Part shown: one piece after another, positions 1 to 64,000 of the stretch | How positions within the stretch are numbered: the stretch's first letter is position 1 | Layout: every line of letters begins with the position of its first letter | Assembly (NCBI GenBank): GCA_047495785.1 | Contig: JBLDXI010000014.1 | Span: 372,001-436,000 of the forward strand | From: Lepidodermella squamata | Lineage: Eukaryota; Animalia; Gastrotricha | Reading direction: 5' to 3' | Length of the DNA: 64,000 bases | Notes under the pieces: model-generated | What the model saw: the letters and a program-made list of their open reading frames with translations, nothing else | Databases searched by the model: none | What the model was told of the DNA's origin: nothing | Position numbers and translations under genes: made by a program

Positions 1-146
1 CCAATCGTTAAAATTGTACATTGCTATCGTGCAGGTCACATTTTTTGGTTATTTTCAAGTTCCGCTAGAGGCTCGCGACAATAATCTCAGGCTCCATCGG
101 GGGATGTTATCCGAAAAGCAAAATCGGACAGGCAGCAGATAGGATA

Positions 147-184
147 GAAAAACAGAGTATATTGTTCAATATACTCTGTTTTTC
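147..184. repeat. Perfect inverted repeat (18 bp arms, 2 nt loop)
   Basis: gaaaaacagagtatattg-tt-caatatactctgtttttc read directly. Confidence 0.9.
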
Positions 185-772
185 AAATTGGTTTCACTTT
201 AGGAGGATCTACTGGTTCATACACTACAGCCTGTAAGGCGTTATTCCCAAGCGCATATATGATTCAATAATCGAGATGTTCATGGGGCAACGAATGGGAA
301 GGCTGACTTGCTAAGGCATAAATTGCCTCACTTACCGATTACCTATACTCAGTAAAAAATTGAATGTTCCTGGAAACGATTGATTTTATTCACAATACCT
401 CCACATTGTGACAACACCGCTTCTAAAACAAAGCTGTTGGTTGAAGGTTTTCACAGCCAGGATGAGCACATATCTAAACATGATTCTCGGTTGAATATCA
501 TAATCTATATTGTTGGCTGCGGCGAGCTCAACGCTGAAATGATTCGCCGCGGCGTGCCAATATCGATTCCTCTAAAATACACGCATCGAAGCGACGTCAT
601 TAAAAATTACGAGCGTTACATATCTGACTTCCGTTGCCAGGCGATTGCGGCAAGATAGCTGACTGACAATAAAGCTGCAGCTATTTCACGAAGTTTTTAG
701 GCGCAAAAAATGTCACACCAGCAACATTGCGGTTTTCGACCAAATCAGTTTGCTCAATAAACAAATAATATA

Positions 773-1908
773 ATGACTTATCTGGTAACGCTCAAAACAT
801 ATCTGCCCAAGTTTATTTTGTGCACAGCATTTGTCTCAACCCTGATTAATCTGACATTATGGCTAAGCTTCTACACAAGCGGGGGCAGATCGATTCTGCC
901 CATTCCTGAAATCTACCGATGTGATTCGACAGCTAGGCAACAGCAAAATGGGAACTCATCGCAGCCTGTTGTAGAGTTGCCAGATTTCAGTAAGGCCACT
1001 ATCGCAGTGAGCCCCAAAGGTATCAAGATTCCAAAGATTCTTCATCAGACTTGGAAAAAACGAGACAATCTGCCTCCTAAATACAAAAAGTACCGTCAAA
1101 CATGGTTGGACATGCACCCAGACTGGACCCACCACCTGTGGACCGACGAGGAGAATCGAGAGCTTGTCAGAAGGCATTACCCGTGGCTTCTGAAGGTCTA
1201 CGACGAGTTTCCGGTCGGAATCCTGCGGTCAGATACCAGCCATTACCTTCAAATGCATCAATACGGTGGTTTGTATGCAGATCTCGATATGGAACCCTTG
1301 AGGAAGCTGGACTTTTTGCTGGACAATGCAACACATCCTGTAATACTTGGTTACATGAGAAGTAACTATGAAGACCTAGCCAACATCCAGCCGGGGTTTA
1401 TAATCTCCGAACCTGGTCACTTGGTATTCCTCGTCACGGCTATGAAGATTTTGTGGGCAGGCATTACTATGCCTAAAAACAGCAGGTTTGTTGATTTCTG
1501 TGATTTAGGACCATTCACCTGATTGTTATTTGCAGACCTGACTATGTGACTGGTCCTGTAATTTTCTACCAAGCCATTGAAGACTACGTCAACCTGTACG
1601 GTCGTGGTTCAAAGGACTCAATAAAAACTGGCTCCCCTGTTGTTCACGATTTGCGCATATTAGAGCCTGGGCTGATCTACCCGTATCACTGGTCTGAACA
1701 TAGTTCAAAGCGTGGTGAAATATGCGATGGACAGCGGCCAACCCAAGACGAGAAGGCCTGCAAAGCTCTGTTCCCCAACGCCTACACCATTCAGTATTCA
1801 GCCTATTCGTGGGGCAAGGAGTGGGAAGGCTGGCTGGCTAAAAATAATTTACCTGAGGTAGGGCGCAGGAAACGCCGAGACATTCTACTCCCTACTACCT
1901 CTAACTGA
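773..1908 (+). CDS. GT32 (DXD) glycosyltransferase, SUR1/MIPC-synthase-like, copy 1; 2 exons (intron 1486-1535)
   Basis: N-terminal TM anchor, IPKILHQTWK, GGLYADLD DXD motif, TGP motif. The GT..AG intron joins ORFs 773..1522 and 1546..1908 in frame (KNSR|PDYVTGP). Confidence 0.85.
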
Positions 1909-2335
1909 ATGCTCTAAGCTATAATTAGTGATTATTTAATTTCAAAACGACGCAATGAGTTAGAATAAAAAAGCGGTGGAAGCCATGTGCGATTGCATCC
2001 GACGTTTTGCATCGTTTCAAATGCTTTCATCTATCAAGAAAAATGGCACGAACTTGGTGTCATTTAATATAGTAGCATCATAACGCAGTGTTGTCATCTC
2101 ACGCTGTCAGTGCTTTAAACTGGTCACCTAGTAATGTTTTGCTGCGGGTGTAATAACTAGTAGCATTTTTTAAGCTTATAATAGCTGTTAATATCGCCGT
2201 ATAAGTCTATTCAAATGAAGAGCTTGGGTTAGATGCATAAGGAGTCGTAAAGGCACTAACCGCAACGCTTCATTAGAAATTTGGCGATTGCGGATATAAC
2301 AGTCGAATAGTTTCGGGACATCACTCTTTTTTATT

Positions 2336-3397
2336 ATGTCGTTTACAATACATCGCTATACTGATTGGAAAAGCTGCGTCGTGGTAGTAGCTATCCTTAC
2401 AATTTTGATAAATCTAGTTGTACTCTTTAACGGCTATCGACTTATCGCGGCACCATGGCTAAAAGCCGAAAAAGCTGCAAACCAGCCATCACTTCCAGAT
2501 TTAGAGGCAACAATTGTAACAAGTCCAAAAGGCATCAAGATACCAAAGATTCTTCATCAAACCTGGAAGGCACGAGATAACCTGCCTCCTAAATACAAAA
2601 AGTACCGTCAAACGTGGCTGGAAATGCATCCAGACTGGACGCACCACCTGTGGACAGATGAAGAGAATCGAGAACTTGTCCGAAGGCATTACCCATGGCT
2701 TCTGAAGGTCTACGACGAGTTTCCTGTCGGTATTTTACGCTCAGATACCAGCCATTACCTTCAAATGCATCAATACGGTGGGCTGTATGCAGATCTTGAT
2801 ATGGAACCCTTGAGGAAGCTGGACTTTTTACTGAACAACGCAACCCATCCTGTCACCTTGGGATATATGAGAAGCTACTTCGAGGACATATCAAACATCC
2901 AGCCAGGGTTCATGATCTCTGAACCCGGTCATCTGCTATTCCTCGTCACGGCCATGAAGATTTTGTGGGCAGGGACTACCATGCCGAAAAATATCAGGTA
3001 TGTACTATTTACAATGCGCGATGATTTTAATTCACTAAAGCACTTTTGCTCTTTCAGACCTGACTATGTGACTGGTCCTGTCATTTTCTGTCAGGCTATC
3101 GAAGAATACGTGAAGTTGTATGGAAATAATGTTTCCTTGTCCATTCGATCTGGTTTGCCTGTAGTTCACGATCTGCGAATTCTCGAGCCTGGCCTCATCT
3201 ATCCTTACCACTGGTCCGAGTCTAATACTGAGCGGGGCAAAGTTTGCGATGGGCAGAAGCCGACGCAAAACGAAACAGCGTGCAAAGCTTTATTTCCAAA
3301 CGCATACACTATACAGTACTCGGCTTTCTCATGGGGCAAAGACTGGCAAGGCTGGCTTGATAAAAACAAGCTCACAGAAACAGCGGGTGGACGATAA
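2336..3397 (+). CDS. GT32 glycosyltransferase, copy 2; 2 exons (intron 2998-3057)
   Basis: Catalytic region near-identical to copy 1, with a 60 nt stop-free intron at the same position as in copy 1. Confidence 0.85.
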   Translation: MSFTIHRYTDWKSCVVVVAILTILINLVVLFNGYRLIAAPWLKAEKAANQPSLPDLEATIVTSPKGIKIPKILHQTWKARDNLPPKYKKYRQTWLEMHPDWTHHLWTDEENRELVRRHYPWLLKVYDEFPVGILRSDTSHYLQMHQYGGLYADLDMEPLRKLDFLLNNATHPVTLGYMRSYFEDISNIQPGFMISEPGHLLFLVTAMKILWAGTTMPKNIRYVLFTMRDDFNSLKHFCSFRPDYVTGPVIFCQAIEEYVKLYGNNVSLSIRSGLPVVHDLRILEPGLIYPYHWSESNTERGKVCDGQKPTQNETACKALFPNAYTIQYSAFSWGKDWQGWLDKNKLTETAGGR

Positions 3398-3463
3398 TAT
3401 TTGTTAATATAAAAAAACGAAGGAAAAAACGTGATAAAATGTTGACGATTGTGATTTCTTAGT

Positions 3464-4210
3464 TTACTCGTCGAAGAAAGATGAGTCATTGTTAACCGCC
3501 ATTTCGAGTTTTGTTGGCTTGGCACTGTCAGGTCTCGAGGCTCTGCGATCGTCCTTAGCCTTGCTTTTTGTTTCTGCGGGCTTCGGTGTAGGCTGCTCGT
3601 CTTCCGAGCTACTTGAGGACGAAGATTTCGAATTAGATGATGACGAAGACGACGATGATGAACTGCGAGTTTTATCTTTTTTCTTGCCTTTCTCGATGTC
3701 TGAATCAGAGGATGAGTCAGAGCTTGAACTGGACGATGACGAGGAGCTTGACGAGTTGGAATCGGACGAAGACGACGAAGAAGTTGACGGTGACCGATGC
3801 TTGCGATGCCTGTGCCGATGTCTCCTATGCTTATGCTTCCTGTGCTTTTCTTTTTTAGCATCGCTTTCATCATCGCGATGCTTGCTCTTCGATTTGCTGT
3901 CCCTACGATGATGGCAGAGTTGATCTGGATCTTTCTCTTCCAGGTGTTTACATTTCGACGTACAAGACACGTCATGAAACTCTCCAGGACAGTGTGGATG
4001 TCGTTTCTTCCGTCGTGATTGATGCCGAGCTACGACATTCAAAGCATCGCATTTGCAACACTGGCACTCGACAAGAACCGCCGAATCTCGACCGAATATG
4101 TCAATGCTATTTTCGTCTACTACGATCTCGCCCATCTCGCTGAACTTGAGCTTGTACACGCTACCGTGCCTCCGATCGTAGACGACATAGCTTTTCTCAC
4201 GTCGAGGCAT
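3464..4210 (-). CDS. Intronless low-complexity protein: Cys/His-containing N-terminus, His/Arg/Lys block, poly-Ser tracts
   Basis: About 248 aa ORF from ATG 4210 with blocky, biased composition; no recognised domain. Confidence 0.6.
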   Translation of the reverse strand: MPRREKSYVVYDRRHGSVYKLKFSEMGEIVVDENSIDIFGRDSAVLVECQCCKCDALNVVARHQSRRKKRHPHCPGEFHDVSCTSKCKHLEEKDPDQLCHHRRDSKSKSKHRDDESDAKKEKHRKHKHRRHRHRHRKHRSPSTSSSSSSDSNSSSSSSSSSSSSDSSSDSDIEKGKKKDKTRSSSSSSSSSSNSKSSSSSSSEDEQPTPKPAETKSKAKDDRRASRPDSAKPTKLEMAVNNDSSFFDE

Positions 4211-5975
4211 TGATATATCAAGCAAAAGTCTATCGCTAGTAAAAACTGTATGAATGTTTTTGCTTCAAAAAGTGTGCATATGGCGACGAGAAGCGCAGCA
4301 TCGATATGTTTTAGTGCGAAACGTTTTTCCGGTCGAAATGTATTGATCGCGCTTTATCGTCGAAATGAATTATTGATTGATTTTCATTACTAATTCATTT
4401 TGTATCGGTGATCTTTGTCGCCGGTAATGCGAATCCTGATGCAGTGATTTTTCTTGGAATGCGTCACGAAAAATTGAGCGACTTCTTCATCATTAGCCTG
4501 CTTAATTATATGGTGAATCAAATCGAATTTCTAGAAGGATAACAGCCTCAATATCATTATTCACATCAGGCGTCAAGTTGCCTCGGATATGTTAGCATCT
4601 AGGCCCTATTATAATTTCATCGGCCCAATCATGTAAAAAATGGTAAGCCCCACTCAAGTGAAGCCATTAATCCTCTCATAAGAACAAGGTAATAAGCTTC
4701 ATACTGATAATTAAATTTCGATTTTTTTTTCTATTCAAATGTACGCACTCTCGCTGCGTTACTGATTATCTTGCATGCCTTGACATCGATTATCTATTTG
4801 ACGTGCGTTCTGCTGCGTCTGAAGACAGCCTTCAGGTGCCGGCAATAAATTCGATTGATCCAGCCTAGCGTAATTCAGAGTCCCACAAGTGAGGGCGAAT
4901 CCATTGAGATTCGACCTTGCTCCATCGTGCCGGATTTGTAATACAAATTCTCCATGTCGCCCATGTATGAGGTGGGAGATCTTGTAACCGATAACAAGGC
5001 GAGCTTCCGTTTTTTTCAAGACCGAATTCTGATCAGGCCAACTTCCGAGAGTGGCATGTTTACAATAATATGCGATTGACTAAGCATTGGCTGAGTGGAT
5101 TAAAAAACGACAAGTATCGACTCAGCTGATGTATAGCCGCGTTATTAGCTACGCTTGAGCTCTCAACACTGAAAAAAAACGTCATTTTTACTATGTGCGC
5201 ATGCGCATAATTAAAAATTCGATATAAATGCCACACATCAAATAACGATTTTTTTATAATGGATTTGGAATCAGTTTTTTATTAAATAAAGCCAGAGACA
5301 ACTTTCAACATTAGACTCTGCAGATTTTTTGTCTGCGCGAATAAATTGGCTGGTCGTAGAGAACAAAAGTTATCCCTGCTGGGTGACGAAAATAGTCACG
5401 TAAATGAGCTAAATCCAATATAGGATAAATCGCCTCAACTAATTTAGCACGTTTTTAGCCGCACCAAATATATAAACTGCGCATCAGCTTTTTAGGTGGC
5501 TGCTATGATTTCGCCTGATAAAATTTGTGATTTCGAACTTTTTTCGGCTTGAATTTACTTCTGTTGGCAAATCGGCTCACACTTATTCGGGACATGGTTG
5601 CTCTGTTTCGCTGGGAAGTAATTACGTCATAGCGGCATTGCTCATATCCATTTAAATAATTAAATGATAACGCTGAGTTTATGAGCGGATTGCACTTCAA
5701 TTAATTCTGATTATACGAGGTCGGCGAAACTATCTGCTTACGTTGTTTGGACATTCTCGAACTCTCCCGTGAGTTTGATGGCTTCGAATTTCGCTTCCCA
5801 ACTTTATTGCGATAATAACTAGACGCGGACAAGGGCTTCTTGATTAATTTTTGCGCAATCAACCACCTCGAAAATCGTAAATTACGAAGATTATAAACCG
5901 CACTTCTCATTTTTTAGGCTAGATAATCTGTCAACATATCTTTTTACTAATTTGAAAACAATGTGATGAACAAAT

Positions 5976-7852
5976 ATGGCTGAAACTGGCGAAACCGCCT
6001 TATTAATGCTGATATCTACGATATCGGTAATCGGAGCGATTGGCAATTTGATCCTGCTGACTTTTTTCATCCGCAAAATGTGTAACCAAACTTCGTCCAA
6101 ATCCGGCAGTTTGCTGACCTCAATCTCGAATCAGCGAATGACAACAACCACGTTCATCCTAGTGCTGTCAGCTAACGACCTAGTCGCTTGCATTCTAGTC
6201 ATGCCGATGACAATTATTTACGAAACGTCGCCGAAGTTGATTTTCACGACAGATTTTTCGTGCAAATTCTACCACTTCGTAACAACATCGGTGATACCGT
6301 TTTCTGCTTTCTTGATCATCGCAATATCGGTCGATCGTTACCTGTGCATTATCCATCCGCTGCGCAACTTTCTGACCCCATGCCGAGCTAGATTTATCGT
6401 CATAATTCTTGCTGTTATATCATCTCTGATGGGAATTCTTGTCGCTATTAATTTTTCGGCGGCGAAATCAGACGAGCCATCACGTGCTGCCTTTGACGAG
6501 CGTCTGCTAACGCTGCAATATGGCGGAATTTCGAAGCCTGAGGTTCAACTCACCTCCACTGAGAGATATGACTTTACAAACGCCACGTCTTTCAAAAACA
6601 CGAAGGCCCCTAGAGTTAAAGCGAGCCGGAATTCGAATAGAACCTTGCGCGTTAAAACTTTCATGACTTCATCGACGACCACGCGAAAAATGGAGCCGAA
6701 AAGTAACCGATCGAGCCGCATATCAATGCTCGCCATGCTGCTGCAGACTAATTTCACGAGTCAGACGACGACTGTGGATTATGATGAGGACGATCATGAT
6801 CTTCACATGTGTATGCAGAGGCCGATGCTGGGCGAATTCTCCGAATTCTACCATTACATTCATAATGTGAGTCTCCAACTTTTTTATTAATAATTTTAAT
6901 TTATTTTTATTAAATTATTATAAAAATATTAATAATTTTTTTTATTAATTTTCAGGCTATTATTTTTGGCTCTGCTTTTACCGTTCCTTTCGTTCTCTAC
7001 GCTATCATTTACTGCCGAATTTCCAAGCGACAACTGCAAAAAGCACGGCGAAAGTCTGTGTCCACGCAAATTTTACTCCAGAATTCAACAATGCAAGTCC
7101 ATGACAGCAGTCGCGACGTCAGCTCGCCGCCGCTAAAACATCGCAACAGCTCAGTTGAGACCTACGAGGATATTAGCAGTGACAGCGCTGATGTCGCCAC
7201 AAATCGCTTATCGACAGTTCTGGAAGTGTCGGCGAGAAACAGCGCTGAAACTAGCGAGCAAGTTCAAATGCCATTGCCTCAGGTGATTGTGAATAACGAA
7301 CAGGAAAGCTCGGCGGGCGGCCTGAAAATGCGCGCTATGTTGCCTTGCAACCACACGTCATGTAGTCCGAAACGCAGCGTCAGTACGTTAGCTCTGAATA
7401 CACCTGCCGATGAATCCCTACGGAACAGCAGTAGTTTCTGCGTAACTGAAGCTACGGCTGCTAAATCTAGCAATTACGGGTCAACAGGGCGGAGTAATGG
7501 CTTGGCCCGAACTCCGTCCAAGGTTCGATTCAGTAGAAACATGGTCACAACGAGTCTCGTCAGGCGGAAGGGGTCTGTTATCAGTGTGACAACCCTGACG
7601 AGTGCTGAAAGGTCAGGCCAGGTCAGGCTGGCAGCTACTCTGTTCGTTGTCACTCTCGTTTTTGTCGTGTCCTACTTACCAGCGCTGATAGCCAACTACG
7701 TCCTGCCGAGCATGGATTCAGCGTGGAATCGATTCGCCTTTTACGTGTACTTTGCTAATAATGCAGCTAATCCTATTATCTACGGCGTGATGAATCGCCA
7801 GTTTCGCGAAGAACTCAAAAGCTGCATCGTTCCGAGCAAGACTAATTACTAA
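5976..7852 (+). CDS. Rhodopsin-family (class A) GPCR, peptide-receptor-like; 2 exons (intron 6867-6955)
   Basis: TM1 GN, TM2 LSANDL, TM3 DRY, TM7 NPIIY. The splice restores TM5 (HN|AIIFGSAFTVPFVLYAIIY). Confidence 0.9.
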
Positions 7853-8723
7853 TTTTATTATTTTTGATGACGAAATAAAATTTGCAAATTCATTTTTATT
7901 ATTATCCGAAAAAGTGAGCACCTCCTCTTTTTTGTTCAATTATTATTACTTCTCTTTTTTTCGTCCAATTTATGGATGCAGTAATAACAATAATAAGATT
8001 TCCGTCATTCCAAGTACAAGTTCAGTTGATTAAGAAGATATAAGAGTGAGACACGCGTTTGATACCTGCAGCTGGCAGTACTCAAGAAAATGAGATAGAG
8101 TGAAAAAAATCCCGATTTTTTACACATTCTACGTTTTTTTTAGTAATTTGACGACGATGAATTGCGAGCCCGCGTTCACCACCAGCGCGGTTTGAGCCGA
8201 ATCAACGCGAGCAGATTAAACACACACGTGTGTTCGGAAGTGTAAGGGGGTTTGATCGAAAAAAAGAATAAACTATCAATCATAATATAGAGACTGAGAA
8301 TGCATGACAAATAATAATCAATTTCTTTTAATATATTACATACATCGTCAGATTTTTATTCAAGATTTTTGAGAAAGAACAAATAAAACTCGAGCGATAT
8401 ATAATTTACAAAAATTTCGGGTGGTAACGCCAATAAATTACTTCATAATAATTTTCTATAATATATTATTATTATTGTAACATCAACTGAGCTAATTCTT
8501 TCGCAAATTCAGACAAATGAAAAATCGTTAATTTTCGAACTTGAAAAACCGGCCTCGCTTTTTTCGAAACAACGAGGCAGGAGAATAGTTACGAAACAAC
8601 TGAGGACAGATAACAAAACATAGAGAGACATTTCAGATCAAAACTTAAAGGTTGCCTAAATCGACTTTTGAGCGGTATATTCACTGCAGGCTATCTTTTA
8701 AAGATATATCGCGTCTACTGACT

Positions 8724-11700
8724 CTACCGGCCTCGTTGAAATCTGCTATCTGCCGAGACTATTTTCTGACACACCTTGCACTTGGACGTGTGGTTGCGTC
8801 CGGTTCCGTGTTTGAGTTGCACCGATCGCGGCGTTTCGCCGATGCGGTCACCGTTGTTGTCCGCGCCACCGACCGACGCCAGCCAGAAACTGAGGTCGTT
8901 CTGGTACACGAAGCAAGTGCCGCGCGAACCACTGCATTCGACGAACGGCTGCGGCGTCCATTCGAGTAGACACGAGCCAGGGCTGTGCAGCAGCTGGCCG
9001 CCGCCTTGAGACCCAACACCAGTATGCTATAACAAAACAATATCAATTGTCACCTATTTTTTTAGGAATTTTAATCAAACCAACCATTACGAAGCTGAAC
9101 CCGCTCCACAATTCACGCCAGCCTTGCGGGCATTCAGCATGCGTGTGGTTGCGCTGAGAATGAACGGCAATGACGGCGGCTGGGACTTCGCACACGGAGC
9201 ATCGCGAAATCACCTCTCGCAGACCTGTGCCATTCACCGGCATGTTCAGGTTCGGCCCGTGTGTTGACAGCCAGTACGACTTGTCGTTGCGCGATGCGTA
9301 GTAGCACGTGTCGCGGTAGTCGCAGAACAAGAATGGCATTGTGCTGAACCGCCTCAAGCACGAGCCGGCCTTGCCAAGGTCCTGGTTGCCGGCATTCTCG
9401 TCACCCTGAAGGAACAACAGAGAGTAGCCATCCCACAGTTTCCTCTCGCCAGCCTTGCACTCTGGAACGACCTTCGACTGACTGTGGCGGACCAGCAGGA
9501 AACCGGCTTGGGGTACGAGACCAGCGTTGCCTTTTTCACCAGGGCGACCGGCGATACCTGGGCTGCCAGCGCGGCCAGCATCACCCTTATCACCCTTGGC
9601 GCCATCGACACCCGGTTGGCCATTCGTACCCGGCCGACCAGGATCACCCTTGGCACCTCGCTGACCAGGCGGGCCCTGTGGACCAGGAGGCCCGACCAGA
9701 CCGGCGTTGCCCTTGTCACCCTTCGCACCCGTCAGGCCTCGCTCGCCAAGATCGCCCTTATCACCCTTCGGACCAAGAGGACCTATTTCACCCGGTCGTC
9801 CAGGGTTGCCCCGATCACCCTTGTCTCCTCGCTCGCCTCTGACACCCTTTTCTCCGAGACGTCCAGGGACTCCCAGTTCACCCTTTTCACCAGGACGACC
9901 CGGCAGGCCGCGATCACCTTTATTGCCAGGGATGCCAGCTTCGCCCGGCTCACCAGCAGGACCAGTCATGCCTTTAGTTCCAGGAACACCTGGCCGGCCA
10001 GGCATACCAGCAATGCCTTTCTCGCCGCGTGGGCCAGTAAGACCTGCTTGGCCTTGGTCGCCTTTCAAACCGCGCTCGCCGCTTGGACCAGTCGAGCCTT
10101 TGTCACCCTTGGTACCTTTAACTTCAGTTGCCCTAGAAAGCAAAAGTAAAATCGATAGAAAAAAACCACAATGAAATTCGATAAATAATTACATCAAACC
10201 AGGAAGACCTCGATCGCCCTTCATGCCCGTGTCACCCTTGTCGCCGCGATCACCCTTCTGACCTGGCAGGCCAGTTGCACCCAAACGACCAGGTTCTCCA
10301 GGCTCTCCAGTAACAGTCTATTCAAGTGAAATGAATGCATTTTTATCGTGAATATTTTAAATACAACTTACCGGCCCGATCTCTCCCTTAACGCCTTGAT
10401 CTCCTTTAGGTCCAGGGTCGCCTTTCGGACCTGGCGGTCCGTTCTGGCCAGGAATACCACCATTGCCCTTGTCACCCTTGCCGCCCTTCATTCCGTTCAC
10501 ACCAGCATCGCCCTTTTCACCAATCGGTCCTGGTTGACCTGGTAGTCCTTGAGCACCTTTTAGACCAGGAATGCCGTCGTTTCCTCTGTCACCTCGCTCC
10601 CCAGGCATTCCAGGTCGTCCTGGCTCTCCACGGTCGCCCTCGCGTCCCAATTCACCCTTTTCACCTCTCTGACCAGGGACACCAGGCTGTCCTTGCAACC
10701 CAGGCATGCCACCGTCACCCTTTTCTCCGCGTTCACCAGTGTTGCCCTTGTTACCTTTCTCGCCGTTTTGACCTGAAATTGCATTCAAAAATTAAATCGA
10801 CAGGTTTAACATGACTGTGCTGTAATTACCTGGTCTACCAGGAGCACCAGGTTGGCCGGGTTCGCCAGTTGTACCAGCTTCGCCCTTTTCGCCTTGTTCT
10901 CCAATCGGACCTGTGAGGCCTACCGGTCCCTGATCACCCTTGTCGCCCTTGTCGCCAGAAACTCCACGCTGGCCTGGCATGCCGGGCGCACCTTTCTCTC
11001 CTCGAGGTCCACGGTCGCCTTTAACGCTGTTGCCAGGATCACCACGAGGGCCGGGTTCGCCGAGCGGACCAGGCTGACCCAAAGGTCCAGGCGATCCTGG
11101 GAGGCCAAGATCACCCTTGTCACCCTTCGATCCTCGAGATCCAGGTTGGCCACGATCACCTTTAGGTCCAGTTGGACCTAGCGGGCCCCTCTCGCCAGGA
11201 GAACCAGCTATGCCCTGCTGACCAGGAGCACCCGGGGGCCCGGCTTGGCCATCGCGACCAGATTCACCACGATCACCTTTGTCGCCCTTGGATCCTTTAT
11301 TGCCCTTCGGTCCTTGGTCGCCTCGCTCACCGAGATGGCCTTTGTCTCCGGGCTTTCCTGGGAGTCCAGGGTTTCCAGAAGGACCATCACTAAAAGATAA
11401 TGAGTTGTCATGGTCAATTGACATCTCAAACAATGATTAGCTTACTTTCCACGATCACCTTTAGGTCCACGAGCACCAGGAAGGCCGGGAGCGCCAGCAT
11501 CTCCAGGTCGCCCTCTGTTTCCTTTCAGGCCCATATCACCCTTCTTGCCGAGAAGGCCGGCCTCGCCTAAGATAAAGAAATTATTGGAGACTAAGTTAGG
11601 CCGTGTAAAACAAATTTACCCTTATTTCCTTTATCGCCACGTTCGCCAGGCTGCCCAGCAGTACCTTTCTCGCCAGAATCACCTTTCGGGCCTTGCTTGC

Positions 11701-14700
11701 CCTCAAGTCCGGGTGGGCCAGGAGGCCCCATATCACCCTTGTCACCACGCGATCCAGGAATACCGACTTGGCCTTGAGGCCCAGTTTGGCCAGCCTCGCC
11801 TTTGGAGCCTGGCTTTCCGGATTCTCCTCGTAAACCCGGTTCACCCTTGTCGCCCTTCAGGCCCTTAGCGCCGGTTCCAGGAACACCAGGCTCGCCATCT
11901 CGTCCTGGAGATCCAGGGAAACCAGGCACACCTGGATCACCTTTCAGGCCTGACTTCCCGGAGTCACCCTTCGGGCCAGCAGGACCACGCTCGCCGGTCA
12001 TACCGCGCGGGCCAATGGGACCTGGGTCGCCGATGGGACCGATTGGGCCAGGCGGACCTTTCATACCAGGCACACCAGGATCACCTTGGAAGCAGAAACA
12101 ACTCGTAAAGTATGTCGAGGAAGAATTTAAAAATCCAACTCACCCTTCTTTCCGGGCATTCCAGCGGGGCCAGGTTCGCCGTTGTCACCCCTTTCACCAG
12201 GCTCACCACGCGGACCCGGAGGTCCTTTGACTAACTCGACAGAGGCTAAATCAGGGGAAATAAAATTTTAGTTCAGACGAATGAAGATTTTCGGGTAACT
12301 CACATTTAGCATCAGGGCCGGGCGGTCCACTGGGTCCACGGTCACCCTTTTCACCCAATGGTCCAGAGTCGCCTTGTGGTCCAGGCAAGCCGACGCCAAC
12401 ATCTGGAAATAAATAGCATGTTTTAATCCATAATTACATTTTTAATTAAAGTGACTCACCTCCTTTGTCTCCTTTAGGTCCGATAGGTCCAACTTCTCCA
12501 GGGTTACCTGGTTGCCCGGCGATACCACGAGCGCCCTAAAAGATCGAAAAAGGAGTTATTAAGAGCTACTATGCCTACTAATATTGAACTTACCGGTGGA
12601 CCAGGTGGCCCGACAGGACCTTTCTCGCCCTGGCGTCCAACAGGACCAACAGGACCGATTTCGCCTTGGAAACCTGGATCGCCCTTTTCGCCTCGTTCTC
12701 CGGGTAGACCAGATTCGCCCTTGATAATCATCGGCTCGGCGTCAGTTCCTAGTAAATCAAATTGGTAACGTAACGCACCATGAGTAATCATCAGCCATAC
12801 TCACCTCTATCTCCCTTGTCACCTTTCGTGCCGCGCTGCCCAGAAGTGCCCTGTGGCAGATAATAATGAATGGTTAATAATAGTTACTGGCTATCCGTTG
12901 AAAGCTTACGGGTGAGCCTGCCTGACCGGGCTGGCCAGGCTGACCGTCTTCACCGCGAGGACCAGGTGGGCCTTGAAGACCGCGATCACCAGGCCGCCCA
13001 GGTCTACCGCGCTTTCCGGGCATGCCGCCAAGACCTTTCTCACCCTTCGCTCCATTCTGACAGGTTCGACACGCTTGGCCATCTCGACCGCGATCACCTT
13101 TGTCACCTTTACCGCCAGGTTTGCCACTCGAGCCGTGAAGACCTTTCTCTCTATAATATAGAAATATGTTAATCGTGGATTTTCATTTCATAAATAAGTA
13201 CGTACCCTTTCATTCCAGGCTCTCCAGGCGCACCAGGACGACCTGCGAGTGGTAACATTTAAATTTGACCAGTAATAAACCGATTTGAAACCAACCTGTT
13301 ATGGTGGATCCAGGAGGCCCTGATGGACCGCGGTCACCCTTATCTCCCCGATCGCCACGAGCTCCAGGGAGACCTGGATTACCCTTTTCGCCGAGGTCGC
13401 CCTTTGTGCCAATGCCACGATCGCCCTTCGGACCGGGTTCGCCCTTCTCGCCTGAGACACCCTTTTCTCCAGTGGCGCCGTGTTTGCCGGCCAATCCGGG
13501 GATGCCTTTTTCGCCTTTAGGGCCGAGGTCCCCTCGTTCACCAGGGTTGCCTTCGGGTCCGGGGATACCAGGCATTCCAGGCGTGCCCCGATCACCTTTG
13601 TCGCCTCGAGGTCCTTCGGGGCCTCTTTCGCCCGGCAAGCCCGGATCTCCGGTATCACCCTTAGGTCCTTCGCGACCCGGTAAGCAAATGGAAGCTAAAA
13701 TACGAAAAATATAAGTAAAAAATTGTTTTCAACATCGTGAAAGATTTCTTGCCATTTCCAGGAGGGCCTGGAGGTCCTCGATCACCCTTATGCCCATCTC
13801 TTCCTTCTGGACCGCGATCACCCGGTCCACCAGGCAAGCCTCGATCACCAGGGCTGCCAGGACGTCCAGGAGATCCCTAGAATATTAAATGAAGTGAAAT
13901 AAGGCAACAGGTTAAATTATCAAATTACGTTTGGTCCCATCGGTCCAGGCTCTCCGGGCTGGCCAGGTCGTCCACGTTCACCAGGTAAACCGCCAATGCC
14001 TTTTTCGCCCTTCTCTCCTCGTTCGCCAGGGGTGCCCTGAAAGCATAACGATTAAATCCAGAAGAATAGGCTAAATTCCAAACTCTACCTTCATGCCCTG
14101 AATGCCAGGGAATCCCTGATCGCCCTTCAGACCTGCGTCGCCTTTATCACCTTTCTCACCCTTGCTGCCCTTAGGGCCAACCCATTCGGTTTTCGTTGAA
14201 TTCAGGTAGCTTCCGAAATCACCAGGTGGGCCAGGCAGACCTCGGTCACCCTTTTGACCTTTTTCGCCAAGCATCCTTAATTAGAAGCAATCGATGATGA
14301 TGATGATGATGAATAATCACGCCTTTTAAGAACTTACGAGACACCCGGGTAACCTTTGTCACCCTTGGGACCATCGCGGCCTTCACGGCCAGGTTTTCCA
14401 CGAGGCCCAATGTCTCCTCGATCGCCCTTATCGCCAAGTTCACCCTTGTCGCCCATTGGGCCACGTTCTCCCGGGAGGCCTCGTTCGCCTTTCTCTCCGG
14501 ACGGACCAGACACGACCGATCGCTCGCCTTGAGGTCCCTTAGGTCCGGGAGGACCGCGAGGTCCAGGTTGGCCTGGTTGGCCGGACGGTCCAGGTAAACC
14601 GTGTTCACCCTTTGTGCCATTGCAGCCGTCACGGCCGGGCGCTCCACGAGGTCCAGCAGTGCCTGGGTAGCCCTAAATTCGGATAAAAAATTTCGAGTTC

Positions 14701-15342
14701 TATTCGCATTTGAAGAATAGATCTCAACAAACCGGAATGCCAGGTACACCAGGAAAACCGGGCGCACCAGCGCGGCCTTGATCGCCCTTGAAACCTGGGC
14801 TGCCCGGAAGACCCAATTCGCCCTTGTCGCCTTTCGCACCTTCAGGGCCCTCCGGACCAGGAAAGCCTTGAGTACCTTTCTCGCCGACTGGGCCTATAGG
14901 TCCAGGTTCACCTTGGTCACCTCGTTCCGCAACACAGCGGCAACCTCGGTCGCACAACTTGGGATCACAGTCTATTAGCTACGGGTAAGAAATCAAAACT
15001 AGGTTAAAAGGACCCATTTCGCAAATGTCGAAACTTACGGCGGAGGTTGAGATAGAAAACGCAGAAAATAGTATTAACAACGATAAGGTGGCACTGTAGG
15101 TAGAATCACAAATAAGTTTTGACGGCAGTTCTATAGATCCAGGTTGAAGCTTACCGATAGAACTTGACTGAAGAAGGGTTAAAATATCGATAATAAATTT
15201 GAGGGGGCGAGGATAGATGATGGCTGGCTGCTGAGCAACAAGACTCGGGCGCTGATTGGCCTCGTTGCCGGCCGCGCCTTCTCGCTTCGCCACCGCCAGC
15301 CCGAGCTGGATCGAGCGGCATCAGTTCATCCAGCCGTAGCAT
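8724..15342 (-). CDS. Type IV collagen alpha chain (alpha2-like), multi-exon
   Basis: 7S Cys motifs ([22 protein letters not shown]), long interrupted Gly-X-Y, and a complete two-repeat NC1 ([26 protein letters not shown]; intron 9027-9084; ..PGSCL..FWLA..CKVC). 5' exons inferred at 15342-15155 and about 15094-15039, with the next exon from 14978. Start codon less certain. Confidence 0.95.
14293..14312. repeat. Short intronic (GAT)n microsatellite
   Basis: gatgatgatgatgatgatga inside a collagen intron. Confidence 0.7.
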
Positions 15343-15399
15343 CGCTTGCGGCTACGACGATCAGCTTTGCGCGTCGTTAATGAGCGTTGTTGCTTGCTT

Positions 15400-18300
15400 T
15401 TTTTCGTAAATAAACACCGCAAAAAGTATGGTTTTTTTTATAAAATCTGCGTCGATCTAGATTTTAACGGAATAAATACCAAAGTTACTATTAAAAAGTT
15501 CAAGACGTTAAAACATAGTATCTAGTATCTAGTAATACACGTGAATTTCTTCGAAATATTAACAGAGCTGAGAAGCTTGCTTTGTTGATTTAGTCCATTT
15601 GCGTCAAATCCGGTGGGACGTATCGCATGACAAGACACGCGCGCTAAAGCGACGGCCGCTGTCATCGTCAGGCCTGTTAATGGGCAGGAGGACGAGGGGA
15701 AGAAGGAGGAGGAGGACGGGCCGGCAAACATTCGCACCAGCTCTCGCGATACGGCCGCAAGTGGGCGCGCGCGCACACATACACACACACGTGCAAAGCG
15801 AGAGCGAGAGTGCGCGCAAAAATAAGCGCGCATGTTCTTTACGCGCGCGCGCGAGCGCTGCAAAAACGTAGAGCGTTTATTTACGCGGGCGGCTGCGATG
15901 CCTTGTTGTGATTATTGTTTAGGGCCGTGGATGGCTTGGAGACACCCGCGGTGGTTAAACGGCGGCATTGTCTCGACCGGGTGTGGTAGAACCGGGCGCT
16001 GGTAAACAGACGCGAGCTGCTGGCGGGTAATGGTGCCAAAACAATGCGCGTGCCCGGGTTGTTCCTTATTAGTAACGATGGCGCTGATGACGATAATAAT
16101 AATGTCGAGGTATAATGTGGCTCGAAAACAATCTTGTCAGTGGCGCGGCGCGCTTCGGCGGCAAGGCACACCGTGACATGCGGCGTTTGTTTGCGCGCGC
16201 TCGGGCCCTACACGCACGTCGCCGCACAGGTAGTGCCGCGCCGTCGCGCCGCGTTTCTCGCTAAAAACGGGCGATGGGGCGATGGGGCCGGGCAGCATCG
16301 GCGGGCGTTATTGTCATGTTTTGTTGTGGCCCGCTCGAAATCAAGTAGCCGCTACAATCGACTCGCGGCCGGACGAGATGACTGTTGGTAAATATATAAG
16401 AAACCCTATGGTTGTTGTAGTAATAATACAGCCGTAAATAACAGCGCTATTTTTGGGCATCGATGCAGCTCCGATTGCTTGAAGAGTGAGTGGACGCAAG
16501 CCGGCGTCCAAGTCCGGCGAACCAACCAAACATATGTGATTTTCGCTGAATGGCTGCAAATAATACCAACACCATTAATAATAATAATAGTAATATAATG
16601 CAAAATACTTAATTGTTGTTGTTACTAACAATACCGCCAAAGCTTTTGAAAAGGCTTCCGCGCCACTGCAATGATACCTAATCAAAATAATAATAATAAT
16701 AGTGCGGCTCTCTCAGAAGTGGCCAGCCCACTATAAAAAATATATCGAGCACTGGTGGCCGGTGGTTAGTTAGTTAACTTATTGCTTCCGCGTGCTTGTT
16801 GCCATTTATTTGTAAAAATAAGCATGCGCGTATCCTGGACAGCGGAGCCGCGCCTTTTTATTGCCGCCGCGCGTTGATGATGTAGCCAACGCAGCCGCTG
16901 ATCAGTCGAGCACGAAAAAATGCCTGTGTTTGGCTACTGCTACTACTATCATCGGCCTTCGCGATGCACGCTATTAATCGACGGTAGATTTTCAGCGCAT
17001 AAATAATAATTGTTACAACAACAGCCTATCGATGATATGCTGCGTGTTTTGACCTGCGATCACTCACAGGGCAGTTTATTGCCGGCCAGCTGCTGGCCTC
17101 GTTACAGGCCGCGCGGCCGGATCGGGAATTCCAAGCTAAATTGCTCGGTACTAATTTCTACAGATAAGTGAAAACGATACGAAAAAAATGAAAATAAGAC
17201 CAGTAAACCGCAAAGCCATCAAAGCCACGCATAAGGAACCTATTTTTATGGAAATTGGGCTATTAAGTATTATTAAGGGAAAGGGTTGGAAATTCGAGGG
17301 AAAATCGAAAGAATTGCTGCAGGAAGCTATCGGGCTCGTCGCATCGGCGACATGGGTAACAATTAGGTCAAATTTTGAAAGGTCAAATTCCGAATCTCGG
17401 TTCTCGAATGCTAGTAGCGGGGAAAGAAGAAACAAACGATTACGATGACCTGTTGACAATTATTACGATACTTAGGTATGGCTGATAACCACTTACCTTG
17501 AAATAATTTTCAAAACTTGGTATAGTGCTCCGCAGAAAGAGAGTTATCAGTGCTCATACACCAACGTTTTCCAGGCCCTTAATACAGGCTACTTGGGTGT
17601 TACGCGTGTCCAATTATCGCATGAACTTGATAAGGAAAGGAAATCTTATGCCCACTTTCGTTCAAGAGTCGAAACAGTTAAAACTTAAATGAGCAAGTGA
17701 TTGATAGAATTTAGTGATCGATTTCGGTTGTATATTTTCGTGATTTAGGAGCAACATATTTATGGCTACACTGTTGTCATTCTTTAGCGGGTTAAGAGAG
17801 CAAGCAACACATAGGTAGGTGAATACCTGGGGTTGGGAATTACGCGAGTGATATTCGGCCGATTATGGCATAATAACAGATGGTACGAATCGGGGTGCTA
17901 CGACGACGTTATTATTTTATCCCATGTAGGCCGCTCTCGACATTTGATTGCCGCATTACGACTATTATCACACATGCACCGACCCGGTTACAGCCGCAGC
18001 CCGTCGACGACGATGGCGCCGAATGTCAACAAACGCGCCCGCAGCGAGTGTGTGCGCTCGCGCAGGCTCCGCGGCGGCACCGCGCGGGCTTCGTTCGGTT
18101 TTATCTCGAATATTATTACCAACTGCGCAGTATTATATTGTATAGATGGCAGCAGTATCCATTCGCAGCGCGGCTCTATTACACATCACAGGGCCTAATA
18201 TGTACAATAAATTCCGACCTGCGGTCATTTTGCGCATAGCATCTCGAGACTTTTCTCTTCACCTACACCGGAGAGATATGGGCGGCGTCTTGAGGGGCGC

Positions 18301-18800
18301 TGTTACGCCGCCCTTTCCTGCGCTGCCCAAATATAATACAAACCGCAGTGCACGATGGGTCGGCGCTGTATTAGTTGTGTTATTTTAACGGTCTGCGGCA
18401 ATGCAGTTAATTATTGTCCTAGCTGCGCGCCCGTCACTGTCCTTCCGGCGGCAAACACCGGCGTGTCCCCGTCGCCACACCGAGACTGCGCGATGGGGAC
18501 GACGGGCACGCCACAGCTGAGAAAACCGGCGGTGGAAATCGCTGCGTGGCATTCCGCTCGGCCGGCGCAAAGTGCGACACATTGTTGACACGGCACTCGG
18601 CGCCCGTTTCCAGCTCTCCAGCCCTGATGTTTTATTATCGCTCACGCGGCACAGCTGGTGTAACAATCGCTATAAGCTGCTTATTACAGCAGTCAATCAG
18701 CACGACTGGGTGATACCCGGAGCAACTACCGGGTCTCGCTCCTCTCGAGCATCCTCTCAACCCCGAGACACACTCACTTGAACACATCATGATAAAACGG
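15400..18800. promoter_or_regulatory. Long CpG/GC-rich non-coding region upstream of collagen IV, with alternating purine-pyrimidine tracts
   Basis: No credible ORF, dense CG dinucleotides, (CG)n/(CA)n tracts at about 15765-15860. Regulatory role is inferred. Confidence 0.45.
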
Positions 18801-19135
18801 AATCATATCTACAAACTGGCATTTATTCGATTTATTTACTTTCGGTTTTCACGCAATTGTTAACAAAAATTTAGCCATCTCGACGACATGCGAAAACATC
18901 ATTATCAGCGCTGATAATAAAACGTATGTATAATAAGTACGTAGGTGAAATCTGTCAACCTATTCTGTGCAAGAGATTTGGAAAATTCGCGCTGTACGAT
19001 ACCGCGTTAAGTACATGCTGTTGTAAATATTTTGATTTGCCACGGCGATGAATATGAGCTTTTCGTTCGATTGCATTTTTTACAGCGACACGTTGTCATG
19101 GAGATCGCTCACGTTGAATTAACATAATTACTGAT

Positions 19136-19362
19136 CTAGCATTTATTTGGCGTGCAGAATACGAAGATGAATACTGGTCAAATAGAATGAAAACTTTAAA
19201 AGATTTACGAAATTTAAAAATAAGTTTACCTGTCGCGATAATAATCAGTAACATCAGGACAAGAGCGATGATGAGCCATACCTGAAAAAAGTTAGTTGAA
19301 GGAAATTTAAAATGTTATTCGCGGGAAAAAATTACCTCGAATCCTTGAGGTGGATAGGACAT
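19136..19362 (-). CDS. 38 aa single-pass micropeptide A (exons 19362-19336, 19281-19230, 19173-19136)
   Basis: Splices via 54 and 56 nt GT-AG introns to MSYPPQGFEVWLIIALVLMLLIIIATVFIFVFCTPNKC*; paralogue with the same exon structure at 22.3-22.6 kb. Confidence 0.8.
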
Positions 19363-20113
19363 TTTCCTCTGAAGTGACTAACAAAACCAGTAAAATCTAT
19401 AATTCAGTAAGTTTTATTTAAATGAGCTTTTAACAAGGCTTGGAGTTACAAGATCTAGAGAGGAATCTGCTTGGGGAATTAGGTGTCATTAGAGCCACCT
19501 TAATTTGGTGCACAAAAAATGTGTAAACTTGAATTTTTCAGTTTTACAGGTTAATCTTTTTAATAAATTTCGAGCTATTTTATGCTGGCAACACAGATGG
19601 ATTGTGATACGGTTTCACCAAGTCTACTGCTTCAATTGTTAAACGGTATTGTGTTTGCAGGACGACTTGAAGGACCAAACGGATGAGAGCCACAACAAAG
19701 ACAGCAAAACACAACACTTGTCCATGCCGAGGTTGCAACACAGACACAGTTTAGCAAAATAATTTGCAAATATAAAATTAGCCTGCAACAACTTCCGTTT
19801 ATTCCGGTGGTGGTGGTGGCGATGTCAAAGCGCGGCCAGGTCAGCGGCGTTCAAGTGCAGCGAAACGCAAGCGCGTCGCGCACATATTATAGCGCGGCAA
19901 TAAAACACTTGCGCGAAATGATAGCCGTTTTTATTGTTTAGTAATTATTACAACACACACATTTTCACCGGCCGTAATCCCTCAATTTTGCGATGATATT
20001 ATTCACGATTCATTTATACAAACAATAATAATTATTGGATCAGGTGTTAAATCTTTTATTTTTCAGAGATGTAAGAAAAACAACATGATGTGTTATATTT
20101 GTTGTACAATTTT

Positions 20114-21491
20114 TCAAAACCGCTGCGCAGCGTATTTCGTAACAGGATCTATGAATTCCTCTTCGCCCGCCGTGCAGGTATCGTGCGGTAATTGATCGTA
20201 AAAATGGTAAGATTCGTTGTCGTCGTCGTCTTTCGCCGGTGAATTTTGACATCGTAACTGGGAATTTTGGGGGCTATCCCTCGTGACCGTTACAGACCCG
20301 CCCGTTGCTACGGTGAAGGCGCGTGGTCGATGAGGCTTGCGGTGTCGATGTTTCCGAGAAGTAGAGTTCACCAGATGACAAGGACTTTCGTTAACATCGC
20401 CTATCCTCGCCGTCATACTTGTCGATCGGTCGATTTTCGGCGTTTGGCCAGCGTACGCCAAGATGGATGATTCATCGACTGATCGGCCTCGCCATATTGA
20501 TGTTACTTTTTCGCTGAAATATCGGTAAGACGGCCGAAAACCAATAACCGATATCCTGTTATCGCCATTTCCAGCTCGTTCAACATCATCTGGAATTATC
20601 GTTTCCGAGTTTGTTGGTAGAATCGATAGTTTGACAGTGTTTGAAATGCTCGAGAATGACCTGGCCCTTCGGGTCGGCGATGTCGCAGCTGGGGGGCCGC
20701 TACTCGCCATAGAAAACGACCCGGAAGGTCGACGCCTCAGGTAAATGAAAACAATAATAGCCGTGGCGATGGCGATGATAGCGGCGATGAACAAAACGAC
20801 ACCAACGATAATGAAAATAAGGCCTAAAGAGAAATGATGAAGCCTTCGGATAATATATAAGGCAAAATTACCAGTTTGAGAATCAATTGACGATGCGGTT
20901 GATGCTAAAGCAGCTTGTGCTACAGGTGTGGTCGAATTTCTCGCAAAGGTGCTGCCGACTGAAGTTAAATTCACCGGTCGGCTGATTAAGATTAAATTTT
21001 AAAATTTCGAAGTTAGCATTTTTTTAAATGCTTACTTCGTGGTTGCTGCTGATGACGGCCTTGAAATGAGAGTGATAGTAACAGTTGCATTCGGGTTGTT
21101 GTTAACCGTAGGTCGGTATGTGGAGGGCGGAGTTGCGAACAAGTCAAACGGCGTCGGAGGGTCGGCGAAGGGCAGCGGGTACAACGTGAAAGCCGCTGGG
21201 ATAGGCCGACGAGCCGGTGTGGCTTGAGGTACCGGGTAAACTGACATATTATTCGAATTGATGGTATAGGGCGACCGAACAGTGGTCGTCGTGCTGGTGA
21301 CATTTGTCGAGGAATCCGCCATTGGAGACCCAGAAAGCTGTTTCGAACTAGTTCTCGCTCTCAAGAAAACTGAATTAGAAAAAATAAGATAGTAAAGGTA
21401 TCCTTAAAAAAGATGTGATAGGCTTACGAGATAGGCCCGAGTGTATCGTCTCGAATAGCGGCGAACCTGGTGCTCGTTTATCAGATTTTCG
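20114..21491 (-). CDS. Single-pass membrane protein with Ser/Thr/Pro-rich ectodomain; 5' end unresolved
   Basis: ORFs 21032..21364 and 20114..20974 join in frame (TTN|RPVNLTS). Strong TM followed by RRR. One more in-frame upstream exon at about 21491-21428. Confidence 0.65.
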
Positions 21492-22343
21492 CTGAAATTA
21501 CAACATATATTTTTAGGGACTTGTTTGTTTTTACGCGAACCTATTTACTCAACATGAAAACGATTTATATACCGGTATTATTAATGTAAGCACCTGACCA
21601 TCCATCAGGTAGAGGTATAAGAAGCGACTTACAAACATGGGCCGTATTTTTTCAGTGTGGCAAAAGCGGTGAGTCGGACGCAGCAGCAGCTGGTACAAAC
21701 TTATTGCCTGGCGCTTGTCGTTATTCACGCAACGCACGCGCGTGAACGGCGGCGAGCTGATAGTCAGTAGGCGATCGAGCGGCGATGATACATAGATCGG
21801 CGTTATTCTACGATGCGGCTGCTGCCCATTCGTCGATTTTAGTAAAGCTACACCGGCCGGGTTATTAGCAAGCATATCGACATGGTGCATTAGTTACATG
21901 ATTTTTCAGCTAAATTTACCTGGTTATGTCAGCAGTAAACAACTCTTCAATTTATTAAGGTGGCTCTTGGATAGCAAGAGCAATCAAAGGCGCCGACGAT
22001 GCGGAGATGAGAAAGCGGGCGAGTTATTATTGCGATGTGCGAATATATTGATAAATTGCTGTTATTATTTACTGGCAGACGTGTGCGGCAATAAAATGTA
22101 AATGTGCGGGAAGCGCCGGAATTGGCGCGGCTATTTAGCATGCGGGTGGGGCGCCAGGTGACTCGTCGGAGGAAAATTTCGATACAATACGCGAGAGCGT
22201 CGCGGCTCATGCTGGAATTAATTAAGTTCTGTTTTATTATCCCCATTGAAATAGTAATAATTGAATACAAGAGAGAGCGCGAGATCTTTGGCAAATCTTC
22301 GCTTTGATTTTTTACACATTGTCCATGATTTGTATATGCGAGT

Positions 22344-22592
22344 TCAACCATGAAATAGATCGGCGCAAGAGCCAGGAGTGCAGTAAACCAACAAAAATAC
22401 TAGAATCATATTGGCGAAAAATTGTTATTACAGATATGCTGCTTTATCACTTACCTGTCAGGCCCAATAAGATGATCATAAAAATTACTGATACAATGAG
22501 CCATGCCTATCATAGAAAGTAAGGCGTGATTTCTTTAGGGCTGCGTCTAATCGGCTTACCTCATAATCTTTGTGCGGGAACTCAGAACCCAT
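22344..22592 (-). CDS. 46 aa single-pass micropeptide B (exons 22592-22560, 22506-22455, 22399-22344)
   Basis: Splices via 53 and 55 nt introns to MGSEFPHKDYEAWLIVSVIFMIILLGLTVFLLVYCTPGSCADLFHG*; same intron phases and same 52 nt middle exon as micropeptide A. Confidence 0.8.
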
Positions 22593-23847
22593 TTGGCAGT
22601 CGTTGTGCGTGAATTTAGTTTTAAATATTGACCCGATATTGAAATTTTACACGTCTCTCTCGCGTTAAGATGTCAAAAAGTTGGTTATGGCCTAACAAAA
22701 AACGCCGTCGCACATTAAAATGCGCGGTTTTAAACAACCGTTTTGTAGCAGCAAAATACGACTACGGCACTTGCGGACTAAACGTGCGGGAGCATAATTT
22801 TGTTGTGCGAAAACAATACGATCGCCAAAAAATTGCCGTGCCACATTGTTAAACGGAAGTTAAGAATCAAAATGTTGCGAAGAGTTTTACGGCGCAAAAT
22901 AAAACGAGAGCCTGTATTGCGGCTGGTATAGCTCTGCCTCGAGAAGTTGCGGATTTAAATTTATTTCACATTTAATATTATTAATTCTACACTGGATGTG
23001 GTGAAACTCCATAACACCGAAAACCAAGTACCGAAACAATGATGTTCTTGGACCTGTTAATGAGCACGAACCTGGATTTCGAATATAATATTCAAGATCC
23101 AATTATTATACCGGTAGAGCTGGGAGAAAGTGGCGCTAGACCAGCATTTCCCATATGTAACGCAAACAAAGAAAATACAGGGAAAAGGGATCAAAAACTC
23201 TAAAATGAGAGGCGAAGTCATATTATCTCGTGGCCAGAAAAATTCAAAATAAAAATTTATCAAAATGCAATGAGAATAGTAGTCAAGTATGTCATTTGTC
23301 AATGGGATTGAAAAAAATTTGGTCAAACCGGGTAAAATACCGAAAATTACCGAACCAGTTACCATCGGGGAATTTCTCCATTGTCATTCTTCATGGTTTT
23401 CTCCGGTAAATTTTTCAATTCTCCGGTAAATTCGCGGACAAAAGATGGTAGTTCTCCCGATAGGTTTAATTTCGAAGCATTACAAAATAGAAAAAGGATT
23501 GCCCAACTTATTATGGGGCACGCTGTATACCAATTGGCACGGCTTCTGAGGTAAAGGTGGTAACCTGCATGAGTCTTGGCATGAATTCAATGAGTATCTT
23601 GAAAATTTTGATGTAACGCCGATAATTTGCGAAACCGCGATATATAACTAAATGTTTTCATTTTACCAAAATCTCCTTTATTCCAAATTGAGTTGATACG
23701 CACTTCAACGTTTAGTTTATCGAAGATCGATGAACGATTAAAAATCGATGCTGAGGGTTATAAATCATTAATAATTCACAACTTGAAGGTTGCAAAGCCT
23801 TAAGTTGGATCGCAATACAGCGTACTTGCTATGCCACAAGAACTGCA

Positions 23848-24682
23848 ATGCACAAGAACTGGGTTCTAATAGCCGTCATATCTCTGCGTATTCAGATTTC
23901 TATCAGCGAAATAAATGGTAGGATTAATTGACATTTTATCCAAAATTTAATACCTTCATCACCAGAATTGAGAGAACTCGAGCGATTGCATATCAATTTC
24001 TGTTTCTTTTTTTTCAGTGAGAAGATGTTTTGCTATCGACTGGGTGCAATCGGCGACTCCTTTTCTGCGATTCGCTGAATCCCAACTCGGCAATATGTGC
24101 TGTGCGAAGGCGCGAAAAGATGGCCGCTCGCGCCTACTAAGTTTTTGCGACTCGCAGTGCTACGACAATCGAACGGCCGTTTTAACAAGCGAAACTCAGT
24201 ACCCAGTCTGCTTGAATAACAACTACCAGTTCCGCGGCATTGTCGCCACCACGTCGACCAACTGCAACTGGCAAACTATGACCGACTGTTTCTGCTGCTG
24301 GGCGTCGTCGAAATGCGGCGATTGCCCGGTGGAAAAAGAAAACCAGCGCATGTTCAACATCTCAATCTCAAATAACCTGAACCTTGCCAATAAAACACTG
24401 CTCGGCGTGACAACCACCAAAGCATCAAATTTGCCGACTACAACAATGCTGGCAAATGCTTTGGAAATAGGACTTGGCGTCGGGCTCGGTGTTGGCGGCG
24501 CTGTGATCATTGGCGCGGTTTGTGCTGCGATTTTCTGCGTCAAGCGAGGCGGAATTCGAGGCGTGTCTGATGTGACGACTCGATACACACTTTCGACTCC
24601 TCGCTATAACCGCTCGTCGCCAGAATTTTACACATCATTCACGAATTTACAATCTCCAAGAGTTGAAGAAATTCGATTCTAA
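23848..24682 (+). CDS. Type I membrane protein with 12-Cys ectodomain (intron 23918-24017)
   Basis: Signal-like exon MHKNWVLIAVISLRIQISIS spliced to ORF 24017..24682; Thr stalk, Gly-rich TM, Tyr-containing tail. Confidence 0.7.
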
Positions 24683-24920
24683 CATCTAGTTCTGTTCATT
24701 GCTCCCCGAAACCGATGGTTCTATCCTATTTTTGATTTCGCAATAAAAAGCCAAGCCATCAATTTGAGTGTTGCATTTTGCCATGACGTAAGGGTGGGAA
24801 TTTCTAAAAAGACCTCGTGTTAGGCAACACGTTTCGAAGCTAGACGTAACGCTCTGATATACTTAATCGATTTCATTCCATCTAATTTTACTGATCAAAA
24901 CATTTTGGATACACTACATT

Positions 24921-25740
24921 ATGGCGAGATTATTCATGCTATTTTTGGTCGTTTTTGTTTTGTTTTTCACTTCGTCCCATCAGCAAACGGATAGGTTTTT
25001 CGCGAACGTTTTGGACAAAGCGGGACCGGAACGATCGGAATCTCAGTATGGCGTCGCCAACATTAACGAACGAGGCTTTCTAAGCCTAGCTGCTGCCATC
25101 GTTCCTTCAATCTTATCTCTATTCAAGAAAAGTGGCGGTCCCAGTATTGGAGGTATTCACTTGACACATTTTTGCAAAGCGAATTTCCTAATCAGAGGCG
25201 TTTTTCAGGCCCTCTTTGTCCGAAGGTGAAGCAAAACGCCCAATTCGTGGATCAAGCCAGCGATTTCGACGCGGAATCTTACTCCCGACGCCGGCGTGAA
25301 GTTGGCGAAGAAGCCGAGCCCGCTGAAACTGCCGAGGAGCTCGAACCAGGATCTGCCCAAAACTCAACAAACGAGGTTACCGAAATCATTAAAATGTATC
25401 AATGTCCTAATTTGGTTGTTTTCAGGCCGTGCGATTTGGTTTCTACGGAGCTAGGGCTAAGCCAGGTGCCTTGTCGCGATCTCAACGCCACGCTTGCCGT
25501 CGTCACCAGGACTGCTCGAGATACGGCAAGGTCTGCTGTCCAGAGGGCACCGGGACCCGATCATTCACATGCCGCGCTCCCGTGCTTCACATGCAACCGG
25601 CGGGTAACGGCATTTTGATCAAACCACCGAAGCAGCAGCAACAACAGCAGCAGTTTCGGCCGCAAAGTCAGTCAAACTATCAACAACCCAATGACCAGTT
25701 CGACAATGCTGATTTTGACAATGCCAACGACTACTCCTGA
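24921..25740 (+). CDS. Secreted split-WAP-like precursor A (3 exons; introns 25153-25208 and 25376-25425)
   Basis: Signal peptide; GPLCP; SRRRR; acidic spacer; CRRHQDCSRYGKVCCPEGTGTRSFTCRAP; Gln-rich tail. Confidence 0.75.
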
Positions 25741-25933
25741 GTAAAATTTGCCTACAACTCCGCGCGATTGATATGAACATCAGTTGTAGTATCACCTTTG
25801 TTGATAATGAGTAAATAAAACGAAGCTGATTGGCAAATAAAATTGGTAGCATGTGGTGCACCACTTTAGCAGCAAGTTGCAATTGCATTTCGGTCATTTT
25901 ACTCCATTTTGTTGTGGTTTCAATTTATCTGGA

Positions 25934-26886
25934 ATGCTTGGGTTTCTCCTGTTAATTATTTCGGTTAGCGATGTTGCTGGTAAACCAATAATTATAGGTC
26001 TACTACCGCCGAACTTTGTCCTACGACGTCCCGCTGCCGTTATCCGACCGCCATCCAATGACCGAGCCGTGAATTTCGTCAATGAAGGAGACCTGCGCAT
26101 GATGTGGGCCAATCAGCAGTACTATTACAATGGTCCAGTTGGTAATAAACTATCTAAGGTTAACTTAGCGAATAGTGAGCCTATTTTGCCATCAGGGCCG
26201 TGCCCCTTCTATGATACCGATATAAACGCGCAAAATACTCAGGAAATTGTGTACGACAACAGACCAGGAGCGGGACAACTCCCTGGCGGAGGTCGGTTCA
26301 ACCAGCCAGGTGAGGACTTATCGATGTCCGGCAATAATGCCCTGAGACCGAATTCGCGAATGGTTCGTCCTATTACAACGACAGGTAAACTTTCCAATTT
26401 TAAACGATTAGCACTTATATTGTAAACGCAGCTGGAAACATCAGCGACTCAGAATATCGGTAAGAAAAACTTTGGTTGAATTATTCCTGAACCAATCATT
26501 TGCTTTTTTCTGATTCAGTGGTGAAGTCATTGAATACCCTGAGGTTTGCTTTGTACGTGGATTTAAGCGCCCATTTTAATTATTTTTGCCAGAATGAAAG
26601 TACGGATCGCGCATATGACGGCCGGGCAATCCGCGAGTCCGTGGAGGACAACCGAAATTCGGAATGGCTGCGGCAACAAGGAAATGCAAACGGTTTTCTG
26701 CCCATTTGCAACAACGACGGCGACTGTTCACGCCTGAGTCAGCAAACGAATCAGTGGCTGATCTGTTGCCCGCTTGGCCGACTACGGCGAATTTACACCT
26801 GCATGCTGCCGGCTCGAGGCTACGGTTCTAACATGTTTTACAACGGCGGCTACAATGGAGCCAACCAATTTTATGGTGGAAAATGA
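25934..26886 (+). CDS. Secreted split-WAP-like precursor B (5 exons including two microexons)
   Basis: Signal MLGFLLLIISVSDVAG; GPCP after phase-1 intron 26142-26195; CNNDGDC..ICCPLGRLRRIYTCMLP; ends FYGGK. Confidence 0.7.
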
Positions 26887-28082
26887 GACCTCTTCTCTTT
26901 TACCATTTAACTTGGATGATACTGTCGCTTTTCCGCGCTTATCGGGCTTGGGAGCCTCGACGGAAGGTTCAACCCTTCATCGTTCTTTACACTAGTTGTT
27001 TTGTTTGAATACTTCGAAGTAAAATTGAAGATCGACTGCGCGTAATACATATTTTGATTGGAAAAATTAAATTTTGAATGTGGGAGCGAGAGCATCAATC
27101 ACCATTAAAAGAGAGGGCAACTGGCGACTTCGCGTCGAAATTCTGCATAGTGCGCACATAATCGACGAATAGAATATATGACCAGCTTTCAATCATTTGC
27201 AGCCGAAAAATAGCCGAAAAAGACGGAATAGGAGTTGGGAAAAAGCAGACCAGGGAGGGCCGGCTTAAGGAAACAACGATCAATCCTAATAAGACGCAAA
27301 CGGGTTTTTAGACTAATCACCAAGTTCTTCCGCGACTTCGCAAAACGTGTCGAACTACCGCAGTCACTCATGTGCGACATCGTCATTTCAACGATAAAAG
27401 ACTCATGCAAAATCATAAATAATCATCTGTACAGAAAGAATTAGTCAAATGTAAATACCCGTGTCTATAGGCAAACTGTTACTTAGTTTCAGTCGGATCA
27501 TTGTTTTAACAATAAACTACCCTAGAAGAAAGTCCAGCGTCGTGGAAAGGTTGTAAGCCTAAAGGTTTCCAAATTATTCAGCACTTCAGAATGACGATAA
27601 AAGCAGACCGGTAAAATATTTACCCATTTTACTCATGCAGCTGCAAGTCGTCCAATTTGTACCTATTAGAATCTCATCCTCACCATACTACAGGTTCAAG
27701 CCACAGGTTCAGTATATGTAGGATTGACGTGTATATTCAACTCAAAACTCATGCCATCATTCAACTTTCCATTTTACTTCAAGCTATGAGATTCAATCCT
27801 ATCTATATGATCCTAACAAGATCATCTTAACAATCCTAAGAAATTCATTCTAACAGATGACAAGGTGGAAGTTTTCGCAGAACTTCGAAATATGGCGCAA
27901 GGTGATTACGCCTCAATCACGCAGCTAGCCAAACATCTGGCTCGTAAAATCAAATATTTTTGTTAGCTCAGCTCTCGTGTCTCGATGTGACCTGTTATAA
28001 AGGGTGACCTTATCGAGTTTAAGATTATCATTCTGCTCGTCGCAAAATCTGAATTCAGCGGTTAGACTGAACTTGACAGAGA

Positions 28083-28906
28083 ATGTCGCTGAAGGATTTA
28101 ACTATTAGTCTCATAATCACCCTTCTGCTATGCAAAGTAAGTTCTTCTGCTGAGGCTAGATCAGAATCCTCGGAAGATCGCAATTTCGGATTCAACCAAC
28201 CTGGAATGTTCGGTTATAATAATGGCATGTATGGTCCAGGAAATGGCGGTAAGTATGAGCTAACTAGCGCATGCAAATCGCTATGAGTGGTTGTTTTTAG
28301 TACCTCCCGAATTGGTTTGCCCAGCCCCCCACGAAGCGCTGATTGGTGAGTTCTCGATGATTTTCCCTGTAATTTTGTACTCACTCATAAAAATTTGATT
28401 ATAGCCTATCTTCGCGCTGGCCCTTGCGCCAATGATCCCGTTTTCGAAGCGGCGTCACCAACGGGAGGAAACGGGTTCGTACCAGGAGCTAGGATTCGCC
28501 GACGGCGTGATGCGCCAATTATCGAAGAAATTGTTGATCCTGATTCAGTCGTAAGCATATCGCTGCGAAAATGTTCAGCTTTTTATAATTCTTTTACCAC
28601 AGGTCGTTGAAGTGCCAACTGACAAGGTAGGATTTTTCATTACATGCTTTTGGGTGTTGTGATTGATTCTGTTGAGTATAGCCAACGATCCCTGCTGTAA
28701 CTACCGGAGTCCCCCTCGCGATGACTGTAGCACCACCTGCGGCTCGCCAGCAGCGCTTTCGGTCGCTTTGCGCTAATGACCAGCAATGTCCCGGCGGTTA
28801 TCTATGCTGCCCAACTGGCTTAGAACGCTTTGTGTGCTCGATCCCTGTTCGACGTGGCGCTCCTGCTCCAGTTAATCCTTGGCAGATGGGAGGAATGGGC
28901 CGCTGA
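28083..28906 (+). CDS. Secreted split-WAP-like precursor C (5 exons)
   Basis: Signal; Gly/Asn-rich segment; ELVCP; extra GPC; IRRRR; acidic spacer; CANDQQCPGGYLCCPTGLERFVCSIP; ends MGGMGR. Confidence 0.75.
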
Positions 28907-29937
28907 AAATGATCAGCAGAGACTCAACTGACTCAACTCTTGCGTTTTTATTGTTGTTTTACATTTTTGAAAATCTGGAAAGAAATAAACATGAGATATA
29001 ACCCATCATATCTTAATTATTTTCATAGAAGAATAGTTGAATCAACTAGTTTTGACCGTGAAATTGATGAATACATTGATTCCATTGATGGGCGAAAAAC
29101 TAGAAGCGGAACCAATATGTTTAAACGGAGCTAACAGCTAGTGGAGCTGAGAAGAGCGAATGCTGGGAATTTTTCAACTTTCGTAACTTGTCAAAAACTT
29201 TTCATCAATGCGCAGAAAATAGCACAGAATTATTGATAATGTCGTTACCAAGATCAGTCTGAATATTCTCGGAAAACTCATTTTTTGGCTCAATTAAAAT
29301 TTAATCTGGGTTCCACAACGGCAAAACACAAGAAAGCCCGAAAATATGCCGACAGTAACACAACTACTACGCCGATAAAATTGATCTGCAAACCTGACGC
29401 GGAGCTTTTACCACCCATTTCATTTTGAAACCCTCGGCAAAAAGTCAGGAATATTTTCAATGATTCATTTTATCTAATTTCCATGACGTTTCCTAAAACG
29501 GTACTAAAACGGCGCGCCAAACGTCCCAGGTTCCATCTTCAGTACGAATCGGCAGCAACCCTGAAAAAACATGAAGAAGAAGCTCATCAAAATTAATGCT
29601 CAAACCCCAAATTTATTGAGAGTGGAGAGTGGAAAAGTTGGGAAGCTTCTATAAACATATTTTAGATTGGGCTACCACACCTTCACCGTATTTTGCGCGC
29701 GTGCCGTAAATTATCTAAACATGGCGCGATATAGGACGAGTGAAGCGTGCCTGTAAATTAAACGTAATCAGGTGTTCGCGCGCGCGCCCTCAACCAGATG
29801 GGCTCGTGTCAAGTTATGGCAGCCCTCTTCAAACTAGTTTTTAGTCACATAGATATGACGCATTTCTAGCACATCTTTTATTTCAAATTCAATGTTTCCT
29901 ATAACTTTTAAATCATTTGCCTATAGAACATTTTATC

Positions 29938-31598
29938 ATGACAACAACAATCGCAGTTTTTGCCGTCGTCGCTTTGTTGGGACGTAGCTCATTCGGTCAA
30001 AACATGGCTGGAATGGGTGGTAATATGGGCGGCCCAGGAATGGGTGGCATGGGCGGACCTGGCATGGGAATGGGTATGGGAATGCCTGGAGGTGACATGA
30101 GTGGCATGGGCGGTGGCATGGGCATGCCTGGTGCTGGTGCTATGGGCGGCTATCCCGGTGCTGGAATGAACAATCCAGGTAAAGAATGAAGCCTTTAATA
30201 TCTTATTTCTTTACCCACTCATAATCGTAGGGTACGGAATGGGAGCAGGTGCCCAAGGATATGGCCCGATGGGAGGTTTGCTTTATCCTAAGAGGTGGTT
30301 CGCTTTTTTACTTTTTTCGCACAGGACAAGGAGGACTTTCGTGTCCGCCAATCGGAGGGGCCATGAACCCAGGTTATTCGAACGTCTTTTACATTATATC
30401 ATATTTTAATTAAATTAATTATTTGCTTTTCACAGGATTCGGACAGCCTGGATTCGGCCAACCTGGTTTCGGCCAGCCTGGTGAGTAACCAAGATCTTTT
30501 AGGTTTCTCTGAACATTCGGCTTTATTTAGGCATGGGAATGAATGGCATGGGCGACATGTCCGGTATGAACGGCATGCAGGGCATGAATGGTATGCAAGG
30601 CATGAACGGCGGTATGCAAGGCATGAACGGCGGTATGCAAGGCATGAACGGCGGCATGCAGGGCATGAACGGCATGAACGGTATGGGTATGCAAGGCGGC
30701 ATGAACGGGATGAACCCCATGGGTGATATGAGTGGCATGGGACGTCGCCGGCGAGCCGCCGATGAAGAGCTGACGATCGAAATCGTTGAAAACGATGGAA
30801 CTGTGAGGAGCCTTTAGTTTGCTTTGACATATCACTTATCTGAATCCTCTTGCCTTTTGCCAGCCCGCACCGCCTACAAACGTCGAATCCAGGGGAGATA
30901 ATGTGAGTAATACTACTTGAATTGATCGCTGTGATCTTCCATGTTGACCTGATTGATGATTTTGCCATCATTTGAATGTGATTTTTATTAGGCTGCACCT
31001 GCAGGTTCAGATGCCGACTCGCTTATTTCTCAAATTGAAAACACTGGTGAATCATTCCCGTCATCTGCTGGTAACTCCGCTCCTACCCAAGAAGCCGGAA
31101 ATCTGCCAGAGCAAAAAGCCCGCAAAAACCAAGGTGGTAACAACGCAGTTTGCATGAACGACCAGCAGTGCTCGAATGGCCTGATGTGTTGCCCGACGAA
31201 CTCGGGTCGCAACTTGTGCACGGCGCCGATCCGTAGCGGAATGGCTGGCATGGATCCGAATATGATGGGTAAATATGAACTTTTGAATTAATCGAAATTG
31301 CTCATCAATTGTTAATTTTATAGGCGCCGGAATGGGAGCTCCAGGCATGGGAAACATGGGCATGGGTATGGGTGGTGCAGGAATGGGTGCCATGGGTATG
31401 GGTCCTGGAATGGGCGCTCCTGGTATGGGTAACCCGGGAATGGGTGGTGCCGGAATGGGTGGCATGGGTATGGGGCCAGGTATGGGATCTCCGGGAATGG
31501 GTGGCCCTGGTATGGGTGGCCCTGGTATGGGTGGTCCGGGTATGGGTGGTAATATGGGTGGCATGGGGCCTGGTGGAATGGGCGGCCGTCGTCGCTGA
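29938..31598 (+). CDS. Secreted Gly/Met-rich split-WAP-like precursor D (8 exons)
   Basis: Signal; GM repeats; GLSCP; (GFGQP)3; GMNGGMQ repeats; GRRRR; acidic spacer with RGD; CMNDQQCSNGLMCCPTNSGRNLCTAP; GMGGP tail ending GGRRR. Confidence 0.8.
30560..30705 (+). repeat. Coding tandem repeat, 18-21 nt units (GMNG[G]MQ)
   Basis: ggcatgaacggcggtatgcaa units visible in the sequence. Confidence 0.85.
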
Positions 31599-32019
31599 AC
31601 CTCTGCAAATACAACGGCAACTTTTTGTTATCTTTTGATATAAACTATTTGCTAGTTTCAACATTTTTTCTACGGTCAATACTAGCTCAGCCACTCTTCT
31701 AGCTTTTCACTGAATGTTGTTGTGCTCTGATTCCGTAAAAATCCTTTGTTAGCTTGAGCCGAACATAAAATCAAATCAAATTCTCACAATAAAACGTTTG
31801 CTATGCGAATATGCTATCGATCTTTTTACTGAACTGAGTTTTGAGTTCCAATTTCAGAGGTCACAATAGCAAATTGAACAATTTGAAGCGATAGATGCAG
31901 AAGTATCCTTTAACAGAAAACAAGGAACAGGATAATTTATTTAATAAGCAGATCCGAGTTACATCAATGTGAGTGAGCAGTTAACGCATTTAGATTAATA
32001 CAACAAGGTCACTCGCTAT

Positions 32020-33243
32020 TTAATAACGATGTGACCTGTGCCGTTTTCGAGGAGGTGCTGAAGTTTCCGGTCGTCGTTTGGCCATCTCAGCGTGCAATAA
32101 TCGCACGGCGGCGTCCGCATCTCGTTCACTACTGTTTTCAGCCATAATCATCGGCGTTTCTTCGAAGTAATTTTCCGTGTCAATCAAAGCCGGAGCATGC
32201 TCCAGCAAAAATCGAATCAAATCAATGTTAGCAGCCGCAGCGGCAAGGTGTAGCGCTGTATTTCCGTCGAAATCTCTTAAAGTCATAAGTAAACCAGCAC
32301 CGCCGTCTTTTTCAGCTTCCAAGACGAATTCGGCGATTTTTAAGCAGCCTCGATGTTGCTTGATGGTGAAAACTAGCGACGAATTCGCAGAAAAACTTTG
32401 ATCGTCATCGGTGTCCAGCATTTCTGGGTTGAAATGTGGCGGATAGCCGTGACGTTCAAAAACCCGCTCGAATGCTAACTCAGCTTTACCAGCTCGACAC
32501 CAATCAACAGCAGCTAAGAACGGCGTGTTTCCGCGGTCATCAAGTGCATGCATCTGATCGGGGTCAAGTTGACTCAAATATTTGAATATGTCGTAAAAGC
32601 CACCAATAGCTGCGATATGAAGGGCGGTGAAGTTACCGTTCTGTTGAATAACATTTCGCCGGGCTTGTTTTCCAGCCAAGAATTTAACAACGTCGAGCGA
32701 ACCAGACCAGACAGCTCTCAAAAATGGCGTGGCACGGCTTGAGTCTTCCACCTCAAAATTCGCATTTTGGTCCTCGACTAGAAACTGAACAGTTTTCAAA
32801 TCACCAGCAGCGGCTGCGAAGCTGAGCGGAGTCCAGCCAGCTGAATTTCTAGCCTCAACCAAATCAGCGCATCTCCCGATTAAAAATCGAGTTATCTCAA
32901 AATGTTTACGCTTCGTTGCCATGTGAATCGCCATCATTCCATCAGTTGCTTTGCTTTTGGCAAAAAGATCGGCGTGCAACTCGTCGACGATAAATTTGAC
33001 CATTGGCAGGGAGTTTATTCGAGCGGCTTCAATGAGAATAGTGCAATTCCAATGGTCGGGGTTGCGGTGGTTGACGATTATCGGCAATTCGTTATCAGAG
33101 AGTTTCATAGACGAAATCAGCCATTTCAGGCGGGAAACTTGTCCACTCCGAGCCGCCGAGTGAACTGCTTCAAAGTCGAACTTCTCCTGCGGAAAAGAAA
33201 GGCATTTTAACAATAAGATTTTAAAATCAGCTTTCACCTTCAT
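32020..33243 (-). CDS. Ankyrin repeat protein (probable 51 nt intron 33187-33237)
   Basis: Multiple ankyrin consensus repeats (GWTPLSFAAAAG, GNTALHLAAAA); basic NLS-like C-terminus PPRKRHR. Confidence 0.85.
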   Translation of the reverse strand: MKVKADFKILLLKCLSFPQEKFDFEAVHSAARSGQVSRLKWLISSMKLSDNELPIIVNHRNPDHWNCTILIEAARINSLPMVKFIVDELHADLFAKSKATDGMMAIHMATKRKHFEITRFLIGRCADLVEARNSAGWTPLSFAAAAGDLKTVQFLVEDQNANFEVEDSSRATPFLRAVWSGSLDVVKFLAGKQARRNVIQQNGNFTALHIAAIGGFYDIFKYLSQLDPDQMHALDDRGNTPFLAAVDWCRAGKAELAFERVFERHGYPPHFNPEMLDTDDDQSFSANSSLVFTIKQHRGCLKIAEFVLEAEKDGGAGLLMTLRDFDGNTALHLAAAAANIDLIRFLLEHAPALIDTENYFEETPMIMAENSSERDADAAVRLLHAEMAKRRPETSAPPRKRHRSHRY

Positions 33244-33478
33244 TTTCTTAGGGCTCTAGAAACTGATAAAAAAAACTTGTGAGATCGCGCGTTATTGATG
33301 GCAGAAAACGCTGAAAAGCAGCAATAAAAACAGCAATCCTCACTATCAGGTCATTCCGCTGTTGCGTTTTAGTGTGTGTTGCAATAAAACGAAAAATGCG
33401 AACAAGTCAAAAGCGTTATTTATTGCACAAAAATTGAAGCCCCGGATTATTCATTCAATTGCGTCGCATTTAAAATAA

Positions 33479-35602
33479 TCAACTCGTGCATTCAAGTTCT
33501 AGATGGAACGTCGAAGGCTTGGCCGCCGGCTCTTGACTAACTTCAAATTCTCTCTCCAGACCAGTTTCCTTAGCAGTTTCTTTCTGCGGTTCCGATTGAG
33601 TCGGTTTATTTTCTGGGGGTTTTGGATCAGGAGGCGGGTTCGGTTTAGCAACATGCTGCGGTGGCGAGGCATTAGTCGGCGGAGCGGAGGCAACTTTGAC
33701 TGACCTCCTGTACTTCCAAAAAATGAGGTTTGACTTCGCTAGTGCTGCTGCAACAACGATGGACACAACAGCAAAGACAATTGCTGCAATGACACCAGGC
33801 GTCATCATGTTTTCCACGCTCTGCCATGAAGCTCTGTAAGAGCCATACAGTGGCTGGTCATCAGCTACGGGGTAGACGTACATCGGCCGCGGGCTGGTCG
33901 GGTAAAAATTGTCGTTGTAAAAGTATAAAAAATCAAAATTAGGCTGGCTTGGGTCATTTCTACCGCCAAATACTGGATCGCGTCGTTGAGCTTCGGCTAC
34001 CTGTGCCAAATAGACAGAATTTGAGCCAGAACCTGGGTTAACAATAGTAGTAGACGACCCAGCAGGTCCTGCAGCCCCTGCAGTGGTCGCAACGGTTGTA
34101 GTCCTAAAATAGGAAATTCGAACACATTTTTTCAATTTTTTTCATTTAATTTTACGATTTCGTGGTTGCAGTCGTTGTTGACGTTGATGTCGTTGAGGTG
34201 GTAGTCGTCGTAACCCAGCTGTCGACCTGGCACACATAGCATCGCGTTGACTCGCGGACGTCGCTTATCCAGCCACCGAAGTTGCTCGAAGGCCAGTTTG
34301 GCTTGGTAAGAGACGTGTAAAGCGAATCAGCCCGAACGAAGAAAGCATCGTTCGATCCAGACGGATGGCCACCAACTACGTCAAATGCGTCGCTTGAACT
34401 CACTACATCTTGAGCAGCGTTCGACCAAACCCAACGGCTGGTTGAACCTTGAAAGAATGTGTGAATTACTAAAATTCGATAATTGTTTAAAATTCGTACT
34501 GTTAAATTCAAGACCGATCCAATAATCGATCCCTTCTAAATAAGCTTTAACTTTCGCGAAGATGAGCAGCGCCTCAGTTCTCGGTATCCAAAGGGTCGGT
34601 GAGTAAGACGCAGCCAGAGTGTTACACGAAGCTTTCGCCTGGTTAAAGGACAAGGGGCTTCGCATGAATCGGAAGCACTTGTCTGTGTACTTTTCCCAAC
34701 CAGGTGGGCAAGACATGCACGCTCGAGAGTACTCGCATATGTAATTTAGGGTCTGCGAATACGAGTTGGAAATGATCAGCCGCTTGTTTGCTATGTAGCC
34801 GACAAATTCCGAGCCAGTGTACGCGTTTTGCCATAATAGCCACGGGGCAGCGACTGTATCAACGTAACTCGAAGACCCATTGAAGTTATTTCCGAGGACA
34901 GCCGTAGAGCCATCCTTCATTGGTTGATAAATTCGTAAAAAATAATCAAACAATTTTGGCAACTTGCCATCCACCGCCATTTATTGTTGGGATCCGCTGA
35001 GAAACCAAACGGGATGGTCCAAGTTGCGCTAGACTGACCAGCTGAGCGGCGAGCCCAGTCTTGAATACCTAAATTTTTAATAATTTACCGCATTTCAGGA
35101 TAGGAATGAGGATCTTTACCAAGCCAATAGTAGTCAAAACTTGAGCCTGCTACAGTTGTGGACACCCAGCTGAATTCAGCAGCGCCGTTGGGTGACCACA
35201 GATGCCCTCCATATTTTACACAATCCGCCACAGCTAAAAGATGCGTTTTTGGAGACCTGTGTAGTTAATTTTGAGGCATAATTATTCATATTAGGTCAGA
35301 CGATTGTTATTACGAGGAAACGACAAAATAGCAACTGTCGTAGCACGAGCTGTAATGGGTCCAAGGTGCTGTTGATACACATGCAGCTAAAAATTGTAGG
35401 TCAAATGTAACTTATCTTAAATAAAATGGGAATATTTACGTGTAGAGACGCAGGCTGAAGAGCAACTTTGACTTGAGGTGACCGCTGGAAGAAATATAAG
35501 TAAGCATTAATCAGCAAATTGAGGAATACCGAGATCATTTATACCGATCACGGAAGCAAGAATAACCAACTCATAGGTAGCCTGGAATAGATGCCTAAAC
35601 AT
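33479..35602 (-). CDS. Type I membrane protein with two C-type lectin-like domains and a Thr-rich stalk
   Basis: Signal exon MFRHLFQATYELVILASVI; CTLD1 (SCYFV..CVKYGGHL..YWLG..YICE); CTLD2 (CPPGWEKYTDKCF..YWIGL..CYVCQ); TM; Pro-rich tail. Confidence 0.85.
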
Positions 35603-35941
35603 TTTTGGAATAGTTGTTCATTCTAGCATTCTTAAGGCTGCGAGTATCGCGCACTTCTCAACCTTCCAGACGGCTGTTCCGATCGATGCGAACCCATGTG
35701 TTTAGCGACGCGTGCCACGTTACAGATCGATCATAGTTCTTTATGCGCATAAATGATTAATTTCGCAATTGAATAAGTCTTGAAATAGAGATATCAATAA
35801 TAAACCTGGACCGCCTGCTTCTCGAAGTAAAATTCCTCAGATTGAAAGAAAATATTTTAACCTAATTATGCTCTTTATTATCAGTAATTTTGGATAATAA
35901 GTTAAAAGTGTTAATCTCGATGTTGTTCCTTATTCCAGATG

Positions 35942-37166
35942 CTACTTTTTCGTGGCGATGTAATTGCGCCATCCTCCAAACTTGGTTATCTCCAGCATGT
36001 TTTCGCAAAGGACCGGCTCGCCAAGTACACCAAGGACTTCAGTTCCATCGGCCAATTTCATTTTCCCGATACTGAGGCCTGGTGGCTCTTTCAACAAAAT
36101 ATCAGCCAAACCTTCAGCCGGAACCTCCCAAACTTCGACAGCCATTGCAGACCCGCCGTTACTAACTCCGACAGCAGCAGGGTGAACATCTTTGATTGAA
36201 TAAAGACGGTAACATGGCTCGGTTGTAGCTTCGAAGAGAAACCGAGCTCCGACATTCAGAAGGTTAGGATTCAGTTCCAAGCCACGCATCAGTGTGCCGT
36301 TGACGGCTAGCTTTACGGCGCGAGAATCGGAGTTCGCCATGTGCCCTGGGGATGAGCTAAGTTGATGTAAAGCTTTCAGCAAGGAGCCGGAATCCGAAAC
36401 AGACCCAAAAACCCCTCTGAAAAATTTATAGCTGATTCTGATAAGTCAACAATATAATTTATCTCATTCGAGATAATGCAGTAAAGATAGTCCTTATCGG
36501 CTCTGACTCATTACGTACTCACCCTTGCATTTTCACCATCTTTATTGCAGCCAGGTGATTTCCCATATCAGTGGCTCCGCAACAGTCCTCGAGTAGCAAG
36601 CACTCGAAGCCGCGATCATTTGCATCTCGCATTGTCGTGTGAACGCAGACATCCGTCGTAACGCCGCAGATGATCAAGCTCTTTATTCCTCGAGTTCTTA
36701 AAATGAGCTCCAAGTCTGTTGCGTAGAATGAGCCCTTTCCAGGCTTGTCCACAATGATTTCATTGTCGAGAGGTCGCAATTCATCAATGATTTCCCAACC
36801 TCGCTCGCCCCGCACCAAAATTCGCCCAGCCGGGCCGCGGTCGCCAATGCCGGCACCAATCGCCTTACTTCTCAGCAGTTTGTTGCCAGGGCAGTCGGAT
36901 AAATCAGCTCGATGACCTTCGCGCGTGTGAATGATCGTAAATTCTGGTATAGCCCGTAAAGCTGCGAGAATTTTCTGAATAGGTTCAATTGGCTTTCGCA
37001 GGGCGTCGACGTCATAGCCCATCATGTCAACGTAGCCACCTTTGCCACAAAAATCGTGCTGCATATCGATGACAATAAGAGCAGTTTGGCTAGGCTGTAA
37101 TCCATCTTTGATTGGCCATACGTAAGGATCTGCCTCAACTTTGATGTCATTTTTACAGCCAGCCAT
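35942..37166 (-). CDS. biuH: Biuret hydrolase (isochorismatase family) fused to an allophanate-hydrolase C-terminal-like domain; 372 aa, intron 36417-36522
   Basis: [34 protein letters not shown] and [13 protein letters not shown]|GVFGSV match BiuH as recalled. The second domain [45 protein letters not shown] matches the AH C-terminal domain. Confidence 0.88.
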
Positions 37167-37403
37167 TTTCAGGATTTAAGGCTTTATGTTTGCTACCTTG
37201 ATAATTCTAGTATTATTTCACCACAAACAGTAAATTTTTATAACACACATATAACACCTGAAGCCCGTAGCCCTCAATCAGGTTTAAATTTTTTGCGCAT
37301 GGGGGACTTTTTTATTTGCCATTATAATGAAAGTATAGTGATGTGGAAGCAAGAGACCAATTTATGTAGTTCAATGAAAAGCATCTACAAAAACCCAACA
37401 AAA

Positions 37404-39608
37404 TCACAGGTTCAGCTTGAAAATGGTTTTCCAATCGAACGGAGCCGATCTTTTCTCTGTGTAGCGTTTTTTAGGCCCCGTTACACCTGAGGGTGCCGTA
37501 TTCACAGCGTCGTACGGCCTTTCGATTCGAATGTTGTCTGGATTATAAAATGTATAAAAACAATGGATTCAGGCTTAAATTATTACCGGATACTGGAGCG
37601 AAGTTGCACACCTAGTTTTATTGAAAATTGATTAAAATAGGAAACCTGAAGAAAATTGTATTCCTTACAATGATGCTAATGGAATCTCGACAACGTGCTT
37701 TGCCACAGCCAACAAAGCGCGTGTGATCCTGTATCATTTGAACGTAGTTTGAAGCGTTGGATGCGGGATTGTAAAGGCCCCATTTCCAGTTTGTCCTCTC
37801 AGCCGCCCACTTGTCTATGACAGTTCTCGTCGAGACCAGCCCCTTGGTCATATATACTACAAGCAAATGAAATAGCAAAGAGGAAATCCTCCATCAGGCT
37901 ACAAATACTTGTTTGGCCAACGTTTCGCCAAGCCTCGCCTCTTGCGGGCAAACTTCGATCGGAAGAGCGGGAAAGGCCGGTTGGACATGCAGCTGCCCAG
38001 CTATAAATTGCAACTAGTATTATACCCCTCAGTATATATCTTAGCTTCTCGGCATACCGTTCAGCTTCGGCGACAAGATCCGTGTCCCATTGCAATGTTT
38101 GCATTGCCTTAGCAGCCGGTTCAACGTTTTCTGTGACAAAAATATGGTGTTCAGAAGACGATAGAAAACGAGAAACCTACTTCTCCAATAGTTAAGACGT
38201 TCAAGCGCCGAATCTACTGGAACCTTGATCAACTCTTCAAGCTGAGGCGAATCAGGTTGGCAAAGGGAGTGAGACGGCTGAAGACCGTACTTCTTGCACA
38301 ATGCGGGTTGTGAAGTTGACGGCTAGCAACAAGAAACTTTTTACCATCATCAAATCGATCAAAAATGCTGACATACAGCTGGGGCTAAATAGCTTTGCTT
38401 CACTTTTTCTACGAAAGTTGAGGGCGCAATTTTGGTGTCTTTCGCTAGATAAGGCTTGGCATACGGTCCGCTGTTATCTTCCCCGACATTTCCACCAGGT
38501 CCATAGTCACAAACCTGTAAAGAGAGGAAGTCGCGGTTCGGAATGAGGGTGAAATTTGAAAAATTACTATGAATGTTCTCCACTTCCCTTTGCACTTAGC
38601 TTTCGCACACCTAAGCAAAAGGAAGTTATTTACGAGCAACGGAAGAAGCAACTTTAATACCCTACGAAACGCGATTTCGCTGAAATTATTTGTGTGTAGT
38701 GACCGACAACTTTTTCAGGGTTCTCAATGCCGTATCGCCAGTCGAAGCGCTCCGCGGCCCACGAGTCGATTGCATCAATGAACGAAGAGTCATCGCTGAA
38801 CCAATACACTATGAAATGCATCAAATATTAGACTTGTTTTTCGGGTCATTTCAAGCATAATACGGTTTTGCCCGACCCAGTTCCATCCTCGATGTTTAAG
38901 GGCTCTGTTATCGCTTTCGTCATGACCCGTCGCACAAGTTATTGCCCAACCCTCAGCTACCATTGCGAGATCTTCGTCATACTGCATTTTCGGCATATCA
39001 GCAGCGGGAGGATTGACGCTGGCTTTAACAAAAAAATATCTTGGCAATTGGAAAATACCAATCAAAATTTGACGCAAACCTCGCCAATTATTATGAGCTG
39101 TAACGATCGATTGCTTCGTCGACTCGCCTAATGTTTCAAGCGAGACGAAGTTTTGAGATGGTTTCTTGCACATTGAATGCCTCTTGGGTAAATTGTAGAC
39201 TTGGCAAACTCTTTGACGCTCGGAAGCATTGCTGTCATCGTTTTGCCGCTAGTTCAGAAAAAAGGTTCAGTAATGTTTCATTCATGCTTCGTGTACCTTC
39301 TGTTTTGACGAGCCTGAACTCTGACAGATAGGTGGTTCATTCCAGACTCCATTCGGTAGGCAAAACACGCTAGCCTGTGGCTTTTCACTGCTGTCCCCGT
39401 TGCATCGGTAAGAAACTGCATCGACTTGAACTGTCGAGCCATCGGCGAGCTGGTAATCTTGCTTGAAAATTCTAGTTATCTCGCCGCCCTCGACCAAGGG
39501 AACCTCGTCACAGCTTATGACTGATTGCAAAAAACGCGGCTGGAGATTAGCATTTATCTCCACAGTCAACAATAACAGGGCTATTAAAGGCGAACTAAAT
39601 CGAAACAT
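37404..39608 (-). CDS. Secreted Sushi(CCP) + two CAP/SCP domain protein
   Basis: Signal; Sushi (C..YRC..C...G.WNEPPIC); CAP1 (AHNNWR, VGQN, GHYTQII, VCDYGPGGN); degenerate CAP2 (SNYVQMI, VGCG, VCNFAP). Confidence 0.8.
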
Positions 39609-39769
39609 TTTACATCGGCAAAAAAAACTTTATTTTGGCATCAATAAATACCGAATTTAGCTATAAATCATCATTCAGTTCGTTGGAGCAGAAAATAAGT
39701 ATATGAAATTGCAAAATAATGTTAATGTGTATCAAGTTCCATTCGTTGGAATGTAGACGCGACTCAACA

Positions 39770-41150
39770 TCAGCCAGCAACAGCCCTGTACGGGTAGGCG
39801 TATATGCCAGCTGGGTTTATAAGGTTGCCTTCATATAGTGGGCAAATTAATAAATTCAAGCTTCATTAAAGGTCAAGTATTATTCAAACCTCCAGGGCCG
39901 TAGTTACCTACAACGTGGATACAAAAAAACTTGAGCGTGCCCTATATTAAATGGACAATTTTCAACTTACACACAATTGTGACCTTATTGGTAGGCCCGC
40001 AGATTGATTTTCCACACCTGAAAATTTGAAATTATGGATTATAGGATTTTAGGAATGCTACCGCATACCCGACATATTTTGTTACGGATGAGATAATCTG
40101 TGTATAATGCCCGACGTAATTGCTGGGATTTTTGATGCCGTAAAACCAGTCCTTTTTCTCAGACGCCCAAAAGTCGACAACATCACTCATGCTTATTTCA
40201 CTGAAGGTCCGATACATGTTCTGACCGACGTAGTTCCAAGAGTCACCCGTAAGCCGAGCCGGCATGCGGCGATTTTCTACCAAATCACTAAAATTGCTGC
40301 AAGAAGCTGCCCACCTAATAAATGAGTTTCATTTCAGGATAGAAAATCGAACTTGAAAAGTTAGTCCTTAACCTTTCAGCCAACATTTGCAGATCTTTGT
40401 CCCACTTTAGGTCGACCATATCCGAAGAAGGAGGATAAACGGTTCCTAAAATGAATTCGTAATAATGTTTTTGTCAAATTTTGAATCTCACTTCTGTAGT
40501 TGTTGTGGCGCTCCAAAATTTCAGAAATTGACAGACTCTCAAGGGTTCGCAGCTGAAAACTGTCAGCCCTGCATGATGTATGCGGGGACGCGACTCCGAA
40601 CATGCAGCGAGCCTGAGAGTAAGGAATTAGGATCTATATGCTAAGCAAACGAGAAAATACTAACCCCGTAGCGAACAGTCGTCATATCGTCCAAAGGAGG
40701 AGACGAAGAGGCTGTTCTACGTGTAGCCAGGGACGAGGCCATAATCAGCTGTAAGACAGTTGTTGTCCGCCTCTGTTGATCGCGGTTGCGAGTTGAGGTA
40801 TAGCATTCTTAAAGAATTTTGTAAAGTTCGTAAATCAATTCAATTTCTATATTAATAAATTTACTAGGACTTTGGCTCCAAAATAGCCGGCCTGGCGTGC
40901 ACTCGATGGTTTTGTTGCCAATCAGCACTCCCCTTAGGCATGTATAGCTAGCTTGGTAAACGACTTGTCCATTTTCGCTCATCGTTGCCAGCAAGCTCGA
41001 CGGATAGCCGTTGGTGATAGGCGGCACCGCGCCGCAGTTTGGCTCCAGAGTGATTCGGTTAGCCAACCGCCAGGCTTCTTGGCTAGCTCCATCTCCGGAC
41101 ACCGCCGCAAGTTGAAGCAGGGTTAATACAGTTACGTAATTCATAGCCAT
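39770..41150 (-). CDS. Secreted Sushi + CAP domain protein
   Basis: Signal MAMNYVTVLTLLQLAAVSG; CGAVPPITNG..YTC..IEC..WS; HNNYR, VGQN, GHYTQII, NYGPGGN. Confidence 0.8.
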
Positions 41151-41645
41151 TGTCTGAGGTGCTACGTTGTAACCTCTTCTGTCAATTACCAAAATATATA
41201 GTTGACTGCCGGCAGCTGTTAATTGCTTTCATGATATTCGTGATAACTATAGTTAACCCCCACTAAGATTTTTTGCAAGAAGCTAGCAAGAAAGTAGTGA
41301 TGAGGTGATAGCGTTAACTGACCACATCAACATTTTCAAGAATAAAATCTAATTTAACCTCAGTGTAGAGTTTTATCAAAAATCAAGGAGCATTTTCAGA
41401 TGGCGCAAAATGAGAATATTTGGAAAATTAATTCATATGTTTTTTGGCATTTGAGAACCACAGAGTCAAGAAGGCCTATTAACATCACCAACAAGAGTTA
41501 GGTGCACTGTAATGGTTTAACCGAGGATTACGCTCGTAAATTATTTCATTAATATTGTGATTAAAATAAATCCAATGAATGCCAAGGTCTGAGCTCACCA
41601 GAATCTTACCTATTTTATTACAAAATATATGCATTTTTCAGTGTA

Positions 41646-43085
41646 TCAATCATTTCGTGAATGTTCTTCTCGCCTATTGCCTCTTTCCGAAATATAAGGA
41701 TAAGCGTAAATTCCACCGTCTGCGTTACCTGGAAGAAACGAAGAAATAATCAGCATCGAAATTTGTATAGAACTATAAAACAAACCTCCCGGTCCATAAT
41801 TACCTAAGCAGATTGAAAAAGAATTGGTTTACGGATTTAGAGCTTTTCGGGAAAAACTTACATACTACCATCACCCTGCCGAAGCTGCACCTCGATTTTC
41901 CACAGCTATGACAGATTTCAAACCTTGATTGCCAATGGAACGGTCAATATACTTACCCGACATAGCCAGAGTTTGAAGAAATTATTTGAGTATACTGCCC
42001 GACTAAGCCAATCGGGTTCTTAACGCCATAATACCAATACTGCCTCTGAGCAGCCCATTCATCGATTGCTTTCTCCATTGTTATAGGCCCCTGACTCCAA
42101 TAGATGTTCTGGCCGACGTAGTACCAAGCATCGCCCTGCGGCCGACTTGGAACGCGCCGATTTTCGATCGTGTCTTGATGAACACCACACGTGGCCGCCC
42201 ATCTTGAAACTCGAGTTAATGTTTTCATAATCATAAAGTTGGAGCCAACCTTTCCGCGAGAATTTGCAAATCAGAATCCCACTGAAGGTCGTTCATATCA
42301 ATAGCTCTTGGAATAACAGTCTCTTCAAATAAAATGTGTCTTTTATCGGCATTGAGTTAAAAAAGAGAGGCTAACTTCGATAGTAATTATGCCGATTCAA
42401 AACTTCGGAGATGGATATATTTTCCAGAGCCTTCAGCTGCGGGCTGTCTTGCAAGCACGATGTGTGTGGAAAAGTCATGCTGTAGATACATCTCGGCTAT
42501 AAAAAAAACTTCTTAATATCTGTATGAATTTATTATTTCCTTACTCCTCTACGAGCAATTGTCATGTCGCCGTTAGTAGTAGGCAGGGTATTTGTTGGCG
42601 GCATGGTTGTAGTAGGAGGCTTCGTAGTTGCGGTCGTTGTTGGGGTTAATGTAGTTCTCAGCGTTATTGTGTTAATTTTGATGCGTGGGGTCGTCGATAT
42701 TCTAGTAGTGGTCATCGTCGTTTTTCTTAGACCTGATGGTGGCCTCAACGCTTGAATCGTCGTTTTTCCCAGTTTACGACTACACCCTAGGAACACGAGA
42801 CAAAATTTATTCAGGTGACCGAGTTCAATGTTGGCAATAACTTGGCGCCGTGCTCCAGAATAACCACTGTGGCCTGCATTCGACAGTAGCGTTGCCAATC
42901 AGAGTTCCGTTCAGGCAAGCAAAAGTTGCCACGTAAGTGGTTTCGCCCTTCGGCGACATAGTAGCAACCACGCTTTTCGAGTAGCCATTTCGCACGACTG
43001 GAACAGGGCCGCAATTTGTGATCAGGTTGATCGCTGGACTGCCTAGCACTGAATCAGTAACAAGAAATAGCAGTAAAGTCCACAT
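41646..43085 (-). CDS. Secreted Sushi + Thr-rich linker + CAP domain protein
   Basis: Signal MWTLLLFLV; CGPVPVVRNG..FAC..VEC..WS; Thr-rich linker; HNYYR, VGQN, GQYTQII, NYGPGGN. Confidence 0.8.
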
Positions 43086-43755
43086 TGTTTGTTTTCAACT
43101 TTCTGAGAGTATTCCTTCATTAACTTCGTTATTAATATTTGGCATCATTATAACGCCATTAATGTTAACCACGTTTTACGCTATACCTAAAGCTTTCCTG
43201 ATGCAGAGAGCTGATAGGACGATTAATGTGAATAGCCACAAGTCATGCGTGTCATCGCTTAATTTTTTGCCAATGTCACTATGGCATTAATCGTGAGCAG
43301 GTCATTTATTACCTTCAGGATAATTAATGTTTGGAATTGCTATGGAGTATTCATGGTTCATTGTTGTTTTCGCTGCTAAGCCACTAAACGTAGGGCGATA
43401 GCATAAAATAAAAAATTCCATTCTGATTTCAATAATTAATCAAATTATCAGTATTGGAAATTGCACGTCTGAATTTATAAATAATTCGCAGCAGTAATGT
43501 TCGAGAAATTTGCGTTCGATACCGAAAAAATTGAAGCTGAAAGCGCGTGGAAATGTCCACTGAGACGAAGCTCGATCAAGGTTTCCATTTACGTAAAGCT
43601 ATTCGGAAAGTCTCATGGCACTCTCAAAATTAAATGTCAGACATTGGTATTTCAGTCGCGCATCGTGATAAGTGAAAATTGGCTTTGGTTTTTTTCAATT
43701 TTGACCTGGCGTGGTTGAAATGCCCCAATTTTGAAAATTCCGTACTAACTCAACC

Positions 43756-46426
43756 ATGCGGCTGTCGATTTATGGAGTTATTACGAAAGATCTTGGCGCA
43801 GAGTATGAGAAGAGACGTCTCGGCCAAGTTGGCATCCTCAGCTACCTGAGCACATTTTTCTTAGAAACCAGCTTTCAAGGGCTACCACAGATAATCAAAC
43901 AGCACGGTGTTCTTAAGAAATTTCTATGGTTCATAGGCGTTTTGCTGTGCGCTCTCGGCCTCTACTGGCAAGTGAACGGTTTTGTGACGGATCTTTACGA
44001 ATGGGAAGCAAAAACATTGATCAAAGACAAAGTGGCGCTTCAACTACCCTTCCCCGCCATCACGCTGTGCAACAACGACCCGACGTGGATGACATCGTCC
44101 GCTAGCACCACGTCAACAGCATCGAAACGAAAAAAACGAGCCGCTCCCATGTTTGGTGCAGGTGGTGGGCCTCCAACTACTCCGAGCTTCATGAAATCTA
44201 TGAGCGTCACGTTTCGGCAAAGCAATGTTTCATCAATGACCCTGCCATTTAGCGGCACAGCACCAGCAGGTACACCACCGACCTTGCAGCAAACGAAGAG
44301 CTCCAGCGGAGGTGGACCGGATCAACGGGCGCCACCTACTCTCTTCGTCGAGGTGTCCATGGACAATGCGTTGTCGTTGCGAGAACAGATTTCGGATATC
44401 AATTACGATCAAAGACAGGGCCAGGGTCATCAGCTATGTGACATGGTTCTCGGTTGTCGCTACAACGGCAAATCTTGCAACATTGACACGTAATAATACT
44501 TATAATTTTTCCTTGATTGTAAAAAAAATTCATTCTTTTGCAGTGACTTCTCAGTTTGGCATTGGAATGCAGTTTATGGCAATTGTTACACTTTCAACAG
44601 GTATTTTTAAATTATTTTCTCGTTTTTATCAAGAAATACTGTTAATTTTTGTAGTGGATACGCAACATCGCAGAAAAAATCAACCAGTGGAATTTTATGG
44701 GACCTGAAACGTGGTGATAATAATGATGGAATAAAGTGAGGCCGCCAAATAAATTAGATTTCAGCTTTAATAACGCTTTCCTATAAGGATGACTTACAAA
44801 CAAGGCGACGAGAATGGGCTGTACCTGCTGCTGAGCTCAGATGTTGAACGGTATCCTACTACAACAAAGGGAATTGGCTGGCGAATCGTCATCCACAACC
44901 AAACTCAGATGCCGTTTCCCGAGGATGGCGGTATTTTCGTCACGCCCGGCTTTTCGACACGAATAGCTCTGACAATGTCGAGCTCACAGCGTCTTGGTGT
45001 AGTTGACAACGTGCTGTACTCCTCAAAGTACAGCGATTGCTTGAGCCAGCAGAATTACGATCGAAACAACCCGCGCAATTCATTTACCGAATTAATGGAG
45101 GTTGATTATAGCCCAGCCGCTTGCTATAAAACGTGCTACCAAGTAGCAGTTATGGGCGAATGCAAGGTAAAGATCGCAATAAGTCGGTCAATTTTAAATG
45201 AACTCGTTTTTCAGTGCTACGACCCTGATTATCCCCACACTGGCCGGGCTTTCTCCGACGTAGACCCAAACGGTAAACTGCCGCAGTGCTCCTATTCCAA
45301 TGCTACATACTGTAAGCAATTTGTCTATGATTAATAATTGTTAGATTAATAATTAGAGCAATCAAATCAGGGTCATGTAAAGAGAACGTGTATCACGATT
45401 ATTCGGAGCAGCGTATCAATTGTTCGTGCCCCGTCAGCTGCAGGTAAAAACTGTTTTTTCTTGAACCTCATTGGCATTTTTTTGTTTTGAAGCGCGGTTA
45501 CATACAACTATGAAGTTTCTAGCATGATATGGCCTGGTTACAAATCAGGGGTAGGTTAAGGACGTATTGTTTCGTGAAATTTGATGCAAAATTTTCTTTT
45601 AGCCCTCCGTATGCAGTAGCATTAAAGAGATTTTGGCGACTCGCCGAAACGGAACAGATGAAACGTGCCGAAATATGTCCTACGTGGCGATGGACTTGAG
45701 TGCGGGCTCGGGGATGACTGAATCTGACCACATGATGACTGAACTAGCGGCTTGTGCCGCCTATGCCTCGGAGTCAACGTCATCAGCCAGCTACCACAAG
45801 AATGCTGAGGAAGCTGTTTCGACGGCGACGAAGAGCAGATTCGGCGAGGTCTACATTTATTACCGTGATTTTACACACCGCAGTTTGGTCGAAACCGAAA
45901 GCTACACTGTTCGTAAGATTCGCGTCCCTTCGACGTAAATAACTGTGTTGCTTTTCCTAGTTTTCCGAACTACTCGGATGGTTTGGGGGGATTTTAGGTA
46001 AGTAAACAAAATATTAGGTATGGCAAGTAAATAATCCAACTTCGAATTTATACATAGGGCTATTTTTCGGCATCTCAATGATGACTCTGTTCGAATATAT
46101 TCAACTGATACTGGATCTAGTTGGGATAGGTCTGGCGAGGCTGTTCTGCCGTAGTGGATCGTCAAAGACTCGCACCCTTTCAATATCACCGTCCAATGAT
46201 GATTCATTGCCGCCGTACTCGACAGCCGTGTCTCGCCGACTTTCCCTGAAAGACCGAACGGGTTCTCCGTTGTCGCAGTATACCTATTACGGTAAAACTG
46301 TCGCACTTGCTATTAAAAATGGAATTTTAACGAATTTCGGAATTTTTAGGGTCGAAAAAAGGTTCCCAACTGGCGCCCTTTGGACCTGTCCTAGTTGACA
46401 AAGCTGCATTCTATCCTCGCACCTGA
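43756..46426 (+). CDS. DEG/ENaC (ASIC-family) channel subunit, multi-exon
   Basis: TM1 then FPAITLCN, GNCYTFN, GLYLLL, HNQ..PFP, CYKTCYQ, CSCPVSC, TM2 GGILGLFFGISMMTLFEY. Confidence 0.92.
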
Positions 46427-46682
46427 ATTTTAATGAAAAATATGAGGATAATTTTGAAAGACTTCTCAGTTATTTCTGGCAAACTGTGTGATTTTCATTC
46501 CTATTCCTGATATTCCTGATGGTTCATTTTAATTTAGGATATCCTCATTGTGAAGTGTTGTTGGTTCCCTACAAATTTGTGATCACCAAATAAAGTTTGA
46601 AAAATTGATATGGAATTGAACGAGAGCTTTATTATAAGAACATCTCAGCCTCAGATTCTGCTTCGCTCATGCTTCGAAAATT

Positions 46683-49410
46683 TCAAATGGCAAGAGCAGT
46701 CGCGATGCTCTTCGTTAACGTGTCAATCGAAGTAGTTTGAACTCCTTTACTGTTCAAGAATCGCACAGCTTTGCCCTCAATCAGCTCCCATTCATCCTTG
46801 CTAACCGCATATCGCGATCGCATGGCAGATACCGCCGTGAGCGTAGCAATGACTGAGTCATCATTCAGCGGTTGCACTACTGGGCTAACGGCGGCTTTCA
46901 GGCCGGCCGAATTCGAGGCTTTTGTCGAATTGAGGGCTTTGACAAAGTTGTCGTTGAGCGTGAAGGATCCATCAAACCTTTGATAAGGGCAAAAAGCGAC
47001 GAACTGCCTGAAATAACGGGAATAGCACGTGGACCTCATGATGCAGGGAATAAGCCAGCAATGGGGCCAGGTTGCGGTGCATCCATCGAGGCAAAAGCAT
47101 CGCCGGCGTCATCTCTCTCGTTTGCTCGAGCTGAAAATGTAAAAATAATCATTATTTATATACTGCGTATATTATGTTCTTCTTCCAACCTGCTGAACTT
47201 CCGGCCGAGTTTTTGTTTGGTAGATTTCTATTATTCATCACTGGCGGTGAAGTTCTTGCGACAACGTCTTCATCGGAATCCTCAACTTCGCCTAAATCAC
47301 CTGCATCAGCGTCATCATCAACACCGCTGTAATAGTTGTAATTTGACGACAAAGGCTCTTTATTATAGTTCGTCGGTCGTTCAACGTTGACGCGCAATGG
47401 ACGGCCCTGTGAATCATTCGCCGGGCTTCGCGTCTCCGGGTCGATGGCAACGAAAGCCGTGAAATCGCACAGAACTCCAGATGCGATGGACAAATTGATG
47501 GCCTCTACTTTGATTGACTCATAACTAACCAGACGGTAAGCATCGGCAAGTTTATCCAGTCGAACCTTTGCAGCCAAACGGTGGAGAGGCATGGCGTCAT
47601 TTTCCGAAGAGAACGTCACGTTAGAGATACTGAATGGGACCCTCGAGCTGAATGGTTTCGACCCATCGGCAAGGCCTTTCACCTCAGCGTAGCCAGCAAT
47701 ATCGCCCTGGGCCTGGATAAAAGCGAATTGCGAAATCGATCGGCCGAAAAATGCAGATAAAGGTAGTTCAGCTGGCTCTTTTTGCAAGACCTGCCCGTTC
47801 GTAACATTCCACGTGAGTGTGAAATCAACATTGCCTATTGTCGTGGCTTTCAGCAAACTGATGACCTTCGCCTGCAGGCGGTCGTTGTTCTTGACGAAAT
47901 CTGACATGCCGCCAGAGACGCGGGCGATGCCATTAACTAGCGCAGTAGACGCGCCCTCGCCGATGCCGATAGAGAAAACTCGAGTGTTTGCAGCGTTAGC
48001 TTGAGCCGTTCCGATTACTTGGTCGGTATTACCAACTTCCCCGTCAGTTAATAAGATGATAAACCGTCGAGCTCCTGGTACCCTCGACAACGGCTGGCGG
48101 TAGACGTACTTCATTGGCTCGAGAATTTCGGTGCCGCCGAGATCAGCATCAATACCCGATACGTGCTGAATAGCTGCATTCATCGTAGTTTCGTTGTACT
48201 TCACTCTATCAGGAGATAATTCTGAACTGTTTTTATTGTTCCTATATATGGGAACTTACATTGTCGGGAATAAGACTTGGTATTCGTCTCCGAATCCAAT
48301 GATGTTGAACGAGCAGCCGAATGGTAAGCTTCGAACGAATAGCATCAAAGCACTGCGGGCATTTTTGATCTTTTGGCCCGACATGGAGCCGGATCTGTCG
48401 ATGATCAAATAATACTCGTCATTTGCAGCTTGTTCAGCTCTAGAACCGCCAGCAAGAGGGATCGGCTCAAACCAAGCCGCGGCGACATGTTGGCCTAAAA
48501 CTGTTGATGAGTTGACGCCTTTTACACCAGGTTCGACATAAACAGTTGGCTTGATTGATTTTTCGGTGGTTATCACTAGGCTGAAATCGTGGTCCTGCTT
48601 AAACGATCCAAGCAAGCTAGCTGTTGCAGTTCGTCGGCTTCGGTCAATGCTTCCATCTAACGAATCCGTCGAATTCCCGGGCGCGACGCTCTTTATCAAC
48701 CCATCAGTGCCCAAATCGATCTGGGCTGAAAATGTGAGCGAGTAGGAAACTTGGGATACGGCGACAAAGCGAGTTTCCTCCTGGAAAAGCTCGTTCAGCT
48801 TTTCTGGTTTCGTCATGTCAGCAAGGGGAACGTAACGAGGGTTGAGGACGACAGGTAATGTCAACGTTAAGGTGGATGATTCCGGGTCGCGATCCATCGG
48901 CTGGACATAGCCAACGGTTACAACAGCTGTCTCGCCTGGCGACAGATTTCCCAGCAGAATTCTATAGACGTCGGTCACGCCTTGTTGATTTTCAAGCAGA
49001 ACGGCTTGCAGACCCGAAGATACAGCGCCTTGGTACGCTTTACGAGCATCTTCTCGCACCATGACTTGAGCCTTCAGCCGGCGGCCACTTCCGAAGACTA
49101 CCTCCAGTCGATAAACTGCAGCTTTGTCGGTGATTGGGAAAATGAATTGGCATTCAATAGTTCGATTTAGGGTGTTTGAATAGGTTAAATTAGCTGTTAC
49201 CCCAGCCGCCCACGCTTTAACGTCCGCATTAACCGAAATTGATTGAAGCGCAACTGGTTTTACAGGTTCAGGGATGTCAAGTTTCGGCTTTTGCGTTACA
49301 GTTGGAAGAGGTTGCTCTTCCTTGTACACTAAACCGGCCCACTGCTGGGCGGCAAGGCTGAAGTCGATTAAACTGAGCAGAAGAAGACTAACTGCTGTCG
49401 TAAGCTTCAT
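46683..49410 (-). CDS. VIT + vWA domain protein (VWA5A/ITIH-like) with signal peptide
   Basis: VIT-like N-terminal domain (ECQFIFP..A.VY..), MIDAS DRSGSM, LGGTEI, LLTDGEV, FSIGIG, C.FTAFVA. Confidence 0.9.
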
Positions 49411-49895
49411 TCCACTTTCGTTGGGGAAACTCAGAAAAAATACTGAAACGGCAAGTTGTTGACGTGATGTTCTCTCACGAGATGATGCTCAACGCCAAAA
49501 CATGAATAACGTAATGGCATTTGATGGTCACGACTTGAGCCAATAGATATTTATGACTACAACACGAGAAACTCAACAGCATGGAACTTTCGTTGCACTT
49601 CCATGATATGCTTTAAACTAGCTGAGTAATCCTGATATAGTTCAGTATTTCATTTCATTTTATTCTAATTTAATGTAATTTTCGCTTTTTTTCTCTTGGC
49701 ATCACAAAATTAACATCAAATTTTTGAAAACAATAAAAACAAATTGCTCATCTTTTGATTATCGGGCGCACCAAATTTGGTGAAACAAAATTTTTAAATT
49801 TCAATCAGCAAAAAATAACGTTTTTTCCAGACGAGAGCAGAGATTTATGAAAAATGAAGAGACATATAAGAAGCTCAAAATGGCACATAAAAGCA

Positions 49896-51420
49896 TCACG
49901 TTTGTCGCACTAGTTCCATAGAAAATGGATCTGGTGCGTTGTCGGTTCTCGCTATCTCGTACTCGTGGTCGTTGTCGTCATCCTTAGCGACAGGAGCTTG
50001 CGCGACTGGATTGATGGCTGCTGCTTGCCCGGCTTCAGCTGCTGCCGGTGTCACGGTTGAAGCACCAGCGGCGGCGCCAGCGCCCGATGACATTACAACC
50101 TTTGCGATTATTCCAGCAGTCAGGCCGAGTAGAACTGCACTGCCTACAGCTACGGCTACTATAAACCCGGGTGTCCCTGAATGAAAAATTAGTTTAAAAT
50201 AGTAACTGTTTCATTATGTTTCCGAACATACAGATCGAGGCGCTGCCAGATTTCGAAGAACTCTGAGATTCAGCGACGGCAATGATTCCACTGCTGTTAT
50301 TTGAAGAACCTGAAGAGGTTGTAGTGCTGCCGGAGACTGCAGTTGTAGCAGTGTTTGTCGTCGTAGATGCAGCTGAAGTTGTTGATGCTCCAGTTGTGGT
50401 AGAACCTGAAACCAAATGATTAACTTGGAAATTTCAATTTGCTATTCGAGCAAACCTGAGGTTGTAGTAGCAGTATTTGCCCTGCAAAAGCGAAAGTAAG
50501 TATCGTTTCGGCAATATTGAAAAATAGGAAAAAGCGGAGTGTTTTCTTTGTCGTCCTAGAACTTACGTTGTTGAGGTTGTCGACTGGGTCGTTCCAGTTC
50601 CAGTGGTTGCACTTGTAGTAGTAGCTGTAGAGCCGGTTGAAGCCGTTGCCGTTGATGCTGTTGACGCCGTTGCAGTTGATGATCTGTAAAATGTATACAG
50701 TAAGTCAAAAGCTGAGTTATTAAGCAATTCGGCTTACGTAGTCGCTGCCGTAGCTGTTGTCGCGGCTGTAGCCGATGTAGCTGACTGAAAATTCAAAATA
50801 CAAAATATGAAGCACATTTTCCTTATTTTTCGAGAAAAATAGAATATTCAGTTTCACGCAGGCACTCAGGGATCAAGGTTCAAGGTTTCAGCGGAGATCA
50901 AGAGCAAAATCATGGTAGAACAATTTTATAGCAAAATTGGGGATGGCCATCCGGAAAACTCTGGTATCTATTACCACTGTTGTCGTTGATGATGTCGTCG
51001 CTGCAGTAGCAGTGGTACTAACTGTTGCTGTAGTCTAAAATTTACGTAATACGAAAGCACGAGACATAACAATATTCTGCTTGGTATTTACATTGATGGA
51101 CAATACAATACTATACAGAACAAAAATAGATCGTTCGGGAAACTTACAGGATCAGCCGTCGTAGCAACTGTCGTCGCGGATCCATCAGATCCGGATCCAC
51201 CCGAGCCTCCCGAGCCACCGGATCCACCTGAACTGCCGTCAGGAACCGTCAACGTTGATCCACTGGTATCCGGGGTGCTGCTGCTAGGATTTTGAGCTAG
51301 AAGAGCCAGGGCAATGGACAGGGCCCCGAAGGTACCGCCTGAAATAAGACATTAATACTTTTTGAACACCAAAACCATGCAAAATTAACCCATGGCAAGT
51401 GGTGCCAAGTAGACACCCAT
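49896..51420 (-). CDS. Mucin-like Thr/Ser-rich membrane protein 1, many small exons
   Basis: Hydrophobic N-terminus, GGS repeats, Thr-rich exons, TM FIVAVAVGSAVLLGLTAGIIA, tail with EYEI. Confidence 0.65.
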
Positions 51421-52006
51421 TCTCTATGAAGTTATCTTTTATAAATTTTATGGCTTAAATTTAGCTCAAAGCGATTAATTACATCTATTCAGAATAAAAA
51501 TACAACAATTCAAAATTATGTCATTAATTGGGGGCAGGTTGCCGATAGTTTAAGCGGGAAAAGCCCGCAGTTACAATGTAGGCATAAAGAATTTTGTCAA
51601 GCCAGGCTACATCTCCGAAACTGAAGCGTTTAGTTTTTTGCGCATCGATTTGCGAGAACAATAACAATCGATGTGCGAAATACATCAAGTGCACGCCGTT
51701 TTTTGTATTTAACGTGCCACCGCCGCTGCGATTAACGATTTTCTACCAAAAGGTCGATCTGTTGTCATGTATGGTGTTGGGCTCGTCGCTCAAACTAACA
51801 CCATAACAATGCGAAACAGAGCATCAACGATTCCAATGGGACCAAATACGGTGAGTGCTCATCCAACTGTTCAAGCTATTTCGTATGTAGTTTGCGTAGT
51901 GAATTTAGCGCAAACAATTATTAGAACGTCAACACGCGTGGGCGCAATTTCAATCACCAGATTTTATTCAGAATATGAAATTTATGAAGAAAGAACGCAG
52001 AAGAAA

Positions 52007-53429
52007 TCACACATAGCCACCGGCTGGTACACGATGATAGAACGGCTGAATGTTACTTGCATAGCCACCACTCATCCCGTTGCCATACAGATCCATTTGA
52101 ATGTTCGAATTCGGATTGCCGTAGTTGTAACTATTATTGTAGTTGTTGTAGCTGTTATTGTTGAAGGCCGACCTTGGGTCGACTTGTTGCTGGTGACTGT
52201 TATTACTCAAATTACTCGTCTGAGACGAAGCAGAGGAAGGCGTTGAATGACCCTTGGCTCCGATATCCGTTGGCGAGACTGATGCTTGCCTAATGAAAGT
52301 AAAAATTAAGATAAAATTATTTCAGATTTTGAGTATACTTACGCTGGATTTCCTGCCTTATAGACACCGTACCCAACTAATGCAATAATTGCGCTAAAAG
52401 CCACAGCAGCAGCAACAGAAACGCCAATTATGAGATCGGTGTTCCAAACTATGCCAGTGAATAGCACTGATCGTACAGTTGTTTGGTTTGCCGACGTCGT
52501 AGTAGCCTCAGTTGTCGTGCTATTTCCAGTATCGACTTTACCAGCAGTGGTTGTAACGGCAACTTTCGAAGTAGTAACAACTGCTTGAGAAGCAGTAGCC
52601 GTTTTCGCTGCTTGAGACTCGGTTGTTGACGTCGATGTTGTGGCTGGCGTAGTCGTAGAGGTTGTAGTACTAGTAGAAGTAGAGGTTGAAGGCGTTGTAG
52701 TTGTAGTTGTAGTTGGCGTGGTTGTTGTTGTCGCCTTCGTTGTCGTTGTCGTCTGGTTTAAAATTACAATCATCATAAAATAGGTAAATAAATTATTTTA
52801 ACCCTCCGAATTCTGACAGGACCCATGCATTAAAAAATCATTCAACCTCTATAAATTAAGCTGAAATTTACCTCATCAACTTCACCCAGCCCACGCTGCA
52901 CCACACCGTCAGCACTTTTCTTAGTAGTCGCTTTCGTTGTCGTACTAGTGCTGGTACTGGTGGTTGTCGAAGTAGTCGTGGAACTAGTCGAAGTAGTCGC
53001 CGTAGTCGTGGTTGTTGTCGATGTAGTTGGGATAGTCGTTGTTGTCGATGAACTGGTCGGTGTTGTTGAAGTCAACAGGATGGTCGTTAACGTCGACGAA
53101 GCGCCTGTTTCACCGCCAATTTTCGCTACAGCTGTCGTACTGTTAGGGGATTTTTATAGCTTTATATTAGCCACACCATGCCTTATTGCTAGCTTACCCC
53201 GCTATAGCCGTTGTTGATATTAGCCCGGAAACCGCAGTAGTCGAATCTTCATCAGAAGTGGTTGTGTCTGTATTGTTTGTAAAATAACCGGATTGCAACG
53301 CTGTAACAAGAAAAAACTAAGTCCTGATTCTGATTTTGGAAAATCCTCGTTCAAACCTCCTATAGCTGCCGCTAGAGTAACGAAGAGACTTCCGGCGACA
53401 ACGCCACCGTATAAGATAGGATTCGGCAT
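52007..53429 (-). CDS. Mucin-like Thr-rich membrane protein 2
   Basis: MPNPILYGGVVAGSLFVTLAAAIG; poly-Thr exons; TM; Asn/Tyr-rich tail spliced in frame to the stop at 52007. Confidence 0.7.
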
Positions 53430-54003
53430 TGAAATCTGTTGGATATTTTTTGCAAGGCGCGTTCAACCTTTTGCCAGCTATCCGCAACTGGCTGTATGAT
53501 AATCGATGTTTTTGCCAGGTAATGGATCGACGCGGTGCAGTTACGTGATGAGCGCCGACAGTTTTAGCAGTTTTTTGTCGATCCTGCAGCCATTTATTCA
53601 CGAAATCGATTGGACGCAAAAAACGCGCTTGCACGTCACGGCTTTGTTCACACGCCGCCGCAAAAAACGAACAAAGCACGATGTGAATCCGTATTAAATA
53701 TTCATCGTTAGCTTGGTGAAAATATTGATGAGATAACTCCGCCAGGATGTCTCACACTTTGCAGGTCATGCAATTCGTGGGTATATCGATTCAATTTTTT
53801 ACAAGAAATTTCCGAGATTTTTTCTCCGAAATACAAAGTTAAGTAATCTCGACAGGGCTTTCAGGAGGATGCAACACATTTCCAAGTTAAATACCTTGAC
53901 TCATTTTGTATTTTGTTTGCCAAAAAATACCAAGTATCTGTCAGAATTTTATTCCAATTTTCATCGTGTAATAAGTAATCAGAGGATAGTTTTGAAAATA
54001 AAA

Positions 54004-54810
54004 TCAAACTGCGTTAGGTAAATTTGATTCAGCCTTGGTAGAGATTGAACTGTTTCGGTTGCTGCAATATAAACGTGGGAATATTCGTCACCGCATTCTG
54101 TTTATGAAAAAGTTACTTCAAGGCTTCTCTTTGCCTTCTCCTCTTAGCGATTACGTGGCCTATAACTTTGCCAACTATGAAGCCAATGCCGGCTATGAGA
54201 ACGCATAGAGATCCGACAAAAATCGCAAATCCAGGAACAGTGACAGTCCCTTGAAAAAATGCAAAATTATATTCAAATATTTTAAAATTAATTAAATTTA
54301 ACAGGATCCAATAGTTATAGGCGCTGCCAGTGGTGCAACACGAGCCGCTGTTTCAGCATTCAGCGCCGTTGTTGTAGCGTTCCCATTTGAAAAAGTTGTG
54401 TTAGCGGTGCTTGATGTTATGAAACGTGTTGTTGACGTGGATAAGGAAGTCAAAGTACTTCCAGCAGTCGCTGCGGTTGACGTAGTCGTTGAAAGTGTGG
54501 TAGCAGAACTTGCACTCAAGGTCGATTTATCTGTAGACGTAGTGATGGTTGTGGTTGACTGCGTTGCTATCGAGCTGGTTGTTGGAAAGGTTGTTGAATC
54601 CGATAAATCAGTGCCTTTTGTCCTGTATCATTGATATGAAAATCGGCAAACAATCGTGTCTATAACGTGACTTACGGGGTTATCGTTACACTTGAGCTTT
54701 GACCCGATGCGAGGACTTATGATTTCAAAAACAAATTGCCGTGAAGTAATTTAAATCGCCTCACAAGAGAAAAAACATACTCCCAAGAGCAATCTAGGCA
54801 TAAGTGACAT
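54004..54810 (-). CDS. Mucin-like Thr/Ser-rich type I membrane protein 3
   Basis: Signal MSLMPRLLLGVCFFSFLASG across an intron; Thr-rich region; TM FAIFVGSLCVLIAGIGFIVG followed by KRRRQ. Confidence 0.65.
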
Positions 54811-55339
54811 TTCTTCTATGTAGTGGGGTATTTTGAAAAAGCTTACTGCAACCGATGAGAAAACCGCCCCGGTCGTTATCTGTGAATTTTGAAAGTATAC
54901 GTCTGGACTTTGAAATCTCCAAATTTACCGCGCCTAAATTGACCAGCCTTCCTGACATGACGCATTGACGGTGGAAATTTAAATTTCTGATGTGAGTGTT
55001 GCTCTGCTGAGCCCACTCGGCAATCACATCGATTTTTCATCGCGCATTTTAATGTGTTGGATTTACGCAAAAAAAACTCATCGCCCGATGGACAACCACA
55101 ATTTTATTGTTACTGTCATTACCTGCAACAACAGGCATAAAGCAGAACACCGAGAGATAGAGAGAGATAGACAAGAGACGAGACGACTTCAACAGGATGA
55201 TTTACTCATGAGAAGAGGACACGATCGGCGATCAGGTCTTATACTCTTAGTTGCTTCCTTCCTTTCGGCCTTACAACACACGCAAAATCAGGCGACATGA
55301 GTGCGGGCTATAACACGCTGCAACTGGTGCTGTTACAAC

Positions 55340-57337
55340 TCAGTTGGCAGATAGCGACATCAACTGCGACAACTCGGCGCGCAGTGACGCCTCGGCTTCG
55401 ATCTTCTTCATCTGGTTCAGTTCCAGCTGCTGGCCATTCATTTGGCTGCATTTCTCCTTCAGTTTGTCGATTTCATCCAACTTCTGTAAAAGCAAATCGT
55501 AAAATACCTCTGCGTTTGAATATTTGAATTTCAACTCACTTTGCGAACTCCCTTAATGCGCCTTTGCAAGGCTTCAGCGTCAGACTGGGGCGGCTTATTT
55601 TGCTGCATTTGCTGACCACCGCCGCCTCCACCGCCACCAGCGGCACCCTGTTTGTTACGCAGATGTGGCGGGACGTAAACATCAGGTGCCTTTTGCGTCG
55701 AAAGCGGACGCCCGCTGCCGTTCAAGCAAACGCCACTCGGCGACTCTAGAGCCGCTATCAACGGATTTTCCTTCTGCTTCTGCGTCAAAGCTGGAGTCGA
55801 GACAGCTTTCGCATTGGAAATGTTTCTGAATGATTTCAGCAACGAAACCTCGTACAGCTGGCCGTCCGGGGTTTTTGGCAACCATTCGAACGCGATGCGA
55901 AGACTGATACCGGCAGTTGCGCTATCGGCTGCACGAACCAACGAGGCGACCGCGAATAAATTGTTGACGCGGAGACGAGGTGCCAGAGTTCCAACGACCA
56001 AATGCGTGCCATCAGGTGACCATTCAAACGTGTTCGCATCAGGCAAGTGTTTCGAGAAAAGCAGGCGTGGCTGAGTAGCATCAGCCACGCTCCAAATTTG
56101 AAGATCGCCACGAAGCCCGCCGAAACCGCCCATCGCGAGAAAACGGCCGTCAGGCTTGCTAAACTGAGCCCAGTTTCGCGTGCCAGGTTCAATATCAGCG
56201 ATGCGCTGCAAGCAGCTGGCGGCATCGGCGCCGGGTTTTAGCGGAAGAACTCGGAACAGCGCCGTTCTAGCCGGGAACGGGCCAAAGACAACGCAGAAGA
56301 CAGAAGCGTCCGGGTGCCAAACCGCCGAGTGAACTTGTTGCGACTCATTGCCGCCGCCAGAACCTTGTTTCGAAGAACGAGCTGCGCCGAATAGCGGGAC
56401 AAGACAGCACATGCCCGGATCTTCGCCACGATTCTGCGCATTCCCAGAAGGACTTATTGCAAAATAAAGTGTACGGTCACCGTAATAAGACCGGTCACTT
56501 TGCTCGCTGGTGACAACCAACAGCGCGCAAGTTCCAGTTGCGTTCCAGTGGAAGTTAACGCTGTCACAGCGGAATAAACTTAAACGAGCACCGGCAGCAT
56601 TCATGGAATGCGGATAAGAAAACAACCGAATAATTGAAGGCTGAGCTTGTTTCCCAGCAGAGAAAACGCCGAGTGGGGCTAATGGACCAGGTCCCATGTT
56701 GAAATCATTGATCTTCCCCAGCTCTAATTTCCGAACTGCTTTCGTGAAGTCATTGTTCTCATAGAACAAAATGTCGCCGTTAGAGGCCAATCTCACAGCT
56801 ACCCGTTCGTCGCTGCTCCATTGAAGAGACCACTGCGAAATCCGTTTGTGCATAAAAGTGCCAGCCAAATCACCACAGCGAGCGTCATCGGCAAGATAAA
56901 ACAATCGCATGTTGTCCACATTTTCAGTTTCAGGTCGGCAACTTTCCCACAATAGAATTATAGAATCTTTTGGCGAAATATCAATCAATATAGTATCTGG
57001 CCTGCTGATTGCAAGTCGCGTCGAACCGCTAGCAACGTCATAGACATTTACACTGTAAAAGTAACAAATAATTTATTACGAGAAAATAATTCAAACTTCA
57101 CGAAGCTTACACTTTGTCATTGCACCAAGCTATATATCGATTTGAAGCGCTGATTTTCAAGCTTTTGCACGTTTTCGAACCATCTCTGTCATAGGAAATG
57201 ATTTTTTGCATATATTAAGCAGTTACACAAACAAAGAAAGCTTACATGACTTCGAAATTCGGGCTGTCTGGTTGGCGCAAACAAAGCCCTTCTGAGGAAC
57301 GCCAAACAATGACACTATTGAGAGCAGCCGTATTCAT
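55340..57337 (-). CDS. eIF2A: Eukaryotic translation initiation factor 2A
   Basis: SYYG, GFGGLRG, WSPDG..APRLRVNN, YVPPHLRN, C-terminal coiled coil ..LELNQMKKI. Confidence 0.92.
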
Positions 57338-58858
57338 TGTTGATAAAACTTTAAAACATCAGTGGTAATGCTGGTAAAAATTTTGGCGCCAACTCCTAAC
57401 AATTTAAGATGGAAATATAGAAGAAATATTGGAATACATAACAATGTTGAAAACATTACAATACCCGAAACGCACCCTATCGTGATACTTATTCGAAGGC
57501 CCTAATTGATAATTCAACTTATGAAATATCTAATATCAATAAGTAATAAATATTTCTTCGTCAATCGTCAAGGAATGTGCACATCAGTAGCATCGACTAA
57601 AGAAAAAGCCAAATCATGCTCCAACTGAGGGGAAATTGGAGGAAGGCTCCGGCAAAAAACCGAAACAGGATGTATCGGTTGAAGTTAGCCGTACAACACA
57701 ATATTGAGTATTGCTGGTTGGAGTTTAACACTTTGCATCGCTCGCAGAACCAACAGGAGAATACGACCACGAGTTGAAATCAAGCGGAAGGCGTAACTAA
57801 TAAGCGAACTTCTTGAACAGAAACTGTGATTCAAAGTTTAAACATTGCACGATTTTAGGGAAATTTTGGGTGAGACTAGGCTTTGATCGATGCTATCTAT
57901 TGGCTTAACAGGTAGTTACCAACTATGAACTTTTGCAGGCGAGATATCGCCTGGCCGTCTTTGCCCACTCAACTGACAGTTTCATTTTTTCAGAAGTTCA
58001 CACCTGATGAAACAAAAAGATTGTTCATAAAAGAATAATATTTAGTAGTTATTAAAACTTCATACAATTAATATTTTATTTCTCGAAATTGGTTGATTAA
58101 ATAAAATAAAATTATTCGAAATTTGTGTAAATTGCGTTGCCATAGTCACGCTACTGAAGTTAGCGAAAATCGACGAAATCGAGAGACCATCCTCTGAACT
58201 CTGAACGCACCTTCGTTTAATGCGCTGCTCTGCGCATATTCAAGTCAGAACAAACGTCAACGGATGCTACCAGTCTTGAGCGTTCGTATCTACGGGAAAC
58301 GGGAAAATGCCGGCAGTATTCTTATCTTTAGCGTACTGTTGAGTCGCAAGCCTCGCCTCTCCCCGCCCTACTCTACATTGCTAGCCAATTCACTTATACA
58401 TTTAATTTTTTATAGTAGATTTGTTCGTAGAGTTGAGAGTTTGCTATTAGATACGATCTGAATATCGCCGACTTCTATAGATTACTTAATTGAATATTGA
58501 TGAGTTAGCGAGTATAGCAAGTTTAGCGAGCTCTTGAAGTTGGATTCGTAGAAAAGGAAAAGCTTAAAATTGCTGGCATGGCTCTGATAGACTCATCGCA
58601 CTCCTCCCTCATCCATCATTCTCTTGCTCTTCATTCTCGTCTCACCATGATGCAGGAGACCTCATCAGATCATCTTGAATAAAATTGTGCATCGAGTCAT
58701 GTATATGCTCTGTTCAGCAGCCACGCCAATTAGTAAAAATGGATGAAAAAGCTTAAAGAACGTCAAACCAGCTGTATTATGTATATAGCAGCTAGAATAG
58801 GAATACTGAATTATATTGAACTTGCTATAAACTTTCCATAATATTTTTTTTTAGAAAA

Positions 58859-59798
58859 ATGGCGTCAATTAAATCAGCCACATCCATAGCCAGTCAAAAA
58901 CCAGGCTCGGCTACTAAAAAGAAAGCGTCACACGCGAAAGGGCGGCCAGGGTTTGTACAACCCGATACTCCTATCATTGTGGACCCGGATTTCTTGCTCA
59001 ACAGCATATTCAAAAACGACGTTGATTCGTTGACTGATGCCATATCGTTCGAAGAACATCCCAATTTCCCTAATGTTATTGAGAAATTACCCATTCGTGA
59101 TGCATACGGTAAAACTGCGATAGAAACAGCCGCAATGATTGGTAGAATCGACTGCGCGCTAGCCGTGATAAATTCGGAGAGAGAAGACGTTAATCGGAGG
59201 ACAAGTTGTGGTTATACCCCGCTTCACATTGCTGCTGCGTGGGGGCGTACTGATTTGGTTCGTCGGTTGGTTGAAATGGGGGCTGATATGCAACAGCGCA
59301 ACCAGAGCGGTAAAATTTATCTCCGAGTTCAGACATTTGAAATTATGCCATGATTTACTACCAGGAGAGCGACCTCGTGAAGTTGCTGCTAGATATGGGC
59401 AGCAACCCAGCGTGCTCTACCTTGACTGGGCTGAAGCTCGCAAGGCACTTCTTGATGCTATTGCCGAAATGCAACTTACCTTGCAGGATAAAGAAAAAAT
59501 GGATCAAGTGAAGCTAGGGAAGGAAGATAAGCTCTACGCAACTGCGGCTTGTCGTGAAAAGCAGGATTGGTTCAATAACACCCCTGATGCCACAACGGGC
59601 GATTATCGGATCCAACGGCGAGACCTTGAGGAAACTCTCAAGCCTATCTGGGGTAATATTAAAGCGGGAGAAATTAAACATGCTCAGTGGTTAGCTAGAA
59701 GGGCTCAGATCTATTCTGAATTGGGTCTCAGGGCTCTTCATAACTCTGATCATAATAACAATAATAATAACATCAGCAACAGCAATAGCAACAATTGA
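58859..59798 (+). CDS. ANKRD45-like ankyrin protein (intron about 59310-59365; 3' end uncertain)
   Basis: GYTPLHIAAAWG ankyrin repeats followed by a helical domain with KLGKEDK..C..K..W; Asn-rich tail. Confidence 0.7.
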
Positions 59799-60041
59799 TA
59801 TAATTGCAACGATATTATTTTGCCATTTTATACGAACCATTTCATTTCAACATGCATAATCAGTTTTGTTTCATTTCAGGGAAAATCAGCACCGCACTTA
59901 CTCCTGCGACACCTTGAGGACACCAACCACTCGCGAACTCTTCCAATTTCGTTTATTTATTTCATCTTTATTTGTGTTCATGAAAACTTTTATTTTGCTC
60001 TACGGCTATTTTTCGAAATCAACATTTTTAACAATAAAAGC

Positions 60042-63000
60042 TTATTTTGCCTTTGGTATCTCGATTCTTCGAAATTTCAGAAACATCCGTGTGGTTCCTG
60101 CTGATAAAACTCGTTTGATATGAAATCTCAAGACGCGAATGAGCAACTTTGTGTCAAGAGTCCATGAATTCTCGCGCTTAAACGAGTCGAATATAGAGTC
60201 ATGAATATAGAGTAGATAGGAAAGCGACTTACCTTGGCAGCCTTGACAGCAAAAACGGTGAATTCTATGACGCAGACAACTAGCGCCAATCCAAGTCCTC
60301 CCACCAATACTATGAAAGCTCCTCCTAACACGTCCATAGAAAGCTGTGGAGCCGCCCTTCGCCCTCCAGCCGTCGACGTTTTATCAGATGAATCGCTCGA
60401 ACATTTCACGCTGTTTAGTGAATTGCGCTTTATTTCATCAACCCACCACTTGTTCTTCAGCGCTTGTAAAACTCCTTCGTTCTGCAACTTCAAGATTGAG
60501 GTCGATAGCAAGTCTCGCAGAGGCGATCCTGATAAGATGACAAAAATTGTGCCTAATAATAATAGAAATAACAGTGACACACACCTTTCTGAGTTGCGAT
60601 GCCGTAGCCTTTCGAGTCCAGCAACGCACCAACTTGAAATAACCGGCAGTCTTTAGCAACTTCGTACTCAAGTTTGGTGGATTCGAGAAAAAACGCAAAT
60701 TTTCCTTTGACTAAAGTTGAAACAAAACCAGTTACTTGTAGAAGGCAAAACTAAATGAAACAAACGCTGAATAATTCGTCGAACACCCTCAGCTTGGGTT
60801 TGCTGTAAAGTTTGCTCACGAATCATATTGGCATAAAGCTCACGATAGAGATCAATTTTCGAATTCTATTAGACACGATCATCCTCAAAATCAGCCAAGT
60901 AAATTAGGCAAAATACCTTGAAGAAGCTTTGAGTTGACCCACCAGCCAATGTGCCGTATTTTGTTTTGTTTTGACCCAATAGATCTGTCGGCTTTCTAAG
61001 CGGTACTTCTAGTCGTTCGTTGGTCAGGAATGCGGCAAGATTCGCAGCTGAACGGAAATTTTTTCAACGCAGCCAGAAATATAAGCTAAGCAAATTCATA
61101 CTGTAGCAACTGACGAGGGCGAGAGAAATGAACCCCCAGGTGATGTAGAGAATCCGAGTACTTTTGGCTAGACCCGGAGATATATGTAAATGCAAAAATT
61201 CGTAATAAGCCATCTCATTATTTACCTGACGGGAAGAAATCACATCCTTGCATAAGAGCCGTGCTAATGGCCATCCTGAAAAAAACAACGTTAACCAGAC
61301 TAGTTCAGAAAAAGAGATTGCTCTCTCACCAAATTGAATTGGTTAAGGTCCACTGAGGGTTCTGGCATCGAAAATATTAGGTAAGTAAAGATCGGTTCGA
61401 GATGCGAAACAAACAAACCGGAGGAGACATGCTGGGCGGCTTAGTGGGATTCACAGCCGCCGACCAATCTGAGGGTGAATTGAGTTCCTCGGGAGACAGC
61501 CAGCACAAAACTTGATGGAACACGCTATACACCACTATAGCCACTCCGGCCAGTAGCCAAACGCCAAGGCTTAGTGGCCGGATGAAGCTGAACATGCCTG
61601 ACATGGTTTCATCGTTATCAACGTCGCCAGCATCTTGCCTGTAGTACAGCATCCCAATACCGACTGTCATGAATGACTGCGTAAAATCGACGACTTTTGA
61701 CCTCTGAATTCAAAGATTTAAATATTAATTTAAGAATTCCTGATATAGGACAATAATTACAGACTGCGTTATCGTCAGCGGCGCCAAAGCGGCATCGGCG
61801 CGGCCTTTTTCAAGCTCCCCTATCATTCCGTTCCAGCCATATTCAGATAGCGAGCCATACCGGCCTGAAAAATGTTGAGCCATATTAGGGAAGTGAATGA
61901 CCTTAAATTATAAAGTACCATCTGGAACTAGAGTCAATTCATAACTGAAGCCTAGCTCCTGACTAAGACGTTCTAATAGGTCGATGCAGTAGCCTTCATA
62001 AGCTTCTATGCCTGTTGGCTCATGGTGATGCGAAACATTGACACCGTAAGCAATAACTCTGCTGCCTTGCAGAACCCCGGGCCTGCCTTGAATGACAGAA
62101 CCGTTGCTCGGAAACAAAAGCTTTGATTTTCGCATTATGAATGGCGAATCCTTTACAGCATCAAATACATTTCAAACAAAATAATGACATAGTTAGGGAT
62201 ATTCTTACCAGAATGGTAGTGATCCGCAATTTTCTATTGTTTTGACAAGGCATTCTATGATTTACATGCTTATGATCCGGGTCTTTGTCCGACGTAACAA
62301 CGGCTTCCATTTGCACATGTCGCTTGCTTTCCCTTTTCGAAATTTGAGGAGTGGGATACATCGGCGAAAATGTAGGATTCAAGATCCAAACCAAGTGCAT
62401 TTTACCGCCAGCAAACAGGTATTGCAACCGCTGGAAAGAGCGAGTAAGCTGAATCAAAGTAGAAGAATCTGTAACTTACCACGAAATAACCATCATTTGT
62501 CATATTCAACAACTCTAAGGTCCATCCTTTTCGTTCCTCGGCGAAAACTTTGTTCAGGAATGCCGTTTCTGAAGGTAAGCATAGTGTCGAGTTGTCTTCA
62601 TCATCATCGTTTGGCGAGCTCATCGCTTTGCTAAAAGCATCGGTGGCCGATTTCATAGCCAAGTTCGATATTTCCTCGTCGTTATGGCCGTCGAGGGTGC
62701 TTTCGTAAGCCATTTCAGCACTATCGACATCTTGCCCATCTGGTGTTGCCCTCACAACGATCCGCCGCAGTCTCAGCGCACTGACCGAGGTATGGTCGCC
62801 GACGGAACAAGGTATGTTGAGAGGGTCAAGGTGGAAATTGAGGTTAGTTGCAATGTACATGTAACCTCGACCGGCCAGTCCGAGATCCAGTGCAGTGTGA
62901 ATAAATTTGCGCTCGAAATCAGCCCGAGGGCTAGCGATGACAAACTTGCGGTGCCGATTTGACACCTCCTGAACCGCGTTCTCCCAGTTCTTTCTACTCG

Positions 63001-63999
63001 CAGGCCCTTCATCAATTTTGTGCCCCTTCAGGCGGAACAATCGAACGCTTTGATCACGTTGCGTGGCTGCGTTTAACAATTCTTCGATCGTGCTGCTCAG
63101 AGCTGATTTTTCTTCGATTTCTTGCGTGTCGATTTGAACAAGGGCGAAGCGCGATGTTTTTAAAATTGAGAAAATGATTTCTAGCATAGCGTTATCCAGA
63201 TCTGATTGTTTAGGCATAGCTGAAAGAAATGAAGCTGTTGAAAAATCGTCGCAATCCGGGTGGATGTCGTGTAGTAAATCTGGCGAGTACGTGGGTCCTC
63301 TCGGGTCAGATACTACGACTGGAATTTGAAGGGATTTCGCCACTTCAAAAACAATGTTGGACCAAGCTTTTTCAGGTGATGGCATCGTCTCGAGAATGAC
63401 ACCGATTACAGGGTTTTCAGAGCTTTCCAAAATGTCAACCACTGTCAAACAACAAACATTGAAATTTATCCAAGGTTTTCCAAGCGATTTGTTCTAACGG
63501 GGAATTAAGCTTACCTTCGTCAAACATGTTCATTCCGTTCATAGAGATGATCATGTTCACATCAAAGTAGCGAAATCGCAGCGGGAACATTTCCGGTAGT
63601 TCGGCAAGGTTTATTTTCGGCTTGAAATTAGTCGAACGTTTTATGATTCGCTCTACAGTAGTTACGCGGGCCCAGTATCCAGGGTCAGTTTTCTTCTGTT
63701 CACGCCAATACTTCTCAGGGTCCGTCGTAAAGACCACAACGATGGCAACTTAGCAAAACGGAAGTGAAAAATTGAAGAAAATTCGCGTGGGAAAACCTAC
63801 GAGGCGCATGTCGAGGCCAGGAATACTCAAAATCTGACGAGCCTTCATAGAAATAGTTCCGCGGCTTCTTGGTAGTCGGTGCTAACTTTGAATCGTCGAA
63901 AATAATTATTCCAGATTTTTTCGTAGGAACAAAAAATTCGCTGTTGAATTCAGGAAAATGCGCGAATATAACGAGAATTTTCAACAGCGGTACAAGCAT
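60042..63999 (-). CDS. Ionotropic glutamate receptor subunit (non-NMDA-like), multi-exon; start at the window edge
   Basis: [28 protein letters not shown]|[25 protein letters not shown]4. Confidence 0.93.
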
Positions 64000-64000
64000 T

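Follow-up and report, generated by a model that had tools for sequence, protein, structure and literature searches.

Two tandem three-exon small-ORF genes that probably encode single-pass membrane micropeptides in a gastrotrich genome

Two small three-exon genes, referred to below as copy 1 and copy 2, lie on the minus strand of the window (the whole 64-kb stretch of DNA that was analyzed), 3.2 kb apart and with an unrelated gene between them. A preceding sequence-only reading had proposed three-exon models for peptides of 38 and 46 aa at these two places, and for both spans all two-intron GT..AG solutions with introns of 40-120 nt were enumerated. For copy 1 a single open two-intron model was obtained, which lies on the minus strand and encodes 38 aa. 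For copy 2 the enumeration yielded six open two-intron models, of which only the 46-aa model proposed before parallels copy 1. Both proposed models were thus recovered exactly, and they consist of the following parts:

19336..19362, minus strand: copy 1 coding exon 1, ATG at 19362, 9 codons, ends in phase 0
19282..19335, minus strand: copy 1 intron 1, 54 nt, GTAATT...CTAAC...TTTCAG
19230..19281, minus strand: copy 1 exon 2, 52 nt, most of the membrane helix, ends in phase 1
19174..19229, minus strand: copy 1 intron 2, 56 nt, GTAAAC...GACCAG
19136..19173, minus strand: copy 1 exon 3, end of the helix, C-T-P-x-x-C tail and TAG stop
22560..22592, minus strand: copy 2 coding exon 1, ATG at 22592, 11 codons, ends in phase 0
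22507..22559, minus strand: copy 2 intron 1, 53 nt, GTAAGC...TGATAG
22455..22506, minus strand: copy 2 exon 2, 52 nt, most of the membrane helix, ends in phase 1
22400..22454, minus strand: copy 2 intron 2, 55 nt, GTAAGT...TTCTAG
22344..22399, minus strand: copy 2 exon 3, end of the helix, C-T-P-x-x-C tail, seven more residues and TGA stop

The gene structure of the two copies agrees in every respect that the sequence-only reading had described. Both copies have introns in phases 0 and 1, the middle exon measures 52 nt in both (the lengths being equal, not the sequences), and the introns of 53-56 nt are canonical, with all four donors reading GTAA and all four acceptors ending in AG. Introns of this length represent the normal class at this locus, since the gene between the copies contains an intron of 54 nt (21035-20982, GTAAGC...CTAAC...TCAG) whose removal leaves an open spliced frame; a further intron of the window measures about 105 nt. 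Six-frame translation of the 64-kb window showed the motif C-T-P-x-x-C only at copies 1 and 2, and the same holds for the pattern W-[LIVM]-[IVL]-hydrophobic-T.

An ungapped alignment of the two peptides spans 36 residues, 14 of them identical, so that the shared motif noticed in the sequence-only reading is real. The BLOSUM62 score of this alignment is 105, far above the 21.4±4.3 (maximum 53) obtained for 5000 composition-preserving shuffles. The DNA of the aligned codons is only 56% identical, 48 of 108 nt being different, and the identity depends on the codon position, with values of 0.58, 0.72 and 0.36 for positions 1, 2 and 3, respectively. Third positions are near random, and a chi-square test shows the effect of codon position to be significant (p = 0.008), as does Fisher's test for position 3 against position 2 (p = 0.004). 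The corresponding fractions of differing sites between the paralogues, whose comparison had been suggested as a check, are 0.37 for nonsynonymous sites (pN) and 0.71 for synonymous sites (pS), the latter being saturated, and the replacements between the copies are conservative. When either copy was mutated at random to the same 48 of 108 differing nucleotides, the alignment score fell to 25±14, and none of 5000 runs reached 105.

Furthermore, the similarity is restricted to the exons. At the nucleotide level the three exons gave z values of 4.0, 3.6 and 2.7, compared with 0.9 for intron 1 (chance level), 1.8 for intron 2 and -1.3 and -0.8 for the 100-nt flanks; the borders of conservation consequently coincide with the predicted splice sites. 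The similarity is also confined to a single reading frame. The proposed frame reaches 40, 45 or 16, depending on the exon, whereas the five other frames stay at or below 14 and mostly contain stops; for exon 2 of copy 1, the sense frame scores 40 versus at most 12 in the five other frames. The alignment score, the codon-position pattern and the exon-limited, single-frame similarity indicate an old duplication that was followed by purifying selection on the peptide, the latter as the sequence-only reading had supposed from the diverged nucleotides. This evidence for selection is a comparison of two paralogues only (n=2).

An unexpressed duplicated fragment, or a conserved non-coding element that is open by chance, would turn both copies into relics or non-genes. 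Such an explanation could draw on the small number of copies (two), on the lack of a known relative and on the fact that the models were built from the sequence alone, but it accounts poorly for frames that are still open, splice sites that are still canonical and replacements that are still conservative at a divergence that has saturated the synonymous sites. It also leaves the coincidence of the similarity with exon borders and with one reading frame unaccounted for, and no match to an Rfam family was found. We consequently regard it as quite unlikely and retain the reading of both copies as protein-coding genes.

Whether the two reading frames are complete was judged from their ends. Upstream of the copy 2 ATG an in-frame TAA follows at a distance of 19 codons, and between the two no AG dinucleotide is present, so that a coding exon upstream of this ATG is excluded. 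An AG inside exon 1 of copy 2, after codon 4, could serve as an acceptor, although its pyrimidine tract is poor. In copy 1 an in-frame TAG lies 6 codons upstream of the ATG. Both start codons carry an A at position -3 and stand 3-5 codons ahead of the first conserved residue. On the 3' side, copy 1 stops directly after its second cysteine, and no GT separates its conserved tail from the stop; the frame of copy 2 runs 7 residues past the C-T-P-x-x-C motif. Downstream of the stops no similarity between the two loci was found at either the DNA or the protein level, and a six-frame comparison of fragments around and downstream of the copies raised only exon 3 above noise and gave no further shared exon. 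A global DNA alignment of both loci with their flanks was uninformative, the sequences being too diverged and misaligned.

These data bear directly on the objection, named in the sequence-only reading itself, that the exons could be internal exons of a longer protein-coding gene, for example its membrane anchor, and that the small frames are incomplete models of it. Tiny exons with good splice sites are indeed also typical of internal exons, and an acceptor-like CAG lies ahead of the copy 1 ATG. The TAA upstream of copy 2, with no AG before the ATG, contradicts this explanation, as do the ATG kept by both copies just before the first conserved residue, the missing GT at the end of copy 1 and the loss of similarity at the stops; we rate it as highly improbable. 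Based on the upstream stop without AG in copy 2 and on stops just after the shared tail, copies 1 and 2 look like complete, old and selected paralogues for short single-pass membrane peptides. The gene models are parallel, the paralogy is ancient, purifying selection has acted on the amino acids and both ends of the frames are defined. Two features that characterize small-ORF genes were found in both copies, namely a complete ORF of fewer than 100 codons that has its own start and stop and is not part of a longer frame, and selection on the encoded peptide.

The product of the gene between the two copies has 384 aa, is rich in Ser, Thr and Pro in its N-terminal part and contains one membrane helix. 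This gene and the candidate signals around all three genes are listed below:

ATG at 21322, stop at 20114, minus strand: intervening gene for a mucin-like membrane protein, 384 aa
21427-21370, minus strand: leader intron of the intervening gene, 58 nt, likely in the 5'UTR
21571, minus strand: TATATAAA, putative TATA box of the intervening gene and candidate for its own promoter element
22619..22627, minus strand: TATTTAAAA, putative TATA-like element of copy 2, 27-35 nt upstream of the ATG
19422-19412, minus strand: TTTAAATAAAA, putative element upstream of copy 1, comparable to the TATA-like element of copy 2
22233..22238, minus strand: AATAAA of copy 2, about 105 nt after the stop, candidate poly(A) signal
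21956, minus strand: further AATAAA downstream of the copy 2 stop
19147-19142, minus strand: AATAAA of copy 1, overlapping the last codons
18836 and 18827, minus strand: further AATAAA motifs downstream of copy 1

With respect to these signals a second origin of the peptides has to be considered, i.e. their translation as upstream ORFs that lie in spliced 5' leaders of longer mRNAs (bicistronic or uORF arrangement). Copy 2 would then lead the gene at 21322-20114, and copy 1 would lead a downstream unit toward the type IV collagen gene. The arrangement of the locus lends itself to this explanation, as all of these genes are encoded on the minus strand and the units are only 0.75-1.0 kb apart, the ATG of the next gene is preceded at 48 nt by a strong acceptor-like site, and an acceptor-like CTTCAG precedes the copy 1 ATG by 6 nt. 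However, AATAAA motifs follow the copy 2 stop at 22238 and 21956. The acceptor-like site before the next gene can be matched to a nearby donor at 21427, which gives the likely 58-nt leader intron, and the putative TATA box at 21571 lies ahead of the same gene. Furthermore, the genes downstream of copy 1 and copy 2 are unrelated, so that duplication and conservation concern nothing but the small ORF. Upstream-ORF translation is for these reasons judged unlikely. The AATAAA after the copy 2 stop together with the TATA box and leader intron of the next gene favor separate transcripts, and we infer that both copies are transcribed separately from their neighbors.

As to the wider surroundings, no recognizable genes are present over approximately 3-4 kb downstream of copy 1, a region that includes a G+C-rich stretch. 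Beyond it follows the type IV collagen gene, whose Gly-X-Y runs extend from 14921 toward lower coordinates and whose C4 domains lie at 9046-10143. The gene content of the window is of invertebrate type (type IV collagen, a rhodopsin-type receptor), and its introns are very short.

Relatives of the two genes were searched for in the 121-Mb assembly of the same genome (151 contigs) and, outside of it, exon by exon. A DNA search of the 121-Mb genome with each copy returned the match of the copy to itself only. Protein searches of the same genome with a single exon (17 aa) likewise returned the exon itself and missed the paralogue, which shows that this kind of search is insensitive. The exon-3 pattern recovered copies 1 and 2 from the genome plus one non-hydrophobic chance match. 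With one mismatch allowed it gave 80 matches versus 101 in the control, and the six best of these were rejected as extra copies for want of an upstream helix exon. A pattern anchored at the acceptor gave 8 matches versus 2 in the control; two candidates among them, L013 and L014, were rejected as well, lacking both a helix exon and the second cysteine. As the relaxed patterns match at chance level and the eight best of their extra matches come without a helix exon, the family has two detectable members in this genome, a third copy being found in the 121 Mb neither by the DNA searches nor by the exon patterns.

Outside the genome, word searches of 5.8 billion proteins gave no candidate; they used contiguous stretches around the second exon of copy 1 and the first exon of copy 2. 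For comparison, a neighboring exon of 286 aa was searched against the same 5.8 billion proteins and also remained without a match; the collection evidently does not contain this locus, and blanks for the small ORFs are therefore weak evidence. Pfam scans, carried out exon by exon, produced only sub-threshold matches to hydrophobic segments, and a metagenome scan with the unspliced pattern gave 0 matches.

Both peptides share one architecture. An acidic N-terminal stub of 9-11 residues carries the motif P-x3-[FY]-E and is followed by a tryptophan-initiated hydrophobic helix of about 22 residues (approximately residues 10-32), after which 6-14 residues remain. The helix is very hydrophobic, with a best 19-residue Kyte-Doolittle mean of 3.4 (copy 1) or 3.1 (copy 2). 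This remainder, a short C-terminal tail, opens with [FY]-C-T-P-x-x-C. Regarding the flanking charges, the C-flank of copy 1 is slightly more positive, and the two flanks of copy 2 are tied. Combining structure, conservation and context, the reading that we prefer and consider probable is that copies 1 and 2 are complete, tandem, separately transcribed three-exon small-ORF genes for single-pass membrane micropeptides.

For such peptides the following course of events can be envisaged. The helix would still reside in the ribosome tunnel at termination, and the peptide would leave the ribosome before insertion. With no more than 6-14 residues between the end of the helix and the C-terminus, insertion should be post-translational, as in tail-anchored proteins. 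The inserted peptide would then most likely act as a small accessory subunit of a larger membrane protein such as a pump, channel, transporter or receptor; its helix would pack against this partner, and the conserved two-cysteine tail would lie at the membrane interface. In the cytosol this tail could be S-acylated, and on the luminal or exterior side it could be disulfide-bonded or linked to a partner.

The orientation of the helix decides between these fates of the cysteines. Palmitoylation, which had been put forward for them, would hold only for a tail that faces the cytosol, and a luminal tail would not be acylatable. In copy 1 the slight positive excess of the C-flank favors a cytosolic, acylatable tail, and copy 2 is neutral in this respect. 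Insertion of the tail-anchor type, with the N-terminus in the cytosol and the tail in the lumen, appears at least as likely as a cytosolic tail. The role as regulator of a channel, pump or receptor, also put forward before, may be assigned to these micropeptides by analogy.

Judged by the sequence evidence, it is well supported that copies 1 and 2 form an unannotated gene pair and a new orphan sequence family of a known kind, the membrane micropeptides. Going further, one could tentatively view them as a previously unrecognized class of gastrotrich-restricted micropeptides with a two-cysteine tail, which would have arisen independently, would regulate a conserved ion pump, channel or receptor and, through the duplication, would exist as two isoforms with different tails; by analogy with known systems this is conceivable, and we consider it rather doubtful. 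If the peptides are accessory subunits of pumps or channels, they would represent a further independent origin of regulation of the regulin/FXYD type, in a phylum with almost no molecular physiology. With regard to methodology, annotation-free reading of a compact animal genome can recover very small multi-exon genes missed by ORF tracks and gene finders, and the comparison of paralogues alone, by way of exon-limited similarity, codon-position pattern and intron phases, can provide strong evidence of coding.

Among known micropeptides the regulins, SERCA-binding micropeptides which include sarcolipin, phospholamban and the insect sarcolambans (PMC8396278), offer themselves for comparison. Copies 1 and 2 belong to the same size class (about 30-50 aa). 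Sarcolipin consists of a stub (residues 1-6), a helix (residues 7-26) and a tail (residues 27-31) that is conserved and needed for function (PMC8396278), and both copies have the same arrangement, with a short stub before a single helix and a short conserved tail after it. Post-translational insertion is the established route of the tail-anchored sarcolipin and phospholamban (PMC8396278), and insertion of this tail-anchor type would be expected for copies 1 and 2 too. In addition, other micropeptide genes are small and multi-exon or unannotated, as are the two genes described here.

In contrast to this agreement in size and layout, sequence similarity between the regulins and copies 1 and 2 is undetectable. 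The regulin helix carries an essential polar residue in its cytoplasmic half, Asn34 in phospholamban and Asn11 in sarcolipin (PMC8396278), whereas direct reading of copies 1 and 2 reveals no Asn in the helix; in its first half copy 1 has no polar residue and copy 2 a single Ser, which is not conserved. The sarcolipin tail reads R-S-Y-Q-Y versus C-T-P-x-x-C in the two copies, and the N-flank is basic in the regulins and acidic here.

A second comparison concerns a family whose members resemble copies 1 and 2 in being of the single-pass accessory type, with a proline/aromatic/acidic motif before the helix and cysteines after it. These FXYD proteins are accessory subunits of the Na,K-ATPase, which are characterized by the signature F-x-Y-D before the helix and by conserved glycines within it, and the cysteines just after the helix of FXYD1 are palmitoylated. 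Directly read, the corresponding segments are G-F-E-V-W in copy 1 and K-D-Y-E-A-W in copy 2 instead of F-x-Y-D, and in place of the conserved helix glycines no glycine is common to the two helices. Moreover, copies 1 and 2 are much shorter than the FXYD proteins and do not have a basic cytoplasmic tail. The Pfam scans, exon by exon, gave no match in either copy to PF02038, the entry of the FXYD family. By this comparison the two peptides stand outside both the regulin and the FXYD family, and by analogy they may share with them a similar mode of working.

Between the two small genes (copy 1 and copy 2, both predicted to encode single-pass membrane peptides) lies an orphan gene with the following features:

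20114-21322, minus strand: orphan gene, predicted product of 384 aa
21035-20982, minus strand: its sole coding-part intron, 54 nt, from the gene model
21427-21370, minus strand: likely 5'UTR intron, 58 nt, from the sequence
21571, minus strand: leader feature TATATAAA, from the sequence

The N-terminal half of its product is rich in Ser/Thr/Pro and carries several N-x-[ST] sites, and is followed by one predicted membrane helix and then a long tail. No Pfam family was matched by this gene, and a search of 5.8 billion proteins with its 286-aa exon as the query returned 0 matches.

Upstream of both small genes an A/T-rich element was found, in which TTTAAA is followed by AAAACT:

19412-19422, minus strand: copy 1, 50-60 nt upstream of the ATG
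22619-22627, minus strand: copy 2, 27-35 nt upstream of the ATG

The two elements are similar and differ in their distance to the ATG; they may represent a promoter element common to both genes, or the likeness may be due to chance.

Downstream of copy 1, the stretch 17800-18800 is G+C-rich with long ORFs overlapping on both strands, and contains neither a Pfam match nor Gly-X-Y repeats.

Two further loci were noted:

9046-14921, minus strand: type IV collagen gene (covering at least this range), C4 (NC1) domains and Gly-X-Y runs
5976-7849, plus strand: two ORFs, matching the rhodopsin-family 7TM receptor profile

Two C4 (NC1) domains together with collagen repeats fall within 9046-10143 of the collagen gene, whose Gly-X-Y runs reach up to 14921, and the rise in G+C at 8-16 kb of the window is due to this gene. 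As for these two ORFs, one matches the N-terminal and the other the C-terminal part of the 7TM profile, and they probably constitute a single gene with an intron.

Follow-up and report, generated by a model that had tools for sequence, protein, structure and literature searches.

A secreted protein family of the gastrotrich Lepidodermella squamata in which the first WAP cysteine has apparently moved far upstream over a long linker

Introduction

The window analysed here, a stretch of 64,000 nucleotides of the Lepidodermella squamata genome (contig JBLDXI010000014.1, positions 372,001–436,000), contains four tandem genes on the plus strand (A, B, C and D) with one common layout: a signal-peptide-like start, a variable cargo, a phase-1 intron, a lone Cys-Pro, a linker, a cysteine module and a low-complexity tail. 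A WAP domain is contiguous, spans about 40–50 residues, begins with G-x-C-P and holds eight cysteines in four disulfides (1–6, 2–7, 3–5 and 4–8). The locus raises the question of whether the module descends from such a domain and, if so, what the distant Cys-Pro represents. Our preferred reading, with a probability of roughly 0.6, is that A–D encode lineage-specific pro-proteins for secretion, based on a WAP domain from which the C2–C7 bond has been lost and whose C1 lies at the far side of a long loop.

Gene structure and expression

In the hand-built gene models all four reading frames are complete, and the GT..AG introns measure 47–89 nt. Gene A (24921–25740; 237 amino acids) has exons at 24921–25152, 25209–25375 and 25426–25740. 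Gene B (25934–26886; 247 amino acids) has exons at 25934–26141, 26196–26384, 26432–26459, 26519–26543 and 26593–26886, and gene C (28083–28906; 201 amino acids) at 28083–28248, 28301–28345, 28405–28550, 28603–28626 and 28682–28906. Gene D (29938–31598; 413 amino acids) comprises 29938–30178, 30231–30275, 30325–30372, 30436–30480, 30531–30802, 30864–30902, 30992–31268 and 31324–31598. The layout proposed in the first-pass annotation is borne out, as all four models carry every shared part.

RNA support comes from contigs of run X1, compared over one 6 kb stretch that takes in B–D; these contigs represent cDNA, since a SMART oligo marks the 3′ terminus of gene C at 28950. Joints or matching loose ends are found at 4/4 introns of B (joints for introns 2, 3 and 4, a loose end for intron 1), 4/4 of C and 7/7 of D, with borders exactly as modelled, and the Cys-Pro mini-exons of C (28301–28345) and D (30325–30372) are present in the cDNA. 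The four genes are expressed family members, with the splicing suggested at the outset now shown for B, C and D. The model of gene A is collinear with a single-exon metagenome relative, P0010. Between strains, gene C differs by 12 synonymous and six changed codons, none of them affecting a cysteine, an excess of synonymous changes in line with constraint.

The regions flanking the conserved parts differ greatly. Gene A has a hydrophobic peptide after its signal-like start, a β-hairpin-type tail and a Q/N-rich end; its cargo, at first described as amphipathic, is moderately so (μH 0.43) but chiefly hydrophobic (H 0.49). The Tyr/Asn-rich cargo initially ascribed to gene B is in fact a G/Y/N-rich tail, with GGK at the C-terminus. 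The cargo of gene C is G/N/Y/M-rich (18% Gly) and its C-terminus reads MGR, while gene D is Gly/Met-rich in cargo, loop and tail (46% G, 21–25% M) and ends in GGRRR. Neither A nor B is Gly-rich.

The cysteine module and its WAP origin

The module lies at 25495–25581 in gene A (C-x5-C-x6-CC-P-x9-C-x2-P), 26707–26811 in gene B (C-x5-C-x12-CC-P-x9-C-x2-P), 28769–28846 in gene C and 31151–31228 in gene D (both C-x5-C-x5-CC-P-x8-C-x2-P). The two single cysteines, the CC-P, the last cysteine and the final proline are invariant in all four, as first described, but the second gap (6, 12, 5 and 5 residues) exceeds the range of 5–11 originally given.

Against Pfam WAP (PF00095; gathering cut-off 20.8 bits), gene C scores 28.4 bits over model positions 10–41 of 41, and gene D 22.3 bits over positions 15–41; the paralogue L005 reaches 24.3 bits. 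Genes A and B, like the paralogues of the contig-C74 branch, to which A is closest, fall under this cut-off, and their link to WAP runs through the family profile alone (the gene A module contributes to profile A2, the one with the WAP match). Comparison of the family module with WAP profiles using hhalign gave a probability of 95.5% (E 1.5 × 10−8) and aligned C3, C4, C5C6 and C8. The WAP-like reading of the first-pass annotation therefore holds, and on these sequence matches the module is WAP-derived. It departs from WAP in having five cysteines plus one distant cysteine in place of eight in four disulfides, and in aligning with the Pfam model only from position 10 or 15 onward rather than as a contiguous domain. 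The reported loss of the C2/C7 pair is likewise confirmed: both positions hold non-cysteine residues relative to waprins and WAP profiles, F and L in the alignment with nawaprin. In genes A, B and D the mature cysteines number exactly six, in the pattern C1, C3, C4, C5, C6 and C8. The mature count in gene C is odd (seven) because of an additional cysteine at residue 78 (AGPCA; 28425–28427). Across the family the count is even in 15–16 of 17 members, and additional cysteines occur in pairs.

Distribution of the family

The family is not limited to the four tandem genes. A profile built from the cysteine module and run on the genome retrieves paralogues at E values of about 1e-15, and the L. squamata family numbers at least 21 members. 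It is conserved in a second species, where the metagenome relative keeps a tandem pair (P0010 and its neighbour) with every feature. No full-length match to any described family was found, in agreement with the early impression of an unrecognised layout, and the family appears to be lineage-specific, known from L. squamata and this one environmental relative.

The next-best matches of the module profile come from Trichuris, Trichinella and Ephemera and are contiguous six-Cys WAPs; P0009, P0011, P0014 and P0017 match Pfam WAP positions 1–41 with 60–75 bits. A contiguous six-Cys WAP with a C1–C3 loop of 21 residues (L027) is also encoded in the L. squamata genome itself. Such proteins would represent intermediates between the eight-Cys WAP and the split module.

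The lone Cys-Pro and the linker

A lone Cys-Pro was claimed for all four genes and is found in each, 2–6 residues beyond a phase-1 intron. In gene A (GGPLCP, residues 81–82; 25217–25222) it lies two residues past the intron and in gene B (VGPCP, residues 72–73; 26201–26206) directly past it, while in gene C (ELVCP, residues 62–63; 28318–28323) and gene D (GGLSCP, residues 102–103; 30342–30347) it occupies phase 1-1 mini-exons of 45 and 48 nt, respectively. The lone cysteine is invariant across 13 aligned family members, and none of the gene models examined lacks it. Proline follows it in 7/7 genes of the sub-branch (A–D, L005, P0010 and the neighbour of P0010), which, together with paralogues at E values of about 1e-15, indicates that the combination of Cys-Pro and module does not arise by chance. 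In the contig-C74 branch the lone cysteine is followed by E or G rather than P. This absence of Cys-Pro and the odd cysteine count of gene C do not sit easily with the assignment of the lone cysteine to C1.

The linker from Cys-Pro to C3 runs for 75 (A), 116 (B), 94 (C) and 181 (D) residues, partly across exons; in most C74 paralogues the corresponding loop has 30–65 residues. As first noted, three of the four linkers contain RRRR followed by an acidic spacer: at residue 104 in gene A (25286–25297; EVGEEAEP...), residue 102 in gene C (28497–28508), where the spacer DAPIIEEIVDPD is acidic/hydrophobic, and residue 198 in gene D (30743–30754; AADEELTIEIVEND). The linker of gene B, whose exons are confirmed by RNA, has no RRRR. 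About half the members of the wider family have a furin-type site, always between the lone cysteine and the module, and the metagenome relative retains such sites as RHKR and RRRRRR with an acidic spacer. Four paralogues (L001b, L010, L012 and L013) resemble B in having no basic site, and all keep the lone cysteine. Since B and about half of the wider family lack the site, cleavage is not a defining step.

Fold predictions for a paralogue put C-x2-H-x-D-C in a helical turn and the CC pair and the last cysteine on a β-hairpin. In the full-length AlphaFold2 model the lone-Cys segment has a pLDDT of 74, the linker 53–59 and the module 83–85. In a shortened model the lone-Cys segment falls below 50 save for about five residues. 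When this model was searched against 48,161 PDB chains, omwaprin alone reached Z ≥ 2; the match is weak (Z 2.2, rmsd 3.9, 40 aligned), with a model range starting in the lone-Cys segment and a chain range starting just before C1. Foldseek and further PDB and Atlas searches gave no match, nor did a profile comparison of the lone-Cys segment with the WAP N-terminus.

Proposed maturation

Cysteine parity, the invariance of the lone cysteine, the six-Cys intermediates and the weak fold match together suggest that the distant Cys-Pro corresponds to WAP C1 and is bonded to C6. With the C2–C7 bond gone, the C1–C3 stretch becomes a free loop, pinned at its ends only, which could then have grown to 30–180 residues and become an acidic spacer, with a furin-type site in about half of members. 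The signal peptide would direct the precursor to the ER, where the module would form the C3–C5 and C4–C8 bonds and the second cysteine of the CC pair (C6) would capture the upstream Cys-Pro. In A, C and D a proprotein convertase would cut after RRRR and a carboxypeptidase trim the arginines, and the Gly-plus-basic ends of B (GGK), C (MGR) and D (GGRRR) would be amidated. Matches in the genome include at least ten to the convertase P-domain and at least 35 to PHM/DBH-type copper monooxygenases. The predicted product of A, C and D is thus two-chain, with a variable N-terminal chain (a hydrophobic peptide or a Gly/Asn/Tyr-rich or Gly/Met-rich stretch) that a single disulfide would hold to a second chain comprising the spacer, the WAP-like knot and the tail; that of B would remain single-chain.

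Possible functions and alternative explanations

As to role, our best guess is a secretion of crustin-like kind, used for defence or at the surface. The modules of C and D, with charges of −1 and 0, are not cationic, unlike typical antimicrobial WAPs, and low complexity of the Gly/Met-rich and Gly/Tyr-rich kind suits structural materials equally well. The proteins might instead be structural components of cuticle scales, egg shell or adhesive tubes, the low-complexity parts forming the material, the knot and lone cysteine serving as cross-link or anchor, comparable to Lustrin A or trappins, and defence being secondary. We regard this as possible but doubtful. It would account for the composition of the cargo and tail of D, the G/Y/N-rich parts of B and C, the long Gly/Met/Tyr-rich regions retained both in L005, a D-like paralogue, and in the metagenome neighbour of P0010, and the non-cationic modules of C and D; the odd cysteine of gene C could cross-link. 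It fits poorly with gene A and the C74 branch, which have no low-complexity material and combine a hydrophobic peptide and an acidic pro-region with a module of strong positive charge (+4 to +10). This is the classic layout of an antimicrobial precursor, and bioactive peptides more typically have convertase sites and amidation-type ends. The pairing of the lone cysteine is a separate matter. That it and C6 form bonds between molecules, giving dimers or polymers, or that it acts as a temporary cap shed with the pro-piece so that the free cationic module dimerises or keeps a free thiol, is in our view unlikely. The C74 branch does resemble a prepro-defensin, with an acidic pro-piece and a basic site 1–15 residues before the cationic module; gene C has its seven cysteines, and neither complex prediction nor the lone-Cys profile comparison supports docking. 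However, the lone cysteine is invariant and persists in B and the four paralogues that have no basic site, additional cysteines always occur in pairs, the lone cysteine falls at C1 in the weak omwaprin alignment, and contiguous six-Cys WAPs hold the same set of cysteines within one domain.

The precursors could also be serine-protease inhibitors like SLPI, elafin and the Trichuris WAPs, the basic site being bait for trypsin-like or furin-like proteases in a reactive-site-like loop. The module has the appropriate homology and RRRR lies within the C1–C3 loop, where elafin and SLPI carry their protease-binding loop. We nevertheless consider this very improbable: the loop is acidic, 75–181 residues long and predicted to be disordered (pLDDT 53–59 or below 50) as opposed to the rigid canonical loop, C2, which frames the reactive loop, is lost, and a basic site is missing from B and many paralogues. 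Less probable still are peptide-hormone or neuropeptide-like precursors, in which the WAP-like part would act as carrier for signals consisting of amidated peptides, either hydrophobic or of low complexity. The multi-basic site, the Gly-plus-basic ends of B, C and D and the encoded convertases and PHM-like enzymes point that way, but each precursor has one internal site and lacks serial peptide copies set between dibasic sites, its products would be low-complexity chains of 40–180 residues, and tandem families that are large and evolve fast typically serve defence or secretions, not signalling.

Comparison with known systems

A close parallel to the proposed split WAP domain is provided by the SLPI-like six-Cys WAPs of Trichuris and Trichinella, a trichocephalid novelty (Foth et al., 2014; PMC5012510). 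They keep the same cysteines as A–D (C1, C3, C4, C5, C6 and C8), have lost C2 and C7, and share the CC-P, the 7–9 residues to the last cysteine and the following x2-P. However, they are contiguous domains of about 45 residues with C1 some 14 residues before C3, often in 1–9 repeats with full-length Pfam WAP matches, whereas in A–D a single module with a partial or no match would have its C1 75–181 residues upstream, across an acidic loop that often carries a convertase site.

Crustins combine a canonical eight-Cys WAP at the C-terminus with a preceding Cys-rich crustin signature, and Type II crustins have an N-terminal Gly-rich repeat domain with Gly above 30% (PMC9680087). They resemble A–D in the signal peptide, the N-terminal hydrophobic or Gly-rich region and the WAP-type domain towards the C-terminus, and likewise form a large, diverse, lineage-specific family. 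The cargo of gene D, with 46% Gly in short repeats, exceeds the Type II Gly threshold, a likeness of layout only. A–D fall outside the crustin definition, having no Cys-rich region ahead of the module and no eight-Cys WAP. Crustins, for their part, lack a long processed linker within the WAP as well as Met-rich repeats and a low-complexity tail beyond it, and are restricted to crustaceans and some insects.

The best PDB sequence matches to the module are the snake-venom waprins omwaprin (3NGG) and nawaprin (1UDK), at weak E values of 0.6–0.8. Omwaprin is antibacterial. Waprins are likewise single small secreted WAP domains, but are contiguous, with eight cysteines in 50 residues and no cargo or pro-region.

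Insulin/relaxin and the napin-type 2S albumins fold, form disulfides over a linker and are then cut into two chains that remain bonded, the logic envisaged for A, C and D, to which they are related in neither sequence nor fold; a single inter-chain bond is predicted in A, C and D. Insulin loses its C-peptide between two dibasic sites, whereas A, C and D have one site and would retain the spacer, so the 'insulin-like' logic first proposed stands as a loose analogy only. Membership of the insulin family itself is rejected on the single multi-basic site per precursor and the lack of any insulin-family Pfam match.

Trappins (elafin) join a WAP domain to a transglutaminase-substrate anchor and Lustrin A joins WAP to Gly/Ser-rich elastic loops; like A–D, both link a WAP domain to a repetitive, functionally separate region. 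In these proteins the WAP is intact and the repeats lie outside it, whereas in A–D the insertion would lie within the C1–C3 loop.

Gene structure and transcription

The four genes were modelled by hand on the forward strand, in eukaryotic DNA with short GT..AG introns. Gene A (24921-25740, +) has three exons and encodes 237 amino acids, gene B (25934-26886, +) five exons and 247 amino acids, gene C (28083-28906, +) five exons and 201 amino acids, and gene D (29938-31598, +) eight exons and 413 amino acids; the models of B, C and D are backed by cDNA contigs. Sequencing run X1, which supplies about one third of the region's sampled words, is cDNA, as shown by a SMART oligo at 28950, past the 3' end of gene C. 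The comparison with these contigs covers genes B-D (6 kb), and both introns of gene A are taken from the model alone. The introns of B, C and D are skipped at exactly the modelled borders, with GT..AG joints for seven of seven introns in D, three in C and three in B. The one remaining intron of C and that of B (intron 1) are visible as matching loose ends, the joint at intron 4 of gene B deriving from a divergent allele. The phase 1-1 mini-exons that encode Cys-Pro (45 nt in C and 48 nt in D) are retained, and among the listed joints gene C appears only in the form that includes this exon; transcripts lacking it had been named beforehand as refuting the proposal. Strain differences in gene C comprise 12 synonymous against 6 changed codons and affect no cysteine. 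Because the cDNA contigs skip the modelled introns and the strain differences are mostly synonymous, the genes of the window are real, expressed and constrained.

One cDNA contig replaces the 25 nt micro-exon of gene B (26519-26543) with 24 different letters. The replacement, an allele or strain form that has diverged in exon 4, is one base shorter as listed and would shift the frame unless its borders differ. Between genes B and C, positions 27245-27634 reach a depth of ∼950-1400 in the DNA-like run X2, compared with ∼45-140 elsewhere; a high-copy repeat or a piece of a transposon probably lies here. An open frame at 24017-24682 (+), shortly before gene A, encodes a Cys-rich ectodomain and a Thr-rich stalk, then a membrane span rich in Gly and Val and a short tail. 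It resembles part of a type I membrane protein and seems to have no relation to the split-WAP family.

Precursor architecture and proposed processing

Every element of the layout first proposed was found in all four genes, except for an RRRR stretch with an acidic spacer, which is present in A, C and D and absent from B, in line with the three of four originally described. A hydrophobic signal-like N-terminus is followed by variable cargo and, 2-6 residues after a phase-1 intron, by a lone Cys-Pro (GGPLCP in A, VGPCP in B, ELVCP in C and GLSCP in D). From there to the module C-x5-C-x(5,6,12)-CC-P-x(8-10)-C-x2-P runs a loop of 75 residues in A, 116 in B, 94 in C and 181 in D; the module is invariant among the four and precedes a low-complexity tail. 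The expected six-cysteine pattern is present, but gene C has a seventh mature cysteine (AGPCA, 28425-28427). The cargo of gene A, described as amphipathic, is moderately so but mainly hydrophobic, and the G/Y/N-rich part of gene B belongs to its tail and not to its cargo. The precursor of B terminates in GGK, that of C in MGR and that of D in GGRRR; Gly-plus-basic ends are of the kind acted on by carboxypeptidase and amidating enzymes, for which these three would be suitable. In gene C, a Cys-Pro mini-exon like that of D (28301-28345) is accompanied by a GPC in exon 3 (28405-28550), just past the next phase-1 intron as in B, to give seven mature cysteines in total; skipping of the 45 nt mini-exon would keep the frame and leave an even count.

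Wherever present, the multi-basic site is located after the lone cysteine and before the module. A furin-type R-x-K/R-R motif occurs in eight of 17 tabulated members, namely A, C, D, the paralogue L001a, three genes of paralogue locus L011 and the metagenomic relative P0010, and was also seen by eye in paralogue loci L002, L009 and L005 and in the metagenome neighbour of P0010. Since gene B and several genes on contig C74 carry no basic site, convertase cleavage appears to be optional in the family and not a defining feature. Convertase P-domains are matched at least ten times in the genome and copper monooxygenases of the PHM/DBH type at least 35 times, which makes the presence of the processing machinery plausible. 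The monooxygenase matches (PF01082, copper type II ascorbate-dependent monooxygenase) lie mostly in one cluster on contig C13 (1.99-2.36 Mb), many with in-frame stops, and one is located inside the C74 split-WAP cluster (G000:C74:1032359-1032634); this expansion is unusual for an animal.

Origin of the cysteine module

The last exon of gene C (28.4 bits) and exon 7 of gene D (22.3 bits) exceed the Pfam WAP gathering cut-off of 20.8 bits, with partial coverage of the model (positions 10-41 and 15-41, respectively). A search of gene C against PDB sequences gave weak alignments with nawaprin and omwaprin that match C3, C4, C5C6 and C8 and place F and L where C2 and C7 would be. A profile of nine family modules aligned with a WAP profile, built from eight canonical eight-cysteine WAPs of this genome and four six-cysteine WAPs, at 95.5% probability (E 1.5e-8; hhalign). 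Taken together, these matches indicate that the module is WAP-derived and bear out the earlier assignment of a WAP-like core without C2 and C7. They also outweigh a knottin reading, for which the squash-knottin PDB matches of the whole-family module profile are at chance level (E 0.24-1). A Pfam 'Conotoxin I-superfamily' match on gene A (E 0.035) is below the cut-off and represents cysteine-pattern noise.

Among 1.84 billion representative proteins, the informative non-family matches of the module profile are WAP proteins of Trichuris, Trichinella and a mayfly. These are contiguous and have the same six cysteines (G-x-C-P, ∼14 residues, C-x5-C-x5-CC-P-x7-C-x2-P), scoring 60-75 bits full-length on Pfam WAP; the six-cysteine form has been described as a trichocephalid novelty (Foth et al., 2014; PMC5012510). 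A contiguous six-cysteine WAP is likewise encoded in the gastrotrich genome (G000:C17:2130300-2130700, minus; Pfam WAP 30.2 bits; GQCP, 21 residues, C-x5-C-x5-CCP, 20 residues, C-x2-P) and is a possible evolutionary intermediate between eight-cysteine WAPs and the split family. Given these six-cysteine WAPs in trichocephalids and in this genome, the reduction from eight cysteines to six is already documented, and the novel step is the expansion of the C1-C3 loop.

Possible pairing of the lone cysteine

WAP pairing leaves C6 without a partner among the five module cysteines, its partner being C1. We place the probability that the lone cysteine acts as C1 and forms an intramolecular bond with C6 of the module at roughly 0.6. 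The lone cysteine is invariant in 13 aligned full-length members, was found in every model examined and is followed by proline in all seven genes of the window's sub-branch. The mature cysteine count is even in 15-16 of 17 members, with extra cysteines always occurring in pairs; the odd count of seven in gene C argues against the bond.

Structure prediction adds evidence of a mixed kind. The AF2 model of a single-exon paralogue has a pLDDT of 74 near the lone cysteine; the linker is at 53-59 and the module at 83-85. With part of the chain removed, the only one of 48,161 PDB chains to reach Z 2 is omwaprin, a weak match (Z 2.2, r.m.s.d. 3.9 Å, 40 residues) that begins at the lone-cysteine segment of the model and just before C1 of omwaprin; this segment is of low confidence in the truncated model. 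A profile of the lone-cysteine segment gave no alignment with the WAP N-terminus (hhalign), and a complex prediction in which the paralogue L001:4617-5090:- was split at its basic site (residues 44-105 with 106-158) returned an ipSAE of 0.03, which favours neither side. VIA-align with the full-length AF2 model was dominated by a long N-terminal helix, and no usable match was obtained from Foldseek against the PDB with both AF2 models, from a further PDB structure search or from the ESM Atlas by shape and by features.

Family and relatives

A module-profile search of the 121 Mb assembly produced 20 matches at E <1e-3: the four window genes, about 15 on contig C74 (0.87-1.14 Mb) and a single one on C13. 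A WAP search added L005 (G000:C14:464000-473000, minus), a gene D paralogue 33 kb past the window end and the fifth member of the window sub-branch. In L005 a signal peptide and Gly/Met repeats are followed by GGMCP, which has an exon to itself, then by RRKR/RARR with an acidic spacer, a module that reaches 24.3 bits on Pfam WAP and a tail rich in Gly and Met. The family thus comprises at least 21 fast-evolving genes in two clusters. Most of those on C74 have a single exon, and their common layout runs from a signal peptide through an acidic stretch and a Trp/Leu-rich peptide to V-G-G-P/K/A-x-C with the lone cysteine. There follow a linker of 30-65 residues rich in Asp, Glu and Gly, frequently a basic site, then a strongly cationic module (+4 to +10) and a short β-hairpin tail. 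Gene A is the window's representative of this type.

The sole relative outside this genome is P0010 (also P0026), a single-exon protein of 260 amino acids from metagenome assemblies. It was the one true member retrieved by the module profile from the 1.84 billion representatives and the only match of a full-length family profile among 5.8 billion proteins; searching with P0010 found no relatives in JGI metagenome contigs. Its D-like neighbour is contained in the 1.84-billion collection yet was missed, so that short-module searches overlook real members. P0010 is collinear with gene A, having a signal peptide, a Trp-rich peptide, AGGPWCP and RHKR with an acidic spacer; Y-G-K-V-C-C in the module and the tail are the same in both. 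The tandem neighbour that follows it on a 35 kb contig has a signal peptide, GERCP, a Gly/Met/Tyr-rich region, RRRRRR with an acidic spacer, a CC-P module and a G/Y/M/Q tail ending in GMGRR. This A-like and Gly/Met-rich pair (8414-10998 of metagenome scaffold ENA ERZ23486787) comes from a eukaryote in an environmental metagenome, a sister contig having 38% GC. Across the two species the six cysteines, the site position and the amidation-type ends are kept, and the tandem pair with all noted features persists over about 70-75% sequence divergence. This conservation is the strongest argument that the lone cysteine, cleavage site, spacer and Gly-basic end are functional.

Possible function and comparison with known systems

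In gene A and the C74 branch an acidic pro-region goes together with a basic site and a cationic disulfide knot. Type II crustins unite a Gly-rich region with a WAP-type domain (PMC9680087), as do C, D, L005 and the metagenome neighbour. Both arrangements suggest defence, and a crustin-like defensive or surface secretion is the preferred, still tentative reading of the family. A structural role in cuticle, egg shell or adhesive material is somewhat less likely; a composition rich in Gly/Met and Gly/Tyr, and the lack of charge on the modules of C and D, would fit it almost as well. Protease-inhibitor and hormone readings are minor.

An arrangement that could be called a disulfide clasp, which we regard as possible, somewhat short of even odds, would arise if loss of the C2-C7 bond freed a WAP loop that then expanded, placing C1 up to 181 residues upstream, and was cut by a convertase at the acidic spacer. 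The product would be a two-chain protein in which a WAP-like knot covalently holds interchangeable cargo, such as a membrane-active peptide or Gly/Tyr-rich or Gly/Met-rich material. If this is correct, the processing architecture would be undescribed for any WAP protein and the genes would form the main secreted effector family of the phylum. The literature searched held nothing relevant on split or furin-processed WAPs or gastrotrich secretions; the databases and papers searched contained no WAP-type core with its first cysteine 30-180 residues upstream across an acidic, often convertase-cleavable loop, nor a family in which 21 or more such genes carry interchangeable cargo. With P0010 alone found among 5.8 billion proteins, the earlier remark that the layout was not a recognised one holds. 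WAP domains and their six-cysteine variant were already known, and the split-loop arrangement and the family would be the new part.

If bond and cleavage are real, loss of one disulfide, followed by freeing, expansion and cutting of the loop, would offer a simple route from a compact disulfide domain to a split, processable scaffold. Gastrotricha, for which there is almost no molecular biology, would then also gain a first candidate family of secreted effectors or defence proteins. No genome of this phylum had appeared before 2024 (PMC11660948). A family that is large and fast-evolving yet conserved is tractable for disulfide mapping, peptidomics and tests of antimicrobial or material peptides. 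Without that bond, the genes amount to a family confined to one lineage, with a degenerate WAP module and of modest interest.

The comparison with insulin made in the first-pass annotation applies in part. In insulin a C-peptide is excised, whereas the split-WAP precursors have a single site, where any, so that the spacer would stay on the C-chain and no C-peptide would be released.

What the first reader, a model, noticed from the sequence alone, without database searches (positions are those of the whole stretch)
35942..37166. Animal gene encoding a bacterial-type biuret hydrolase fused to an allophanate-hydrolase C-terminal domain: probable HGT-derived operon fusion with an intron
Seen: a single 372 aa reading frame forms once the 106 nt GT-AG intron (36417-36522) is removed. 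The intron sits inside the conserved KMQG|GVFG motif, and the gene lies among unmistakably metazoan genes. Established: the N-terminal domain has the isochorismatase Asp-Lys-Cys triad (IDMQ, DKPGK, TTDVC) and the C-terminal KMQGGVFG typical of BiuH, which converts biuret to allophanate plus ammonia in microbial s-triazine/biuret catabolism. The C-terminal domain resembles the C-domain of allophanate hydrolase, the next enzyme of that pathway. Inference: two adjacent microbial genes were transferred and fused. The linker still contains a Met ([17 protein letters not shown]) where a stand-alone second gene would start. This would give an animal a biuret/allophanate nitrogen-salvage or detoxification activity not normally attributed to metazoans.
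Basis: partly seen in the sequence, partly recalled or inferred. Interest (0 to 1): 0.88.

Follow-up and report, generated by a model that had tools for sequence, protein, structure and literature searches.

The report
Animal biuret hydrolase fusion from bacteria
A small invertebrate carries two working-looking, intron-bearing copies of a bacterial biuret-hydrolase gene fused to a small bacterial helper domain, which gives an animal an unusual nitrogen-breakdown enzyme and hints at what that uncharacterised helper does.

Summary
Removing a 106-nt GT-AG intron (36417-36522) joins 37166-36523 and 36416-35942 on the minus strand into a 372-aa frame.

- **N-terminal domain.** Residues 1-235 are a BiuH-type isochorismatase-like cysteine hydrolase, 70-76% identical to bacterial BiuH. 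The triad, the substrate residues and the BiuH-versus-TrtA discriminator residues are all present.
- **C-terminal domain.** Residues 249-372 match Pfam AH_C. They belong to the stand-alone "allophanate hydrolase-related protein" clade (E. coli c4763, PDB 5C5Z), not to true allophanate hydrolases. There is no amidase domain, and the His conserved in true AH C-domains is Leu here.
- **Host gene, not contamination.** It lies between spliced C-type lectin and CAP genes in a window that also holds collagen IV. A 90%-identical paralogue sits 245 kb away with the intron at the same site. dN/dS is 0.14, and GC3 matches host genes.
- **Bacterial context.** In bacteria the two families share biuret/triuret and carbamate-kinase operons.
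- **Other fusions.** They have fused independently in algae, Chromera and bacteria, mostly in the opposite order.
- **Origin.** Bacterial origin is well supported for BiuH (clade support 95/91). The donor and the timing of the fusion are unresolved.

The scan's first stage also noted the paralogue separately. I rate this a new variant of a known kind, of moderate to high interest.

The parts
36523..37166 (-). Exon 1: start codon and residues 1-214 plus 2 nt; BiuH-type isochorismatase domain
   Evidence: The ORF is 36519-37166. PF00857 scores 6.9e-42. The NCBIfam BiuH equivalog scores 349 bits. Identity to bacterial BiuH is 70-76%. The best PDB match is R. leguminosarum BiuH 6azo/6azq at 324 bits.
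36417..36522 (-). Spliceosomal intron, 106 nt, phase 2, GTGAGT...TTTTCAG, inside the KMQG|GVFG motif
   Evidence: A DNA contig covers it exactly, while the probable RNA run has zero depth there. The paralogue has an 84-nt intron at the same site with diverged sequence.
35942..36416 (-). Exon 2: end of the BiuH domain, linker, AH_C domain, and stop TAA at 35942-35944
36645..36647 (-). Codon of catalytic Cys174. The other key codons are D34 37065-37067, K141 36744-36746, K144 36735-36737 and Q214 36525-36527.
   Evidence: The residue roles are taken from PMC7948467.
36317..36355 (-). Inter-domain linker [13 protein letters not shown], with Met241 at 36338-36340
   Evidence: It aligns to the C-termini of bacterial BiuH and the N-termini of stand-alone AH_C proteins. 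The Met is Ile in the paralogue.
35945..36316 (-). AH_C domain (residues 249-372) of the stand-alone c4763/5C5Z-like clade
   Evidence: PF21986 scores 3e-38. 5C5Z scores 132 bits against 44-59 bits for true AH. Clade-specific residues are and the tree.
35874..35879 (-). AATAAA polyadenylation signal, 63 nt after the stop
   Evidence: RNA-run depth ends between 35840 and 35973 and is zero from 35572 to 35839.

Best explanation
This is a genuine gene of the animal that descends from bacterial DNA acquired by horizontal transfer. Since then it has gained a spliceosomal intron and host-like codon composition, has been duplicated, and has been kept under purifying selection.

It encodes a cytosolic two-domain enzyme.

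- **Domain 1 (residues 1-235)** is a biuret amidohydrolase (BiuH, EC 3.5.1.84). It would use the Asp34-Lys141-Cys174 triad, with Gln214 supplied across the dimer interface, to hydrolyse biuret to allophanate plus ammonia.
- **Domain 2 (residues 249-372)** belongs to the stand-alone 'allophanate hydrolase-related protein' family (E. coli c4763). In bacteria this family is an accessory of biuret/triuret operons and of carbamate-kinase/AllFGH operons.

My inference is that domain 2 handles the unstable N-carboxylated product, decarboxylating allophanate to urea plus CO2. This would parallel the N-carboxycarbamate step ascribed to the C-domain of true allophanate hydrolase. The genome shows no AtzF-type allophanate hydrolase and no urease. 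The net reaction would then be biuret to NH3 + CO2 + urea, which is detoxification or partial nitrogen salvage of biuret-type ureides from the diet or from oxidative purine breakdown.

**Shown:** gene structure, domain identities, catalytic residues, genomic integration, the paralogue, selection, bacterial affinity of the BiuH domain, and recurrent gene-neighbourhood and fusion linkage of the two families.

**Inferred:** splicing of this intron, the substrate, the chemistry of domain 2, and whether the two parts arrived together.
For: **Structure and domains**
- Gene structure and domain calls.
- The gene keeps 102 of the 104 positions that are at least 97% conserved in 145 bacterial BiuH. D34, F39, K141, K144, C174 and Q214 are present, as are the BiuH-type discriminators Y45, Y51, S146 and D172 (residue roles from PMC7948467).
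- PDB ranking is BiuH 324 bits, far above TrtA at 193 bits.

**Phylogeny**
- The BiuH part falls in the BiuH clade, apart from the TrtA-like paralogues (100*). It sits inside a bacterial/metagenomic subclade that includes a Nitrospirales MAG (95/91*).
- The AH_C part falls in the stand-alone clade, not with the amidase-linked AH domains.

**Host integration**
- The assembly is 121 Mb in 151 contigs, and the contig holding the window spans at least 656 kb.
- Metazoan genes flank the gene on both sides, with RNA-supported GT-AG introns.
- The sequence is held by runs from two studies, dated 2015 and 2024.
- The paralogue shares the intron position.
- dN/dS is 0.136 overall and 0.075 for the AH_C domain, with dS 0.40. 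GC3 is 0.50 against 0.45-0.55 in host genes.

**Functional coupling of the two families**
- 28 of 80 bacterial AH_C loci carry a BiuH within the 8 kb of flank fetched on each side. None of those 28 has an amidase or an AtzH/TrtB-like gene by tblastn.
- The E. coli operon reads cysteine hydrolase, DUF2877, FdrA, DUF1116, carbamate kinase, c4763, and is matched in 1560 of 5426 genomes.
- Carbamate kinase-AH_C fusions are abundant.
- Independent isochorismatase/AH_C fusions occur in Spirogloea, other algae, Chromera and a bacterium.

**Own genome**
- There is no allophanate hydrolase (the best hit is the GatA orthologue), no urease alpha and no Cupin_7.
Against: - No contig crossing the exon junction was recovered, and the 'RNA' label of run X2 is a guess.
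- No enzymology exists for any stand-alone AH_C protein in the papers I could read. The AtzF C-domain is dispensable for amidase activity and may only organise oligomers (PMC3944691).
- The His conserved in AH C-domains is Leu here, so the analogy in chemistry is weak.
- The window copy has Gly at a position that is Arg in 96% of stand-alone AH_C proteins.
- The AH_C tree does not resolve a donor.
- The AU test does not reject one clade of this gene with the algal fusions (p = 0.21).
- The closest BiuH relatives have no AH_C neighbour, so joint transfer is unproven.
- The NCBIfam BiuH score for exon 1 alone (349) is under the 370 cut-off. The last 17 profile positions are encoded in exon 2.
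Confidence: 0.72

Rival explanations
1. The gene arrived already fused. The donor was either a bacterium with an isochorismatase-AH_C fusion gene or another eukaryote (alga or protist) that carried such a fusion. On this view there was no fusion of two operon genes inside the animal.
For: - A true bacterial fusion in the same order exists: P0359, 363 aa, found in three contigs with bacterial neighbours.
- Chromera velia has the same domain order.
- The AU test does not reject a clade of this gene with the eukaryotic fusions (p = 0.21).
Against: - The hydrolase part of P0359 is TrtA-like and only 53% identical. Chromera's is 49%. Free-standing bacterial BiuH reaches 70-76%.
- All algal fusions have the opposite order, AH_C then BiuH.
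- The linker keeps a full BiuH C-terminus and a Met-led AH_C N-terminus about 6 residues apart, as expected from loss of a stop codon between adjacent genes. L095 shows such an adjacent pair.
Confidence: 0.15
2. The gene is an old eukaryotic gene inherited vertically and lost in most animals, so no transfer into this lineage took place.
For: - Fusions of the same two families exist in several eukaryotic groups.
- GC3 and the intron are host-like, and the paralogues are old (dS 0.40).
Against: - The BiuH part sits in a bacterial subclade with 95/91 support, apart from the algal clade.
- The domain order differs from the algal genes.
- Searches of 5.8 billion proteins and 1.84 billion cluster representatives returned no other animal-like homologue.
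- Identity to bacteria (75-76%) is higher than to any eukaryote (at most 70% for BiuH, at most 62% for AH_C).
Confidence: 0.05
3. The gene is bacterial contamination or a chimeric assembly, not part of the animal genome.
For: - Identity to bacterial proteins is very high.
- Short-read contigs break at the gene's ends.
Against: - There is a canonical intron at the same codon in two copies 245 kb apart on one contig.
- GC3 equals that of host genes.
- A 1370-nt DNA contig joins the gene's 3' UTR to the lectin gene. The contig breaks coincide with paralogue branch points: the loose end at 35943 equals the paralogue's 3' flank.
- An AATAAA signal is present.
- The sequence is present in two independent studies.
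Confidence: 0.02
4. The hydrolase domain acts on a ureide other than biuret, such as triuret, carboxybiuret or another small amide. The AH_C domain may be structural (oligomerisation) rather than catalytic.
For: - BiuH-like enzymes of archaeal ammonia oxidisers are suggested to take triuret, carboxybiuret or biuret (PMC12625717).
- The AtzF C-domain affects oligomeric state, not catalysis (PMC3944691).
- The paralogue carries Q214S and the TrtA-type S146A, which hints at diverging specificities.
- The window copy has lost the conserved Arg298 of AH_C.
Against: - All four BiuH-versus-TrtA discriminator residues are BiuH-type in the window copy.
- AH_C has the lowest dN/dS of the gene, 0.075.
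- The repeated independent fusion of AH_C to BiuH, carbamate kinase and Cupin_7 argues for a catalytic or channelling role.
Confidence: 0.2

Closest known systems
Bacterial biuret hydrolase BiuH (Rhizobium leguminosarum bv. viciae 3841, PDB 6AZO/6AZQ; NCBIfam NF050097)
   Same: It has the same fold, about 70% identity over 205 residues, an identical triad, the same substrate-binding Phe/Lys/Gln, and the BiuH-specific second-shell residues. It groups with BiuH and not with TrtA in trees.
   Different: Here it is encoded in an animal nucleus, interrupted by an intron, and extended by a C-terminal AH_C domain. There is no linked Bmp-type ABC transporter, AtzF or TrtB. W98L and I169V occur at otherwise invariant positions.
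E. coli c4763 (PDB 5C5Z), annotated by PGAP as 'allophanate hydrolase-related protein'; stand-alone AH_C proteins of cyanobacteria and Verrucomicrobia
   Same: It has the same domain with 56-75% identity, and the same clade-specific NGTLMRG, DxHP, E325, K333 and C352 residues.
   Different: Those proteins are free-standing, about 130 aa long, and sit next to carbamate kinase, Cupin_7 or BiuH. Here the domain is fused behind BiuH, and Arg298 is Gly in the window copy.
Allophanate hydrolase (AtzF; the AH part of yeast urea amidolyase; PDB 4GYR, 4ISS)
   Same: The C-terminal domain belongs to the same Pfam family (PF21986) and shares a GGCT-like fold signature.
   Different: There is no amidase-signature domain. 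Identity is only 36-42%. The conserved GAHL His is replaced (NGTL, Leu at the His site). It is a separate clade. It is not an allophanate hydrolase.
Algal AH_C-BiuH fusion proteins (Spirogloea muscicola SM000137S00473 and relatives) and Chromera velia Cvel_13520
   Same: The same two families are fused in one eukaryotic polypeptide.
   Different: In the algae the order is reversed. Chromera has the same order but a divergent hydrolase (49% identity). None is the nearest relative of the animal gene in either domain.
Whitefly urea carboxylase and allophanate hydrolase acquired from bacteria (PMC10836729)
   Same: It is a precedent for an animal using horizontally acquired bacterial genes of the urea/allophanate branch of nitrogen metabolism (abstract only).
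   Different: The enzymes are different (biotin carboxylase and amidase-type AtzF), the host is different, and there is no BiuH and no such fusion.

Membership tests
BiuH, biuret amidohydrolase (isochorismatase-like cysteine hydrolase) | Isochorismatase-like domain | tested here: met
   PF00857 scores 6.9e-42 over residues 28-212.
BiuH, biuret amidohydrolase (isochorismatase-like cysteine hydrolase) | Asp-Lys-Cys catalytic triad plus Phe41/Lys145/Gln215 equivalents (R. leguminosarum numbering) | tested here: met
   D34, K141, C174, F39, K144 and Q214 are present. Their roles are taken from PMC7948467.
BiuH, biuret amidohydrolase (isochorismatase-like cysteine hydrolase) | BiuH-consensus residues at the positions that distinguish BiuH from triuret hydrolase TrtA (Tyr, Tyr, Ser, Asp) | tested here: met
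   Y45, Y51, S146 and D172 are present. The paralogue has Ala at 146 and Ser at 214.
BiuH, biuret amidohydrolase (isochorismatase-like cysteine hydrolase) | Score above the NCBIfam equivalog cut-off (370 bits) | tested here: inconclusive
   Exon 1 alone scores 349 bits and covers profile positions 1-204 of 221. The rest is in exon 2, and the spliced protein could not be submitted by reference.
BiuH, biuret amidohydrolase (isochorismatase-like cysteine hydrolase) | Phylogenetic placement inside BiuH, apart from TrtA-like paralogues | tested here: met
   The split has 100* support.
BiuH, biuret amidohydrolase (isochorismatase-like cysteine hydrolase) | Hydrolysis of biuret to allophanate and ammonia | not testable with these tools
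   This needs a recombinant enzyme assay.
Allophanate hydrolase (AtzF / AH) | Amidase-signature N-terminal domain | tested here: not met
   The gene has no PF01425 match. TIGR02713 matches only positions 431-563.
Allophanate hydrolase (AtzF / AH) | C-domain with the conserved G-A-H-L motif | tested here: not met
   His is present in 88% of amidase-linked AH_C domains. It is Leu in 100% of 80 stand-alone proteins and in both animal copies. That this His is catalytic is from my memory of Fan et al. 2013, a paper that is not held.
Stand-alone AH_C / 'allophanate hydrolase-related protein' (c4763-like) | PF21986 domain with the clade motifs VNGTLMRG, D-x-H-P, E325, K333 and C352 | tested here: met
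   The best PDB match is 5C5Z.
Stand-alone AH_C / 'allophanate hydrolase-related protein' (c4763-like) | Free-standing protein of about 130 aa | tested here: not met
   Here it is fused behind BiuH. Fusions to other partners are common in this clade.
Horizontally acquired, domesticated animal gene | Physically integrated among host genes | tested here: met
Horizontally acquired, domesticated animal gene | Nested within a prokaryotic clade | tested here: met
   This is met for BiuH, with 95/91* support. AH_C is unresolved. The AU test against a clade with the algal fusions gives p = 0.21.
Horizontally acquired, domesticated animal gene | Absent from other animals | tested here: inconclusive
   No animal-like homologue appeared in four large protein searches. 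However, the host lineage is unidentified and may be poorly sampled, and this genome's own records are withheld.
Horizontally acquired, domesticated animal gene | Expressed, spliced and under purifying selection | tested here: inconclusive
   Selection is met, with dN/dS 0.136. Expression and splicing are supported only by exon-limited depth in a run guessed to be RNA, with no junction contig.

The most novel reading that the evidence does not exclude
The c4763-like AH_C domain may be a missing enzyme of ureide catabolism: an amidase-independent processor of N-carboxylated intermediates (allophanate, carboxybiuret, carbamate). On this reading it replaces AtzF and TrtB in many bacteria. Its repeated fusion to BiuH in an animal, algae, a chromerid and bacteria would mark a self-contained biuret-to-urea/ammonia module. 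The animal would have captured this module to dispose of biuret and triuret that arise from oxidative urate breakdown or from the diet.
Probability: 0.3. Interest if true: 0.78.

Novelty: new variant of a known kind. Interest (0 to 1): 0.62.

Why it matters
- **New enzyme for animals.** Functional bacterial-to-animal transfers are known, but the 45 held papers that name the enzyme gave no sign of it in an animal. This would add a ureide-degrading step to metazoan nitrogen metabolism, next to the whitefly urea carboxylase/AtzF case.
- **A functional hint for an uncharacterised family.** The gene acts as a 'Rosetta stone'. It joins several independent fusions and the bacterial operons in tying the widespread 'allophanate hydrolase-related protein' family (present in about 29% of complete E. 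coli genomes) to the biuret/allophanate/carbamate steps. That gives a concrete, testable function for the family.
- **A test case for divergence after duplication.** The two diverging copies differ at key residues of different domains. One has lost the active-site Gln and the other has lost a conserved Arg of AH_C. This offers a small natural experiment in functional divergence after transfer.

Tried and rejected
1. **Junction reads.** Read laying on X1-X3 gave no contig across the 36416/36523 junction. Only contigs, not raw reads, were available, so the splice remains inferred.
2. **AH_C as TrtB.** I tested whether AH_C is the known carboxybiuret decarboxylase TrtB. This is rejected: TrtB is treated as kin of AtzH and HpxZ (PMC12625717 supplement), and AtzH-like is a different Pfam family (PF11533).
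3. **P0329.** It looked like a bacterial BiuH-AH_C fusion, but it is a frameshifted gene call over two adjacent genes. I kept it only as evidence of adjacency.
4. **Identifying the host phylum.** Two atlas searches (eIF2A, collagen IV) showed only 'eukaryote/metazoan'. Run and organism names are coded.
5. **Contig look-ups.** The look-up of encoding contigs had no record for P0132 or P0136.
6. **Papers not held.** Fan et al. 2013, Aukema et al. 2020 and Kim et al. 2015 are not held. Statements about the AH C-domain's N-carboxycarbamate decarboxylation and its catalytic His rest on my memory, plus the one-line statement in PMC5770610.
7. **AU test.** The test for a clade of the animal gene with the eukaryotic AH_C-BiuH fusions gave p = 0.21, so that clade is not rejected.
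8. **AH_C tree.** With 127 columns it is too short to name a donor.
9. **Not done.** The spliced 372-aa protein was never submitted whole, because it has no single reference. No structure or complex prediction was run, because no claim here depends on one.
Full report
**Gene structure.** On the minus strand an ATG at 37166, preceded by an in-frame TAA 12 nt upstream, opens a frame that runs to 36523. There the sequence reads GG|GTGAGTACG. At 36417 the sequence ...AATTTTTCAG| ends, and the frame resumes at 36416 and runs to a TAA at 35944-35942. Removing the 106 nt gives 1119 nt and 372 codons. The intron is 33% G+C against 49-51% for the exons. It is in phase 2 and splits the conserved KMQG|GVFG motif. 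An AATAAA lies 63 nt after the stop.

**Domains.**
- Exon 1 matches Pfam Isochorismatase (6.9e-42) and the NCBIfam equivalog 'biuret amidohydrolase BiuH' (349 bits). The cut-off is 370, but the last 17 profile positions are in exon 2.
- Its best solved relatives are R. leguminosarum BiuH (324 bits) and Rhodococcus BiuH. Triuret hydrolase TrtA scores 193 bits and RutB 97 bits.
- Against 145 bacterial BiuH sequences, the window copy keeps 102 of the 104 positions that are at least 97% conserved. These include D34, F39, K141, K144, C174 and Q214. They also include the four residues that Tassoulas et al. use to tell BiuH from TrtA (Y45, Y51, S146, D172) (PMC7948467).
- Exon 2 carries the end of that domain, a short linker and a Pfam AH_C domain (3e-38).

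**What the C-domain really is.**
- Its best solved match is not an allophanate hydrolase. It is 5C5Z, a 137-aa stand-alone protein (132 bits), while true allophanate hydrolases score 44-59 bits.
- 5C5Z is E. coli c4763 (Kim et al. 2015, cited in PMC7558591). Its sequence equals the E. coli 'allophanate hydrolase-related protein' that I fetched.
- An exhaustive HMMER search of 1.84 billion cluster representatives gave mostly proteins of about 130 aa at 55-67% identity as nearest kin. Full-length allophanate hydrolases were at 36-42%.
- A scan of species-representative bacterial genomes found stand-alone genes up to 75% identical, in Verrucomicrobiales, Chthoniobacteraceae and many cyanobacteria.
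- In a tree the animal domain falls in the stand-alone clade, but the 127 columns do not resolve a donor.
- Column by column, amidase-linked AH_C domains have V-x-G-A-H-L (His in 88%), whereas all 80 stand-alone proteins and both animal copies have V-N-G-T-L-M-R-G.
There is no amidase domain, and a residue conserved in AH C-domains is replaced.

**It is a host gene.**
- The genome is 121 Mb in 151 contigs, and the window lies in contig C14.
- The neighbouring genes are a C-type lectin and two CAP-domain genes. The window also holds collagen IV, a rhodopsin-type GPCR, VIT/VWA and eIF2A genes.
- In run X2 (2015, guessed to be RNA) both neighbours show joints of 49-60 nt with GT-AG ends on the minus strand.
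- In the same run, depth over the gene is confined to the two exons. It is zero over 36376-36509, 35572-35839 and 37180-37313.
- The DNA run X1 covers the intron exactly, and a 1370-nt contig joins the 3' UTR to the lectin gene.
- A second copy lies at C14:653692-654891, 245 kb away. It is 90% identical and has the same two domains. Its intron is 84 nt, sits at exactly the same codon and has a diverged interior.
- The loose end reported at 35943 in X1 and X2 is the paralogue's 3' flank, so both copies are present in both runs.
- Between the copies dS = 0.40 and dN/dS = 0.136 (BiuH 0.157, AH_C 0.075). GC3 is 0.50, within the 0.45-0.55 of five host ORFs.
- Contamination or chimerism is therefore very unlikely, and both domains are under constraint.

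**Origin.**
- The 120 best BiuH hits are bacterial or metagenomic, at 68-76% identity.
- In a careful ML tree (94 rows, LG+C20+F+G4) the two animal copies (100/100) sit in a subclade with 95/91 support. The other members are 13 bacterial or metagenomic sequences, including a Nitrospirales MAG.
- That subclade is apart from the clade of eukaryotic AH_C-BiuH fusions.
- In the three loci examined for two members of that subclade (L090 and L091 for the Nitrospirales protein P0008, L092 for P0002), BiuH ends an ABC-permease-permease-Bmp transporter operon and has no AH_C neighbour.
- The AU test does not reject a single clade of the animal genes with the eukaryotic fusions (p = 0.21), so the separation is supported but not decisive.
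- Whole-protein searches designed to rank two-domain proteins first found no further BiuH-then-AH_C protein resembling the animal gene. The host lineage is unidentified and may be thinly sampled, so absence from other animals remains open.

**How the fusion may have arisen.**
- The linker reads like two complete gene ends. [15 protein letters not shown] aligns with the last residues of free BiuH proteins.
- [16 protein letters not shown] looks like the Met-led N-terminus of stand-alone AH_C proteins. About six residues lie between the two.
- One bacterial locus (L095) has exactly that arrangement: the BiuH stop is followed within a few bases by the AH_C start, with Cupin_7 upstream. It had been miscalled as a fusion because of a frameshift.
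- Among the 80 AH_C loci, 28 hold a BiuH within the 8 kb of flank fetched on each side. Seven have it immediately downstream (the reverse order) and none immediately upstream.
- A genuine bacterial fusion in the animal's order exists (P0359), but its hydrolase is TrtA-like.
- The Met is Ile in the paralogue.
- I rate 'adjacent pair transferred, then fused by stop loss' as the most likely route, at about 45%. Separate arrival, or arrival already fused, is not excluded.
- The intron lies inside the BiuH domain and not at the domain boundary, so it was gained after transfer and did not mediate the fusion.

**Function.** The two families are linked in many independent ways.

1. A conserved operon occurs in Verrucomicrobia and cyanobacteria: Bmp-type binding protein, two permeases, BiuH, ABC ATPase, a second TrtA-like isochorismatase, Cupin_7 and AH_C. 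The BiuH-containing AH_C loci lack amidase and AtzH/TrtB-like genes by tblastn.
2. In E. coli, c4763 follows carbamate kinase in the operon cysteine hydrolase, DUF2877, FdrA, DUF1116, carbamate kinase, c4763, cytosine permease. A probe from that operon matches 1560 of 5426 complete genomes. This is a paralogue of the AllFGH/AllK oxalurate system described in PMC12625717.
3. The domain is fused most often to carbamate kinase, and also to Cupin_7 and DUF1116.
4. It is fused to BiuH in Spirogloea muscicola and other eukaryotic transcriptomes, in the order AH_C then BiuH. It is fused to a divergent isochorismatase in Chromera velia.

All partners make or consume N-carboxylated or carbamoyl compounds. 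In true allophanate hydrolase the N and C domains catalyse sequential reactions (PMC5770610). From memory of Fan et al. 2013, the C-domain there decarboxylates N-carboxycarbamate.

I therefore propose that the animal's AH_C domain decarboxylates the allophanate made by its BiuH domain, yielding urea and CO2. Less likely, it acts one step earlier, on carboxybiuret. The genome has no allophanate hydrolase (the best hit is the GatA orthologue), no urease alpha and no Cupin_7, so the fusion protein would be the whole pathway. A purely structural role, as suggested for AtzF's C-terminal fragment (PMC3944691), is the main alternative.

**The two copies differ at key sites.** The window copy has an intact BiuH site but Gly at AH_C position 298, which is Arg in 96% of stand-alone proteins. 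The paralogue keeps that Arg but has Ser for the active-site Gln214 and the TrtA-type Ala for Ser146. Both copies are under purifying selection, so this may reflect diverging specificities rather than decay.

**Verdict.** It needs correction on the identity of the C-domain, on the expected activity, and on uniqueness. The 45 held papers that name biuret hydrolase gave no sign of the enzyme in an animal. The case is a new variant of a known kind. Its main value is as one of several independent fusions that assign a pathway context to an uncharacterised protein family. The scan's first stage had also noted the paralogue as a separate finding.

Noticed in passing
G000:C14:653692-654891 (+), locus L003: This is a paralogue of the fusion gene, 374 aa and 90% identical, with an 84-nt intron at the same codon. 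It carries Ser for the active-site Gln214 and the TrtA-type Ala for Ser146. It keeps the AH_C Arg that the window copy has lost.
   Followed up: partly
L008:82-8372 and L015:4688-11754: A conserved bacterial operon is present in Verrucomicrobiales and a cyanobacterium. It holds a Bmp-type ABC transporter, BiuH, a second TrtA-like isochorismatase, Cupin_7 and stand-alone AH_C, with no allophanate hydrolase or TrtB. L008 also has a 578-aa ORF (5871-7607) with no Pfam hit, which recurs in 11 of the 80 loci.
   Followed up: partly
L099:8942-16155 (E. coli NZ_AP022171.1): An E. coli operon reads cysteine hydrolase, DUF2877, FdrA, DUF1116, carbamate kinase, c4763-type 'allophanate hydrolase-related protein', cytosine permease. 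A probe from it matches 1560 of 5426 complete genomes. It looks like a second, uncharacterised AllFGH/AllK-type ureide pathway.
   Followed up: partly
proteins P0277-P0394: The c4763-like AH_C domain is most often fused to carbamate kinase (proteins of about 455 aa). It is also fused to Cupin_7, DUF1116 and a methyltransferase.
   Followed up: no
proteins P0399, P0400, P0404, P0136, P0398, P0401-P0403, P0423; P0397, P0001: Eukaryotic AH_C-BiuH fusions occur in Spirogloea muscicola and other EukProt or Logan transcriptomes. Tandem BiuH plus TrtA-like proteins occur in Chromochloris zofingiensis and in one Logan contig. These suggest repeated uptake of this bacterial module by algae.
   Followed up: partly
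L095:8001-9083: The called 360-aa 'fusion' P0329 is a frameshift artefact over two adjacent genes. Many neighbouring calls on that contig are also fragmentary.
   Followed up: yes
L010, L013, L018, L026: MAGs labelled Bifidobacteriaceae and Klebsiella carry BiuH/AH_C genes that group with Verrucomicrobia in the trees. The bin labels look doubtful.
   Followed up: no
window 37300-39200 (-) and 34380-35600 (-): Two CAP-domain genes lie in tandem upstream of the gene, and C-type lectin exons lie downstream. Each has several introns of 49-60 nt that are supported by joints in run X2.
   Followed up: partly
window 9043-10143 (-): This is the last exon of a type IV collagen gene (collagen repeats plus two C4 domains), in the G+C-richest part of the window (53-56%).
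   Followed up: no
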